This document shows, in pieces, positions 1-49,951 of a DNA stretch of 49,951 nucleotides (positions are counted from its first letter, which is position 1; each line of letters opens with the position of its first letter). This stretch comes from Candidatus Iainarchaeum sp. (GTDB taxonomy: Archaea > B1Sed10-29 > WALL01): assembly GCA_021162685.1 (NCBI GenBank), contig JAGGYF010000015.1, forward strand, positions 1 to 49,951, read 5' to 3'. The position numbers and the translations under genes were made by a program. The notes below the pieces were generated by a model. That model ran no database searches. It was not told where the DNA came from and saw only the letters and a program-made list of their open reading frames with translations.

Positions 1-288
1 AAATACTTCCTAAACCTGACAACAAATGATTGGGACACAACACCAATCATGCACTCCATATCCATAACATACAAACCATTACTATCAAACCTCACATACA
101 CAGTAAATCTTGACAATGGCATACAATGGGTAGCTCTGAACAGAAGCGATGGCACACAAATAGCCAACGAAACTGTCTCAAACTGTAATACCTTCTACAC
201 AAACACAGAAGAGGTAAACACAGATTATACGTATACAATCATAGCAAAGGACTGCTCTGGAAACACTCACACAGAAAGTTATCCATAA
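1..288 (+). CDS. 3' end of a secreted/surface protein with an Ig-like C-terminus (partial, open from base 1)
   Basis: Frame 1 is open from base 1 (KYFLNLTTNDWDTTPIMHS...YTYTIIAKDCSGNTHTESYP*); Thr/Asn-rich with several N-x-S/T sequons. Confidence 0.6.
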   Translation, partial: KYFLNLTTNDWDTTPIMHSISITYKPLLSNLTYTVNLDNGIQWVALNRSDGTQIANETVSNCNTFYTNTEEVNTDYTYTIIAKDCSGNTHTESYP

Positions 289-389
289 TACTAATAATGG
301 GATCTTGTATCCCACCACGAACGCCCATATGTAATTTGGGCATAGCAAAGGACTGCTCTGGAAACGCTCATACGAGGAGTTATCCGTAA
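240..389 (+). repeat. Imperfect 49-bp direct repeat (240-288 and 341-389) duplicating the gene's 3' end
   Basis: catagcaaaggactgctctggaaac...agttatccRtaa appears twice, 42/49 identical; translates IAKDCSGNTHTESYP* vs IAKDCSGNAHTRSYP*. Confidence 0.9.
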
Positions 390-392
390 CTT

Positions 393-1397
393 TTATCCTA
401 TAGGTGATTTTTCAAAATCCCATGGTTCATACACAGGCCATTCCAAAACCTTCCAAGCCTTTACACTATATTTCTTCGCTATTTTTCTGGCTGTTTCAAC
501 ATCTGTTTCAATCCGTTTTTTCTTTCTGTTATAGTAAAGCCCCTCCTTTTTCGCTATCTCTTTATGCCCGTCTATCACTCCTTTTACAATCAACCCATAT
601 CTATTGACCTTTTCCCAGGGTTTCTTTATTACATTTGCCCTTCTTTTCAATCTCCTTGTCAGTTGGACACCATGTTTAACGAAAACAGAACAGAAGTGCG
701 CCTTTACGCCTCTCTTTTCAGCATATCTCAAAACTTTCAATGCAAGCTTCTTTGAACCAGTTACAGCATTTGTATATTCATCATGTTTCATTCCATGTCT
801 TTTCATTCGTTTCCAATTGGAGTCTGAGAATTCAAGTTCATTCAAATTCAGAAAGATATCCTTTTCTGCGCAAAAGTCAACAACCCTCTTAAGTCGCTTC
901 CAATCACCTGGAATAACAGGGATCTCAATACCAACATCCATGTTGGTTTTCAATGCTGGCTCTAACCATTCAAAATGTTCAAACACATGAAATCTTATCT
1001 CATCAAGCCCTGCTTGTTCAAGTTTTTCAACATTTTCTTCTGTTGCCAATTTTCCATATGTATATAGATGTATATGAAAGCGTTTTCCAAATGTACTCTT
1101 CAATAGTTCTATATAACGACACACTCTGTCCACAACCAATAGGGGTTCGCCGCCAGTTATTCCTGCGCCCAGTGCGTTCATCTCCTTTGCCTCTTTTATG
1201 ATGTCTCTATCGTTTCGTACAGGCCTTTCATTTGCATATACTACATCTTTTCCTGCTCTTTCCAATGATATAGGGCAGTACCAGCATTTTTCAGTACATC
1301 TACCTGTAACAAAGAGAACAAGTTTTGCTCCTCTATGACAAAGGATACATCCCTTTGGGAATCCATCTGTGAGTATTGCATGGTCTCTCTCGCGCAT
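393..1397 (-). CDS. Radical SAM protein, archaeal conserved family (PFL-activase-related)
   Basis: CTEKCWYC (CxxxCxxC), ITGGEPL, DEIRFH and N-terminal GCILC motifs. Confidence 0.85.
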   Translation of the reverse strand: MRERDHAILTDGFPKGCILCHRGAKLVLFVTGRCTEKCWYCPISLERAGKDVVYANERPVRNDRDIIKEAKEMNALGAGITGGEPLLVVDRVCRYIELLKSTFGKRFHIHLYTYGKLATEENVEKLEQAGLDEIRFHVFEHFEWLEPALKTNMDVGIEIPVIPGDWKRLKRVVDFCAEKDIFLNLNELEFSDSNWKRMKRHGMKHDEYTNAVTGSKKLALKVLRYAEKRGVKAHFCSVFVKHGVQLTRRLKRRANVIKKPWEKVNRYGLIVKGVIDGHKEIAKKEGLYYNRKKKRIETDVETARKIAKKYSVKAWKVLEWPVYEPWDFEKSPIG

Positions 1398-1430
1398 ACC
1401 TTTATTTAAAACATCTGTTATTAATTAACC

Positions 1431-2342
1431 ATGCGTGTCCGTAAGACAAGGAGAAACTGGGTTCTGTTTGCTTTGGTCATTGTGCTACTCTTCATCCTCC
1501 TATTTACTGGCTTCTTTCTAGCAGCATTACTTGGCATGGACTTTGAGGGGGGCAAAGTAGGAGTTGTGCCTATAAAAGGCCCGATAGTAAGCGAAACCTC
1601 TGAGAATGTATGGGGAACCCAAGTAGGTGCAAGGGACATCATAAAGCTTATAGAAGCAGCAGATAATGATGAAAGCGTTTCTGTTATCCTTCTTGATATA
1701 AACAGCGGCGGTGGCTCAATAGTTGCGAGCAAGGAGATAATGCGCGCAGTAAAAAGGGCAAAGAAGCCAGTTGTTGCCTACATCGGAGATGCTGGCGCAT
1801 CTGGTGCATATTACATCGCAAGCGCTGCAGACATAATTGTTGCTGATGAGGATTCTATTACAGGAAGTATAGGTGTTCTTGCGATGATTCCTAATTACAA
1901 AGAGCTTATGCAGAAGATAGGCCTGAATATGACTATATTGAAGGAAGGGAAGAACAAAGTGATGGGAAATCCATACGAGGAGATGACACCTGAACAGAGA
2001 CAGATATTCCAAAATATCCTAAAACAAGCATATGAAGAGTTTAAATCAACAGTGATTGAGAACAGAAGGGGAAAGATAACAGAAGAGGCATTTGATAGTA
2101 TTGCAGATGGAAGAATACTAAACGGAAGGCAGGCAAAAGAGTGTGGACTGATTGACTACACAGGTTCAAGGGACCTTGCGCTCCGAAAAGCAGCAGGGTT
2201 AGGCAACATAGAAGGAAGACCAAAAGAGAAACTATTTGAGAAGAAGATAAGTCCGCTTTCATCAATACTTGGTGAGGCAGGATATGCATTTGGAAAAGGC
2301 ATGTTAAATGCAATACAGCAAGACGTGGTGGTGAGGGCATGA
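1431..2342 (+). CDS. sppA: Signal peptide peptidase SppA (S49 family)
   Basis: N-terminal TM; INSGGG, GASGAYYIA, TGSIGV, DGRILNGRQAK motifs. Confidence 0.93.
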   Translation: MRVRKTRRNWVLFALVIVLLFILLFTGFFLAALLGMDFEGGKVGVVPIKGPIVSETSENVWGTQVGARDIIKLIEAADNDESVSVILLDINSGGGSIVASKEIMRAVKRAKKPVVAYIGDAGASGAYYIASAADIIVADEDSITGSIGVLAMIPNYKELMQKIGLNMTILKEGKNKVMGNPYEEMTPEQRQIFQNILKQAYEEFKSTVIENRRGKITEEAFDSIADGRILNGRQAKECGLIDYTGSRDLALRKAAGLGNIEGRPKEKLFEKKISPLSSILGEAGYAFGKGMLNAIQQDVVVRA

Positions 2343-2911
2343 AACAAAAGGTAAAAAACATATTCAAAGCATTTTTTACTGGCTTCCTAACAGTTTCTAT
2401 CCTCCTCCTTCTAATGCACATTGTCGCACCAACATTAGGTATAAGATATATAACAACATTCACATCCACGTTTAATCTAAGTGTACCTCAATCTGGTAGA
2501 GTTCTCTATTTTTCACTAATGACACCAATCCTTGTTGGTGTGTTGTTTGCAATTGTTCAGTTTTTTGAGGATTACGAAGGACATTTATCTAGACAATACA
2601 GAAAGGTCGTGAAAACAAAAGAAACAGAGGAATTTATCGCAATTGTTCAGAATACATTATGGGGAACAGCAATTGGATTCTTCACAACGATGGTACTCTT
2701 CATATACCTGATGGGAAAACAGGGAACGTATACCATCCCCTATATTATAACAGTTACATCATCTGGGGGATTTGTTTCTGGTTCAACAACAATCATTTCT
2801 ATTTGCACTATTCTTGGTTTATTATATGGGTTATGGCAAGCAGTTAGGATAAGCAAACATAAGGGGAAGGGCAGGCATGTTAGAAAAACTCGTGTTACCA
2901 AAAAGACTTGA
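2339..2911 (+). CDS. Hypothetical membrane protein (about 4 TM)
   Basis: Four hydrophobic segments; ATGA overlap with sppA stop. Confidence 0.65.
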   Translation: MKQKVKNIFKAFFTGFLTVSILLLLMHIVAPTLGIRYITTFTSTFNLSVPQSGRVLYFSLMTPILVGVLFAIVQFFEDYEGHLSRQYRKVVKTKETEEFIAIVQNTLWGTAIGFFTTMVLFIYLMGKQGTYTIPYIITVTSSGGFVSGSTTIISICTILGLLYGLWQAVRISKHKGKGRHVRKTRVTKKT

Positions 2912-3088
2912 GAAAACATGTGACGAGGGTATTGAAAAAAGGAAACATTGAAGTAATTATCAAAAACATAGAACAATTGAGGAAATCTGGTATTTTTACA
3001 GAGCAACATGAAAAGCTACTCTCAAGAATATCTCGGAAATCCACAACCAAATAGTGTTTTATTAGATGAGGTACACAATATAATCCCT

Positions 3089-4090
3089 ATGTGGTCTCGC
3101 GAGGAGCTTCAGTTTTGCGTAAAATATCCTTACTCTAGTAGAACAAAGGAGATAGTGCGATGGTTAAATTTTGACCTAGAATCTCTTGACCCACAGGTAC
3201 TTGAAAGAGCATTGCAGAGGGCAAAAGAAGGCATAGAGATAGGCGTGATAAATCCAGAGGTTGCATCACGCTCACAGAAGATATTACTTGTAGAAATTCT
3301 CTCATACCCTGTTGCTAAAATCATTGTTTCATTGACAAAGGACAACTATCTTATAAATAGATATGCACATGCAGAGGCGAATACAGCAAGAAGATTTCTA
3401 TACAGAGATGACAACGGTGTAGTAGATGGGATTGCAACAGATGTTGGAATAAACATGCACAACAGAAGTGTGTTCTTTGTTGATTACCTAAATAACATTC
3501 CACTACAAGAACAATTCAAACTTGTAAATGCACCATTGGATAAAGGCAGGGTCACACTAACAAGGGAATCTGAGATAGAGATGATTGCTGAGGTACTACG
3601 AAATAATATTATACGTGACTTAAAGAAGCGATATGATATTCCTTCTATTTATTCAACCTATGCAAAAGAACTTAAACAGGGAGTAAGTGCAGAGAAGGCA
3701 GTAATCAGCGATGAGGACCTTGGTCCAGTAGATGCATCTTTGTTCCCCCCCTGTATAAAGGCATTGCTCTCTCGCGCACGTGCAGGCGAAAACATGGCTC
3801 ACCAACCGAGATTTGTTTTGGCCACCTTCTTAACTTCTATTAACATGCCAATAGACCAAATCATTTCAGTTTTCAGGAACATGCCAAATTTCAATGAAAA
3901 GAAGACAAGATATTACATAGAATATTCTGCTGGAAAGCGAGGTTCTGGTGTAAAATACTCTCCTCCTGCATGTGAGAAAATGAAATACTATGGACTGTGC
4001 GTTAATCCAGATGCACTATGCTCAAAAGTAAAACATCCATTGAGCTATTACGCAGCCAAGAAAAAGGGTAAGAGATATGCAAAGCATTGA
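3089..4090 (+). CDS. priL: DNA primase large subunit (start likely ATG 3089; ORF open from 3008)
   Basis: KYPY N-terminal motif; FPPCI, H..RF.LATFL, PNFNEKKTRY, YSPPACEKM..YGLC Fe-S domain with four Cys. Confidence 0.92.
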   Translation: MWSREELQFCVKYPYSSRTKEIVRWLNFDLESLDPQVLERALQRAKEGIEIGVINPEVASRSQKILLVEILSYPVAKIIVSLTKDNYLINRYAHAEANTARRFLYRDDNGVVDGIATDVGINMHNRSVFFVDYLNNIPLQEQFKLVNAPLDKGRVTLTRESEIEMIAEVLRNNIIRDLKKRYDIPSIYSTYAKELKQGVSAEKAVISDEDLGPVDASLFPPCIKALLSRARAGENMAHQPRFVLATFLTSINMPIDQIISVFRNMPNFNEKKTRYYIEYSAGKRGSGVKYSPPACEKMKYYGLCVNPDALCSKVKHPLSYYAAKKKGKRYAKH

Positions 4091-5195
4091 TTTTATAAGA
4101 AGGGCATTAACAGAATGGTATCAAAAACATACTGTTAAGGCTCCTCCCCAAATAGAAAGAAGGGAGTTTGGTGCAGGTGTAGACAAAAAGATAGATTTCA
4201 GACACTTGAAGTTTAGGGACGAGCAATCCTTAAACATGTATATAAGAACATCCTCCCCACTCTATATCTCATATTCTGCAGCATACTACGAATTCCCAGA
4301 TGGCAGGCCAATGGAAAAAAAGAACTGGTTAGGTGCAGACCTTGTTTTTGACCTTGATGCAGATGAGTATGAAACACCATGCACACACCCGAATGATTTA
4401 GTGTGTGAGATATGTATGGACAGGGTTAAACAAGAAGCAATAAAACTCATTGAAGAGTACCTTATACCTGATTTTGGCTTCAATAAAAACGACCTCTACA
4501 TTGTCTTTTCTGGGAATAGAGGGTACCACATACACATACGGAACGAGGAGGTACACCCACTTTCGCAAAATGGCAGGAAGGAAGTGGTTGATTATCTGAC
4601 AGCAAATGGGCTGGAACCGCAGTACCTTGGTTTGGTGGAGATGGGCAAGAGAATCTATGGACCAAAACTTGATAGCAAGGGATGGGCAGGAAAAATAGTA
4701 AGCGAAATATATAGCATACTCAGCAGTGATGATAAAAAGTTTATAGCAAAACAGTTGGGGATACCATCAAAAACTGCTGAGAGAATCATAAATGAAAAGG
4801 ATTTTATTCTTGAAGGCATAAAACATGGAGAGTGGTATAGGGCAGGTATACCAAAAAAGACATGGGAAAAAGCATTCAAAATCATTGCGATGAAAAAGGC
4901 AGCAGGAATTGACAAAAATGTCACGATTGACGTTTCAAGACTTATGCGTGTTCCTACATCCATACATGGTTCAACAGGATTACAGGCAGCTGAGATAAAA
5001 AACATTGATACGTTTGATGTGTTTAAAGACCCTGTTGTACTACCAGATGACCCAGTGACTGTTGTTGGAATAAAAAACATTGATTTCGTTCTCGCAGACC
5101 AGACATTTGAAATAAAAAATAACTTAAAGATTGAACTTCCAAAATATGCAGCAGTATATGCATGTGGAAAGGATATGGCAAAAGTGATTGAATGA
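4077..5195 (+). CDS. priS: DNA primase catalytic (small) subunit
   Basis: RREFG, ADLVFDLDAD, FSGNRGYHIH, IDKNVTIDVSRLMRVPTSIHG motifs. Confidence 0.96.
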   Translation: MQSIDFIRRALTEWYQKHTVKAPPQIERREFGAGVDKKIDFRHLKFRDEQSLNMYIRTSSPLYISYSAAYYEFPDGRPMEKKNWLGADLVFDLDADEYETPCTHPNDLVCEICMDRVKQEAIKLIEEYLIPDFGFNKNDLYIVFSGNRGYHIHIRNEEVHPLSQNGRKEVVDYLTANGLEPQYLGLVEMGKRIYGPKLDSKGWAGKIVSEIYSILSSDDKKFIAKQLGIPSKTAERIINEKDFILEGIKHGEWYRAGIPKKTWEKAFKIIAMKKAAGIDKNVTIDVSRLMRVPTSIHGSTGLQAAEIKNIDTFDVFKDPVVLPDDPVTVVGIKNIDFVLADQTFEIKNNLKIELPKYAAVYACGKDMAKVIE

Positions 5196-5761
5196 ATTAC
5201 GAAGAGATACGGAACATCCAAAGAAAAGAGCAAAACTCCTCACGCATTGTTGAGATAGATAGCAATTTCTATCAGCGTCTAGCTGATTTTGTCAAAGAAA
5301 AAACAGAGGCATATAAAAAAACTCAGGATCCAACAGAGTTCAGAGAGCTTGAGAATGTTGTAAAGCTTGCAAGGAGGGTTTTTGATTCAAGAGAGCAGAA
5401 GATAGTCATGAAAGCCCTCAGATCTGTTCGCATGAAGGAGTACGACGACAAAACAATGACTCCTGAAGAGAAGGAGATATATGCCGCGCTTGTAAATGTG
5501 CTAAAAAAACATAGAAAGTTCTTTGAGGGCGTTTTGATTGGTAATTACCAGTTCAATGGCCAAAAAAAGCAAGGAGATAGCACAACGCTTATAAATGGGG
5601 AGAATAATAACATACTGCTTGTCAGGATACGTAAATCTGTGCCGCGTTTTGTTGGCGCGGACTCAAAGGAGTACGGTCCTTTCAAAGCAAACGATATTGT
5701 AAAACTCCCAAAAAGGGAGGCCGACCTTCTAAAGGATCAAGGTTTGGCAGAGGTTGTTTGA
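5192..5761 (+). CDS. GINS complex subunit (Gins51-type)
   Basis: Helical A-domain plus C-terminal PRFVGADSKEYGPF...LP..EA..L...G B-domain; conserved position after priS. Confidence 0.85.
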   Translation: MNYEEIRNIQRKEQNSSRIVEIDSNFYQRLADFVKEKTEAYKKTQDPTEFRELENVVKLARRVFDSREQKIVMKALRSVRMKEYDDKTMTPEEKEIYAALVNVLKKHRKFFEGVLIGNYQFNGQKKQGDSTTLINGENNNILLVRIRKSVPRFVGADSKEYGPFKANDIVKLPKREADLLKDQGLAEVV

Positions 5762-5773
5762 TAGGGTGAGAGT

Positions 5774-6058
5774 ATGCAGATGCCAGATGAGATCAATACA
5801 TACTGTCCGTATTGCAGAAAGAAAACAAAACATAAAGTAAAGTTGTACAAGAAGGGAAAGGTTAGAACACTCGCAGAAGGGCAGAGGAAACACCTTGCAA
5901 AGGGAAAAGGGTACACAAGTAAGATTGCAGGAAAGGTTACAGTGTATAAACAGGCAAAACACCAGACTGTTGTGCTAACATGTACAGTCTGTAAGAAAAA
6001 GCATACAAAAACAATTGGTTCCAGGACAAAAAAGACACTTGAATTAAAGAAGAGGTGA
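5774..6058 (+). CDS. rpl44e: 50S ribosomal protein L44e
   Basis: TYCPYCRKKTKHKV, CTVC zinc ribbon; operon context. Confidence 0.95.
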   Translation: MQMPDEINTYCPYCRKKTKHKVKLYKKGKVRTLAEGQRKHLAKGKGYTSKIAGKVTVYKQAKHQTVVLTCTVCKKKHTKTIGSRTKKTLELKKR

Positions 6059-6063
6059 GGCCT

Positions 6064-6237
6064 ATGCTGACAAGGACAAAATTTATACGAGTGAAGTGTA
6101 GCGAGTGCGGTTCAGAACAGAATACATTCAGTTCTGCAAGTATGAAGGTAAAGTGTAAAACATGTGGAAAAATTTTAGTAGAACCTACTGGTGGAAAAGC
6201 AAAGATTAAGGATAAGATAGTGAAGGTGTTGTCTTGA
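6064..6237 (+). CDS. rps27e: 30S ribosomal protein S27e
   Basis: KFIRVKCSECGSEQ...VKCKTCGKILVEPTGGKA; GAGGTGA SD before ATG 6064. Confidence 0.96.
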   Translation: MLTRTKFIRVKCSECGSEQNTFSSASMKVKCKTCGKILVEPTGGKAKIKDKIVKVLS

Positions 6238-7004
6238 AGAGAGAAGAGTTCCCTGTTGTAGGAGAACTTGTGGTTGTCAAAATAAAAAACATAAAAAATT
6301 ACGGAGCATTTGTTGAGCTTATAGAATACGGAAAAGACGGATTCATACATGTTTCAAATATCGCAAGTGGATGGGTAAAAAACATAAGAAGTCATGTAAA
6401 TGAAGGACAGATAAGAGTTGCTGCAGTTGTGAATGTAGACCCTAAAAAGAATTTAATTGATGTATCGCTTAGGAAGGTCTCATCCAGTCAAGAGAAAAGG
6501 AAGATACAGGAGTGGAAAAGAGCAAAGAAGGCAGAGAAGCTATTGGAGAGGGTTGCACGCAAATTAAAAGTTCCAATGGAAAAGGCATGGAAGGAAGTAG
6601 GATGGCCATTGGAGGATGCATTTGGTGATCTATTTGCGGCATTTGAGGCAGCAAGTGCTGATGGAATGGATGCGTTTAAAGGCCTAAAAATCCCAAAAAA
6701 ATGGACAGAGGAGATTGTTAAGGTAGCAAAGGAGAGTGTGTCACCACCAACTGTGACAATAAGGGGAAAACTAAAAATGAAATTCTACTGCTCAGATGGT
6801 TTGGATAAGATAAAACAAACAATCAAGAAGATATCCTCAAAAAATGTAAATGTTTCATATCTTGGCGCACCTGATTATATGATAACAGTAACTGCCATGG
6901 ATTATCCAACTGCTGAGAAGCAACTCAAAGAGATCATAAAGATTGCTGAAACAGAGGCAAAAAAGAATGATGGTGAGGTAAGTTTTGAGAGGCTAGAAAA
7001 ATGA
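6234..7004 (+). CDS. eif2a: Translation initiation factor aIF2 alpha
   Basis: S1 domain (GELVVVKI, YGAFVEL, HVSNIASGWVKNIR), YLGAPDY; TTG start overlapping the rps27e stop. Confidence 0.95.
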   Translation: MKREEFPVVGELVVVKIKNIKNYGAFVELIEYGKDGFIHVSNIASGWVKNIRSHVNEGQIRVAAVVNVDPKKNLIDVSLRKVSSSQEKRKIQEWKRAKKAEKLLERVARKLKVPMEKAWKEVGWPLEDAFGDLFAAFEAASADGMDAFKGLKIPKKWTEEIVKVAKESVSPPTVTIRGKLKMKFYCSDGLDKIKQTIKKISSKNVNVSYLGAPDYMITVTAMDYPTAEKQLKEIIKIAETEAKKNDGEVSFERLEK

Positions 7005-7150
7005 AAAGATTGCGGTACTGCGATGTATGTAACAGTTACACAATGAAAGAGATTCACTGTAATAAACCAACGAGGTCTGCATACCCAGCAAAGTTTTCAC
7101 CAGAGGATAAATGGGCAAAATACAGAAAGAAAGCAAGGGGATTAGCATGA
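7001..7150 (+). CDS. nop10: H/ACA RNP protein Nop10 (49 aa; below the ORF track cutoff)
   Basis: MKRLRYCDVCNSYTMKEIHCNKPTRSAYPAKFSPEDKWAKYRKKARGLA*; PAKFSPEDK.A.YR signature; canonical position. Confidence 0.93.
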   Translation: MKRLRYCDVCNSYTMKEIHCNKPTRSAYPAKFSPEDKWAKYRKKARGLA

Positions 7151-7920
7151 TGGAAACAGAAGTCATTATTGAAAGGGAGATAAGATTGGATAAACCTATA
7201 CTTATAGAAGGTTTGCCTGGTTTGGGCTTAGTTGGAAAGATTGCAGCAGAGCATATGCTTACTGAGTTAAATGCAGAACGATTTGGAACGTTGTATTCAC
7301 CGCATTTTCCACCACAAGTAATCATTGAGGATGATGGCGTTGTCAGGATGATGCGAAACGAATTTTATTATTGGACAGCTGAGAATGAAAACCAACATGA
7401 TTTAATATTTATTGTGGGTGACCACCAAGGGCAAACACCAGATTCACATTATGAACTTGTTGGGAAGATTTTAGATGTTTCACAGATGTATAATACAAAA
7501 ATGATATATACTTTGGGAGGATATGGCACAGGCAGATTACCAAGACATCCAAAGGTCTTTGGCGCTGTAAACGATAAATCATTAATAAAACCATTGAAAG
7601 AAGCAGGCGTTTCATTTGAGAAAACTGGCGGCGCAATAGTCGGTGCTGCTGGCCTACTTTTGGGGCAAGGGAAGCTGAGAGGAATAAAAGGCGCATGCCT
7701 CATGGGAGAAACACATGGCCAGATCATAGATGCCAGGTCTGCAAAGGCAGTACTTGAAATCCTATGCAAACTTCTCAATTTAAGCATAGACCTAACAAAA
7801 CTTGAGAAAAAGGCAAAGGAAACAGAGAAGATGCTTGAGAAGGCAATGAAGGCTGAGCAGCAACAACAGCAGATTATGAAACCACTACCCATTGGGGAAG
7901 GACCTACCTACATAAGATAA
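7147..7920 (+). CDS. Proteasome assembly chaperone family protein (PAC2/PbaA-like)
   Basis: LIEGLPGLGLVGKIA, YSPHFPPQV, IVGAAGLLL, CLMGETHG motifs; follows nop10. Confidence 0.9.
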   Translation: MMETEVIIEREIRLDKPILIEGLPGLGLVGKIAAEHMLTELNAERFGTLYSPHFPPQVIIEDDGVVRMMRNEFYYWTAENENQHDLIFIVGDHQGQTPDSHYELVGKILDVSQMYNTKMIYTLGGYGTGRLPRHPKVFGAVNDKSLIKPLKEAGVSFEKTGGAIVGAAGLLLGQGKLRGIKGACLMGETHGQIIDARSAKAVLEILCKLLNLSIDLTKLEKKAKETEKMLEKAMKAEQQQQQIMKPLPIGEGPTYIR

Positions 7921-8267
7921 TTTGTTTCTTCTTCATCTAATCTCTGGAAGAGTTTCCAAAGTTTATCCGATTTTTTATTGTATTCTTCTTCTATCCTTTC
8001 TCTCTCTTTCACTATCTTCTCAAGCTTTTCTTTATCTTTTTCATCAAGTTTCATCAGGACGATTTTTGATGTCAGCTCCTCCCTCTTTTCGCTCATCTCT
8101 CTGAGTTCCTTAAATTTATCAGCCAGATACCGCAACGTTTTTGGAGGATAAGTGCATTGTCCATAAAGAAGTGATGAGCACATCATAGATACTGGGTCAC
8201 TTTTTTGTTCTGAAAATTCCTTTTTCTCAGCAAGATTCTTCATGAACACGTGATGCAAGCGCATCAC
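7908..8267 (-). CDS. Hypothetical charged helical protein; preceded by a coupled 36-aa ORF at 8374-8264
   Basis: E/K-rich coiled-coil ORF; upstream MPEIERRLLEKK...ETL* stop overlaps its GTG. Confidence 0.45.
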   Translation of the reverse strand: MMRLHHVFMKNLAEKKEFSEQKSDPVSMMCSSLLYGQCTYPPKTLRYLADKFKELREMSEKREELTSKIVLMKLDEKDKEKLEKIVKERERIEEEYNKKSDKLWKLFQRLDEEETNYLM

Positions 8268-8426
8268 AAAGTTTCTCTACCAGTACTCTCCAATTCTTCC
8301 AAAAATCGTTTTGTAGTTCTAAATACCTCTTCCCTCTTCTTTTTCTCCAACAATCTCCTCTCAATTTCAGGCATGTGCTATACAAAGCATTATCTCTTTA
8401 AATAACCTCACGCAAAATTAGATAAT

Positions 8427-9671
8427 ATGCAGATTGTCGCAGATTTTCATATCCACTCAAAGTATTCCAGAGCAACATCCAAAAAGATGAATGTTGTTGA
8501 CCTAGCATTAGCTGCAAAAGAAAAAGGGATAAATCTTCTCGGCACTGGAGATTTTACTCATCCACTATACCTCAAAGAACTGAAACAAAACCTGCAAGAA
8601 AAAGGAAACGGAATATACGAATGCAATGGGATGAATTTTGTTCTTTCTGTTGAGCTCTCAAGTATATACAAACAGGGAAATAAACTCAGAAAGATCCATC
8701 AGGTCATATTGGCTCCCTCCTTTGAAGTCGTTGACCAGATAAACGATAAACTCAGTAAGCATGGTAGATTAGACTATGACGGAAGACCTATCTTCGGACT
8801 ATCTGCCCCTGAAATTGTTGATCTGGTTATGGAAACAGACAAAGATTGTTTTATATTTCCGGCACACATCTGGACTCCATGGTTTTCACTATTTGGAAGC
8901 AATTCGGGATTTGATTCAATTAAGGAGTGTTACCAAGATACACTGAAACACATACATGCATTAGAGACTGGCTTATCCAGCGACCCACCTATGAATTGGA
9001 GATTATCCCAGTTAGACCCATTTACTTTGGTTTCATTTTCCGATTCTCACTCTCCATACTCATGGCGTTTGGGTAGGGAAGCAACGGTTTTTGATACTCA
9101 GATGAGTTATTTTGAGATCATTGATGCGCTGAGAAAAAAGGATCCAGAACGGGTAAAGTTTACTATTGAAGTAGATCCTGCTTATGGTAAATACCACTGG
9201 GACGGTCATAGAAATTGTAATGTCTCTTTATCACCAAAAGAAACAAGAAAGTACAATGGTATATGTCCTGTCTGCCACAAGCCTTTAACCTTGGGCGTGG
9301 AATATAGAGTGGAACAACTTGCGGATAGGCCAGAAGGGTTTGTGCCAGAGAATGCTATTCCATTTAAACGTTTGCTTCCACTAGCAGAAATACTATCCGC
9401 TATTATGAAAAGAGGCATAGCAACAGCATCTGTTATGAGGGAATATAACAATCTTGTAAAAGGAACCACTGAACTTGATGTGCTTTTGAATATGTCTCCC
9501 TATGAACTATTGGAGAGAACAAATAGAAAGATTGCAGAGGCAGTTATGAAAAACAGAGAGGGCAAAATAAAGATAAGACCAGGATACGATGGCGTCTATG
9601 GAACTATACTCTTTGATAATACTGTTGAAAAAGAGCAGAAACATACCCAAAAAACGCTTGGTGAGTTTTGA
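8427..9671 (+). CDS. Endonuclease Q family protein (PHP domain + Zn finger)
   Basis: DFHIHSKYS, GTGDFTHP, PAHIWTPWFS, ETGLSSD, SDSHS, GKYHWDGHRNC, CPVC, GYDGVYG. Confidence 0.9.
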   Translation: MQIVADFHIHSKYSRATSKKMNVVDLALAAKEKGINLLGTGDFTHPLYLKELKQNLQEKGNGIYECNGMNFVLSVELSSIYKQGNKLRKIHQVILAPSFEVVDQINDKLSKHGRLDYDGRPIFGLSAPEIVDLVMETDKDCFIFPAHIWTPWFSLFGSNSGFDSIKECYQDTLKHIHALETGLSSDPPMNWRLSQLDPFTLVSFSDSHSPYSWRLGREATVFDTQMSYFEIIDALRKKDPERVKFTIEVDPAYGKYHWDGHRNCNVSLSPKETRKYNGICPVCHKPLTLGVEYRVEQLADRPEGFVPENAIPFKRLLPLAEILSAIMKRGIATASVMREYNNLVKGTTELDVLLNMSPYELLERTNRKIAEAVMKNREGKIKIRPGYDGVYGTILFDNTVEKEQKHTQKTLGEF

Positions 9672-10345
9672 TGGATACTACAATCAATGGTCTTGAATGC
9701 TCAATACATGAACCAGAAACATATAAATCAATAATTATCATGTGTAATGGATTTAATGCACCGAAGGATAGTCCACATAGGATAAGAATTGCTAATTACC
9801 TTTTCCAACATAACTATAGGATTGTACGTTGGGATTATAGAAGCAGAACAACAGGCAAACCAACAAAAACCCTTACAGAAGATCTAAACGATCTGTTACT
9901 TCTTATCAATCATTTTGATGCATCTGGCATATATGGTTCAAGTTGGGGAGGGCTGTTAGCACTACATGCAGCATCCAGAAACAAAAACATAAGGGCAATT
10001 GTATTGAGGGTCCCAGTTATTGAACCAAACCATTTCAAAAACAATCCAGAACTTCTAAATAACCCATTACTGGCTGAAAATTTCCTTGAGGATTTTTTAT
10101 CATACAACACCTACAGAGATAGCTTGAAGAGAAAGTTCGCTACTCTCCTGTTTGCAGGAAAACACGATGATATTTGTCCGTTGGAATATGCAAAGAGATT
10201 ATTTAGTCTTCTTCCGCAGCCAAAAAAGCTAATTGTTTTAGATGAAGGCCACCAATGGAGCGAGCAATCTTATACAACACTCTCAGAAGAATCTATAAAA
10301 TGGTTCAACACTTATCTTTCAAAAACATCCTCAAACTTTAGATGA
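9668..10345 (+). CDS. Alpha/beta hydrolase
   Basis: GSSWGG nucleophile elbow, GKHDD Asp, EGH His. Confidence 0.85.
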   Translation: MMDTTINGLECSIHEPETYKSIIIMCNGFNAPKDSPHRIRIANYLFQHNYRIVRWDYRSRTTGKPTKTLTEDLNDLLLLINHFDASGIYGSSWGGLLALHAASRNKNIRAIVLRVPVIEPNHFKNNPELLNNPLLAENFLEDFLSYNTYRDSLKRKFATLLFAGKHDDICPLEYAKRLFSLLPQPKKLIVLDEGHQWSEQSYTTLSEESIKWFNTYLSKTSSNFR

Positions 10346-10731
10346 TAATCATATGGCTTAAACACAATAGTTTTTGCCCTTTTTCTATCAAGTTGTGCTG
10401 CCAAAAATTCTCTAGGATAAAAACATAGACGCTTCCTTCTCTTGTCATTTTCATCCTTTCTCCCTCTCCAATGTATAACTACATATGGCTCTGCTCCTGC
10501 TGCATCTGCCTTAGCAATCAACTTAACAATCTCATCTCTTGGAATCCTAAACTCTTCTTTATCTGTGTTTTTACATTCTAAGAAAACTGTTGTGTAATAC
10601 TTCCTAGAAGATGCGATAATGTCAACCCCTTTTGATGATGGAGCCCTCTGTGCAAACCACTGACTTGTCTTGTTTATCCTATTAACCAGCATTTTTTCAA
10701 GTGCGTACCCTTTTTTGTACTTTGTCTGCAT
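10312..10731 (-). CDS. hjc: Archaeal Holliday junction resolvase (PD-(D/E)xK)
   Basis: KG..LE, RAPSS, VDIIA, FLECK motifs. Confidence 0.82.
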   Translation of the reverse strand: MQTKYKKGYALEKMLVNRINKTSQWFAQRAPSSKGVDIIASSRKYYTTVFLECKNTDKEEFRIPRDEIVKLIAKADAAGAEPYVVIHWRGRKDENDKRRKRLCFYPREFLAAQLDRKRAKTIVFKPYDYHLKFEDVFER

Positions 10732-11734
10732 TACGTTCCCTCATCTCCTCAAAATTCATCCCCTTTTCAACAACATCTAATAGCTTTTTCGGATCAAATT
10801 GTATCTTATATTTTTTCCTTTTGTTGTCTTTGCAATCGTATGTGTTAAGGAATTCTGCAAGATTTTTCGCATTTATCTCCCTATCCGGATTATCCGGGGC
10901 CAATGCTTTTTTAAGAACACGCGTAGCAGATATTAATAAGTGTATCTGGTACCGCCATTCTAAGTTAGGAAGATAATAATCAGCAATTTGTTTTACTAAC
11001 TTTTTCTCTGATTCTCTAAGCAGGTCCTCTCTGACCATTGCCCACCCACTAGTTTCATGTATTATGGCTAAAACACTGACCAGATTATTGTACACTGAAT
11101 CATAATGTTTTAGTCTGGCGCGCGCTTCCCTTTCTTCCATCCAATCCAATTCATCTCTGAGTTTTGACATAGGCTCGGGATGTGCATATGTCGCCAGCAT
11201 ACTCTCAAGTTCGCGCGAATAAAACTTGTTCAAAAACATAGCGCTCATACGTTCAAAGGCGTCTTTATCCAGGAATATCTTCACCATCTTCTTCCCTTTC
11301 AACGCACCACTGTCTAATGTTGTTACCTCTAGGTCCCCTTCTTTCATCAACCTTTTTATGAAATCATCTTTTTTATCAACATAAAACACAGGGTAGTAGT
11401 AGTCAGTTCTATTCCTCCATTTGTTCACATGGAGTGGCAGGTCTGAGAGATCTTCCATAAGATCAAATTTATCCATAATACCATGGTACAAGATATGGAG
11501 TTGCGGTTTCTTCCCATCTGTTTCTTCCACCCCTTTGCATCTTATGGATATCTTATTATTCCGCTCTTTATCTATAATCTGCAGCACATAAGCGAAATTT
11601 TTTTCGTCAAGTGACTCCCTTCTTTTTATCTTTTCAAATAATCTTCTAAGTCTGCTGCGCCGCTCTTTTCCCCCCTTTTTTACAATAATATTTTCTGTCA
11701 ACCTCTTTATCCTTTCCTCTAATTCTGGTTTCAT
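10697..11734 (-). CDS. Hypothetical basic protein, paralog of 12340-13188
   Basis: Long ORF with AT-rich promoter-like tract upstream of ATG 11734; shares YYPV, D.G.LKG.K and I.ET.G.A motifs with the paralog. Confidence 0.7.
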   Translation of the reverse strand: MKPELEERIKRLTENIIVKKGGKERRSRLRRLFEKIKRRESLDEKNFAYVLQIIDKERNNKISIRCKGVEETDGKKPQLHILYHGIMDKFDLMEDLSDLPLHVNKWRNRTDYYYPVFYVDKKDDFIKRLMKEGDLEVTTLDSGALKGKKMVKIFLDKDAFERMSAMFLNKFYSRELESMLATYAHPEPMSKLRDELDWMEEREARARLKHYDSVYNNLVSVLAIIHETSGWAMVREDLLRESEKKLVKQIADYYLPNLEWRYQIHLLISATRVLKKALAPDNPDREINAKNLAEFLNTYDCKDNKRKKYKIQFDPKKLLDVVEKGMNFEEMRERNADKVQKRVRT

Positions 11735-11785
11735 ACCTATTCCCATCAAGATATTTTTATACATATACATTTAAAACTTTTTGCA

Positions 11786-12319
11786 CTAAAACAACGATAC
11801 GATGGAGATCCCAGCACTAACCACCAATGCATACCTTGTTAATTTACCAAGAAAGCAAGCAAGCGCAAACAGTTTATAGTCATATTTGTAATAACCAGCA
11901 ACGATATCAAATAAAAACATAGGTAGGGGGGTTACTGCGCCCAGATATATGGCAGCAAATCCCCACTTTCTTATAAGTTTTACATACGGCCGTGCATGCC
12001 TATGTTTTGCAAGGTTTCTCAGCTTCTTTTTTCGCTTCCTTTTCATCTCCAATTTCTTCCTTATCCAGTTTGTGAACCTATGCACTGCATCATAATATCT
12101 CTCTGCCAACTCATGTCCACCTAAACCTAGTGCATATACTGTTGATTCCCCCAATGTTGCTCCAGTCGCAGCCACAACCAACCACAATGGAATATTCACA
12201 TTCATCCCAGATAATGCCAAGACCAAGAGTTCAAAGGGTAATGGCAGAAGAGTATTGGATACAAATGCAGCTATGAAAAAACCTATAATCCCAAACTGGG
12301 CAACAAGCCAATCAAGCAT
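11786..12319 (-). CDS. DedA/VTT (YqaA-like) membrane protein
   Basis: AAFVSNTLLPLPFE, GATLGESTVYALG, TPLP, GKLTRY motifs. Confidence 0.85.
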   Translation of the reverse strand: MLDWLVAQFGIIGFFIAAFVSNTLLPLPFELLVLALSGMNVNIPLWLVVAATGATLGESTVYALGLGGHELAERYYDAVHRFTNWIRKKLEMKRKRKKKLRNLAKHRHARPYVKLIRKWGFAAIYLGAVTPLPMFLFDIVAGYYKYDYKLFALACFLGKLTRYALVVSAGISIVSLF

Positions 12320-12339
12320 GGATTAAAAGAGAGAATCAT

Positions 12340-13188
12340 TTAATAAAAGCCTTTTCTTTTCATATGATCTCCTTTTGCAAGCTCCCTCCATCTCCTCAGA
12401 TTTTGTGGACTCTCTTTTATTCCAATATGTTTAAGTATGGAGTGGAACCTCTCAATCGCTTCATCTTCGCCAGATATAAGCGAGGTATAAATTATTTTCC
12501 TCAAAATCCCCCTGGCGCTTCTGCTCATGTATGGGAGGTGCTTTTCCATTTTTTCTTCAATCATATCAATCTCATCTGGGCTTAGGTCCCTAATTGCAAT
12601 AAGCGCAGTGCCGTTTGTTTCTTTTATGACATTTATTATCCCCCTTAGTGCTTTCTTCTCTGCATTACTCAACCTGAAGGGTTTTCCAGACATGCCTCTT
12701 TTGATAGATACAGCAGCAGTCTTTGCTACACTTATGCTAACTAGATCATCTCTTAGTGCATCAAATACATCACTACTTAGTGGAATAATTGCTTCTTTAA
12801 GTCCCTTCAAAACCCCTCTATCTATTACCCTCTTTTTTACAGGCATATGGCGCCCATCCAAAACGGGATAGTACTTTTTGTCTTTAAGTACAACCGCGTG
12901 TTCCTCATATGGCAGTACAAGGTCCTTTTTGACATTCTCATCTATTGTAACCCTTCTTTTTCCACTTCTATAATCATACCTTTTTCGTATGGTTTTACCA
13001 TCATGGAACGTAACTAGTGTTATCCTTCCTCTCCCACCTGCTCTCACAAATACAATCCGGTGTATTGGCTCCTCCAAGGTGGTTGGCGTATATCCCCTGG
13101 GTATGCTACGGATGAATCTTTTGATAGGCACATGTTTTTCCACAACAGCAATATGCCTATTCAAAAACTTAATAATCTTATTGGCCAT
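12340..13188 (-). CDS. Hypothetical basic protein, paralog of 10697-11734
   Basis: 282-aa ORF directly downstream of hisS; motifs shared with the paralog. Confidence 0.7.
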   Translation of the reverse strand: MANKIIKFLNRHIAVVEKHVPIKRFIRSIPRGYTPTTLEEPIHRIVFVRAGGRGRITLVTFHDGKTIRKRYDYRSGKRRVTIDENVKKDLVLPYEEHAVVLKDKKYYPVLDGRHMPVKKRVIDRGVLKGLKEAIIPLSSDVFDALRDDLVSISVAKTAAVSIKRGMSGKPFRLSNAEKKALRGIINVIKETNGTALIAIRDLSPDEIDMIEEKMEKHLPYMSRSARGILRKIIYTSLISGEDEAIERFHSILKHIGIKESPQNLRRWRELAKGDHMKRKGFY

Positions 13189-13196
13189 ATTCTCTA

Positions 13197-14462
13197 TTAC
13201 TCACTTCCTATTTTAATACTATTTGCAAGTTCCTCAATTTTCACCTTCCTCTCTTTTCCAGATACCATATCTCTAACAGTTACCTCTCCATCTTTCAGCT
13301 CTTTTGGCCCAACAATGACACAATACCTTATGCCTTTTGCATTCACATATTCAAACTGCTTTCTCAGATTTCTTTCCATAACGTCTGTTTCAACGCAGAA
13401 ACCAGAAGAGCGCAATTGCGTTGCAATTTTTAGCGCCTCCACCCTAACATCCTTATTCACGGGTGCGACATATACCTCAGTCTTTTTCAACTCTGGGAAC
13501 AAACCCTGTTCTTCCATCAATTGTATGACCCTTTCAACACCATATGATATGCCTGTTGCAGGCGTTTTTCTTCCACCATATAACTCAATCATGTTATCAT
13601 AACGGCCTCCACCCCCACAAGACCATTTACCTCCTGCTTTTATCTCAAAAACCAAGCCAGTATAATACTCCAGTCCCCTAACAATACTCAGGTCAAGTTC
13701 TAGATAATTATCAATCCCCATTGCTTTTGCTATTGAGAATAATTCATCAATCTCTTCTGCTCCTTCCTTTCCAATATCAAATGCTTTAAATTCCTCTTTT
13801 ATTCTGTTCTCCTCTATCAGTTCCATAAGCTTTTCAGCATTTGGTACCTCTCTTTGCTCAAGCTCTTCTTTTACACCATCCCAACCTATCTTATCCAATT
13901 TATCAATGCTTCTGAACGCGTCTAATGTTTTTTCTTTTGGTATGCCTGCAGCCAATATCAATGCCTCAAGAATCTTTTTGTTGTTTACTTTGATCTTGAA
14001 CTCCTTGAATCCAAGTGCTTTGAAAACATCTATACTGCATTGGATTACTTCAAAATCAGCCATAACAGATGGACTACCAAAGATATCTATATCTGCTTGG
14101 GTAAATTCTCTATACCTTCCAGCCTGTGGCCTATCATACCTCCAAACCTTATCAATACAATACCTTTTGAATGGCTTAACAAGTTCTGGTTTTGAAGCAA
14201 CAACCCTTGATGTTGGTACAGTTAGATCAAACCGTAATCCAAGTTCCCTTCCAGATTTGTCTTTAAAGTAATATATCTCATCCTTTATTGCCTCTCCTCC
14301 ACCTCCCTTCGCAGCCAGTAGTTCAAAACTCTCAACTGCGGGTGTTTCCATGGGTTCAAACCCATATCTCTGAAAAACCTCTTCCATTACAGAGAACACA
14401 TACTTTCGTTTGCGCATATCCTCTGGAAGAAAATCCCTCATACCACGAACAGTTTGATACAT
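13197..14462 (-). CDS. hisS: Histidyl-tRNA synthetase
   Basis: RGMRDF, LRFDLT, WRYDRPQAGRYREFTQ, RGLEYYTG, GGGRYD; anticodon-binding domain. Confidence 0.98.
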   Translation of the reverse strand: MYQTVRGMRDFLPEDMRKRKYVFSVMEEVFQRYGFEPMETPAVESFELLAAKGGGGEAIKDEIYYFKDKSGRELGLRFDLTVPTSRVVASKPELVKPFKRYCIDKVWRYDRPQAGRYREFTQADIDIFGSPSVMADFEVIQCSIDVFKALGFKEFKIKVNNKKILEALILAAGIPKEKTLDAFRSIDKLDKIGWDGVKEELEQREVPNAEKLMELIEENRIKEEFKAFDIGKEGAEEIDELFSIAKAMGIDNYLELDLSIVRGLEYYTGLVFEIKAGGKWSCGGGGRYDNMIELYGGRKTPATGISYGVERVIQLMEEQGLFPELKKTEVYVAPVNKDVRVEALKIATQLRSSGFCVETDVMERNLRKQFEYVNAKGIRYCVIVGPKELKDGEVTVRDMVSGKERKVKIEELANSIKIGSE

Positions 14463-14491
14463 GCTATCACCTTCTCACTCCATATTTTTAT

Positions 14492-16009
14492 TTATTTCAT
14501 TTTACCTATCTCACTTTCAACTGCTTTTAGTATCCTCCCTTGCTTTACGACCTTACTTAGCCTCTCTATGTCCTTATATAGTGGTCTATCCTCACCCAAA
14601 AATTTCACATATTTTCTGACCTCATCATATGCTGCTTTTACTCCTTTTCCAGGTTCGCCCCCTCTAAAATCTAATGCTTGGGCAGCTGCCAATAGCTCAA
14701 TAGCAACAACAGCCGCTGTGTTATCAATAATCTTTTTCGTTTTCAATGCAGTGTTCATCCCCATGGACACAAAATCCTCCTGGTCAGCAGCTGTTGGTAT
14801 ACTTCCAATTGCAGCAGGTGTGGAGAGCACTCTATTCTCATTTACTAGGAACGCAGCCGTGTACTGGGGAATCATTATACCAGAGTACATGCCTGCTCCC
14901 TCTATAAGAAATGCTGGTAATCCTTGGTTCAAATTTGGGTTTATGAGCCTGTTTAACCTTCTTTCTGATATCACGGATACTGTGGTTATGCCTATTCCAA
15001 GTAATTCCAAAGGCAATGCTATTGGAGTGCCCTGGAAGTTTGCGCCAGTAAGATACACCCCATCTGGGAAGAACAATGGATTGTCTGCGCCACCATTCAA
15101 CTCTATCTCAACCTGTTTCTTCACAAATGCGATGATATCTTTTACAGTACCCACTACCTGAGGGGTGCTCCTTATAGAATATGCATCCTGTACTCTCTCC
15201 TGCTTCACCAATATCTCAGAACCCTCTATTAACCTTCGTATGTTTTCTGCTGATTTTATCCCACCTGGAAACCCCCTTGCCTTTAGTATCCTCTCATCAA
15301 ACGCCATCGTAACAGCTTTCAATGCCTCAAAACTCATAGCTGCTGCAATCTCAGAGGTTTTTGTTATCACATCAGCATCGTATATCTCTAATGCAGCCAT
15401 ACCTGTAATCAGTTGTGAGCCGTTTATTGCAGCCAAACCATCTCTTATCTCAAACCTTATTGGTTCAATACCCGCTTTCCTCAGCGCGTCTTTACCCTCC
15501 ATTCGCTCTCCATTGTAAAATGCTTCCCCCTCCCCTATCAACACCAACATAGCTTGTGCCAGAGGCGCTAGATCACCGCATGCTCCAACACTTGCAGGAT
15601 ACATTACTGGTGTTATACCTCTGTTCATTATCTCAATCATCTTTTCAACAACCTCAGTGCGTATCCCAGATATCCCTTTACATAGGGTATTTATTCGTGC
15701 AGTAATGGCAGCTCTTACATATTCCTCTTCCACAGGTTCTCCATAACCTGCTGCGTGACTATAAACCAAATACTTTTGGAATTCCCTTGCCTGCTGTTCT
15801 GTTAATATGACATCAGCTAGCTCTCCTATCCCCGTTGTTGTACCATACACTGCTACCTTTTTCTCAAACAGTTTCTCAACCGTTTCTCTACTTCTTTTTA
15901 TCCTCTCTTTGGTACTCTCATCTATCTCAATCCTCTCTTTCCATCTTGCAATTCTCACAATCTTTTCTACTGTTAATGTTTTTCCATCAAGTTTAATCAT
16001 CTTTCTCAC
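14492..16009 (-). CDS. hutH: Histidine ammonia-lyase (MIO family; start GTG 16009 or ATG 16000)
   Basis: VYGTTTGIG, SHAAG (HAL-type SH), SVGACGDLAPL, VQDAYSIR, DNP, GANFQG, QEDFVSMG. Confidence 0.9.
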   Translation of the reverse strand: MRKMIKLDGKTLTVEKIVRIARWKERIEIDESTKERIKRSRETVEKLFEKKVAVYGTTTGIGELADVILTEQQAREFQKYLVYSHAAGYGEPVEEEYVRAAITARINTLCKGISGIRTEVVEKMIEIMNRGITPVMYPASVGACGDLAPLAQAMLVLIGEGEAFYNGERMEGKDALRKAGIEPIRFEIRDGLAAINGSQLITGMAALEIYDADVITKTSEIAAAMSFEALKAVTMAFDERILKARGFPGGIKSAENIRRLIEGSEILVKQERVQDAYSIRSTPQVVGTVKDIIAFVKKQVEIELNGGADNPLFFPDGVYLTGANFQGTPIALPLELLGIGITTVSVISERRLNRLINPNLNQGLPAFLIEGAGMYSGIMIPQYTAAFLVNENRVLSTPAAIGSIPTAADQEDFVSMGMNTALKTKKIIDNTAAVVAIELLAAAQALDFRGGEPGKGVKAAYDEVRKYVKFLGEDRPLYKDIERLSKVVKQGRILKAVESEIGKMK

Positions 16010-16342
16010 CTCGTATAGGGCCCAAGCCGGGATTCAGCGTCCCTAGGGGGGCACATCCCCTCTGGACTCTTTTCATCACCCTTTCCAGGGCCCAAGCCGG
16101 GATTTGAACCCGGGCCAGCAGATCCACAGTCTGCTATGCTGCCTACTACACCACTTGGGCCGCATTCTTTCACGTTTTTAGAAATAGGTTTTCCTTGCTC
16201 GTTGTTAGGTTTGGTTATCACTATCTGTTCCCCATCAAATACAGCAAGAACCTCGTCAGCAATGCCAAGCGATTCACGTGCTTCCAAGGGCAGAACTAGC
16301 CTAAACTTCTTATCTAGCTTTATTCTCCAAGCCTTTGTGAAG
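16006..16342 (-). CDS. AbrB/SpoVT-type DNA-binding domain, copy 2; no canonical start before the first strand; frame continues through tRNA-His
   Basis: ...WRIKLDKKFRLVLPLEARESLGIADEVLAVFDGEQIVITKP; lies in the +1 frame relative to the racemase 3' end. Confidence 0.6.
16017..16104. repeat. 18-bp perfect direct repeat of the tRNA-His 3' end (16017-16034 and 16087-16104), att-like
   Basis: agggcccaagccgggatt occurs twice, 70 bp apart. Confidence 0.9.
16089..16161 (-). tRNA. tRNA-His (GTG) with encoded G-1; CCA not encoded
   Basis: G-GCCCAAG/CTTGGGC-C acceptor stem; GCAGA-CTGTGGA-TCTGC anticodon arm; CCGGG-TTCAAAT-CCCGG T arm. Confidence 0.97.
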
Positions 16343-17029
16343 TAACTCCCCCCTATAAGACCGCGTTACTGCGGCTTCTGCAAGTACTTGCAATGAATCA
16401 ATTAGTGTTATGTCGCAATCCCCTTGTCTCAATACGATAGGAAGTTCCGTACACCCCAAAATAATTGCCTCAATCTTCTTATCTTTAAGGTCTTCAATTA
16501 CTTGAAGTAATCTCTCTTTTTTCTCTCTTTTTTTGCCTGCTATAATATTCATTATGCATTCAGTGACTATCTCTTGTTGTTTTCTATTTGGCACTATGCA
16601 TTGTATCCCCCTTTTTTCAAGGGCATTTTTGTACGCACCCATCTTAATAGTAGTTTCCGTTGCGAGAAGACCAACCCTTCTAAATCCTCTTTTTTCACAA
16701 GCTTTTGCTGTCTCCTCAATGATACTCATTATGGAGATCTCACTTTCCAACCTCTTCGCAAAGATTGATGCTGTATTGCATGGAATACAAACGAAGTCCG
16801 CACCATAGCTTTTAAGGGACACGCATCCACCAGCTAAAAACCTAAGTAAGACATCCTCGTTTCCCTTTTCTGAGATAACATCAACAGTAGGTAAATTTAA
16901 GATTATGATAGGTGGAAAATCCTCATTCTTTTTTGCGCCGAACTTCGTTTGGCAGATAGATATCATCCTTCTGTAAAACTCTCCTGTGGCTTCTGGCCCC
17001 ATTCCTCCCAATACTCCAATGGTTTCCAT
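16310..17029 (-). CDS. Cofactor-independent amino-acid racemase (Asp/Glu racemase, RacX/YgeA-like); in frame with the upstream AbrB domain
   Basis: METIGVLGGMGPEAT, IPCNTA and ILGCTEL catalytic Cys pair, GLLAT. Confidence 0.9.
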   Translation of the reverse strand: METIGVLGGMGPEATGEFYRRMISICQTKFGAKKNEDFPPIIILNLPTVDVISEKGNEDVLLRFLAGGCVSLKSYGADFVCIPCNTASIFAKRLESEISIMSIIEETAKACEKRGFRRVGLLATETTIKMGAYKNALEKRGIQCIVPNRKQQEIVTECIMNIIAGKKREKKERLLQVIEDLKDKKIEAIILGCTELPIVLRQGDCDITLIDSLQVLAEAAVTRSYRGELLHKGLENKAR

Positions 17030-17246
17030 TTTACCTATCTCTTCACAGTTTCTAGAGATCAATGTTCCCTTTTCTCCATTGGGCTTGGATAGAACCAGTG
17101 AATTGCCAATAACCTTAATTTCAACCGAGTCAGTTACTCCGAGCTTTTCTCTTGCCATGAGGGGTAGAACTAGCCTAAACTTCTTGTCTAGCTTTACCCT
17201 GAATGTAAAGCCACCTCCAAACCCGCCTCCTTGAAGGCAGGTGAAG
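17030..17246 (-). CDS. AbrB/SpoVT-type DNA-binding domain, copy 1; fused in frame to the racemase; no canonical start before the first strand
   Basis: FRVKLDKKFRLVLPLMAREKLGVTDSVEIKVIGNSLVLSKP; about 31 bp (17166-17196) nearly identical to copy 2 (16292-16322). Confidence 0.65.
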
Positions 17247-17267
17247 TGAATCGCCTTTCATAGTCAT
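17175..17267 (-). CDS. 30-aa leader ORF (MTMKGDSLHLPSRRRVWRWLYIQGKARQEV*)
   Basis: ATG about 25 bp downstream of a BRE-TATA; overlaps the AbrB frame out of phase. Confidence 0.5.
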   Translation of the reverse strand: MTMKGDSLHLPSRRRVWRWLYIQGKARQEV

Positions 17268-17291
17268 CCCGTAATGTTATGTTATTCCCAC

Positions 17292-17306
17292 TATATAAAT
17301 GTTTTT
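17292..17306 (-). promoter_or_regulatory. BRE-TATA promoter for the histidine locus
   Basis: Minus strand reads AAAAACA-TTTATATA; spacing predicts a TSS near 17270. Confidence 0.65.
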
Positions 17307-17345
17307 GCACGAAGTATTTTATGCTCCAAAAAACTAAAAGAAAGC

Positions 17346-19682
17346 ATGAAACAAGCACTCCTCTGGAAACCATTGGAGAATAAAACAGTGCAGTGTAACC
17401 TCTGTAATAGGCACTGCATTATACCAGACGGAAAACGAGGGCTTTGCAGAGTAAGGGAAAACCGCGACGGCGTTTTGTATGCAATGACATATGCAAAGCC
17501 ATGCTCAATTGCAATTGATCCAATAGAGAAAAAACCATTGTTCCATTTCCTTCCTGGTACTTCTTCTCTATCAGTAGCAACAGTTGGTTGCAACTTTTTC
17601 TGTAAGCATTGTTTTGTACCAGAAACGTTCGTTATTACAAAAGATGGGGCACACACAATAGAGGAATTATTTAAAAAAGAAGACATCCACGTTCTAACAA
17701 AATCAAATGAGCTACATAGGGTCACAAAGCGATTTAAACATCCCTATTCTGGAAAAATCCTAAAAATAAAGGCAGCATTTCTACCTGAGGTCTTGTGTAC
17801 ACCTGACCACACGTTTTTTGCTACCACTGAGCCAAAGGATGGAATATCTGAGGTTGAAGCTAGAGACTTAACCAAACAACATTTCCTTGTTGTTCCAAGA
17901 AAACGCCCAACGAGTACAATGCCAATTATTGATGCCCGCACAATCCTCTCAAAATTTGAAACTAGAAGTTTCCAGGTAAAGAGAAAGAGACTAACTTCTC
18001 AGATTTTAGAGAAAATGATCAATCTAAAGGAAGAAGGGAAAACATCAAGAGAGATAGCATCTTGTTTGGGTTTCCATCCTACCTATATCAGGAAAATATT
18101 TTCCATTTTGAAACACCATGGAAAGGAAAGACTACTAACACGTACCTTTGAAACCAGTCTTGTTTTTGGTGAACGCATCCGATTTAAAAATGAGAAAGGT
18201 GTAGGCATACCTAAAGAAGTAAAACTTGACAAAGACCTAGCATATCTTTTCGGTATGTACTGTGCAGAAGGCAGCGTCTCCCGACATCCTTCCCGACCAA
18301 ATTCTTTGCTTCTTTGTTTCTCGTTTGGAAAGCATGAAAAGAAACTTGTAGACAAAACAAGTTTATTAATAGAAAAGGTATTTGGGATAAAACCCAAAAT
18401 CGGGATAACTAAAACCACATTGCAGGTTAGGGTGTCTAGCTCCTCGCTTGCTGCGTTCTTTGGCGTACTTTGTGGTATGAAGAGCCAAAATAAAAAAGTT
18501 CCAGAACCTCTCTTCTGCTCTCCAAAGCGCGTGATAGGCGCATTTTTGAAAGGATATTTTGATGGGGACGGCTGTTATAAGAAAAAATACGTTGATGCAG
18601 TTTCTGTTTCAAAAAAACTTATTATGGGGATATGCGAACTCCTTATCATGCAAGGCGTGCTACCTGGCTTTTACGAGCATATACCAAGAAAAGAAAGGCA
18701 AATCTGTGGAAGAAAGGTACATGTGAAACCAGAATACATAGTCAGATTTTCATCAGATTTTGATTTTGAAAAAGGCATCTGGAGAAGGAGGAGACATAAA
18801 AAATACCACTATAAAGAAACCGACAAATACTTTTTCGTTCCAATCAGAAAGATGTCGGAGCAACATTTTGAAGGATATGTATACAATTTAGAGGTAGAAA
18901 ACGACCCAACATACACTGCAAATTTTGTAGCGGTCCACAATTGCCAAAATTGGGGAATATCGCAAGCAAGTCCAGAAGATTTTTTGACAGAAGAAGTACT
19001 TCCAAAAGAGCTCGTTTCTATTGCTAAGAAAAACAACTGTAAAAGCATTGCCTATACATACACAGAGCCAACAATCTTTTTTGAGTACGCGTTTGATACA
19101 TCTAACCTAGCGCATGAAAGCAACATAAAGAATGTTTATGTAACTAATGGATACATGACTGAGGACATGTTAGATATGTACAAAAGCTTAGATGCGGCAA
19201 ATGTTGATATAAAAGGGGACGAGCGGTTCTATAAAGAGGTATGTGGAAACGTTGAGATGGAAAAAATCCTAGAGAATATAAAATACATGAGAAAAAAGGA
19301 CATCCATGTTGAGATAACAAACCTAATTATTCCAGGATACAATGATGACAAGGATTCTATAACACGCATAGCACAGTTCTGCAAGGATACTGATCCAGAC
19401 ATGCCTCTGCACTTCACCGCATTCTACCCAGCATATAAAATGTTAAACGTTCCTCCAACAAAGCGCGAGGTATTAGTAAAAGCCAGAGAAATGGCTCTAG
19501 ACATTGGCGTAAGATATGTATACTGCGGAAATACCTACCCTGGTGACCCCTATGAGAATACCTATTGTCCAAATTGCGGCCATCTGCTCATAAAGAGGCA
19601 TGGTTTTTCTGTTTTAAGTATAGATATGAATGGGGATAGGTGTCCAAGCTGTGGTATGAAAATACCTATTGTTCTTGAATAA
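17346..19682 (+). CDS. amrS: AmmeMemoRadiSam system radical SAM enzyme, intein-containing
   Basis: CNLCNRHC, GLCRVREN, DPIEKKPLFHF, GCNFFCKH/CQNW, AYTYTEP, YVTNGY, HFTAFYP, NTYCPNC. Confidence 0.92.
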   Translation: MKQALLWKPLENKTVQCNLCNRHCIIPDGKRGLCRVRENRDGVLYAMTYAKPCSIAIDPIEKKPLFHFLPGTSSLSVATVGCNFFCKHCFVPETFVITKDGAHTIEELFKKEDIHVLTKSNELHRVTKRFKHPYSGKILKIKAAFLPEVLCTPDHTFFATTEPKDGISEVEARDLTKQHFLVVPRKRPTSTMPIIDARTILSKFETRSFQVKRKRLTSQILEKMINLKEEGKTSREIASCLGFHPTYIRKIFSILKHHGKERLLTRTFETSLVFGERIRFKNEKGVGIPKEVKLDKDLAYLFGMYCAEGSVSRHPSRPNSLLLCFSFGKHEKKLVDKTSLLIEKVFGIKPKIGITKTTLQVRVSSSSLAAFFGVLCGMKSQNKKVPEPLFCSPKRVIGAFLKGYFDGDGCYKKKYVDAVSVSKKLIMGICELLIMQGVLPGFYEHIPRKERQICGRKVHVKPEYIVRFSSDFDFEKGIWRRRRHKKYHYKETDKYFFVPIRKMSEQHFEGYVYNLEVENDPTYTANFVAVHNCQNWGISQASPEDFLTEEVLPKELVSIAKKNNCKSIAYTYTEPTIFFEYAFDTSNLAHESNIKNVYVTNGYMTEDMLDMYKSLDAANVDIKGDERFYKEVCGNVEMEKILENIKYMRKKDIHVEITNLIIPGYNDDKDSITRIAQFCKDTDPDMPLHFTAFYPAYKMLNVPPTKREVLVKAREMALDIGVRYVYCGNTYPGDPYENTYCPNCGHLLIKRHGFSVLSIDMNGDRCPSCGMKIPIVLE
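17610..18941 (+). mobile_element. Intein (444 aa) with LAGLIDADG endonuclease and HTH insert
   Basis: CFVPETFV start, TPDHTF block B, LFGMYCAEG and FLKGYFDGDG, VYNLEVE, VHN|C end. Confidence 0.93.
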
Positions 19683-19985
19683 TCATTTAATCCCGAACAA
19701 AACCATGAGAGCAATTATCACTAGGCCTGGCAACCCAGCAATCAGTGCGATTAGTATATTCAGCGCATTTATCTGCACTTCATACCCAATATAAGGAGCA
19801 ACAAAGTGCATGACTATCAGACCAATACCACCAATAATAGAATTCAGAATAAGCTGTTTTACCACTTTGTATATTATATAACCTGTAACAATCACAAGCA
19901 TCGCACCTATGACAAAAACAACAATTCCATTTGTAGAGAACAGTTGCAATGGAGCAGTCGCGTTTACAGTCGCATTGAATGCCAT
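19683..19985 (-). CDS. Small membrane protein, BofA-like
   Basis: LILNSIIG...INALNILIALIAGLPG motif; 3 TM. Confidence 0.7.
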   Translation of the reverse strand: MAFNATVNATAPLQLFSTNGIVVFVIGAMLVIVTGYIIYKVVKQLILNSIIGGIGLIVMHFVAPYIGYEVQINALNILIALIAGLPGLVIIALMVLFGIK

Positions 19986-20021
19986 ACCATTATAAAAACC
20001 CCACAATATATAAAAACCTAC

Positions 20022-20654
20022 ATGGTTGAATTCACAAAAGAACAAGCGAGGATTGCAAAAGCACTTGTTCCTGGACCAAAAACAATTGAGGAGCTTAGGA
20101 GAGAACTAGAAATACCCATGAACAAACTGACAGAGGAGCTTGCACAACTTATGAAACTGAAGCTTGTTTCTCAAAAGGGATTCCCAACAAAGTACTATAT
20201 AATAGATGAAGTGAGGCGAGGCGTTATGGAAGAAGAAAAAACAAATAGACCATTTAAGGCACATTTCATTATAGAAGGGATAAGCAAAAACAAAGAGGCA
20301 TTAAAGAACGCTCAAAAGGCTCTTATAGAGCGTATGAAGAAGGATAAACTTCTACGCGTTCAGAACATAGAGGAGAGCGATATTGCTGAGGACAATGGAA
20401 ACTACTCCACATTTTTTGAAGCAGATATCTCCACAAAAACATTTGAAGACATGGTCTATGCAGTTTTAACATATGGACCATCGTCTGTTGAGCTCTTTGA
20501 GCCAGAGGAATTCACACTAAAAAGGCAGGAGATGCAAGGTGCACTCATGGATATTGCTACTATACTCCACAGCTATATGGGAATAATCGCACAACTAAAG
20601 ATGAAACTTGACGAAGAACAGATCATCATAAAGGATAAGGAGGGTAAAAAATGA
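20022..20654 (+). CDS. Winged-helix N-terminus plus conserved archaeal uncharacterised domain
   Basis: GPKTIEELRREL...L..LMKLKLV wHTH; YGPSSVELFEP motif; TATA-like tract upstream. Confidence 0.7.
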   Translation: MVEFTKEQARIAKALVPGPKTIEELRRELEIPMNKLTEELAQLMKLKLVSQKGFPTKYYIIDEVRRGVMEEEKTNRPFKAHFIIEGISKNKEALKNAQKALIERMKKDKLLRVQNIEESDIAEDNGNYSTFFEADISTKTFEDMVYAVLTYGPSSVELFEPEEFTLKRQEMQGALMDIATILHSYMGIIAQLKMKLDEEQIIIKDKEGKK

Positions 20655-20869
20655 GAGCAAAACCAATTGTTTCGTCCTTGCTTCTGATAACATTCTTAGT
20701 AGTATTACTAACAGGTATAGCACTATGGATATCACCACGGGGCGTTGGCAAGCATACCATTACACAAGTCCATACCATCATAGGTTTTCTGATGAGCGCC
20801 TTGATCATTGCGCATTTCTGGCTAAATTACAGGATTTTCATCGGAGAGATTAGGAATATAAAGCAATAA
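20651..20869 (+). CDS. Small 2-TM protein, DUF4405-like
   Basis: LLTGIALW...VHTIIG...IAHFWLN with His residues in the TM segment. Confidence 0.7.
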   Translation: MRAKPIVSSLLLITFLVVLLTGIALWISPRGVGKHTITQVHTIIGFLMSALIIAHFWLNYRIFIGEIRNIKQ

Positions 20870-21053
20870 TAGAAATTTACTGCAAATAACGGAATTTTCC
20901 TTATATTCCCCGAAATTCAGACCCCTTTTTAAACCAGAAATGCTTTTAAGTAACCCTTTTCATAATACCTGGGTCAGGGGTGGCGACGGATTATTTACGT
21001 TAAAAAGCGTAAAATCTATGGAGGAGAAAAACATCCAAAATCACGCTGAAAGG

Positions 21054-21070
21054 CGAAAAGTATATAAATA
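21054..21070 (+). promoter_or_regulatory. Strong BRE-TATA promoter of the S-layer gene
   Basis: CGAAAAG-TATATAAATA. Confidence 0.7.
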
Positions 21071-21088
21071 AAATATGATTTGATGTTC

Positions 21089-21143
21089 ATCAAGGGTAGA
21101 GATCCCTCTCTATGCATGATGCGGGAGGGGTAATGCCCTTGAT
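21089..21143 (+). promoter_or_regulatory. 5' UTR stem-loop of the S-layer mRNA
   Basis: atcaagggta/tgcccttgat and ccctctc/gggaggg stems; GAGGTGA SD follows at about 21165. Confidence 0.65.
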
Positions 21144-21178
21144 ATAAATTTTTTCAAGATGTATGAGGTGAAAAAGGA

Positions 21179-23617
21179 ATGAAATCAACAACAATAAAGA
21201 AGGTAGCTGCTGTGGCGGCAGGTACCGCAATGTTGGCAGGCGCAGTATTCGCAGCAACAATCCCAACATTGGAAAAGAGTTTCTTTTGGGATGACAATGG
21301 AAACGTAAATGTGCAGATTGTTGTCGGTTCTAATGCAGCAGCATCCGACGCAATCGCAGCAGCAAACCTCGCGGCTGTCATAGGAAGCAAGGCCTATGTC
21401 GCTGCAGGTGAAGAAGTAACAGTGGAACCAACAGTCACAGGAGAAGCAAAGATAAAGGTCACAGGTACAGCAACAACACCAAGTGAGGGAACATATGTTG
21501 ATGACCCAGCAAACGATCCAATTGACACGGGAGTAAATAACCTAGCACTTGGTGAAGCACACGGCATGTACAAAGGAACATTGACATACAACGATACTGA
21601 CTATGACTACAAGGAATCTGTTGAAGTCAAGAACATAAAGCTAAAGTATGAAGAGGACAAGGACCACCATGGAATCTACTTTGAGAACACAGGTGGTGTA
21701 AACAAAATCTTCTACAAGTTTGACTTCATAAAGAACTTCCCAATTCCTGAGGGAAAGTTGACAAAGACAGCAGAGATCAGGTTCCTTGGAACAGACTACG
21801 TAATCAATGAGTTGAAGTCTGATAAGATTGTCCTTGTAAAGGGTGCAAAGAAGACCCTCGGTATTGGACAATCAACAGATGAAACAATTGGCGACAACAC
21901 CTATACAGTTAAGTTGGTAGATGCAGCATTTAACGAAGAAACAAACAAGGGAGAAGCAACAGTTGAAGTAACAAAGCCAGACGGAACAACAACAAAGGTC
22001 CAGTTAGATACATCGTCCGACAGAGACGCAACAATTGGAGACATGTATATCTACCTACAGAGTGTTGCAAAGAGTTATACACCAGGCCTTGGAGGTACAG
22101 CAACCTTCAGGATTGGTGGAGAGAAGCTAACACTTGAGAATGCAATGCCTTATCCAAACAATGAGGATTGGAAGGTAAAGATATACACGGCAGATAGTGG
22201 TAGCAAGCTTGACTACATAAAGGTTTACCTAAACAAGAACTACGGTAAGGACGACAAGATGACAGAGATTGTAGGTCCAGAGAATTACTTTACAATAAAG
22301 TATGATGGGACCCAGGCAGACAGAGGCGAAATAGAGGTTGACAAAGTGAAGTTTACAGGAACAGAGGATGACGAAAAGTATGTGATCAAAGAGATAACCT
22401 ACACAGATGAGTATGAGAACGAATACACAGTGGAGCTATGGGACTCAACACACAACAGAAATAGAGTATTCTTGGCAACAGGTGGTGCAATTGTAGGATA
22501 TCACCAAGGAGATGAGACATATAATGCAACAGGTTACCTCCCACTAAGACCAGGCGACTATTTCATTGTGAAGGAACAGCCTGTAAAGGTAAACAGCATT
22601 GTATATAAGTCAGCAGACCCCTCACAGAGCAAGATCAAGTTGAATGGCGTGGAGTACGACTTCGCAGATTGCAGCAGTGCACCGAGTCCAAAAGGAGATC
22701 CAGACTTAACAAATGATACAACAGGCTATTACTTTGGGTTTAATAGCTCAATAAGTGGCGCAAAGATCATCTGTAAGGACATAATAGTAAGTGTAAACCA
22801 GGGAACACAATCTGTTGGGATATGTATAACATCTGATGACTATGCGTATTACGACGACCCAATAGCATGGATAAAAACAAACGCAGATAGCTACGTAAAC
22901 AGCGATTACTACACATTGCAATGGACTAACCCAACCTACAATGCATCTGCATCAGCGAACGACTACATAGCAATGGGCAACACATCGGTCCTTATGAACC
23001 TGACAACATTGGATGCAGCTCCAACTAGTCTCAATATAAGTTACATCAAGAGTGGAGATTACGAGGGAATTAGAGTACACGATGGTGCGGATAACAGGAT
23101 AGACCAAGCGAGGGAGAAAGCATCAGAGGACAGATACAAGTACCACATGTGGAAGAGTGCAATGGCAGAGGCAACTGATACCAGCACAGTAGAAATCAAG
23201 GTACCGAAGGAAGTGTTAAAGCTCAGGACAATCTTGTCACCTGGTGAAGTTGTAACAACAGAGCCAGGCGTAACAACAGTGACAACAGCCGACACATTCC
23301 CATATGAGGTCAGCACAGGTGTGAGCGTTGAAGAGTTGACATGTACAGCAGAACCTGTAACATACACAACAGGTTACACCTTTGGTGAAGTTGGTAAGTT
23401 CGTCGTTGACGATATGGGCATACCAACCGGCAATGCAATCGTCGTCGGTGGACACTTGGTGAACCAACTCGCAGTTGGTGTAACTGAGGACAAGCTCACA
23501 GCTGCTGGCGACCAGTATGTTGACCTTGTTGGCAACACACTGTACGTCGCTGGTTACACTGCAGCTGACACAGCAGCAGCAGTTGATGACCTCATAGCAG
23601 CAATAAAGGCACTCTGA
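21179..23617 (+). CDS. S-layer protein
   Basis: IKKVAAVAAGTAML signal; IVVGSNAAASDAIAA N-domain; IVVGG..VN..., LYVAGYTAADT C-domain; acidic, Thr-rich. Confidence 0.9.
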   Translation: MKSTTIKKVAAVAAGTAMLAGAVFAATIPTLEKSFFWDDNGNVNVQIVVGSNAAASDAIAAANLAAVIGSKAYVAAGEEVTVEPTVTGEAKIKVTGTATTPSEGTYVDDPANDPIDTGVNNLALGEAHGMYKGTLTYNDTDYDYKESVEVKNIKLKYEEDKDHHGIYFENTGGVNKIFYKFDFIKNFPIPEGKLTKTAEIRFLGTDYVINELKSDKIVLVKGAKKTLGIGQSTDETIGDNTYTVKLVDAAFNEETNKGEATVEVTKPDGTTTKVQLDTSSDRDATIGDMYIYLQSVAKSYTPGLGGTATFRIGGEKLTLENAMPYPNNEDWKVKIYTADSGSKLDYIKVYLNKNYGKDDKMTEIVGPENYFTIKYDGTQADRGEIEVDKVKFTGTEDDEKYVIKEITYTDEYENEYTVELWDSTHNRNRVFLATGGAIVGYHQGDETYNATGYLPLRPGDYFIVKEQPVKVNSIVYKSADPSQSKIKLNGVEYDFADCSSAPSPKGDPDLTNDTTGYYFGFNSSISGAKIICKDIIVSVNQGTQSVGICITSDDYAYYDDPIAWIKTNADSYVNSDYYTLQWTNPTYNASASANDYIAMGNTSVLMNLTTLDAAPTSLNISYIKSGDYEGIRVHDGADNRIDQAREKASEDRYKYHMWKSAMAEATDTSTVEIKVPKEVLKLRTILSPGEVVTTEPGVTTVTTADTFPYEVSTGVSVEELTCTAEPVTYTTGYTFGEVGKFVVDDMGIPTGNAIVVGGHLVNQLAVGVTEDKLTAAGDQYVDLVGNTLYVAGYTAADTAAAVDDLIAAIKAL

Positions 23618-23622
23618 ATCCG

Positions 23623-23661
23623 GAAAAGGGCTTAACCCCTTTTCACCTCTTTTTTATTTTT
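23623..23661 (+). terminator. Hairpin plus T-tract terminator
   Basis: gaaaaggg-cttaac-cccttttc followed by ttttttattttt. Confidence 0.8.
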
Positions 23662-23718
23662 AAAATTCTACTCCGATGATAGAAAAATTTATATATAATG
23701 CTACTGTAAACGTTGGAT

Positions 23719-24971
23719 ATGTGGAAAAAAGAACTCATTGAAGACTTCTTCTCAGAGAGATTCATTTTAGAGGTATAGAAAGAGAACTAAGGATACCCAA
23801 GACCAACAAAATAGTGTCTATTGTTGGTCCAAGAAGAGCAGGAAAAACATGGTTCTTTTACTATCTGTTTGAGAACATGAAAAATGCAGCATATATAAAC
23901 TTCGAGGATATTGCATTTAGAAACCTTAAACCAGAGGAATTTTTTGACGTTATTGAACTCTTTTCCGAACTGAAATATAGACCAAAAATATTTCTGTTGG
24001 ATGAGATACAGGTTGTTGATGGATGGCAAGTTCTTGTCAGATCCCTGTACGATAGAGGGTATAAGATATTCCTTACTGGGTCATCTTCTCAATTGCTTTC
24101 GAGAGAGATAGCAACACAGTTGAGGGGCCGCACATTAACGTATTTGTTATTCCCTTTCAGCTTTAATGAGTTCTTAAGGGCAAGAAATATTTTGATTGAT
24201 ATACATAGTTTTGAGGGAAAAGGCGAGATACTAAAAAACATGAGGGAGTATCTTCATTTCGGTGGATTTCCAGAAGTTGTTTTGAATGAAAACAAACCAA
24301 AAATTTTGAAACAGTATTCAGATGAAATATTTTATAAGGATTTTGTGGAAAGACACAAAATAAAGAGTTTAGAGTTTGGAAGGTTTCTGTTTGAGTTTTC
24401 ATTCCAGAATTTTGCTAAGGAGGTAAGTTTAAGAAAAATAAAGAGTTTCTTTGGAAAAACGATATCTGAAACCACCCTATATAGCTATTGTGAAAAACTT
24501 CAGGACACAATGGCAGTGTTTTTCTTAGAAAAGCTATCCAAAAACGTATACTCGAGGAGATCATGGCCAAGAAAGATATATGTTTCTGATGTTGGGATAT
24601 CAACTATATTTGGCTTTTCTGAAGATCTAGGGAAAAGGATGGAGAATACAGTGTTTATTGAGCTGATGAGAAGAACCAATGCTATGCCAATGCTGTCTTT
24701 CTACTATTGGAGAGACGCACAACAAAGGGAAGTTGATTTTGTAATAAAGGAAGGCACAAAAGTAAGGCAGTTGGTCCAGGTAACTTACGCTTCAAGCAGG
24801 GATGAGATAAATAAAAGGGAAATAGACGCATTGTTAAAAGCCAGTAGAGACTTAAAGTGCAATGACCTAATTATTATAACATGGAGTTATGAGGATGAGT
24901 TAACTAAAGACAAGAGGAAGATATTATGTGTGCCACTCTGGAAATGGATACTAGGATTAAAAATATCATAG
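23719..24971 (+). pseudogene. AAA_14/DUF4143 ATPase with an N-terminal frameshift (main ORF from 23814)
   Basis: GPRRAGKT, LLDEIQ, TGSS, GGFPE, EN.VF.EL, EVDFV; MWKKELIEDFFSE and IHFRGIEREL..KIVSIVG lie in different frames around cAGAGAGAtt. Confidence 0.7.
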
Positions 24972-25735
24972 CAGTTCTTGCATTGTTTTTGATATCTTTT
25001 GGTATTGGGTATGTTGTTCTTTCTGGGTCACCAAGCGAGCCATTAAAGATTGTCTCTTTTGATGTAGAGCCACAGCCCTCATCCATTGGTTGGGTGACTA
25101 TAACAATAGAAACGAATAAGCCAGCAAACCTAACTGTTTTTGTTGGAGAGAAGATGGCAGAACAATATAGGGTTGAGAATAACACGTATGTTTTCAGATA
25201 TTTTGTGTCACCTTATGAGGAGGACGGATTAAAGCAGATTATAGTTACAGGTGAGCTGTACAATGATAGTTTTGGATTGGTTGTGAATAAAACCGAAACA
25301 ATTGTTACTGTTAGGGGCATTGCATTCTATTCAAACAAAGGAAAATTTGTTGTTAAGGATAGAGTATACTTTTTCACAGAACTTGACCCAGGAAGGACTG
25401 AGAGGAATAAGAAAATCATAGAGGAGTTTACACCTTTCCTATCTAACCTTGCAAAGGCATACAATGTGACATTCTATGCTGTTGAGGCGGATGAAGAGAA
25501 GTGGTTAAGCTGCTATGATTCAAATAATACTGTTGTTGATGTACAAGAATGTGAAAATATAAGCCAAAGCAATCCGAGTATTATCTTAAAACTTCCAGTT
25601 TATCCAACATCACAGGTTTTTGTTGGGAATAATACAATAGAGGTACAGCCAAGTATAGAGGAAATAGGGAAGACATTAGCAGCAGTCTATACGTTTATTC
25701 CTAAGCCAACTAATATAACTGTTCCAGAACAGTAG
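24944..25735 (+). CDS. Hypothetical membrane-anchored extracellular protein
   Basis: N-terminal TM, beta-rich body, sequons, one Cys pair. Confidence 0.7.
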   Translation: MDTRIKNIIAVLALFLISFGIGYVVLSGSPSEPLKIVSFDVEPQPSSIGWVTITIETNKPANLTVFVGEKMAEQYRVENNTYVFRYFVSPYEEDGLKQIIVTGELYNDSFGLVVNKTETIVTVRGIAFYSNKGKFVVKDRVYFFTELDPGRTERNKKIIEEFTPFLSNLAKAYNVTFYAVEADEEKWLSCYDSNNTVVDVQECENISQSNPSIILKLPVYPTSQVFVGNNTIEVQPSIEEIGKTLAAVYTFIPKPTNITVPEQ

Positions 25736-26807
25736 TTGCATAGCATCCCTTTGGCAGAGAAAACCTGACTTTTACATAATCTTCTCCTTTCTCAATGATC
25801 TCAAAGTCGTTGATCTCAATATATAGGGGCCTGCGCATGCCTTTGCTGCTCAATTCGGGCATACCACGGATTTTAAAATCATCCAAGGTTAGCCACTCCT
25901 CCTCTAAAATCTTTTGCTCAATCTCCCCTTGTATGCCCTCAGCAAGTTTCATTTCATAGCCATATATAGGGCCTGTTGGGACGCCATTCTCTAAGATATC
26001 CCCTGGCTTCTTGTCCAAACCGATCTTCATGCGCTCTTCAAGTACCTTGTTGAATAGATAGCTCTGATAGGCGTGTACAAACATTATCAAAAGTTTTCTT
26101 GGGAGTTTTCTTAATGCACCAACATAGTCATTTGGATGTTGTGACAGATGAGACAATAGTGTTCTTTCATGTTTCAAATGCTTTGGAAAATAATCTAAAG
26201 CGCTTTTGAAGTTCTGTTCTTTCTCCAGCCTCTTTCTGGCCTCTCTATCCTCCTCCTTTTCTGTTTCAAACCACTTCCATAGATAAAGTTCAACAGCTTC
26301 TTTGTAGTGTTCGTTTACTATGGCTTTTCCTACGAGGTGGGTTATGGGCCTATATTTTCCAAAGCGTTGTTCTCCAAAGAAATTTGGGATCTTCTTTGGG
26401 ATTTTTATGTCAGTTACATCTCTGATTGTTATTGTGAATCTGTTGCCTTTAAGGTCTCCAAGGTTTATTCTTTTGGTTGAGTAGTATAGTGGTTTGAACA
26501 CCATGTCTTTGATGTGCAATCTTTCAAGCTGTTCCTTTTCTATGTTCCAGAGGCTCATAATCTGTGTTGTCCATGCCTTCCTATCCTTTGTACCTGCATA
26601 CCCTATCCGCTTCTGCGAGATATGTAATGTTTTACAGATCTTCTTAGCTGCCTGGATTGTATCCCAATTCTTTTTCTCAAGCACAAAGATTAGTTGGTCT
26701 CCTGAACCTTTTTCCCACTTTTCTTTTTTTCCAACTTCATATATTGTGCCATCTAACCCAATTTCTTCAACAATAAAATCCTCAGGTTTTTGTTTTATCC
26801 TCATCAT
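25710..26807 (-). CDS. truD: tRNA pseudouridine(13) synthase
   Basis: PEDFIVEE, YAGTKDRKAWTTQ, GNRF.I, NFFGEQRFG, AYQSYLFN, LPKGCYAT. Confidence 0.96.
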   Translation of the reverse strand: MMRIKQKPEDFIVEEIGLDGTIYEVGKKEKWEKGSGDQLIFVLEKKNWDTIQAAKKICKTLHISQKRIGYAGTKDRKAWTTQIMSLWNIEKEQLERLHIKDMVFKPLYYSTKRINLGDLKGNRFTITIRDVTDIKIPKKIPNFFGEQRFGKYRPITHLVGKAIVNEHYKEAVELYLWKWFETEKEEDREARKRLEKEQNFKSALDYFPKHLKHERTLLSHLSQHPNDYVGALRKLPRKLLIMFVHAYQSYLFNKVLEERMKIGLDKKPGDILENGVPTGPIYGYEMKLAEGIQGEIEQKILEEEWLTLDDFKIRGMPELSSKGMRRPLYIEINDFEIIEKGEDYVKVRFSLPKGCYATTVLEQLY

Positions 26808-29707
26808 CTAAACCTCAAAATAGCACCAATACCTCCAAATCCTCTGAAAAATTGTTCTCCTTCTGGTGTGTCTGTTGAAATGATCTCTACCTTTGTCCCT
26901 ACCATCTCAGCAAGTTCGCTTAGATCTTCAACAATATCCTTTTCTTCAGTTATATTCATGAGGACGCCGCACTTTTCACATTTTTCCTGTTTTGGTTTGC
27001 TTCTAACACTCTTTTGGACTTCATACCCACAATGCGGACATTTTAAAGTTACCCTCTTCCATTCAAGCTCTTCTGATAAGAGGAGAGTATCAACTTTTCC
27101 TTCAAGTAATGCTTGTCTTACCTGTTTTTCACCATATGTTGCTAAGCCGCCAGTGGATGCCTCCTTCAAGAATTTGTTTACAAGCTGTTTTTCTTTTATT
27201 ATGTCTAGGTCCTTCATTATCTCTCCGGCTTTCTGCATCATCTCCCGGATGCCAAATTCATCTGTGTAACTAGTATCAATTGTGCCTATTATCTTCTGTT
27301 TTACTTTTGCATTCAGGTAATCTGCATTGAGGAACGAATTTTTTGTGGGGCCAGGGCCACCAATGATTACTCCTTTAATCTTTTCATCTGAAAATGTTTT
27401 ATTTGCAAGCTCTCCAACCTTTTTGAACCATTCATGTGCAGCAATCTCTATCAAACGCTCAAAGCGCACTGAACTGTTGTGTAAGATGAAATTGTTTGCC
27501 ACAAAACATTCAGTTTCAGGGACAGTTAAGTCATAGAATACTGCATTTAGGTATGTTTTGTCTATGTGTTTTATTTCTGCTTGGATTACATCTGCATGAT
27601 ACACATCCCAGAGCAGACGTAGCAGGTGTGCACCAGTTGTCAGCATTTCTTTTTGTTTATTCATTAGCACGTTTTTCACGCTTGAAATACGCTCAGGATT
27701 CTTGTCAAGACCTTTTTCTATTCTATATATAGGGTAAACACTCAATCCTAGTTCTTCAGCAACTTCCTTCATTGTGAGTCTGAGACGTTTTCTAAACGTT
27801 CTCAAGTTTTGGCTTTTTGCGTTTTCTATTTCCTTGAGTCTTTTTTCAACAGGTTTTATTATTACTCTTCTGAACACATTAAAACTCATCTTTCTTTCGT
27901 CCCTGAAAAAGTTTGTTGAAGTGGCAAAGTCCTCTGTATTCATCTTAAGTTTTTTTACCAAATTTAACATTTGCTTGCCACTAACAGGAATCTGATTTGT
28001 GTTTGTACTCAACTTTCCATATATTCTACCCAACTTTTTCATCTTTTTTTCTGAGGAGAAACCTATATATCTTCTGAAATTCATTAGCGATTCTGAGTCG
28101 CATATTTCAAGTGTGAACTGGTGAGATTCTTTAAATCCTCTGCCTCCTTTTGAGATTTTTTTTCGTACAGAGGCAATTATTCCAAATCTGAGCAGTAACA
28201 TCTGTAGCTGTTTAATAAACTTCTCAGCAACCATTGTAAGAGATACACGATTACTGGTTACATAACCTTCAGCATCAAACACCCCTCTTATAAATGCAGC
28301 CACCTCTTCATTTTTTGCAATCATTATGCTTTTGGGAACCACTAGATTGTGGCTCGGGTAAAAAACCTCTCCGAACAAGAGATCAATCGTCTTTACTAGT
28401 TCTTTTCCGTAGAATGCTAGCCGATAACATCCTCTCCTTCTTCGTTTGTCTATTGAGACAGATACCCCAAACAGTAACTTGATTAATTTCATATATTTGC
28501 GAAGAAGATTAATATCACTATCGCACAAACAGATCCTATACTCTTCCTTATATCCGTCTCCTGATATGTAGCCAAGCAGCTGAGCCAATTCTTTCGTTAA
28601 TGTTTTTGGGAATCTAAAAGCAGGAGTTTTTTTCATGAATTTTTGCGAGAACGCTTTTTTGTCAACACCATATAATTCAATTAATTCCATTATTTTATCA
28701 TGGCTTATTTTACCATTGTTTGTCTCAAATTTAGATATGGTTGCTTGTGCAACTCCTAATATTTTTGCCACTTCTTGCTGGGATAGCCCTCTTTCTCTGC
28801 GCTTGTTTGTTAGGTAGTTAATACCCTGTTTTGTTGGATATTCTACATGTGGAATGTCTATGTTTAGATGTACCTCTCTCCCTCTTACGGGGCTGCATTT
28901 TGCCACTAGAATTTGGTTTCCAGGTTTGAGGTCCTCTGCGTACTTCACTCCCATACCACAGGAATCCGGGACAAAAAACAGATGTTCTGGGGTAACTATA
29001 ATTTCAAGCGTAGGATATTTTGTTTTGATGACATATGCACGTCTCCTTTTTCTTGAGAATACGTGGGAGCAATTAGCAATCTTTGTTTTGTAATTGGAAT
29101 GACTTAGAATAGCATCTCCTCTTTGAACGTTCTTTATTTCTGTAATAATTCCGTTTCCAAGCTGTATAAGAGAGTCCTCATGTACGCATTGCCCGCCCGC
29201 CCTATGTTTTCCTGGCACTTGTGATGTCATGCTTCTTACAATTTCTATACGTTTGCCTTTCAGTATGGCAATTGTTGCCTCTCTTCTATCAACTGTCAGT
29301 AAACCATATGCCTCTTTTGGTTCAAGCATCTCAAGTAATGGTTCCAGGAAAAATGTAGAGTCACATCTATATGTCTGAATAGGAACAGGTTCTGGTGGCT
29401 CTAGTTTGAATAACTCAATCTTGTCATTTATGTTTCCAGCGAATAACACCAAGCCATTTTCAGGAGGTTTTCTGTAGGCTTTTAGCGCATTTAACAACCG
29501 TTCAATTGCAGCAGTCACATTCTTTCTTGTTTGTTTGCTCTTTATATTCATTGCTTGGCCAGCTTCTTCTCTAAGTTTATTAGTCACCTCTGAGATCTGA
29601 TAGTTTGGGGGTATGTATATGCTAATGAGTTCAGTACCCTGACCTCTAAGTTTTGCCAATTCTTTTACTATCTTTTTAAACTCATAATTTACTCTTGAAT
29701 TCATCAT
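26804..29707 (-). CDS. prf1: Peptide chain release factor aRF1, intein-containing
   Basis: GTELISIYIP, NIKS, YRCD, HRAGGQ|S..RFERL, GGPGPTK, GFGGIGAILRF; spliced length 396 aa. Confidence 0.95.
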   Translation of the reverse strand: MMNSRVNYEFKKIVKELAKLRGQGTELISIYIPPNYQISEVTNKLREEAGQAMNIKSKQTRKNVTAAIERLLNALKAYRKPPENGLVLFAGNINDKIELFKLEPPEPVPIQTYRCDSTFFLEPLLEMLEPKEAYGLLTVDRREATIAILKGKRIEIVRSMTSQVPGKHRAGGQCVHEDSLIQLGNGIITEIKNVQRGDAILSHSNYKTKIANCSHVFSRKRRRAYVIKTKYPTLEIIVTPEHLFFVPDSCGMGVKYAEDLKPGNQILVAKCSPVRGREVHLNIDIPHVEYPTKQGINYLTNKRRERGLSQQEVAKILGVAQATISKFETNNGKISHDKIMELIELYGVDKKAFSQKFMKKTPAFRFPKTLTKELAQLLGYISGDGYKEEYRICLCDSDINLLRKYMKLIKLLFGVSVSIDKRRRRGCYRLAFYGKELVKTIDLLFGEVFYPSHNLVVPKSIMIAKNEEVAAFIRGVFDAEGYVTSNRVSLTMVAEKFIKQLQMLLLRFGIIASVRKKISKGGRGFKESHQFTLEICDSESLMNFRRYIGFSSEKKMKKLGRIYGKLSTNTNQIPVSGKQMLNLVKKLKMNTEDFATSTNFFRDERKMSFNVFRRVIIKPVEKRLKEIENAKSQNLRTFRKRLRLTMKEVAEELGLSVYPIYRIEKGLDKNPERISSVKNVLMNKQKEMLTTGAHLLRLLWDVYHADVIQAEIKHIDKTYLNAVFYDLTVPETECFVANNFILHNSSVRFERLIEIAAHEWFKKVGELANKTFSDEKIKGVIIGGPGPTKNSFLNADYLNAKVKQKIIGTIDTSYTDEFGIREMMQKAGEIMKDLDIIKEKQLVNKFLKEASTGGLATYGEKQVRQALLEGKVDTLLLSEELEWKRVTLKCPHCGYEVQKSVRSKPKQEKCEKCGVLMNITEEKDIVEDLSELAEMVGTKVEIISTDTPEGEQFFRGFGGIGAILRFR
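27476..29188 (-). mobile_element. Intein (571 aa) with LAGLIDADG endonuclease and two XRE-type HTH inserts
   Basis: CVHEDSLI start, TPEHLF, LLGYISGDG and FIRGVFDAEG, FYDLTV, LHN|S end. Confidence 0.93.
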
Positions 29708-29752
29708 ATCACTTTATATTTTAGGATTGATTTATTTAAAAGAGGTGTTACA

Positions 29753-30436
29753 ATGAAGCCGTGCGTCATTAAAATCGGCGGTTCAATTCTTGCTGATGGG
29801 AAGCCAGATGTTGACTACATTAAGAGTATAAGTTCTATGCTTGAAGATTTAAATAAACGTATGGTTATTGGTGTTGTAGTAGGGGCAGGAAAAGTGGGGG
29901 GTGTTTATGTAGATGCTGCCCGTAAGCTAAAAATAAACCAATACCAGCAGGATTCATTGGCAATAGATGTTACAAGAGTAAATGCAAGATTACTGGCAAA
30001 TGCACTTCCTTCTGCATTACATAGTATCCCACGAACAGTAGGAGATGCACGTGCATTGATGGAAGCATCTCCAAAGAGGATTGTTGTGATGGGTGGAACA
30101 TTCCCTGGCCATACAACAAACGCTGTTGCAGCACTTCTTGCTGAAAATACAGGAGCAAAGCTTGTAAATTGTACAAACGTTGATGCTGTGTATGATAAGG
30201 ACCCAAACAAATTCAAGAATGCTAGAAAGTTCTCAAAAATGAGTGCGGATAAATTAGTTGAGTTAGCAGCAAAGTATGATACAAGGGAGGCAAGGGGACA
30301 CTTCATTATTGATCTACTTGCAGCAAAGATCATACAGCGTTCCAAAATAGAAACACATGTGGTTAATGGGAGAAAGTTGAGTGAGATAAAAAAGGCAGCA
30401 CTTGGGAAAAAGCATAATGGTACTGTAATTAAGTGA
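29753..30436 (+). CDS. pyrH: UMP kinase
   Basis: VIKIGGS, VVVGAG, GGTFPGHTT, TNVDAVYDKDP. Confidence 0.93.
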   Translation: MKPCVIKIGGSILADGKPDVDYIKSISSMLEDLNKRMVIGVVVGAGKVGGVYVDAARKLKINQYQQDSLAIDVTRVNARLLANALPSALHSIPRTVGDARALMEASPKRIVVMGGTFPGHTTNAVAALLAENTGAKLVNCTNVDAVYDKDPNKFKNARKFSKMSADKLVELAAKYDTREARGHFIIDLLAAKIIQRSKIETHVVNGRKLSEIKKAALGKKHNGTVIK

Positions 30437-30849
30437 GCAACATGAACGTATGTGTGGGCGGCACATTTGATAAGTTACACGAGGGACACAAGTATCTCTT
30501 GGATGTAGCATGCGCTTTTTCAGAAACATTGTTTGTTGGACTGACAAGTGATGAGTTTGCAAGGCGAACGAAAAAAAGAGAGATAAGGCCATATTCTGTA
30601 AGGAAGCACGAGCTTGAGAAATATTTAGAAGGAAAACCTGTTGAAATTATTGAGATAGATGATATGTATGGGTTTGCTGCAGATATGAAGGATTTGGATG
30701 CCATTGTTGTCAGCACAGAGACATATGCAAAAGCATGTAAGATAAATAAGAAAAGAGAGGAAAAAGGATTAAAACCTTTGCTGATTATTGTAATACCATT
30801 GATCAAAGATGAGAAAGGGAATAAGATATCTTCAAGAGGGGTTAGATGA
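30433..30849 (+). CDS. coaD: Phosphopantetheine adenylyltransferase (archaeal type)
   Basis: GGTFDKLHEGH, GLTSDEF, AIVVSTET, IN..R...GL.PL, KISS. Confidence 0.9.
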   Translation: MSNMNVCVGGTFDKLHEGHKYLLDVACAFSETLFVGLTSDEFARRTKKREIRPYSVRKHELEKYLEGKPVEIIEIDDMYGFAADMKDLDAIVVSTETYAKACKINKKREEKGLKPLLIIVIPLIKDEKGNKISSRGVR

Positions 30850-32192
30850 GTTATAGCAAAAGGATTGAAGACGAGTTGAAGAAGAAAGGCATAAAAATAG
30901 GGGACAGAGTTAAGGTAGGAGATGTTGAAGGATTACTTATGCCTTCTCCTGAGATAACAGGAAACCCAGACTTTTTAGTTATAAAATTAGACAATGGATA
31001 CAACATAGGTGTTAAATTCAAAGGAAAGATTGAGAAGAGCAGCACAAAGGAGCCACAACGTATCAAAAAAGAGTTTGAATACGAGGTAGAGGAAACACAT
31101 GCGCAAAGCATACCCAAGTGCCACGATCTACCGATGATATCATTGATATCTGCTGGTGGAACAATATCAAGCAAAGTAGATTATAAAACAGGGGCTGTTT
31201 ATCCCTCTTTCACATCAAGGGATTTGTTTGCTCAAGTACCTGAGCTTTCAAAAATAGTCTGCTTTAAGGAACTGAAAACGGTTTCAGAGGTATTGAGCGA
31301 GGACATGTGTTACGAGGATTGGATAGAGATTGCAAAGGAGTGTGCATACCAAATTAATGATGGTGCTGGGGGCGTTATTGTGGCACATGGTACTGATACA
31401 ATGCACTATACATCTGCAGCATTATCTTTCATGCTTTCTGGACTATCAAAACCAGTGGTTCTTACAGGGGCACAGCGATCAACAGACAGGGGCTCTGCTG
31501 ACTCTGCTATGAATTTAATCTGTTCAGCTCATGCTTCCATCTCAGATATTGCTGAGGTAGGTATTGTAATGCATGCAGAAACAGATGATAGCTATTGCTT
31601 TTTTATAAGGGGAACAAAAGCAAGAAAGATGCACACAACTATGAGGAACACATTTAGGCCTATAAATGATTATCCTATTGCAAAGATTTGGCCAGACGGC
31701 AAAGTAGAGCCATTACAAACATACAAAAAGAGAGCAGACGGAAAGGTAAAGGCAGACACAAAGTATGAGCCAAATGTCGCACTTGTTAAAGCATATCCAA
31801 ATTCAGACCCGACCATTATTGACTATTTTGTTAAGAAGGGATGCAAAGGGATAATTATAGAGGGTACAGGTTTGGGTCATGTCCCCACGCAAAATAAGAA
31901 ATATTCTTGGATACCTCACGTAAAAGAGGCAGTAAATTCTGGCGTATTTATCGGCATTGCACCTCAGACATTGTACGGTAAATTAAATCCAGATGTTTAT
32001 GCAAATGGGAGGATTCTTGCCTATGAGGCAAATGCAGTACACCTGAAAGATATGCTCCCAGAGACAGCATATGTTAAGCTTGGTTGGGTTTTGGGCCATA
32101 CAAAAAGCATGAAGAAGATAAAAGACATGATGTTAACGAATTACGCTGGTGAATTCAAAGAGAGATTGCAGCCAGACATGTTTTTATATTGA
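30846..32192 (+). CDS. gatD: Glu-tRNA(Gln) amidotransferase subunit D
   Basis: KLDNGYNIG, GGTISSKVDY, HGTDTMHY, GAQRSTDR, RKMHT, GTGLGH. Confidence 0.96.
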   Translation: MSYSKRIEDELKKKGIKIGDRVKVGDVEGLLMPSPEITGNPDFLVIKLDNGYNIGVKFKGKIEKSSTKEPQRIKKEFEYEVEETHAQSIPKCHDLPMISLISAGGTISSKVDYKTGAVYPSFTSRDLFAQVPELSKIVCFKELKTVSEVLSEDMCYEDWIEIAKECAYQINDGAGGVIVAHGTDTMHYTSAALSFMLSGLSKPVVLTGAQRSTDRGSADSAMNLICSAHASISDIAEVGIVMHAETDDSYCFFIRGTKARKMHTTMRNTFRPINDYPIAKIWPDGKVEPLQTYKKRADGKVKADTKYEPNVALVKAYPNSDPTIIDYFVKKGCKGIIIEGTGLGHVPTQNKKYSWIPHVKEAVNSGVFIGIAPQTLYGKLNPDVYANGRILAYEANAVHLKDMLPETAYVKLGWVLGHTKSMKKIKDMMLTNYAGEFKERLQPDMFLY

Positions 32193-32202
32193 GGTGTTAT
32201 AT

Positions 32203-32733
32203 GTGATTATTGGTTTAACAGGTAAAGCAAGGAGTGGAAAGGACACAATTGCCAAATATCTATGTGAGCACTATGGGTTTAAACATTACGATTTTTATAA
32301 AGATGTGCTTGTCCCAGAACTTGAAAAAAGGGGTTTGGAGCCAACAAAGATGAACGCGAGCCTTGTAGGCAACGAAATGAGAAAAGAGGAGGGAATGGAT
32401 ATTATGGCTAAACGCCTTCTCAAAAAGATTGATGTTCCAGATGCTGTGGTAACGGGATTTAGAAGTCCAGAAGAGGTTGAATATTTTAAGGAACATACTC
32501 ACGATTTCACTTTGGTATTTGTGGATGCAGAACCAGAGGTTAGATTTTCAAGAAGAAGCCCTCTGGATCCACAAACAAAGGAAGAATTTTTTAAGAGAGA
32601 TGAGATGGATGAAAAGGGCAAGAATATGGAGGCAGTTTTTTTGATGGCAGATAATGTCATAGATAATAATGGCACATTAGATGAATTATATGAAAAGGTG
32701 GAGGAACTGCTTGATGAGATAGTTGGTGAGTGA
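32203..32733 (+). CDS. P-loop nucleotide kinase (dephospho-CoA kinase/UPF0200-like)
   Basis: IIGLTGKARSGKDT, GFRSPEE, IDNNGT; GAGGTG SD before GTG 32203. Confidence 0.75.
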   Translation: MIIGLTGKARSGKDTIAKYLCEHYGFKHYDFYKDVLVPELEKRGLEPTKMNASLVGNEMRKEEGMDIMAKRLLKKIDVPDAVVTGFRSPEEVEYFKEHTHDFTLVFVDAEPEVRFSRRSPLDPQTKEEFFKRDEMDEKGKNMEAVFLMADNVIDNNGTLDELYEKVEELLDEIVGE

Positions 32734-34554
32734 ATGGATTACCAGAAACTTGGATTCAAGGCAGGATTGGAGATACACCAACAATTAGATACTAAGGAGA
32801 AACTTTTCTGTCATTGTAGCACGGAATTAAGCGATAAATTTCCAATAACAGTTGAAAGGAAACTCAGAGCAGTTGCAGGTGAATTGGGAAAAGTAGATGA
32901 AGCAGCCAGATACGAATTCAAAAGACAGAGAACATTTTTCTACAAAGCAAATCCAGAGACAAGTTGTCTTGTTGAATTAGATGAACAACCACCAGAGAGC
33001 ATGAATAAAGAGGCACTTCATATAGCACTACAATTCTGCAAGCTTGTTAGTGCCAATATTGTTGACGAGATACATGTGATGAGGAAAACTGTTGTAGATG
33101 GAAGCAACACATCTGGCTTCCAAAGAACTGCAATGGTTGGGTTAAATGGGAAGATAAAGACAAGTAAGGGCGTAGTAAGGATACCAACTATACAGATTGA
33201 GGAGGATGCAGCAGCACCGATTGATAGGACTGAAGATACTGTTACTTATAGGTTGGATAGATTGGGCATACCTCTAATAGAGGTTGCAACAGGGCCAGAT
33301 ATAAAAGATCCGGAGCATTTGAAAGAGACAGCACTTACAATTGGAAGACTATTACGTGTCTTGAATGTCAAAAGAGGAATAGGCACGATAAGACAGGACG
33401 TTAATATTTCTATTAGTGGTGGAGCAAGGGTTGAAATAAAGGGTGCCCAGGATCTAAAGCTTCTCCCAAAGATTGCAGAGAGGGAAGTAATACGGCAGAG
33501 GAATCTCTTAGAGGCCAGAGAAGAACTCATAAAAAGGAATGCATCTGTTTGTGATGAGATCTTTGACGTCACTGATCTATTTAAAGAGACGAAATGTAGG
33601 TTTTTGAAAAACGCAAGAGCCATCCTTGCAGTAAAGCTTGAGAGGTTTTCAGGAATACTTGGCAGGGAGATACAAAATAATAGAAGAGTTGGAACAGAGC
33701 TGAGCGATTATGCGAAGACTCAGGGGGTTGGAGGCATAATTCATTCTGATGAAGATATGAAGAAGTATAATATAGAGGAGATGGACGCAGTTAGAAAAGC
33801 ATTAAATGCAAATAGAGAGGATGCAATAGTTTTATGTGCATCCACGCGATTGAAGGCAACAAGGGCTCTCAGGCAAGTGATAAAGAGAGCAAAGATGCTT
33901 TTGGAAGGTGTGCCAGAGGAGGTTAGGAAAGCGCTTCCAGATGGAAACACACAATATCTCAGACCAATGCCAGGAGCCTCAAGATTATATCCAGAAACAG
34001 ACATACCTCCTCTAGTTATAGATGAGAAGACAAAAGATGAGGTAGAAGTACCAGAAAGACCAGAGAGAATAATGGCCAGACTGAAGAAGATTGGTTTGAG
34101 TGATGAACTTGCAGAGCAATTATTCAGTTCAAAAAGGTTGAAGGTCTTTGAGAGGATATATGCAAAACATAATGCAGACCCAGTTCTCATTGCTACAACG
34201 TTGGAGAATACTCTTGTGGCATTACGTAGAGATGGTGTGCCTGTTGAGAATATATCAGATGAGGCACTTGAAGAACTTTTTGATCTGTATTATGAAGGGT
34301 ATATCTCAAAAGAGGGGATTCCAGATGTCCTCACGACAATTGCATTAAACCCAGGAAAGAGATTGAGGGATATGCAGTTGAGGAAAATGAGTGAGGAAGA
34401 AGTAAGAGAAAGGATAAGAGAGATAGTGAGCAAAAACAAACATCTCTTAAAACAACATAACCCATTCAAAAAGATTATGGGAGAAGTTATGAAGGAATTG
34501 AGAGGAAAGGCTGATGGAAAACTCATAGCAAAGATAGTAAAGGAGTTTATATGA
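32734..34554 (+). CDS. gatE: Glu-tRNA(Gln) amidotransferase subunit E
   Basis: GLEIHQQL, DGSNTSGFQRT, LDRLGIPLIE, GTIRQDVN, RPMPGASRLYPETD. Confidence 0.97.
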   Translation: MDYQKLGFKAGLEIHQQLDTKEKLFCHCSTELSDKFPITVERKLRAVAGELGKVDEAARYEFKRQRTFFYKANPETSCLVELDEQPPESMNKEALHIALQFCKLVSANIVDEIHVMRKTVVDGSNTSGFQRTAMVGLNGKIKTSKGVVRIPTIQIEEDAAAPIDRTEDTVTYRLDRLGIPLIEVATGPDIKDPEHLKETALTIGRLLRVLNVKRGIGTIRQDVNISISGGARVEIKGAQDLKLLPKIAEREVIRQRNLLEAREELIKRNASVCDEIFDVTDLFKETKCRFLKNARAILAVKLERFSGILGREIQNNRRVGTELSDYAKTQGVGGIIHSDEDMKKYNIEEMDAVRKALNANREDAIVLCASTRLKATRALRQVIKRAKMLLEGVPEEVRKALPDGNTQYLRPMPGASRLYPETDIPPLVIDEKTKDEVEVPERPERIMARLKKIGLSDELAEQLFSSKRLKVFERIYAKHNADPVLIATTLENTLVALRRDGVPVENISDEALEELFDLYYEGYISKEGIPDVLTTIALNPGKRLRDMQLRKMSEEEVRERIREIVSKNKHLLKQHNPFKKIMGEVMKELRGKADGKLIAKIVKEFI

Positions 34555-35333
34555 AAGTTCTTGTGAGGTATGGGGAGCTGTTTCTCAAATCAGAGCCAGT
34601 AAAGAAGAGGATGATAAATCAGCTAGTTTCAAACATCAAGGCAGGAATACCAGATGCAAACGTGGACATAAAACGAGGCAGACTAATTATTAATACTGAA
34701 TTTGGTAGAGCGAAGCCCATACTAAAAAGAATATTTGGTATTGTTTCGTTTTCTCCTGCATTTGATGTCACAACAGATATGGAACAGATAAAGAAACAAT
34801 GCCTCATGCTTGTTGAGCCAAATAAAACATTTGCTATAAAGACAAACAGGCCCTATAAAAAGTTTCCAATGACAAGCCAAGAGATAAGCAGGGAGGTAGG
34901 AGCATACATTGTTAAACATACAGGAGCAAAAGTGAACCTAACGAATCCAGAGCAGACGATTTATATTGAGTTATTTAAAGACACAACATTCATATTCAAC
35001 AAGATTGAGAGAGGAATAGAAGGCCTACCTCTTGGCGTTTCTGGAACAGTTTGTTTGGAATGCTATAACAAAGATGATGTACTTGCAGGGCTTATGATGA
35101 TGAAAAGAGGATGTTCTTTGATTGTAAAAGGAAATAGGTCAAACATATTAGATGAGTGGAGCATTGGCCATCCAATAACATATGTTGATTCATTCAAAGA
35201 ATGCAAAGCTGTTGTGTCTGGCACAAGAGATATAAACAAAATAAAGGGAAGAGAAGTACCAGTGTTTTATCCCCTTATTGCGCTTCCTGATTGTAAGATA
35301 AAAGAATTGAGGAAAACTTTTTATTTGGCATGA
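34551..35333 (+). CDS. ThiI-like THUMP-domain protein with a degenerate PP-loop domain
   Basis: VRYGELFLKS, FGIVSFS, VNLTNPE, GLPLG, MMKRGC; SGGxDS absent. Confidence 0.8.
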   Translation: MKVLVRYGELFLKSEPVKKRMINQLVSNIKAGIPDANVDIKRGRLIINTEFGRAKPILKRIFGIVSFSPAFDVTTDMEQIKKQCLMLVEPNKTFAIKTNRPYKKFPMTSQEISREVGAYIVKHTGAKVNLTNPEQTIYIELFKDTTFIFNKIERGIEGLPLGVSGTVCLECYNKDDVLAGLMMMKRGCSLIVKGNRSNILDEWSIGHPITYVDSFKECKAVVSGTRDINKIKGREVPVFYPLIALPDCKIKELRKTFYLA

Positions 35334-35791
35334 ACATTATGGTTAATATGGCTGATAAGAAGCAACCAAAGGCAAAGGTAGATATTGACGAGAGCCATAA
35401 GAAGGTCTATGTTCTACCTTACATGCCACGAGAGAAGAGAACATTTGGCCAAAAGGCTGCTGATGCAATTGCTGAGTTTGGTGGTAGCTGGACATTTATA
35501 GTCCTTTTCCTGATTTTCCTTTTTCTCTGGATGGGTCTGAATACTTGGGCATTTATCACACACTGGGACCCCTATCCATTCATTTTGCTAAATCTTGCCC
35601 TTTCATGTCTTGCAGCAGTCCAGGCACCAATTATCTTGATGTCACAGAATAGAGCAGCTGAGCGCGATAGAAGGAAGGCAGAGATGGACTACATTGTGAA
35701 CAAAAAGGCAGAGATGGAGATCAAAGATATGCAGAACGATCTAGACGAGATAAAAGCAATGCTGAGGGAATTAAACAAAAAGGTCAAGTGA
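35330..35791 (+). CDS. DUF1003 membrane protein
   Basis: AD.IA.FGGSW.FI, DPYPFILLNL.LS..AA.QAPIILMSQNR. Confidence 0.9.
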   Translation: MNIMVNMADKKQPKAKVDIDESHKKVYVLPYMPREKRTFGQKAADAIAEFGGSWTFIVLFLIFLFLWMGLNTWAFITHWDPYPFILLNLALSCLAAVQAPIILMSQNRAAERDRRKAEMDYIVNKKAEMEIKDMQNDLDEIKAMLRELNKKVK

Positions 35792-36944
35792 GTTTTTTGC
35801 ACGCCTTTTCAATCCTGTCCATTGCTTCCTCTATAAGTTCATACTTTGTAGCATAACTCAATCTTATAAAGCCTTCTCCATACCTCCCAAACTCTGTTCC
35901 TGGGACAGTAAGCACCTTCGCTTCTTTTAGTAGGTATTCACAGAACCTATTTGATGTCATATTGAAGTGTATGCTTGGAAACATATAAAATGCGCCTTCT
36001 GGTTCATTGAGCGAAAATCCATCAATCTCCTTCAACCGCTTGTACATAAACTTTCTTCTTCTATCATATGACGTTCTCATCTCTTCAACACAATCCTGCG
36101 ACCCTTTCAGAGCAGCAGTTGCAGCGATCTGTGACATAGTTGGTGCACATAACGAGGTATGTATGTGTAGGTCAGTCATTGCTTTGATAATCTTCTCAGA
36201 ACCAACTGCATAACCTATGCGATAACCTGGCATTGCATATGTTTTTGAGAATGACTGTAATGCTAAAACATAATCCTTCATCCCATTTAATGATAGCATA
36301 GAAATATGCTTTTTTCCATACACTAACTTTTCATATGCTTCATCAACCATCACAAGCAAATCGTATTCAACAGCAATATCAGCAAGTTCCTCTAATCGCT
36401 TTTTGTCAAGTACTGTTCCTGTTGGGTTTGATGGGTTGCATATAATTATGGCCCTAGTCCTTTTTGGATCCTTTATAGCATTTTTCACATCCTCAACAAA
36501 TAACTGAAATCCGTTCTCTTCTTTCAGAGGTACTGATACTGGATAACCATTAAACAATTGCGTCAGGGGTTCATATATAATAAACGAAGGGTCTGGGACC
36601 AGAACCTCCTCTCCTGGATCAACAACACTTGCTAAACCCAGCATAATTGCCTCAGTGGATCCACACGTGACTATGACCTCATTCTCAGGGCTTACATCAA
36701 CGTTGTAATCTCTCTTAAACTTCTCTGCAATAGCCTCTTTTAATTCCATCCTACCAGATATTGGTGAGTAATGCGTTTTTTCCTCATCAAGTGCTTTTTT
36801 TGTTGCCTCTCTTATATGCTCTGGTGTTGTAAAATCTGGCTCACCAGGCCCTAATGATAAAACATCCTTTGTTTCCGCTGCCAGCCTCAAAATCCTAACA
36901 AATGTGCTATCTGGCAACTGTGAAACCCTTTCAGATATCTGCAT
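35784..36944 (-). CDS. PLP-dependent class I/II aminotransferase (AspC-like)
   Basis: GEPDF, NPSNPTG, DEAY, SFSKTYAMPGYRIG, RLSYA. Confidence 0.92.
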   Translation of the reverse strand: MQISERVSQLPDSTFVRILRLAAETKDVLSLGPGEPDFTTPEHIREATKKALDEEKTHYSPISGRMELKEAIAEKFKRDYNVDVSPENEVIVTCGSTEAIMLGLASVVDPGEEVLVPDPSFIIYEPLTQLFNGYPVSVPLKEENGFQLFVEDVKNAIKDPKRTRAIIICNPSNPTGTVLDKKRLEELADIAVEYDLLVMVDEAYEKLVYGKKHISMLSLNGMKDYVLALQSFSKTYAMPGYRIGYAVGSEKIIKAMTDLHIHTSLCAPTMSQIAATAALKGSQDCVEEMRTSYDRRRKFMYKRLKEIDGFSLNEPEGAFYMFPSIHFNMTSNRFCEYLLKEAKVLTVPGTEFGRYGEGFIRLSYATKYELIEEAMDRIEKACKKLT

Positions 36945-36962
36945 GTTTTCTGTTACAACTCC

Positions 36963-37874
36963 CTACTTTAAATGCTTTATCTCTTCCACCATCTCACATG
37001 CCTTGCATATCTCTCCAGCGCAGGGTTCCCCGCATACCTTACATGTGTTCGGCATTTCCTCTACCACAAATGTCTCCTTTAGTATCTCAACCAATCTATC
37101 ATTACTACGTAAGATGCTGTGCTTTGTCCCAGGGAATTTTGCTTCCAACTCATTAAGCATGTCTCTTATCTCAGCCCTGTATGCCTCATGGACATATCTG
37201 CACTCAACAAAATTAGATTTTATCCCCCTAAGCATTGCATAAACAACAACCTCTCTCTCTGGTATAGTTCTAAGCGGCTTAACCCTAGGAATAAACTTTT
37301 CATGTTCTATAAGGCCTTGTTCTTCTCCCATTCTTACCATTCTCCAATATTCCCCTCTTATGAAGTTCATTAGGGCAACCTGGGCCTCATCATCTAAATT
37401 ATGACCCATTACTAACTTTTTACATCCTAGCTCCCTCGCCTTCTTATTCAACAAATTTCTCCTTAAAACGCCACAATATGAGCAAATCCCCCTCCTCCTT
37501 CTCTTTTTTGCTATTTCATCAATAGTTATGCCATATTCCTCTTTAAAACGGAATATATACAGAGGAACATCCAATCTGCTGCACAGGGTTTTAGCGTCCT
37601 CTATCAGGGCATCTCTATATCCTTTTAGGCCCTCATCAATTAGTATAGCAACAACATCCGCTCTTTTCACAAACTTTTTTATGAGATAAAGGGTTGTTAG
37701 GGAATCCTTTCCTCCGCTGATAGCCACTCCAATCATCTCATTATGATCAAATTTCCCATGAATATTCTTTCTAAACCTATTTTCAAAATATCTTTTAAAA
37801 TGCTCCTCACATAATGCTTTTCCAGCGTATCTAATCTCTATAATTGCTCTTTTATTGCATTTTGAACACTTCAT
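36963..37874 (-). CDS. tRNA 2-thiouridine synthetase, TtuA/Ncs6 family
   Basis: CSKC..C..H Zn finger, SGGKDS, CSYCGVLRR, GHNLDD, C-terminal CxxC..CxxC. Confidence 0.9.
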   Translation of the reverse strand: MKCSKCNKRAIIEIRYAGKALCEEHFKRYFENRFRKNIHGKFDHNEMIGVAISGGKDSLTTLYLIKKFVKRADVVAILIDEGLKGYRDALIEDAKTLCSRLDVPLYIFRFKEEYGITIDEIAKKRRRRGICSYCGVLRRNLLNKKARELGCKKLVMGHNLDDEAQVALMNFIRGEYWRMVRMGEEQGLIEHEKFIPRVKPLRTIPEREVVVYAMLRGIKSNFVECRYVHEAYRAEIRDMLNELEAKFPGTKHSILRSNDRLVEILKETFVVEEMPNTCKVCGEPCAGEICKACEMVEEIKHLK

Positions 37875-38668
37875 ATCCCGTACACTCTCTCAGCATTTTT
37901 ATATAATATCATATCCTTTTCATCATCAGATATGTCCAAGGATTTTATTTTCTCTAATTCTGATTTAAAATCCCCCCATGGGTTATCAGAAGCAAAAAAT
38001 ATGTTTTTTACGGAATCTAAGTAATTTACTGCCCATTTAACAGCAAATCCTCTTGCCCATGATGTATCAGCGTATACTTCCAGCCCTGTTTCAATCCATT
38101 CCTTCAAGCGAGGGATTAGTTTAAAATGGCCTCTAACAGTGCCTCCCATATGAACCAAATGAATCCTTGGGCTGTATTCGTCTATAAGCTTCTCTACGTG
38201 CTCTATATCTGAATTCTGGCTTCCAGTATGCATTTGCAGGATTAATCTACTCTCTATTGCCTTTTCCATGATCTCTCTAACATCTCTATTCCATGAATTT
38301 GGGTCCGGAGTAAATTGTTTCCAGGCATTAGGACTCATTTTAAGCGCTATTATGCCTTTTTTTATGTTATTCAATACTTCTTCTGACTTTTCTTTGAATT
38401 CTGGGATGGGATTTATCCATAATGCGCCATATACCCTATCTAACTGCTTTACTGCTTCTTCCACTAACCTATTATACCTAAATGCAATGTTTCCATCTGG
38501 GCAGTATGTAGGGCAAACAATAGACTTTGCAATATTATTCTTTTGCAAAAAAGTCTCGTAATCCTCAACATCTTTTATCTCAAATCCCTCAAAAGGAGAA
38601 ATCCTGTACTTCCTGTATTCCCATGTACCCCATTCTCCAATATGGTTATGTGCGTCAACAATCTTCAT
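37871..38668 (-). CDS. Amidohydrolase_2-family metallohydrolase
   Basis: DAHNH, MHTG, VHMGG, DTS, FASDNPW, NAERVY. Confidence 0.85.
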   Translation of the reverse strand: MKIVDAHNHIGEWGTWEYRKYRISPFEGFEIKDVEDYETFLQKNNIAKSIVCPTYCPDGNIAFRYNRLVEEAVKQLDRVYGALWINPIPEFKEKSEEVLNNIKKGIIALKMSPNAWKQFTPDPNSWNRDVREIMEKAIESRLILQMHTGSQNSDIEHVEKLIDEYSPRIHLVHMGGTVRGHFKLIPRLKEWIETGLEVYADTSWARGFAVKWAVNYLDSVKNIFFASDNPWGDFKSELEKIKSLDISDDEKDMILYKNAERVYGI

Positions 38669-38862
38669 CCTCCACTCACCACTGGAATGATTTTTATGTT
38701 ATCCTTTGGCTTAATCTTGACATCCGAGGTTACAATCTTGCCATTAATTGCAACAATTACTGTCTCCTCTGTTTCACCCATTGCTTTGATGAGTTCTGAA
38801 ACAACGGGCTTGCACTCAACAGTTTTCCTGCCTTCTCTCAAATCCTCCACCAAGAATCGCAT
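38665..38862 (-). CDS. Ubiquitin-like sulfur carrier (SAMP/TtuB/MoaD-ThiS)
   Basis: VAING...D.IKIIPVVSGG with C-terminal GG. Confidence 0.9.
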   Translation of the reverse strand: MRFLVEDLREGRKTVECKPVVSELIKAMGETEETVIVAINGKIVTSDVKIKPKDNIKIIPVVSGG

Positions 38863-38912
38863 GTCCTTATTTTGTGTAAACTATATAATATGGTTTTGCC
38901 AAATATCTTGTT

Positions 38913-39455
38913 ATGCGAACGATGAAATGTATAAAAACAAGACGCTCCAGAAGGATGTTCTTAGAAAAGCCAGTAGATGATGGTATTGTAAAACAGTTGA
39001 TAGATGCAGCAAGACATGCACCATTTGGTGGACCACCAAAGAAAACATCTCAGCCATGGGAGTTCATCGTCATAAGGGATCCAGAAACAAAACAAAAACT
39101 TGCACTTCACTATAAGGATAGGCAATCCCTTAATCAAGCACCACTACTTATAGCAGTGTGTGCTGACAAAACGAGAGACCCAAAATACAAGGAATGGGAT
39201 ATCACATGTGGGTTAGCTATTGAAAATCTTTTACTTGCTGCCCATGATCTTGGATTAGGAGCGTGCTTTGTTACTACGTTTTCGCACCACGAAGGCCACA
39301 AAGAAGACAGGGAGGAATTGATAAACGCACTCCATCTTCCTGACCATATAAAACTTATTGCTATTATTGCTGTTGGGTACCCAGACCCAAATGAGAAGAT
39401 TGAGGAAAAGGAACTGAGAGATGTAGAGGAGATTATGCACAACGAGACATGGTAA
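38913..39455 (+). CDS. Nitroreductase family protein
   Basis: RRSRR.F, AAR.AP, QPWEFIV, ENLLLAAHDLGLGAC, VGYP. Confidence 0.92.
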   Translation: MRTMKCIKTRRSRRMFLEKPVDDGIVKQLIDAARHAPFGGPPKKTSQPWEFIVIRDPETKQKLALHYKDRQSLNQAPLLIAVCADKTRDPKYKEWDITCGLAIENLLLAAHDLGLGACFVTTFSHHEGHKEDREELINALHLPDHIKLIAIIAVGYPDPNEKIEEKELRDVEEIMHNETW

Positions 39456-39488
39456 ACCATTAATAAGTATGACATACAAAAGAGAAGT

Positions 39489-39854
39489 ATGCCATTAGCA
39501 AAGGAAAGAAAGCCACTTTTTAAACATAGTTTTGGTTTTAGGAGCCACGCGAAGGTCAGCTTACCCGAGCATAGGATAACTACTGAGTTCAGGGATGGAA
39601 AGCTAACAATATCAAAGGCAACAATGCGTGATTTAACTGTACATACTGTTGATTTCAAAACTGGAAAAAAAGAAACAAAGAACATGCCATTTGCCCAGCC
39701 AGAAGGAGCAACAGGATTTCCTGTATACACAAATGCACAAATCAGGCTTGAGCCAGGTGAGATAAAGAGTATCCTAAAGCAAATGGAAGGCAAGGTGGGA
39801 CCAGGAGACCTTGCTAAAATCAGGAGGCATCTGCTTTCGCTTCAGACTCGCTGA
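39489..39854 (+). CDS. Hypothetical basic protein
   Basis: 121-aa ORF filling the gap, with an AT-rich promoter-like tract upstream. Confidence 0.55.
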   Translation: MPLAKERKPLFKHSFGFRSHAKVSLPEHRITTEFRDGKLTISKATMRDLTVHTVDFKTGKKETKNMPFAQPEGATGFPVYTNAQIRLEPGEIKSILKQMEGKVGPGDLAKIRRHLLSLQTR

Positions 39855-39902
39855 CCCCTAATCTTTATTAACACAAACCGCGTTTTTTTGTATGGTGAGT
39901 CT

Positions 39903-40652
39903 ATGAAATACAGCTTGCAAGGTTCAACAATGCAGATGTTGAATATAGAGCTGGATGAGGGGGAGGTAGTAACTGCAGAACCTGGAAGAATGGTGTACAT
40001 GACTGATAATATAAAGATGGATACCAATCTTGAAGGTGGCCTTTTTGGATTTTTAAAGCGTTCTATCATCGGAGAGTCAATGTTTCTTGTTCATTTCAGA
40101 AGCGAAGCAGGTACAGGCATAGTTGCATTTGGTCCCGAGGTTCCAGGAAAAATCGTGCCTATTGAGTTAAGCGGAGGAAAAGAGGTCATTGCCCAGAAGG
40201 AGGCATTTCTATGTATGTCAAAAGGTGTAGAATTTGACCCCACCTTTACGAGGGACCTTGGAGGAGGATTTTTAGGTGCAGAGGGATTGCTTCTGATAAA
40301 AGCCAAGGGAAATGGATACATCTTCTTTAATGTTGGAGGAGAGGTCACAAAAATACATCTTGCAGAGGGGCAAAAGTTAAGAGTAGACCCAAGGTCAATA
40401 GCCATGTTTGATTCAACAGTGAATTATAGTGTAGAGAGGATAAAGGGCATAAAGAATATGCTCTTTGGAGGAGAGAATTTATTTTTGGCAACATTAACTG
40501 GACCTGGTGATGTGTGGGTACAAAGCATAACGGTTGGAGAATTGGCGATGAAGCTCTACCACTTCATGCCACATCCACGCTCAGCCTCAAAGAGCGTAGG
40601 GTCAACTGTTGCTAATACAGCACTTGGTGCACTATTTAGGAGAAGTGTATAG
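39903..40652 (+). CDS. AIM24/TIGR00266 family protein
   Basis: AEPGRMVYM, GESMF, GAEGL, FGGENLF, GPGDVWVQS. Confidence 0.9.
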   Translation: MKYSLQGSTMQMLNIELDEGEVVTAEPGRMVYMTDNIKMDTNLEGGLFGFLKRSIIGESMFLVHFRSEAGTGIVAFGPEVPGKIVPIELSGGKEVIAQKEAFLCMSKGVEFDPTFTRDLGGGFLGAEGLLLIKAKGNGYIFFNVGGEVTKIHLAEGQKLRVDPRSIAMFDSTVNYSVERIKGIKNMLFGGENLFLATLTGPGDVWVQSITVGELAMKLYHFMPHPRSASKSVGSTVANTALGALFRRSV

Positions 40653-40657
40653 GGGGG

Positions 40658-41014
40658 ATGAGCATTCCAGAAAATAATCTGTACAAGGAAGCAGGGAAAT
40701 CGTTTGTTGTAGGGACAGTCACAATAGCAATTGCACTTGTGATCGGATTAATACTAACGCTCATTATCTTTATGATTCTGTATTTCTTCTGGAAGCCACT
40801 TATGGTTGCGCTATTAACAGGTACAGCAATATTCATCACAATCTTTGCATTCTTACTTCTGTGGATGGCGATTGTTGCAATCATATTATATATTATCCAT
40901 GTTGGTACCTTTGTTAGATATTTTGGGAAGACAACAGAGGTAAGCAAAGAGCGTAAAAACTACTCTTTGACCAATGTTGAGGAAGCAGGCATGAGGACAA
41001 CAAAAGAGATGTAG
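40658..41014 (+). CDS. Hypothetical membrane protein
   Basis: Long hydrophobic stretch; GGGGG SD. Confidence 0.6.
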   Translation: MSIPENNLYKEAGKSFVVGTVTIAIALVIGLILTLIIFMILYFFWKPLMVALLTGTAIFITIFAFLLLWMAIVAIILYIIHVGTFVRYFGKTTEVSKERKNYSLTNVEEAGMRTTKEM

Positions 41015-41024
41015 TCTTTGTTCT

Positions 41025-41756
41025 ATGTCTGATGGTGCTTTTATGAACAAACGCATTCTCAAAGTTGTGGAGATGTGCGATATCATCCTTGAGGTAGTGG
41101 ATGCCAGAGATATTGATGGTACAAGGTCAAAAGCACTTGAAAACATTGTGAAAGAAAAAGGAAAGCATCTCCTCATTGTCATAAACAAATGTGACCTTGC
41201 AAAACCAAAAAGGATTCCAAAGAATGCAATACCCTTTAGTGCAAAGAAACGCTGGGGGACAAAAAGGCTTAGAAGTGAGATAAAGAGGATCATGAATAGA
41301 GATTGTTTGGATAAAGTGAAGGTTGGAGTAGTAGGCTATGCAAACACAGGAAAAAGCTCTGTAATCATTGCATTGGGGGGAAAAGCAAAGGCATCTAGCA
41401 GAGCAGGATTTACACGTGGTGAGCAATGGACAAAGATATCAAAGCACATTCTTCTTTTGGACTCACCTGGCATCATACCAAGAGGGGAAGGGGAGAAGAA
41501 ACTTGCAGTAAAGGGCGCCTTGGACGTAACCAAGATAGAGGATGCAGAAGGCGTCGCAATAGAACTACTGAAGAGGATACCAAAGAAATCACTTGTAGAG
41601 GCATATGGTGTTGAGCCCTATAACGACCCAGAAAAGCAGCTCATGGAATTAGCTGGAAAATGGATGATGTTCAGGAAGGGGGCAGAGCTTGACACAGACA
41701 GGGCAGCAAGGAAACTGATAAAAGACTGGCAGAAAGGGAAACTGCGCATTATATGA
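41025..41756 (+). CDS. Circularly permuted GTPase (RbgA/YlqF family)
   Basis: DARD, NKCD (G4), SAK (G5), GYANTGKSS (G1), GFTRG, DSPG (G3) in permuted order. Confidence 0.92.
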   Translation: MSDGAFMNKRILKVVEMCDIILEVVDARDIDGTRSKALENIVKEKGKHLLIVINKCDLAKPKRIPKNAIPFSAKKRWGTKRLRSEIKRIMNRDCLDKVKVGVVGYANTGKSSVIIALGGKAKASSRAGFTRGEQWTKISKHILLLDSPGIIPRGEGEKKLAVKGALDVTKIEDAEGVAIELLKRIPKKSLVEAYGVEPYNDPEKQLMELAGKWMMFRKGAELDTDRAARKLIKDWQKGKLRII

Positions 41757-41791
41757 TATATTTAAATATTCTTTTCATCTTATTTCTATTT

Positions 41792-42547
41792 ATGAAAAGA
41801 ACGAACCTTTTTTTGATCATAGGTGCCGTCATAGTATTTTTGTTTTTGATTGGAGCCATGTGGATCATGGCAACACCCAAAGAGGCACCAAGACCACCTC
41901 AAGTACCTGTATGTGGCAATGGCATAATTGAGCCAGGAGAGACGTATCAAACCTGCTGTTTGGATGCTGGATGTCCTGAGGGGTTGGAGTGCATAAACAA
42001 TACGTGTATTACAAGAGAGGCACCAAAAGAGGTTGAAAAAGCAGAAACCACTCTGATAGGGTTTGGCGACGCATTCCTAACAAACAACGTTAGACTGAAT
42101 GAACTGAAAGATATACTTGTTTTGCAAGTACCCAGATTTTCAAATGACTCCGCAGATATAGTTGTCTATTGGATGTTTGGTGAACCTTCACACCTCTCAG
42201 TTGAGCAGGGGAAGAGCATATCAGAGAGATACATACGCTTTACATATCTTGGTATGAGGAATAATGCAGCATTCTTGGTGTTGACAGAAGATACGAAGAT
42301 AGTCAATCTAAAGAAGACATTTGTCCTTCTGTTTGGTGAAGCAGCTAGAGTTAATGGAACAAACGACGTTATAGAGTTTGTTAGTGTTGATGGTGAACCA
42401 CTGGTTAGGACTGGTAAGATAGGAAATCCTGGGAAGTCAAGAAAGGTTGCTGTAGGAGAACCATTTTCATTTGACAATATGAACGCAGAGTTAACATACC
42501 TGAAAGGCGATAAGGCATACTTTGTGGTATGGAGGGGAGAAATATGA
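41792..42547 (+). CDS. Membrane-anchored protein with a CGNG...CCLDAGC Cys motif (paralog of 46176-46910)
   Basis: N-terminal TM; VCGNGIIEPGETYQTCCLDAGCPEGLECINNTC; beta-rich remainder. Confidence 0.75.
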   Translation: MKRTNLFLIIGAVIVFLFLIGAMWIMATPKEAPRPPQVPVCGNGIIEPGETYQTCCLDAGCPEGLECINNTCITREAPKEVEKAETTLIGFGDAFLTNNVRLNELKDILVLQVPRFSNDSADIVVYWMFGEPSHLSVEQGKSISERYIRFTYLGMRNNAAFLVLTEDTKIVNLKKTFVLLFGEAARVNGTNDVIEFVSVDGEPLVRTGKIGNPGKSRKVAVGEPFSFDNMNAELTYLKGDKAYFVVWRGEI

Positions 42548-45500
42548 GAAGAATTTTCTTGTTGATATTGCTCCTTAGTTTGGTAAGCGCTGCTTGTTCT
42601 TCAACCCCTTGTTCAAGTAGAGGATACACAGCTTGTACTGCTAGTGAATATTGTTATTGCAGCAGCACAACAGACTGTGGTGCGACATGGTATGTAGCCA
42701 CATGTAAGTGGACTGGAGGGATTGCTACAGGAAGCTGTTCAGTAGATTCTAAGACATCAACACAATGTACCTCTGACCAGAGATGCAGCTATAGCAAAGG
42801 TGGATGCTATGATGCTCTTGCATGTTACGCAGACATAGATGTAGCAAGCATTTCAATCCAAGGCGTGAATGCAAACAACGAGATAAAGGAGGGCACAATA
42901 ACTGTAAAGGTTACAGTAAAAAACAATGGAGGAATTAGTGGAAGCAGTACAATCTATGTCTATGTACGTGACAACGATTTCACAAGTATTGATGATTTGA
43001 CAGGTGTAGCTGAATGTGAAATATCAACAGGAACAATATCTGCTGGCTCATCAGTAACAAAGTCATGTAATGTAAATATAGATGTTGCAACACCTCAAAC
43101 AAGATACTTTGCTGCAAAGGTATCTGGTGGTAGTGCAAGAGCAGCAGACCCGGCAGATAATTGGAAGAAAACAAATGCTAAGATTGTGGAATGTTTCTAT
43201 AATACCGATTGTAATGCCAATGAATACTGCTCTGATCAAGTAGCTCCAGGAGATTGTAGATCATGTCCGGGAGCAAAGTGTTGTACTCAGTGGGATACCT
43301 GGCCAACAAGGTACGATTTTTCTCAGCCGAGCGATTGCTGTGATACATGCATTGTATACTTTGATACGAGCAACCATTGCGCTATGTATGTTGAACAATG
43401 CGGATATGATTGTTATGAGTGTAACGCGTATCCATCATCAGATTACTGCAGAGACTGCGACCCCGGTTCTACAGAAAGCCGGTCCTGCCCTTCAGACTGT
43501 ACAGATGTTGGAGCATGTTCATGTGGAACACAATCAAGAACATGCGATTCAAGTGGCCAGTGGGGGGACTGGAGCACTTGTACTGGCTATGTTGGACCTT
43601 CTGATGAAGTCTGTAATGGTATAGATGATGATTGTGATGGAGACATAGACGAAGGTGTTAAGAACACATACTACGAAGACGCAGATGGAGATGGATATGG
43701 AAATGCATCAGTAACTACTCAGGCATGTACTGCACCATCTGGTTATGTCTCAAACAATTTAGATTGTAATGATAACAATGCAGACATCCACCCAGGAGCA
43801 ACCGAGATTTGTAACGGAGAAGATGACGACTGTGATAACTCAATTGATGAAGGATTATCCATAGCATGTTCTTCTGATTCTGATTGTGGAACAGATGGTT
43901 GTTACTTCAACAGATACAGGAATTATTTTTGTGTAAACGCAGGTAACTGTTCATCATCTTGTACACATGTAACAGAGTCAGATAATGATGATGACGGATA
44001 CTCCCCTTCATGTGGCGACTGTAATGACTCTGATGCAAATGTACATCCTGGTGTGACAGATACATGTGATGGGATAGACAATGACTGTGATAACTTAATA
44101 GATGAAGATGCAAATTGTCCTTCTTATGAACAAGATGGACCTTATTGTTATTATAATGGGTTCTGTAATGGAACATCTGGTTGTGCTTTTGCTTCAGAAC
44201 AGTTCATAGCAGCAGTATCTGCCTATTATGAGAGTAATGGTGTATGCTATTATGGTTGTACAAGAACATGTACTGAGAATGGTTGGGTCAGAGATGATAG
44301 TACCTGCTCATCTGAGACAATAGATGATGGAGACCCATGCACAACAGATACATGTACAGCTTCTGGTGTAACCCATACCAACTGGTGTGAGCCAGAGGTA
44401 TGTGACGATGATATAGATAATGATGGGGACGGCTTAATTGATTGTCAAGATGACGATTGCCCTGCACCTGATTGTCCGACATGTCAATATGCTGCATGTG
44501 ACCAAACTACATATGATTGGTATTGCGAGAATTCTCCAACTACAGAGGAATGTGGGACATCCAATTGCCCAGATGATTATTGCTATTGGTCTGGTGGGAA
44601 GTTATACTGGAAAAATTATCCAGAAACATGTACAAGATATTGCGATGGATCTGGTTCATGCGCAGGTTGTACATGTTCTGCCACAACCACACAATGTGTT
44701 GCATATGGCTGTTGTGTCACAGCATGTTCTGATTCAACAGGATGTTATACAAAAGCAGGAACATGCTCAGATGTGTGTTCTTCATCGTCCCTCACAACAG
44801 GTAGAACGTGTTCTGGTTGTGGGTCAAATGGAGCTACTGGGAGCTGTGGTGGAGGTTCAGTGAAATATTGTACTTCTTCTGATTATACAGAGTGTGAGCA
44901 GGCAAGTTGTGGTGGCAATACATACTATTGTACTGATGAATCTGGGACTTGGCAATGGCAAACAACCAGTAAAAAATGCACAAATGACTGTCCAACAGCT
45001 TCAGCCAGTTCGAACACAACATCCATAAAGGTTGGGGAATCTGTATCCTTTGATGGTTCAAATAGCAATGATCCAGATGGGGACACGTTAAGCTATGTAT
45101 GGGACTTTGGAGATGGCACAACATCAACAGAACAAAATCCAACACATACATTTAGTTCAAGCGGAAGCTATACAGTAACACTAACTGTAAGCGATGGCTT
45201 CTGTACAGATAATGATACACTGACAGTTCAGGTAGCTAGTCTAGTGCCCCCAACCGTATCAATTTCCGCAGATCCGACATCTGGATATGCTCCTCTTAGT
45301 GTAACATTTTCATGCACTGCAAGCGACTCAGACGGAACGATTGTAAGCTATCTATGGGACTTTGGTGATGGAGTAACAAGCACACATGATTGTAGTTCAC
45401 CTTTCACACACACCTATTCTAGCGAAGGCACATACACAGTAACACTAAAAGTTACAGATGATGACTTGCAAGAAGCAAGTGATACAGTTACCATAAACGC

Positions 45501-46179
45501 AACACAGTCATTTCCAGACTTTATCATATCATCTATAACAGTAGACAATTCAACCCCAGTGCTAGGACAGAACGTACAAGTGGATGTTACTGTTGAGAAT
45601 ATTGGACATGCAGATGTTGTTGGGGATGTAGGTATAGAATTGAGAGATGGAGGGACATACCACAAAACAATTACAGACCTCGCAGTTAATTCCTCTAAAC
45701 TCGTTTCATTTACGTGGAGCAGTGGAATACCAGGCAATTATACATTAGTTGCAACAGCTGACTACAACAGCGTTTACCAAGAAGAAAGCGAGACAAATAA
45801 CAATGCAACATTGCAAATAAGAGTAAATGCACCACCAACAGCAAACGCTGGCTCTGACATAAACGCATACGAAGGAGATACTGTCATATTAAACGGAACA
45901 TGTACAGATGACAATCAAATAGTATCATGCCAATGGTATGAAGGAGACACGTTATTGGGAGACAACCCCTACTCTTATGACACAACAGGAAAGGCTGGAA
46001 CACACACACTAACATTAAAAGCAACAGATAACGATGGACTAACAGACACAGATGATATGGTATTGACTGTTCAGTCATTACAATGTACGATAAATATGAA
46101 TCTCTCAGGTCCAGAAACACTTGCATTGTTTGAGCCAGGCTTATGGGATGCAAGTGGTACAGAGGTGGTGTGCCCATGA
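42544..46179 (+). CDS. Giant Cys-rich surface protein (CARDB, TSP1-like, MopE-like repeats, PKD domains)
   Basis: Signal peptide; GTQSRTC...WGDWSTC; repeated E.C.G.D.DCD..IDE; WDFGDG PKD motifs; CARDB E..E.NN. Confidence 0.85.
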   Translation: MRRIFLLILLLSLVSAACSSTPCSSRGYTACTASEYCYCSSTTDCGATWYVATCKWTGGIATGSCSVDSKTSTQCTSDQRCSYSKGGCYDALACYADIDVASISIQGVNANNEIKEGTITVKVTVKNNGGISGSSTIYVYVRDNDFTSIDDLTGVAECEISTGTISAGSSVTKSCNVNIDVATPQTRYFAAKVSGGSARAADPADNWKKTNAKIVECFYNTDCNANEYCSDQVAPGDCRSCPGAKCCTQWDTWPTRYDFSQPSDCCDTCIVYFDTSNHCAMYVEQCGYDCYECNAYPSSDYCRDCDPGSTESRSCPSDCTDVGACSCGTQSRTCDSSGQWGDWSTCTGYVGPSDEVCNGIDDDCDGDIDEGVKNTYYEDADGDGYGNASVTTQACTAPSGYVSNNLDCNDNNADIHPGATEICNGEDDDCDNSIDEGLSIACSSDSDCGTDGCYFNRYRNYFCVNAGNCSSSCTHVTESDNDDDGYSPSCGDCNDSDANVHPGVTDTCDGIDNDCDNLIDEDANCPSYEQDGPYCYYNGFCNGTSGCAFASEQFIAAVSAYYESNGVCYYGCTRTCTENGWVRDDSTCSSETIDDGDPCTTDTCTASGVTHTNWCEPEVCDDDIDNDGDGLIDCQDDDCPAPDCPTCQYAACDQTTYDWYCENSPTTEECGTSNCPDDYCYWSGGKLYWKNYPETCTRYCDGSGSCAGCTCSATTTQCVAYGCCVTACSDSTGCYTKAGTCSDVCSSSSLTTGRTCSGCGSNGATGSCGGGSVKYCTSSDYTECEQASCGGNTYYCTDESGTWQWQTTSKKCTNDCPTASASSNTTSIKVGESVSFDGSNSNDPDGDTLSYVWDFGDGTTSTEQNPTHTFSSSGSYTVTLTVSDGFCTDNDTLTVQVASLVPPTVSISADPTSGYAPLSVTFSCTASDSDGTIVSYLWDFGDGVTSTHDCSSPFTHTYSSEGTYTVTLKVTDDDLQEASDTVTINATQSFPDFIISSITVDNSTPVLGQNVQVDVTVENIGHADVVGDVGIELRDGGTYHKTITDLAVNSSKLVSFTWSSGIPGNYTLVATADYNSVYQEESETNNNATLQIRVNAPPTANAGSDINAYEGDTVILNGTCTDDNQIVSCQWYEGDTLLGDNPYSYDTTGKAGTHTLTLKATDNDGLTDTDDMVLTVQSLQCTINMNLSGPETLALFEPGLWDASGTEVVCP

Positions 46180-46910
46180 TAAGCGAAAGCACGTTGAAAA
46201 AGATCGTTGCGTTGCAAGTCATACTCATCTTTTTAATACTTGGCTTCTGGTTCTATCAGATACAACCCAAACCAGAACAATTGCCAACATGTGGAAATGG
46301 AGTCATAGACGAAAACGAGAACCAGATAACATGTTGTCTGGACGCAGGATGCAACAAAGGGTATCATTGTGTAAACAATATGTGCGTTGAGATTGCAGGC
46401 TCAGCAAAAAGCATTGGGTACCCAGACCTTTTTGTTGATATGAACAGACCATTCAAGATTAGAGAAGGACAAACAGCAGACTTGGGCATGGTGCGCTTGA
46501 CATTGATAGATGCAGAGGAGATGAGGATAAAGTTGGAATGGCCAGCAGTTACAACAGAGCATATGCTTACGGAAGGAACACCTTTGATTGAGAACTTTGT
46601 AAAGTTTGAAGTTATAAGCAGGAGCAATGATTATGTCATGCTTTTGGCTACTGATATCGCAAGAAAGGTAGAAGTTGGAAAAACATTCATATTAAAAGAA
46701 AACAATGTTGTTTCGGTAGAAGATGTGAGGATAAAGCTAGATGAGGTAGCAAATGGCAGAGCATCTGTCACAATTGTTTTGGATGGTGCAGTTACGAAGA
46801 AAACCCTTTCAGTAGGAGGGAAGGTGCAAGTCGGAGAGTACACATTGATGTATGTTTATCCAGGTAAGCTTGGAGATGTATTTGTGGTTGAGAAAGGAGG
46901 CGTTGCGTGA
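46176..46910 (+). CDS. Membrane-anchored protein with a CGNG...CCLDAGC Cys motif (paralog of 41792-42547)
   Basis: N-terminal TM; TCGNGVIDENENQITCCLDAGCNKGYHCVNNMC; ATGA overlap with the upstream gene. Confidence 0.75.
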   Translation: MISESTLKKIVALQVILIFLILGFWFYQIQPKPEQLPTCGNGVIDENENQITCCLDAGCNKGYHCVNNMCVEIAGSAKSIGYPDLFVDMNRPFKIREGQTADLGMVRLTLIDAEEMRIKLEWPAVTTEHMLTEGTPLIENFVKFEVISRSNDYVMLLATDIARKVEVGKTFILKENNVVSVEDVRIKLDEVANGRASVTIVLDGAVTKKTLSVGGKVQVGEYTLMYVYPGKLGDVFVVEKGGVA

Positions 46911-49900
46911 TGAGAGTATGGCCATTTTTGATTATTGTGATGTTTTTTGGAATGGTATGGGCCACTGCAGGCGCATGGCCTTTCTTTTCTCACGATTTAA
47001 GGCGCACTGGTTTAAGTCCATATAGTACGAGCGATAATCCAGGCACCCTCAAATGGAAATTCAAAACAGACAGTTGGGTTGAGTCATCCCCTGCAATCTC
47101 CTCAGACGGCACAATCTACTTCGGCTCAGGTGACTATTACCTCTATGCCCTCTATCCAAACGGCACCCTCAAATGGAAATACAGAACAGGCGGTGCTATT
47201 GGTTCATCCCCTGCAATCTCCTCAGACGGCACAATCTACTTCGGCTCATATGACTATTATCTCTACGCTCTCAACCCAGACGGCACCCTCAAATGGAAAT
47301 ACGAAACAGGCAGTCCAGTTTTTTCATCCCCTGCAATCTCCTCAGGCGGCACAATCTACTTCGGCTCACGTGACAATTACCTCTATGCCCTCTATCCAAA
47401 CGGCACCCTCAAATGGAAATACGAAACAGGCAGTCCAGTTTTTTCATCCCCTGCAATAGCATCAGATGGCACAATCTACTTCGGCTCAGATGACCATTAC
47501 CTCTATGCCCTCTATCCAAACGGCACCCTCAAATGGAAATTCAAAACAGACAGTTGGGTTGAGTCATCCCCTGCAATCTCCTCAGACGGCACAATCTACT
47601 TCGGCTCAAATGACAATTACCTCTATGCCCTCTATCCAAACGGCACCCTCAAATGGAAATTCAAAACAGGTAGTTATGTTTACTCATCCCCTGCAATAGC
47701 ATCAGACGGCACAATCTACTTCGGCTCAGACGATGATTACCTCTATGCCCTCAACCCAGATGGCACCCTCAAATGGAAATTCAAAACAAATAATTATGTT
47801 TTGTCATCCCCTGCAATAGCATCAGACGGCACAATCTACTTCGGCTCAGATGACCATTACCTCTATGCTATCGGTTTAACCCCCGGTTTGAATCTCGCTC
47901 CAAACATAGATATTCCAGATCAGAGTGGGCAGGTGGGTGTTGCGTTTCCAGACAATTTCGTTGATTTGTGGCAATATACGGATGACGAAGAAGATAGCGA
48001 CGATGCATTATCGTTTGAAATAACCACACAGTCAGATACAAGCATTACCCAATGTGCAATAGTTTCCAACAGATATATAGATTGTACAACACCAACAAAG
48101 GCAGGATTTACTGATATAACAGTAAATGTTACAGATACGGGCGGGGCATCCTCCCTGGATACGTTCAGGATAACTGTAAGTTCAACGAGTCCACCAACAT
48201 GTTCATTTACAGCAAATCCAGAGTCAGGAGATGCACCTCTGACAGTGCAATTTGATGCATCTGGAACAACGGGTCCAAGACCAATTGTTTCATATATATG
48301 GGACTTCGGCGATGGAGCGTCTGATTCTGGCATTACAACAAGCCATGAATATACTGCGGTGGATACATTTACAGCTACGTTAACTGCAACAGATGACAGT
48401 GGAGGGACATGTACTGCAACAAAAACAATAACGACAACATTGCCCACTGATGCAACAGGACCTGTTGCAGTGATTAGTGCAGACCCTACATCTGGATATG
48501 CTCCTCTAACTGTGTCCTTTGATGGTTCAGGAAGCCATGATGATGCAGGTATAATATGGTATGCATGGGACTTTGGTGATGGAGAGACAAGTGGAGATCA
48601 TGATATGATTGCAGCAGAGCATACCTATTATGATTATGGAACATATACTGCAACATTGACAGTGACTAATGAGTGGGGCATATCAGATAGTGATTCTGTT
48701 GAGATAGATACAACGATGTGCGAGCCAACAGAGATTGTTAAGTATATATGGGATTGGGGAGACGGTACGACTGAGGAAACAACAACAGATACAGCAACAC
48801 ATGCATATACACAGCCAGGGACATACACTATAACATTGACAGCAGTGGATTCATGTGGAAACGAAAACTCAACTACATGGGATGTGACCGTAGAGACAGA
48901 ATATCCTGTTGCAAATGCGGGTCCAGATCAAGTAGTTGATATATCTAAAACAAGTGAGGCAACACTAAACGGTTCTCTTTCGTATGCAACTGGAGGGAAG
49001 ACATTAGTGGATTATACTTGGGATGCAGATTATCCAAACGGCGTAATGGAGAGCGGTGAGATAACAACGCACGTTTACAATGAACCAGGCTTGTATACTG
49101 TGTTTTTGAATGTTTCTGATTCAGATGGGTTATGGGACAATCTATTTGACGAGAATAATACGGCGAAAGTTGCGGTATTTAATTACTCTGAGGAAAACCC
49201 AGACCTTGCAGTAACATCTGGAGGTATAGACTTCTCAGATGATTTTGTTAATGCAGGTGATGACATAGATATAGTCATAGATGTATTTAACTTAGGAGGC
49301 CAAGCGGCAGATTCCTATGTAAGTATCAGCTGGATAGATATGTATGGTGAGAAGTATAGTGCGGGTTCAAAGAGCGTTCACGTGGGAACATTTGACTATA
49401 CATCTGTTAAATTCTATGGTGTAAATGTGCCTGCGGATACTGTTGCACTTAAAGTTTATGTTAAGCCCGTTGAGAACGAGACAAATATTGATAATAATAA
49501 GGCGCAGAGGAAGATTTATGTTAACAATAGACCAAACGCAGTTGCGCAGGCAGAACCCGGATATCAGCCAGAGGTAACAAATCCATACTTCCAGTTTTAT
49601 GGCTATAGGTCAACAGATGATGAGGATTGCCCAGATTACACAGACCAAGATAACTGCAACTTAAAATACTTCTGGGATTTTGGTGATGGAACGTACTCAT
49701 CTGAGGTAAATCCAACCCATGGCTATTCTTTTAATGTTAGCATATACAGGGTCAGATTGGACGTATGGGATTCAGAGGGAGCGAAGGACACGGGGTATGT
49801 TGTTGTTGGAGTGGGTATTGCACCTGAGGGCGTTTTAGGATATGACTTGTATGCAGAAGAGATTAGTTTAAAAAGAGCACCAATTGTTGGTAGAGAGAAC

Positions 49901-49951
49901 GAGATAGTTGCCAAGGTTTCAAATATTGGAAATAATACAAGCCCTGCATTT
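46910..49951 (+). CDS. Giant surface protein: PQQ/BamB-like beta-propeller, PKD and CARDB domains (partial, runs off the window, absent from the ORF track)
   Basis: MRVWPFLIIV... signal; WPFFSHDLRRTG; 7 x GTLKWK...SSPAI..DGTIYFGS..YLYAL; several WD(F/W)GDG; frame at 46910 matches the frame at the window end. Confidence 0.88.
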   Translation, partial: MRVWPFLIIVMFFGMVWATAGAWPFFSHDLRRTGLSPYSTSDNPGTLKWKFKTDSWVESSPAISSDGTIYFGSGDYYLYALYPNGTLKWKYRTGGAIGSSPAISSDGTIYFGSYDYYLYALNPDGTLKWKYETGSPVFSSPAISSGGTIYFGSRDNYLYALYPNGTLKWKYETGSPVFSSPAIASDGTIYFGSDDHYLYALYPNGTLKWKFKTDSWVESSPAISSDGTIYFGSNDNYLYALYPNGTLKWKFKTGSYVYSSPAIASDGTIYFGSDDDYLYALNPDGTLKWKFKTNNYVLSSPAIASDGTIYFGSDDHYLYAIGLTPGLNLAPNIDIPDQSGQVGVAFPDNFVDLWQYTDDEEDSDDALSFEITTQSDTSITQCAIVSNRYIDCTTPTKAGFTDITVNVTDTGGASSLDTFRITVSSTSPPTCSFTANPESGDAPLTVQFDASGTTGPRPIVSYIWDFGDGASDSGITTSHEYTAVDTFTATLTATDDSGGTCTATKTITTTLPTDATGPVAVISADPTSGYAPLTVSFDGSGSHDDAGIIWYAWDFGDGETSGDHDMIAAEHTYYDYGTYTATLTVTNEWGISDSDSVEIDTTMCEPTEIVKYIWDWGDGTTEETTTDTATHAYTQPGTYTITLTAVDSCGNENSTTWDVTVETEYPVANAGPDQVVDISKTSEATLNGSLSYATGGKTLVDYTWDADYPNGVMESGEITTHVYNEPGLYTVFLNVSDSDGLWDNLFDENNTAKVAVFNYSEENPDLAVTSGGIDFSDDFVNAGDDIDIVIDVFNLGGQAADSYVSISWIDMYGEKYSAGSKSVHVGTFDYTSVKFYGVNVPADTVALKVYVKPVENETNIDNNKAQRKIYVNNRPNAVAQAEPGYQPEVTNPYFQFYGYRSTDDEDCPDYTDQDNCNLKYFWDFGDGTYSSEVNPTHGYSFNVSIYRVRLDVWDSEGAKDTGYVVVGVGIAPEGVLGYDLYAEEISLKRAPIVGRENEIVAKVSNIGNNTSPAF
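47042..47871 (+). repeat. Seven tandem 120-bp repeats encoding 40-aa propeller blades
   Basis: ggcaccctcaaatggaaat starts at 47042, 47162, 47282, 47402, 47522, 47642 and 47762. Confidence 0.97.

What the first reader, a model, noticed from the sequence alone, without database searches (positions are those of the whole stretch)
16310..17267. Candidate histidine-sensing +1 ribosomal frameshift controlling two AbrB-type regulators
Seen: neither AbrB frame has an ATG/GTG/TTG between its upstream in-frame stop and the first strand (R.KLDKKFRLVLP). Each overlaps, in the +1 frame, an ORF that ends inside the AbrB sequence (leader ...KARQEV*, racemase ...KAR*). Both upstream ORFs carry in-frame CTT-CAC (Leu-His) within the overlap, at 17246-17241 and 16342-16337. 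The contexts are AGGCGAT-tca-CTT-CAC and AGGGGGGAG-tta-CTT-CAC: an SD-like element, 3 nt, then CTT. The promoter puts the transcript start at the leader ATG. Established: prfB shifts +1 at AGGGGG-UAU-CUU-UGA and Ty1 at CUU-AGG when the A-site is slow. Inference: low His-tRNA stalls the ribosome at CAC, tRNA-Leu slips CUU to UUC, and the AbrB(-racemase) regulators are made. That would be an amino-acid sensor sitting in the locus for tRNA-His, hutH and hisS. A second possible site in copy 1 is GGAGG-tgg-CTT-TAC at about 17210.
Basis: partly seen in the sequence, partly recalled or inferred. Interest (0 to 1): 0.88.

Follow-up and report, generated by a model that had tools for sequence, protein, structure and literature searches.

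The report
Histidine-codon frameshift switch in archaea
A tiny leader reading frame with one histidine codon overlaps, one base out of phase, a small DNA-binding-protein gene at the head of the histidine tRNA and synthetase operon, and the same design with asparagine or tyrosine codons heads the matching operons in two groups of small archaea, which points to an undescribed ribosome-slippage sensor of amino-acid supply.

Summary
Both AbrB-like frames lack ATG/GTG/TTG before their first strand, and each lies +1 to an upstream ORF that carries in-frame CTT-CAC (17246-17241, 16342-16337).

It is not a local oddity. I found the same module at 37 AbrB-like ORFs in two archaeal phyla, plus once before hisD. 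The module is: start codon, a few codons, a GGTGA-like element, 3 nt, a "slippery" codon, then one sensor codon.

The sensor codon matches the operon:
- CAC/CAT in 25 of 25 modules next to tRNA-His, hisS, hisD, hisI or a racemase.
- AAT/AAC in 8 of 8 next to tRNA-Asn, gatCA, AsnRS or AsnA.
- TAT before tyrS (1 of 1).

The preceding codon fits +1 re-pairing: XTT before C/T, XAA before A. Thirteen of the 37 ORFs have no canonical start, yet the start-less pairs compared show dN/dS of about 0.2. In eight loci a +1-frame stop abuts the site. In one locus the two frames overlap by only three codons (GTT CAT CGG).

No conserved RNA structure and no Rfam family was found. The best reading is a hungry-codon +1 frameshift that makes an AbrB-family regulator (about 0.7). 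It is not shown experimentally. The searches listed found no description in print.

The parts
17285..17299 (-). Promoter-like TTTATATA (17299-17292) directly followed by GTGGGAA (17291-17285). Candidate TATA box plus candidate operator.
   Evidence: Read. The exact TATAGTGGGAA is unique in the 1.1 Mb genome. It is conserved in 11 of 13 aligned His-type leaders of the phylum. The hexamer GTGGGA/TCCCAC lies beside the TATA box in 28 of 35 module loci, against 0.043 per 200 nt elsewhere in the same loci.
17175..17267 (-). Frame-0 leader ORF, 30 codons. The second ATG, at 17261, is the one shared with the G002 ortholog.
   Evidence: The stretch from that ATG through CTT-CAC is identical over 21 nt in G002, while synonymous sites of the AbrB-like ORFs compared (window copy 2 against G002, copy 1 against G002) differ at pS 0.55-0.70.
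17241..17255 (-). Module A: SD-like GGCGAT (17255-17250), TCA (17249-17247), CTT (17246-17244), His codon CAC (17243-17241). Proposed +1 shift site.
   Evidence: The 16S rRNA 3' end reads ..GATCACCTCCT, so GGTGAT would be its complement.
17205..17218 (-). Module B in the leader frame: GGAGGTGG, CTT (17210-17208), TAC (17207-17205). A second possible +1 site, with a Tyr codon. Its spacing to the first strand equals that of the other loci of the phylum.
17048..17257 (-). AbrB-like copy 1 in the +1 frame. It is open from 17257 with no canonical start. The domain match is 17209-17048, and the frame continues without a stop into the racemase.
   Evidence: profile E 2.3e-24.
16310..17029 (-). Amino-acid racemase of the Asp/Glu racemase family, with its own ATG at 17029. 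Its last 12 codons carry module C.
   Evidence: Pfam PF01177 5.5e-32; TIGR00035 2.8e-57. In the second phylum the same order is found: AbrB-like ORF with a His-codon module, then a racemase (L079, L095), followed by hisS in L079.
16337..16354 (-). Module C in the racemase frame: AGGGGGGAG (16354-16346), TTA, CTT (16342-16340), CAC (16339-16337). Proposed +1 shift site into copy 2.
16162..16365 (-). AbrB-like copy 2 in the +1 frame, open from 16365. The domain match is 16335-16174. There is no stop before the tRNA; the frame stays open to 16009.
   Evidence: profile E 1.4e-25. dN/dS against the G002 ortholog is 0.195. The gene caller's record starts it at the internal TTG (P0010).
16088..16161 (-). 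tRNA-His (GTG), with the extra 5' G encoded at 16161.
   Evidence: ARAGORN; Rfam 64.4 bits; sequence read.
14492..16000 (-). Histidine ammonia-lyase (hutH), same strand, downstream.
   Evidence: PF00221 2.5e-165; TIGR01225 559 bits, above its cut-off.
13197..14462 (-). Histidyl-tRNA synthetase (hisS), same strand, downstream.
   Evidence: PF13393 3.6e-50 plus the anticodon-binding domain.

Best explanation
This is a programmed +1 ribosomal frameshift that senses the supply of one charged tRNA.

Proposed steps (all inferred):
1. Transcription starts about 24 nt after a TATA box.
2. Ribosomes initiate at the leader ATG (frame 0). After a few codons they sit with CUU in the P site and the His codon CAC in the A site. 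A GGTGA-like stretch that can pair with the 16S rRNA tail lies 3 nt behind.
3. If His-tRNA is plentiful, CAC is read and the ribosome ends the short leader.
4. If His-tRNA is scarce, the ribosome waits and peptidyl-tRNA-Leu re-pairs from CUU to UUC. ACN is then read and an AbrB-family DNA-binding protein is made.
5. That protein probably acts on the GTGGGAA/TTCCCAC element beside the TATA box of the operon that supplies His-tRNA (tRNA-His and hisS; in relatives also his biosynthesis genes).

The window holds the device twice in series: leader into AbrB1-racemase, and the racemase 3' end into AbrB2, followed by tRNA-His, hutH and hisS.

Shown here: the anatomy, its conservation, the match of sensor codon to operon, and purifying selection on start-less ORFs. 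Inferred: the shift itself, its dependence on His-tRNA, DNA binding, and the sign of regulation.
For: (1) Anatomy in the window.

(2) Spread.
- A profile of the family finds it in 12 of 31 genomes of the window's phylum at E<=1e-5.
- It also occurs in a second phylum. There 371 genomes were searched and I examined 35 loci: 15 delivered by the tool and 20 that I picked for a short open frame. Eighteen of the 35 carry the module.

(3) A frame-0 ATG/GTG lies 3-8 codons upstream in 20 of 20 modules of the first phylum, leaving out window copy 2, where the racemase ORF is frame 0. Where one is recognisable, the SD of the short 5' leader is spaced for that start.

(4) The sensor codon follows the neighbour.
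- CAC (21) or CAT (4) in 25 of 25 modules beside tRNA-His, hisS, hisD, hisI or racemase-hisS.
- AAT (3) or AAC (5) in 8 of 8 beside tRNA-Asn, gatC-like plus amidase, AsnRS or AsnA-like genes.
- TAT before tyrS.
- Genome G161 holds both types: ATG GGT GAA CGA CTT CAC before tRNA-His and ATG GGT GAA CGT CAA AAC before AsnRS.

(5) Frame-specific constraint among 14 His modules of the first phylum.
- The +1-frame codon before TTC encodes H, A, V, D or Y but ends in C in 12 of 14. The other two are AAG, which gives GTT in frame 0.
- The codon after it varies at its third base: ACC, ACA, ACG.
- Across all modules that codon is ACN or ATN, which is the synonymous CAC/CAT or AAC/AAT change in frame 0.
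- TTC is only 36% of Phe codons and CAC 34% of His codons in this genome.

(6) Slippery rule. The P-site codon is CTT, GTT or TTT before C- or T-initial sensor codons, and GAA or CAA before A-initial ones. A +1 slip therefore keeps pairing at positions 2 and 3. CUU is also the shift codon of prfB and Ty1 (PMC5009743, passages).

(7) Start-less ORFs. Thirteen of 37 AbrB-like ORFs have no ATG/GTG/TTG between the upstream stop and the first strand; in two of them the only one lies in or upstream of the promoter. Pairs of start-less ORFs show dN/dS of 0.18-0.21, and the window's two copies against each other 0.39.

(8) In 8 loci a +1-frame TAG abuts the site. The 0/+1 overlap is only GTT CAT CGG in L092 and GTT CAC AAG ATC in L104.

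(9) The module also occurs without an AbrB gene. In G002 a copy heads a 52-codon +1 ORF whose stop overlaps the hisD start (ATGA).

(10) The internal ATG cannot be the start. A family profile aligns from the first strand to solved AbrB N-domains. A homodimer model places residues 1-9 in the interface. Its score is 0.42 against a best control of 0.00. That mark was reached by 20 of 30 solved pairs and 1 of 23 single chains. The runs agree in at least 94% of contacts and pLDDT is at least 67. AbrB dimers are solved, so the pass may only reflect likeness.

(11) No RNA alternative: RNAalifold gives 0 pairs on 11 leaders, and Rfam at E<=1 finds only the tRNA gene itself there, as tRNA plus an overlapping sub-threshold tRNA-like match.
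Against: - No experiment and no proteomic or ribosome-profiling data.
- Twenty-four of the 37 ORFs also have an in-frame GTG, ATG or TTG at or shortly after the site. It is often the GTG inside the GGTGA element, so a shift is not strictly needed there.
- In start-less His loci the +1 frame has ATT or ATC two codons before TTC in 6 cases. These could be weak starts.
- With GTT, GAA or CAA in the P site, the first position mispairs after the slip.
- The window's first SD-like element (GGCGAT) has a central mismatch.
- I picked out the Asn site after I had seen the His pattern, and I chose the second-phylum loci by short open frames. Relatives are not independent.
- Copy 2 of the window would be made only as a tail on the racemase.
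- The AbrB-like frame has no stop before the tRNA in window copy 2 and in L003-L007. This is unexplained.
- hutH, a His-degrading gene in the same string, fits poorly with a starvation response.
- The tRNA-Leu set is incompletely known: two ARAGORN runs found 28 and 26 tRNAs and no GAG anticodon.
Confidence: 0.7

Rival explanations
1. Regulatory upstream ORF without a frame change. The AbrB-like ORF starts on its own, at GTG or ATG where present and at near-cognate ATT or ATC elsewhere. The overlapping leader ORF, with its single cognate codon, only gates that start: a ribosome stalled at the hungry codon covers the start.
For: - Twenty-four of the 37 ORFs have an in-frame canonical start at or shortly after the site.
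- At the codon two before TTC, the 13 His-type ORFs of the first phylum show ATG (2), GTG (1), ATT (5), ATC (1), GTT (2, each with GTG just before), AAT (1) and AGT (1).
- Gene callers start the family at M-x-F-T.
Against: - L007 (AAT) and window copy 2 (AGT) have no near-cognate codon there.
- In L078, L079, L095, L104 and L111 a TAG abuts the site and no canonical start follows before the first strand.
- This reading does not explain why the codon before the sensor codon is always of the form XTT or XAA, matched to the sensor's first base.
- It does not explain why the GGTGA-like element keeps a 3-nt spacing.
- L010's leader ATG lies 22 nt after the TATA box, so the transcript would be near leaderless and an internal GTG without an SD is unlikely to be used.
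Confidence: 0.17
2. RNA-level sensing. The conserved cognate triplet acts as a specifier that pairs with the anticodon of uncharged tRNA, as in a T-box, with no role for a translating ribosome.
For: A single cognate triplet sits at a fixed place upstream of tRNA and synthetase genes, which is reminiscent of a T-box specifier. That resemblance is recalled, not tested.
Against: - No consensus structure: RNAalifold gives 0 pairs on 11 leaders.
- Rfam finds no T-box or other leader family at E<=1 over 15500-17800.
- The triplet is always in frame with a start codon 3 to 20 codons upstream, and always in -1 phase to the AbrB-like ORF. An RNA-only switch would not need either.
Confidence: 0.03
3. 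Decay or error. The start-less AbrB-like frames are pseudogenes left by the racemase insertion, or single-base assembly errors.
For: The window's arrangement (a duplicated AbrB-like gene flanking a racemase, and a 29-nt repeat of the tRNA 3' end) shows recent rearrangement.
Against: - dN/dS is about 0.2 between start-less orthologs.
- The same start-less +1 phase occurs in 12 loci from different genera and two phyla.
- Other assemblies of the sites show no indel.
Confidence: 0.03

Closest known systems
Autoregulatory +1 frameshift of bacterial release factor 2 (prfB)
   Same: A short frame-0 ORF, a CUU shift codon, an internal SD-like element a few bases upstream, and a slow A site whose decoder is the product that the locus supplies. 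The main product lies in +1. Some family members need no shift. Source: PMC5009743, passages.
   Different: The slow A-site codon here is a sense codon, read by the tRNA that the same operon encodes or charges, not a stop codon read by the gene's own product. The +1 product is a DNA-binding protein, not the limiting factor itself. The hosts are archaea. P-site codons other than CUU (GUU, GAA, CAA) also occur.
Ty1 / ABP140 / EST3 +1 frameshifting at CUU_AGG_C in yeast, and hungry-codon frameshifting in starved E. coli
   Same: Slippage of peptidyl-tRNA-Leu from CUU while a sense codon with scarce tRNA waits in the A site (PMC5009743, passages).
   Different: In those cases the slow codon is fixed by a rare tRNA, or the shift is an error of starvation. 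Here the sensor codon changes with the operon (His, Asn, Tyr), which suggests a dedicated feedback sensor. In the passages I read, the review says it is unclear how far natural hungry-codon shifting is put to use.
Leader-peptide attenuation of bacterial amino-acid operons (his, phe, trp) and T-box leaders
   Same: The function looks alike: a cognate codon in a leader reports charged-tRNA supply to genes for the same amino acid. This comparison is recalled.
   Different: There is one cognate codon, not a run of them. No terminator or antiterminator hairpins, and no conserved structure, were found. There is no T-box match. The read-out is a change of reading frame.
AbrB / SpoVT / MazE / MraZ swapped-hairpin DNA-binding domains
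   Same: The family profile matches solved AbrB, Abh and SpoVT N-domains at E 2e-7 to 6e-6, and MraZ at about 1e-4. A dimer model is supported.
   Different: - Single sequences stay below the curated cut-offs.
- There is a C-terminal (I/V)S(R/K)N motif of unknown role.
- The position at the head of tRNA and synthetase operons is specific to this family.
- Only 10 relatives were found among 5.8 billion proteins by the word-index search.
Saccharolobus solfataricus fucA1 -1 frameshift
   Same: Programmed frameshifting in an archaeal cellular gene.
   Different: It is -1, at an A-AAA-AAT heptamer, and has no sensing role. According to PMC8211752 (abstract and section 7 read) it was the only demonstrated archaeal case as of 2021.

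Membership tests
Programmed +1 ribosomal frameshift (prfB / Ty1 type) | Two overlapping ORFs, with the downstream one in +1 and lacking its own start | tested here: met
   Both window copies meet this. Overall, 13 of 37 related ORFs lack ATG/GTG/TTG before the first strand. The other 24 have a possible start.
Programmed +1 ribosomal frameshift (prfB / Ty1 type) | A P-site codon whose tRNA can re-pair in the +1 frame | tested here: met
   XTT_C/T or XAA_A in all modules of the two frame tables, apart from L040 (TAT_CAC), which has an in-frame ATG. Re-pairing is complete only for CUU and UUU. GUU, GAA and CAA keep 2 of 3 positions.
Programmed +1 ribosomal frameshift (prfB / Ty1 type) | [quoted passage not shown] | not testable with these tools
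   The codon is cognate to the operon in 34 of 34 assignable modules. Its decoding rate cannot be computed.
Programmed +1 ribosomal frameshift (prfB / Ty1 type) | An SD-like stimulator about 3 nt upstream of the shift codon | tested here: inconclusive
   GGTGAT, GGTGAA, GGTGGA or AGTGAT is present in most loci and is complementary to the 16S tail. The window has GGCGAT and GGGGGAG. No shuffled control was run.
Programmed +1 ribosomal frameshift (prfB / Ty1 type) | A trans-frame protein is observed | not testable with these tools
   No proteomic data. No RNA run was listed.
AbrB/SpoVT family (swapped-hairpin DNA-binding domain) | Sequence match to the domain model above the curated threshold | tested here: inconclusive
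   PF04014 E 0.004 (17.5 bits against a cut-off of 24.7) for copy 2 and no hit for copy 1. TIGR01439 gives 24.9 and 21.8 bits against a cut-off of 28.3. The family profile against PDB hits AbrB 1z0r at E 2e-7.
AbrB/SpoVT family (swapped-hairpin DNA-binding domain) | Dimer formed by interleaved N-terminal strands | tested here: met
   Homodimer model: score 0.42 against a best control of 0.00. That mark was reached by 20 of 30 solved pairs and 1 of 23 single chains. Contacts agree in at least 94% and pLDDT is at least 67. Residues 1-9 touch residues 30-35 of the partner. The pass may only reflect likeness to solved AbrB dimers.
AbrB/SpoVT family (swapped-hairpin DNA-binding domain) | Binds DNA | not testable with these tools
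   There is only a candidate site: GTGGGA/TCCCAC beside the TATA box in 28 of 35 loci.
Leader-peptide transcription attenuator | A run of cognate codons plus alternative terminator and antiterminator hairpins | tested here: not met
   There is one cognate codon at the site. RNAalifold finds 0 consensus pairs on 11 leaders.
T-box leader | A match to the T-box covariance model (specifier loop and T-box sequence) | tested here: not met
   An Rfam scan of 15500-17800 at E<=1 lists only the tRNA gene, once as tRNA and once as an overlapping sub-threshold tRNA-like match.

The most novel reading that the evidence does not exclude
Two phyla of small-genome archaea run their aminoacyl-tRNA supply operons (His, Asn, Tyr, perhaps more) with a modular sense-codon +1 frameshift sensor.

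- A leader places the cognate codon in the A site behind a slippery codon and an SD-like brake.
- Shortage of that charged tRNA shifts the ribosome into an AbrB-family regulator that acts at a shared TTCCCAC element.
- The module is portable. It was copied in front of hisD, where the +1 ORF couples translation into the his operon.
- It can be stacked: there are two successive His-codon shifts in L078 and L108.
- In the window it can string AbrB1, racemase and AbrB2 into one chain.

This would be an archaeal counterpart of bacterial attenuation and T-boxes.
Probability: 0.6. Interest if true: 0.95.

Novelty: new variant of a known kind. Interest (0 to 1): 0.9.

Why it matters
- I know of no described regulatory mechanism for aminoacyl-tRNA synthetase or tRNA genes in Archaea. 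That statement is recalled, and my searches listed none.
- As of 2021 only one programmed frameshift, a -1 case, had been demonstrated in an archaeal gene (PMC8211752).
- If the reading holds, this is the first +1 programmed frameshift in archaeal cellular genes.
- It would also be the first natural device in which a sense codon serves as the sensor of its own charged tRNA. It would answer, in the affirmative, the question left open in the Atkins et al. review (PMC5009743, passages read): whether hungry-codon shifting is put to regular use.
- It gives a directly testable model for how auxotrophic, host-dependent archaea gauge amino-acid supply. hisD was found in only 1 of 31 genomes of the phylum.
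- It shows that gene callers systematically truncate or miss these genes.
- It offers a compact, re-targetable amino-acid sensor: changing two codons would change the amino acid sensed.

Tried and rejected
**Checks that led nowhere or were set aside**
- Rfam over 15500-17800 at E<=1: only the tRNA gene, as tRNA plus an overlapping sub-threshold tRNA-like match.
- RNAalifold on 11 His-type leaders: no pairs. An idea that GUGGG of the promoter motif pairs with UUCAC was dropped. The motif lies between the TATA box and the expected transcript start, and it occurs inverted upstream of the TATA box in other loci.
- Dicodon count in long ORFs of the genome: CTT-CAC has an observed/expected ratio of 0.52, but every other CTT- and GTT-led pair counted shows 0.40-0.65, so it says nothing.
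- Scan of the window's own genome for further modules (SD-like, 3 nt, CTT/GAA/GTT, short frame 0, long +1): 22 hits. One is the known site. The rest look like ordinary genes read out of frame, for example ribosomal protein L29.
- Pattern WWAGTGGGA-N25-55-CTTCAC in 31 genomes: 7 known loci and 4 chance hits without ORFs, against 7 control hits.
- The search for related loci found only 3 loci in each collection, partly the same genomes. L038 repeats L003. L040 has an in-frame ATG, TAT-CAC and no His gene nearby.
- Two neighbours stay unassigned. L037 (CTT-TAT) has only a convergent D-aminoacyl-tRNA deacylase and a NUDIX gene nearby. For L096 and L100 (CTT-CAC) the next ORF has no Pfam family.
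- AbrB-ACT fusions of the second phylum (L081-L089, L091): no consistent module. L080 and L090 look like antitoxins. L093 was a false hit. L094 and L097 have plain ATG starts. L102 is unclear. L098 was not analysed because the profile hit was misplaced.
- tRNA census by ARAGORN with and without introns: 26 and 28 genes, which is incomplete. A second 'tRNA-His' on contig C44 looks spurious.
- The AlphaFold monomer (pLDDT 81.7) shows few paired strands, as expected for a domain that folds as a dimer. I ran no fold search.
- No RNA holder was listed for the stretch, so expression could not be examined.
Supplementary files of papers were not consulted.

**Readings considered and rejected**
- Transcriptional slippage: there is no homopolymer at the sites, and the G6 run before site 2 is not conserved.
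- A quadruplet-reading tRNA-Leu: it would disturb every in-frame CTTC.
- The internal ATG at 17158 or TTG at 16287 as true starts: they remove the first strand.


Full report
**What is in the window.**
All features below are on the minus strand.
- A TATA-like TTTATATA (17299-17292) is followed at once by GTGGGAA.
- A 30-codon leader ORF runs 17267-17175.
- An AbrB-like frame lies +1 to the leader. It is open from 17257 and runs on, without a stop, into an Asp/Glu-family amino-acid racemase that ends at 16310.
- A second AbrB-like frame lies +1 to the racemase and is open from 16365.
- Then come tRNA-His (16160-16088, with the extra 5' G encoded at 16161), a 29-nt repeat of the tRNA 3' end, histidine ammonia-lyase (16000-14492) and histidyl-tRNA synthetase (14462-13197).

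- Neither AbrB-like frame has ATG/GTG/TTG between its upstream stop and its first strand.
- Both upstream ORFs carry in-frame CTT-CAC (17246-17241 and 16342-16337).

Contigs assembled independently from three public runs cover both sites with no difference and no indel. Their depth is low, and they may come from the samples behind the window.

**The protein.**
Single-sequence matches to AbrB models are below the curated thresholds. A profile of 18 family members matches solved AbrB, Abh and SpoVT N-terminal domains at E 2e-7 to 6e-6, aligned from the first strand.

A homodimer model is supported.
- Score 0.42 against a best control of 0.00.
- That mark was reached by 20 of 30 solved pairs and 1 of 23 single chains.
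- At least 94% of contacts are shared between runs, and pLDDT is at least 67.
- Residues 1-9 lie in the interface.
- The pass may reflect likeness to solved AbrB dimers.

The residues just after the proposed shift site therefore belong to the fold. The internal ATG (17158) and TTG (16287) cannot be the real starts. A public gene call begins copy 2 at that TTG.

**The same arrangement elsewhere in the phylum.**
The genome is 1.1 Mb. Record titles of relatives read Candidatus Iainarchaeum and Micrarchaeota.

A profile of the family matches 12 of 31 genomes of the phylum at E<=1e-5. In 11 of these genomes and two metagenome contigs the locus has the same order:
- the TATA-GTGGGA motif;
- a frame-0 ATG or GTG;
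- 2-6 codons;
- (C/G)TT-CA(C/T);
- the AbrB-like ORF in +1;
- where a His gene follows: tRNA-His (intact in 6 relatives, interrupted by one insertion in 4) and then, where the locus reaches that far, hisS. Pfam confirms hisS in L005, L006, L007, L010 and L017. L040 has no His gene nearby.

G002 belongs to the same family as the window's genome. Its leader is identical over 21 nt, from the ATG through CTT-CAC, and it has the same start-less +1 frame.

**Which frame is under selection.**
I compared 14 His modules of this phylum.
- The +1-frame codon before TTC encodes His, Ala, Val, Asp or Tyr, yet ends in C in 12 of 14. The two exceptions are AAG, which gives GTT in frame 0.
- TTC is never TTT.
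- The codon after it varies freely at its third base (ACC, ACA, ACG).
- L017 has ATC there, which is CAT in frame 0.
- In this genome TTC is 36% of Phe codons and CAC 34% of His codons.

So the constraint lies in frame 0 up to the His codon and in +1 after it. That is the signature expected at a frameshift site.

Pairs of ORFs that both lack a canonical start have dN/dS of 0.18-0.21. They are therefore translated.

Paralogs in the same phylum answer it.
- Before tyrosyl-tRNA synthetase (NF006330, 435 bits), the leader reads ATG GGT GAA CGT CTT TAT.
- Before tRNA-Asn, a gatC-like ORF and an amidase (the amidase by Pfam in L033), three loci from three families read ..TTA/TGC GAA AAT A...

In a second, larger phylum of small genomes I searched 371 genomes. 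I examined 35 loci: 15 delivered by the tool and 20 that I chose for short open frames. Eighteen carry the module.
- Eleven have CAC or CAT and stand before tRNA-His, hisS, hisI-hisS, racemase-hisS or a racemase.
- Five have AAC and stand before AsnRS (NF003037, 465-499 bits), or before asparagine synthetase A-like genes with tRNA-Asn.
- Two have CAC and an unassigned neighbour.
- The other 17 are AbrB-ACT fusions (10), antitoxin-like genes (2), plain-start genes (2), a false hit, one unclear locus and one not analysed. None of them showed a module.

Genome G161 carries both types. Their leaders differ essentially at the two critical codons: CGA CTT CAC before tRNA-His and CGT CAA AAC before AsnRS.

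In total the sensor codon is cognate in 25 of 25 His, 8 of 8 Asn and 1 of 1 Tyr modules with assignable neighbours. Five further sites have no assignable neighbour: L037, L040, L096, L100 and the window's module B.

**Features that point to slippage rather than only stalling.**
- The P-site codon is CTT, GTT or TTT before sensor codons that start with C or T, and GAA or CAA before those that start with A. After a +1 slip the tRNA keeps pairing at positions 2 and 3, and for CUU and UUU at all three.
- CUU is the shift codon of prfB and Ty1.
- Here a GGTGAT, GGTGAA or GGTGGA-like stretch, complementary to the 16S tail ..GATCACCTCCT, lies 3 nt before the P-site codon in most loci. The window has the weaker GGCGAT and GGGGGAG.
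- In eight loci a TAG in the +1 frame abuts the site. The region where frame 0 and +1 are both open is three codons in L092 (GTT CAT CGG) and four in L104.
- Thirteen of the 37 AbrB-like ORFs have no canonical start.
- In the second phylum 10-25 unconserved codons link the module to the domain, and the +1 frame is open throughout.
- Two loci (L078, L108) need two successive +1 steps, each at a His codon.
- In G002 a copy of the module without an AbrB gene heads a 52-codon +1 ORF whose stop overlaps the hisD start. hisD occurs in only that one of 31 genomes.

**What argues against, and what is unexplained.**
- Twenty-four of the 37 ORFs also have a possible in-frame start. Often it is the GTG inside the GGTGA element, so a shift is not compulsory there.
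- ATT or ATC two codons before TTC could be a weak start in six start-less loci, though not in L007 or in window copy 2.
- I recognised the Asn site after seeing the His pattern, and the second-phylum loci were chosen by ORF length.
- Relatives are not independent.
- The sign of regulation is unknown.
- GTGGGA/TCCCAC lies beside the TATA box in 28 of 35 loci, against 0.043 per 200 nt elsewhere. It sits downstream of the TATA box in the window's group and upstream of it elsewhere, and it is shared by the His and Asn types.
- In window copy 2 and L003-L007 the AbrB-like frame has no stop before the tRNA.
- Window copy 2 would be made only as an extension of the racemase.
- hutH in the same gene string fits a starvation response poorly.

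**The racemase.**
The racemase is not a stray insertion. An AbrB-like gene with a His-codon module, followed by a racemase (and then hisS in L079), recurs in the second phylum (L079, L095).

**Comparison with what is known.**
The device works like the prfB autoregulatory shift, and like Ty1-type hungry-codon shifting. The difference is that the slow codon is a sense codon matched to the operon's amino acid.

It fails the tests for a leader-peptide attenuator: one codon rather than a run, and no hairpins. It also fails the test for a T-box: no Rfam match.

A 2021 review states that only one programmed frameshift, a -1 case, had been shown in Archaea (PMC8211752; abstract and section 7 read). 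Five full-text searches listed no paper that describes this system. I saw only the listings, apart from the two reviews named. Supplements were not available.

**Verdict.**
- The interpretation passes the comparative test its author proposed.
- I put a cognate-codon-sensing +1 frameshift at about 0.7.
- I put a regulatory leader ORF with independent, partly non-canonical initiation at about 0.17.
- The remainder goes to RNA-level sensing, decay and other explanations.
- The finding is a new variant of a known kind (regulatory +1 frameshifting) and of high interest.

Noticed in passing
window 16006-16034 and 16076-16104 (minus strand); L003, L005, L008, L009: The last 29 nt of tRNA-His are repeated 70 nt downstream at 83% identity, just before hutH. 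In four relatives the tRNA-His gene is interrupted by one insertion outside the usual intron place. ARAGORN calls tRNA-His only after one internal segment is removed in silico.
   Followed up: partly
window 14492-16000 (minus strand): The histidine ammonia-lyase reads ..SVGACGDLAPL.. where I recall Ala-Ser-Gly as the tripeptide that forms the MIO group. A Cys stands in place of Ser.
   Followed up: no
window 17346-19679 (plus strand): The divergent radical SAM gene carries an intein with a LAGLIDADG domain (Pfam). The G002 ortholog is 371 codons long and lacks it. Its start lies about 50 nt from the shared TATA-like element.
   Followed up: partly
28 of 35 module loci; window 17285-17291: The hexamer GTGGGA/TCCCAC lies beside the TATA box. 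It is downstream of the TATA box in the window's His-type group and upstream of it, inverted, in the Asn type and in the second phylum. It is shared by the His and Asn types, so it cannot on its own give amino-acid specificity.
   Followed up: partly
L078 (G218) and L108 (G205): Two modules in series. The AbrB-like frame is +2 to the first ATG and is reached by two +1 steps, each at a His codon (TTT_CAT then GTT_CAT; CTT_CAC then GTT_CAC). In L108 the middle frame has no start of its own.
   Followed up: partly
window 16162-16009; L003-L007: The AbrB-like frame has no stop codon before the tRNA and reads into it. The conserved (I/V)S(R/K)N motif sits 3-5 codons, and in one locus 9, before the tRNA 5' end. 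Cutting by RNase P would leave a message without a stop.
   Followed up: no
L081-L089, L091 (second phylum): A separate family of AbrB-like domains fused to an ACT domain, an amino-acid-binding fold (Pfam on L082). No consistent leader module was seen. Two of them stand before an RNA polymerase subunit H-like gene; I identified that gene by eye.
   Followed up: partly
L063 (G002:C19) 1772-6532: G002 is the only one of the 31 genomes of the phylum with hisD. It carries hisD, hisC fused to a HAD phosphatase, hisB, hisH and a hisA-like gene directly after tRNA-His.
   Followed up: partly
L105 2158-2239; L092 1534-1618: ARAGORN calls a tRNA-Leu (taa) between an Asn-type AbrB-like ORF and AsnRS, and a tRNA-Leu (tag) just upstream of a His-type leader.
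   Followed up: no
L037 (G025:C94): An AbrB-like ORF with CTT-TAT lies convergent to a D-aminoacyl-tRNA deacylase (PF04414) and a NUDIX gene. The window's copy 1 also has a CTT-TAC site and is joined to a racemase. A link to D-amino acids is possible but untested.
   Followed up: no
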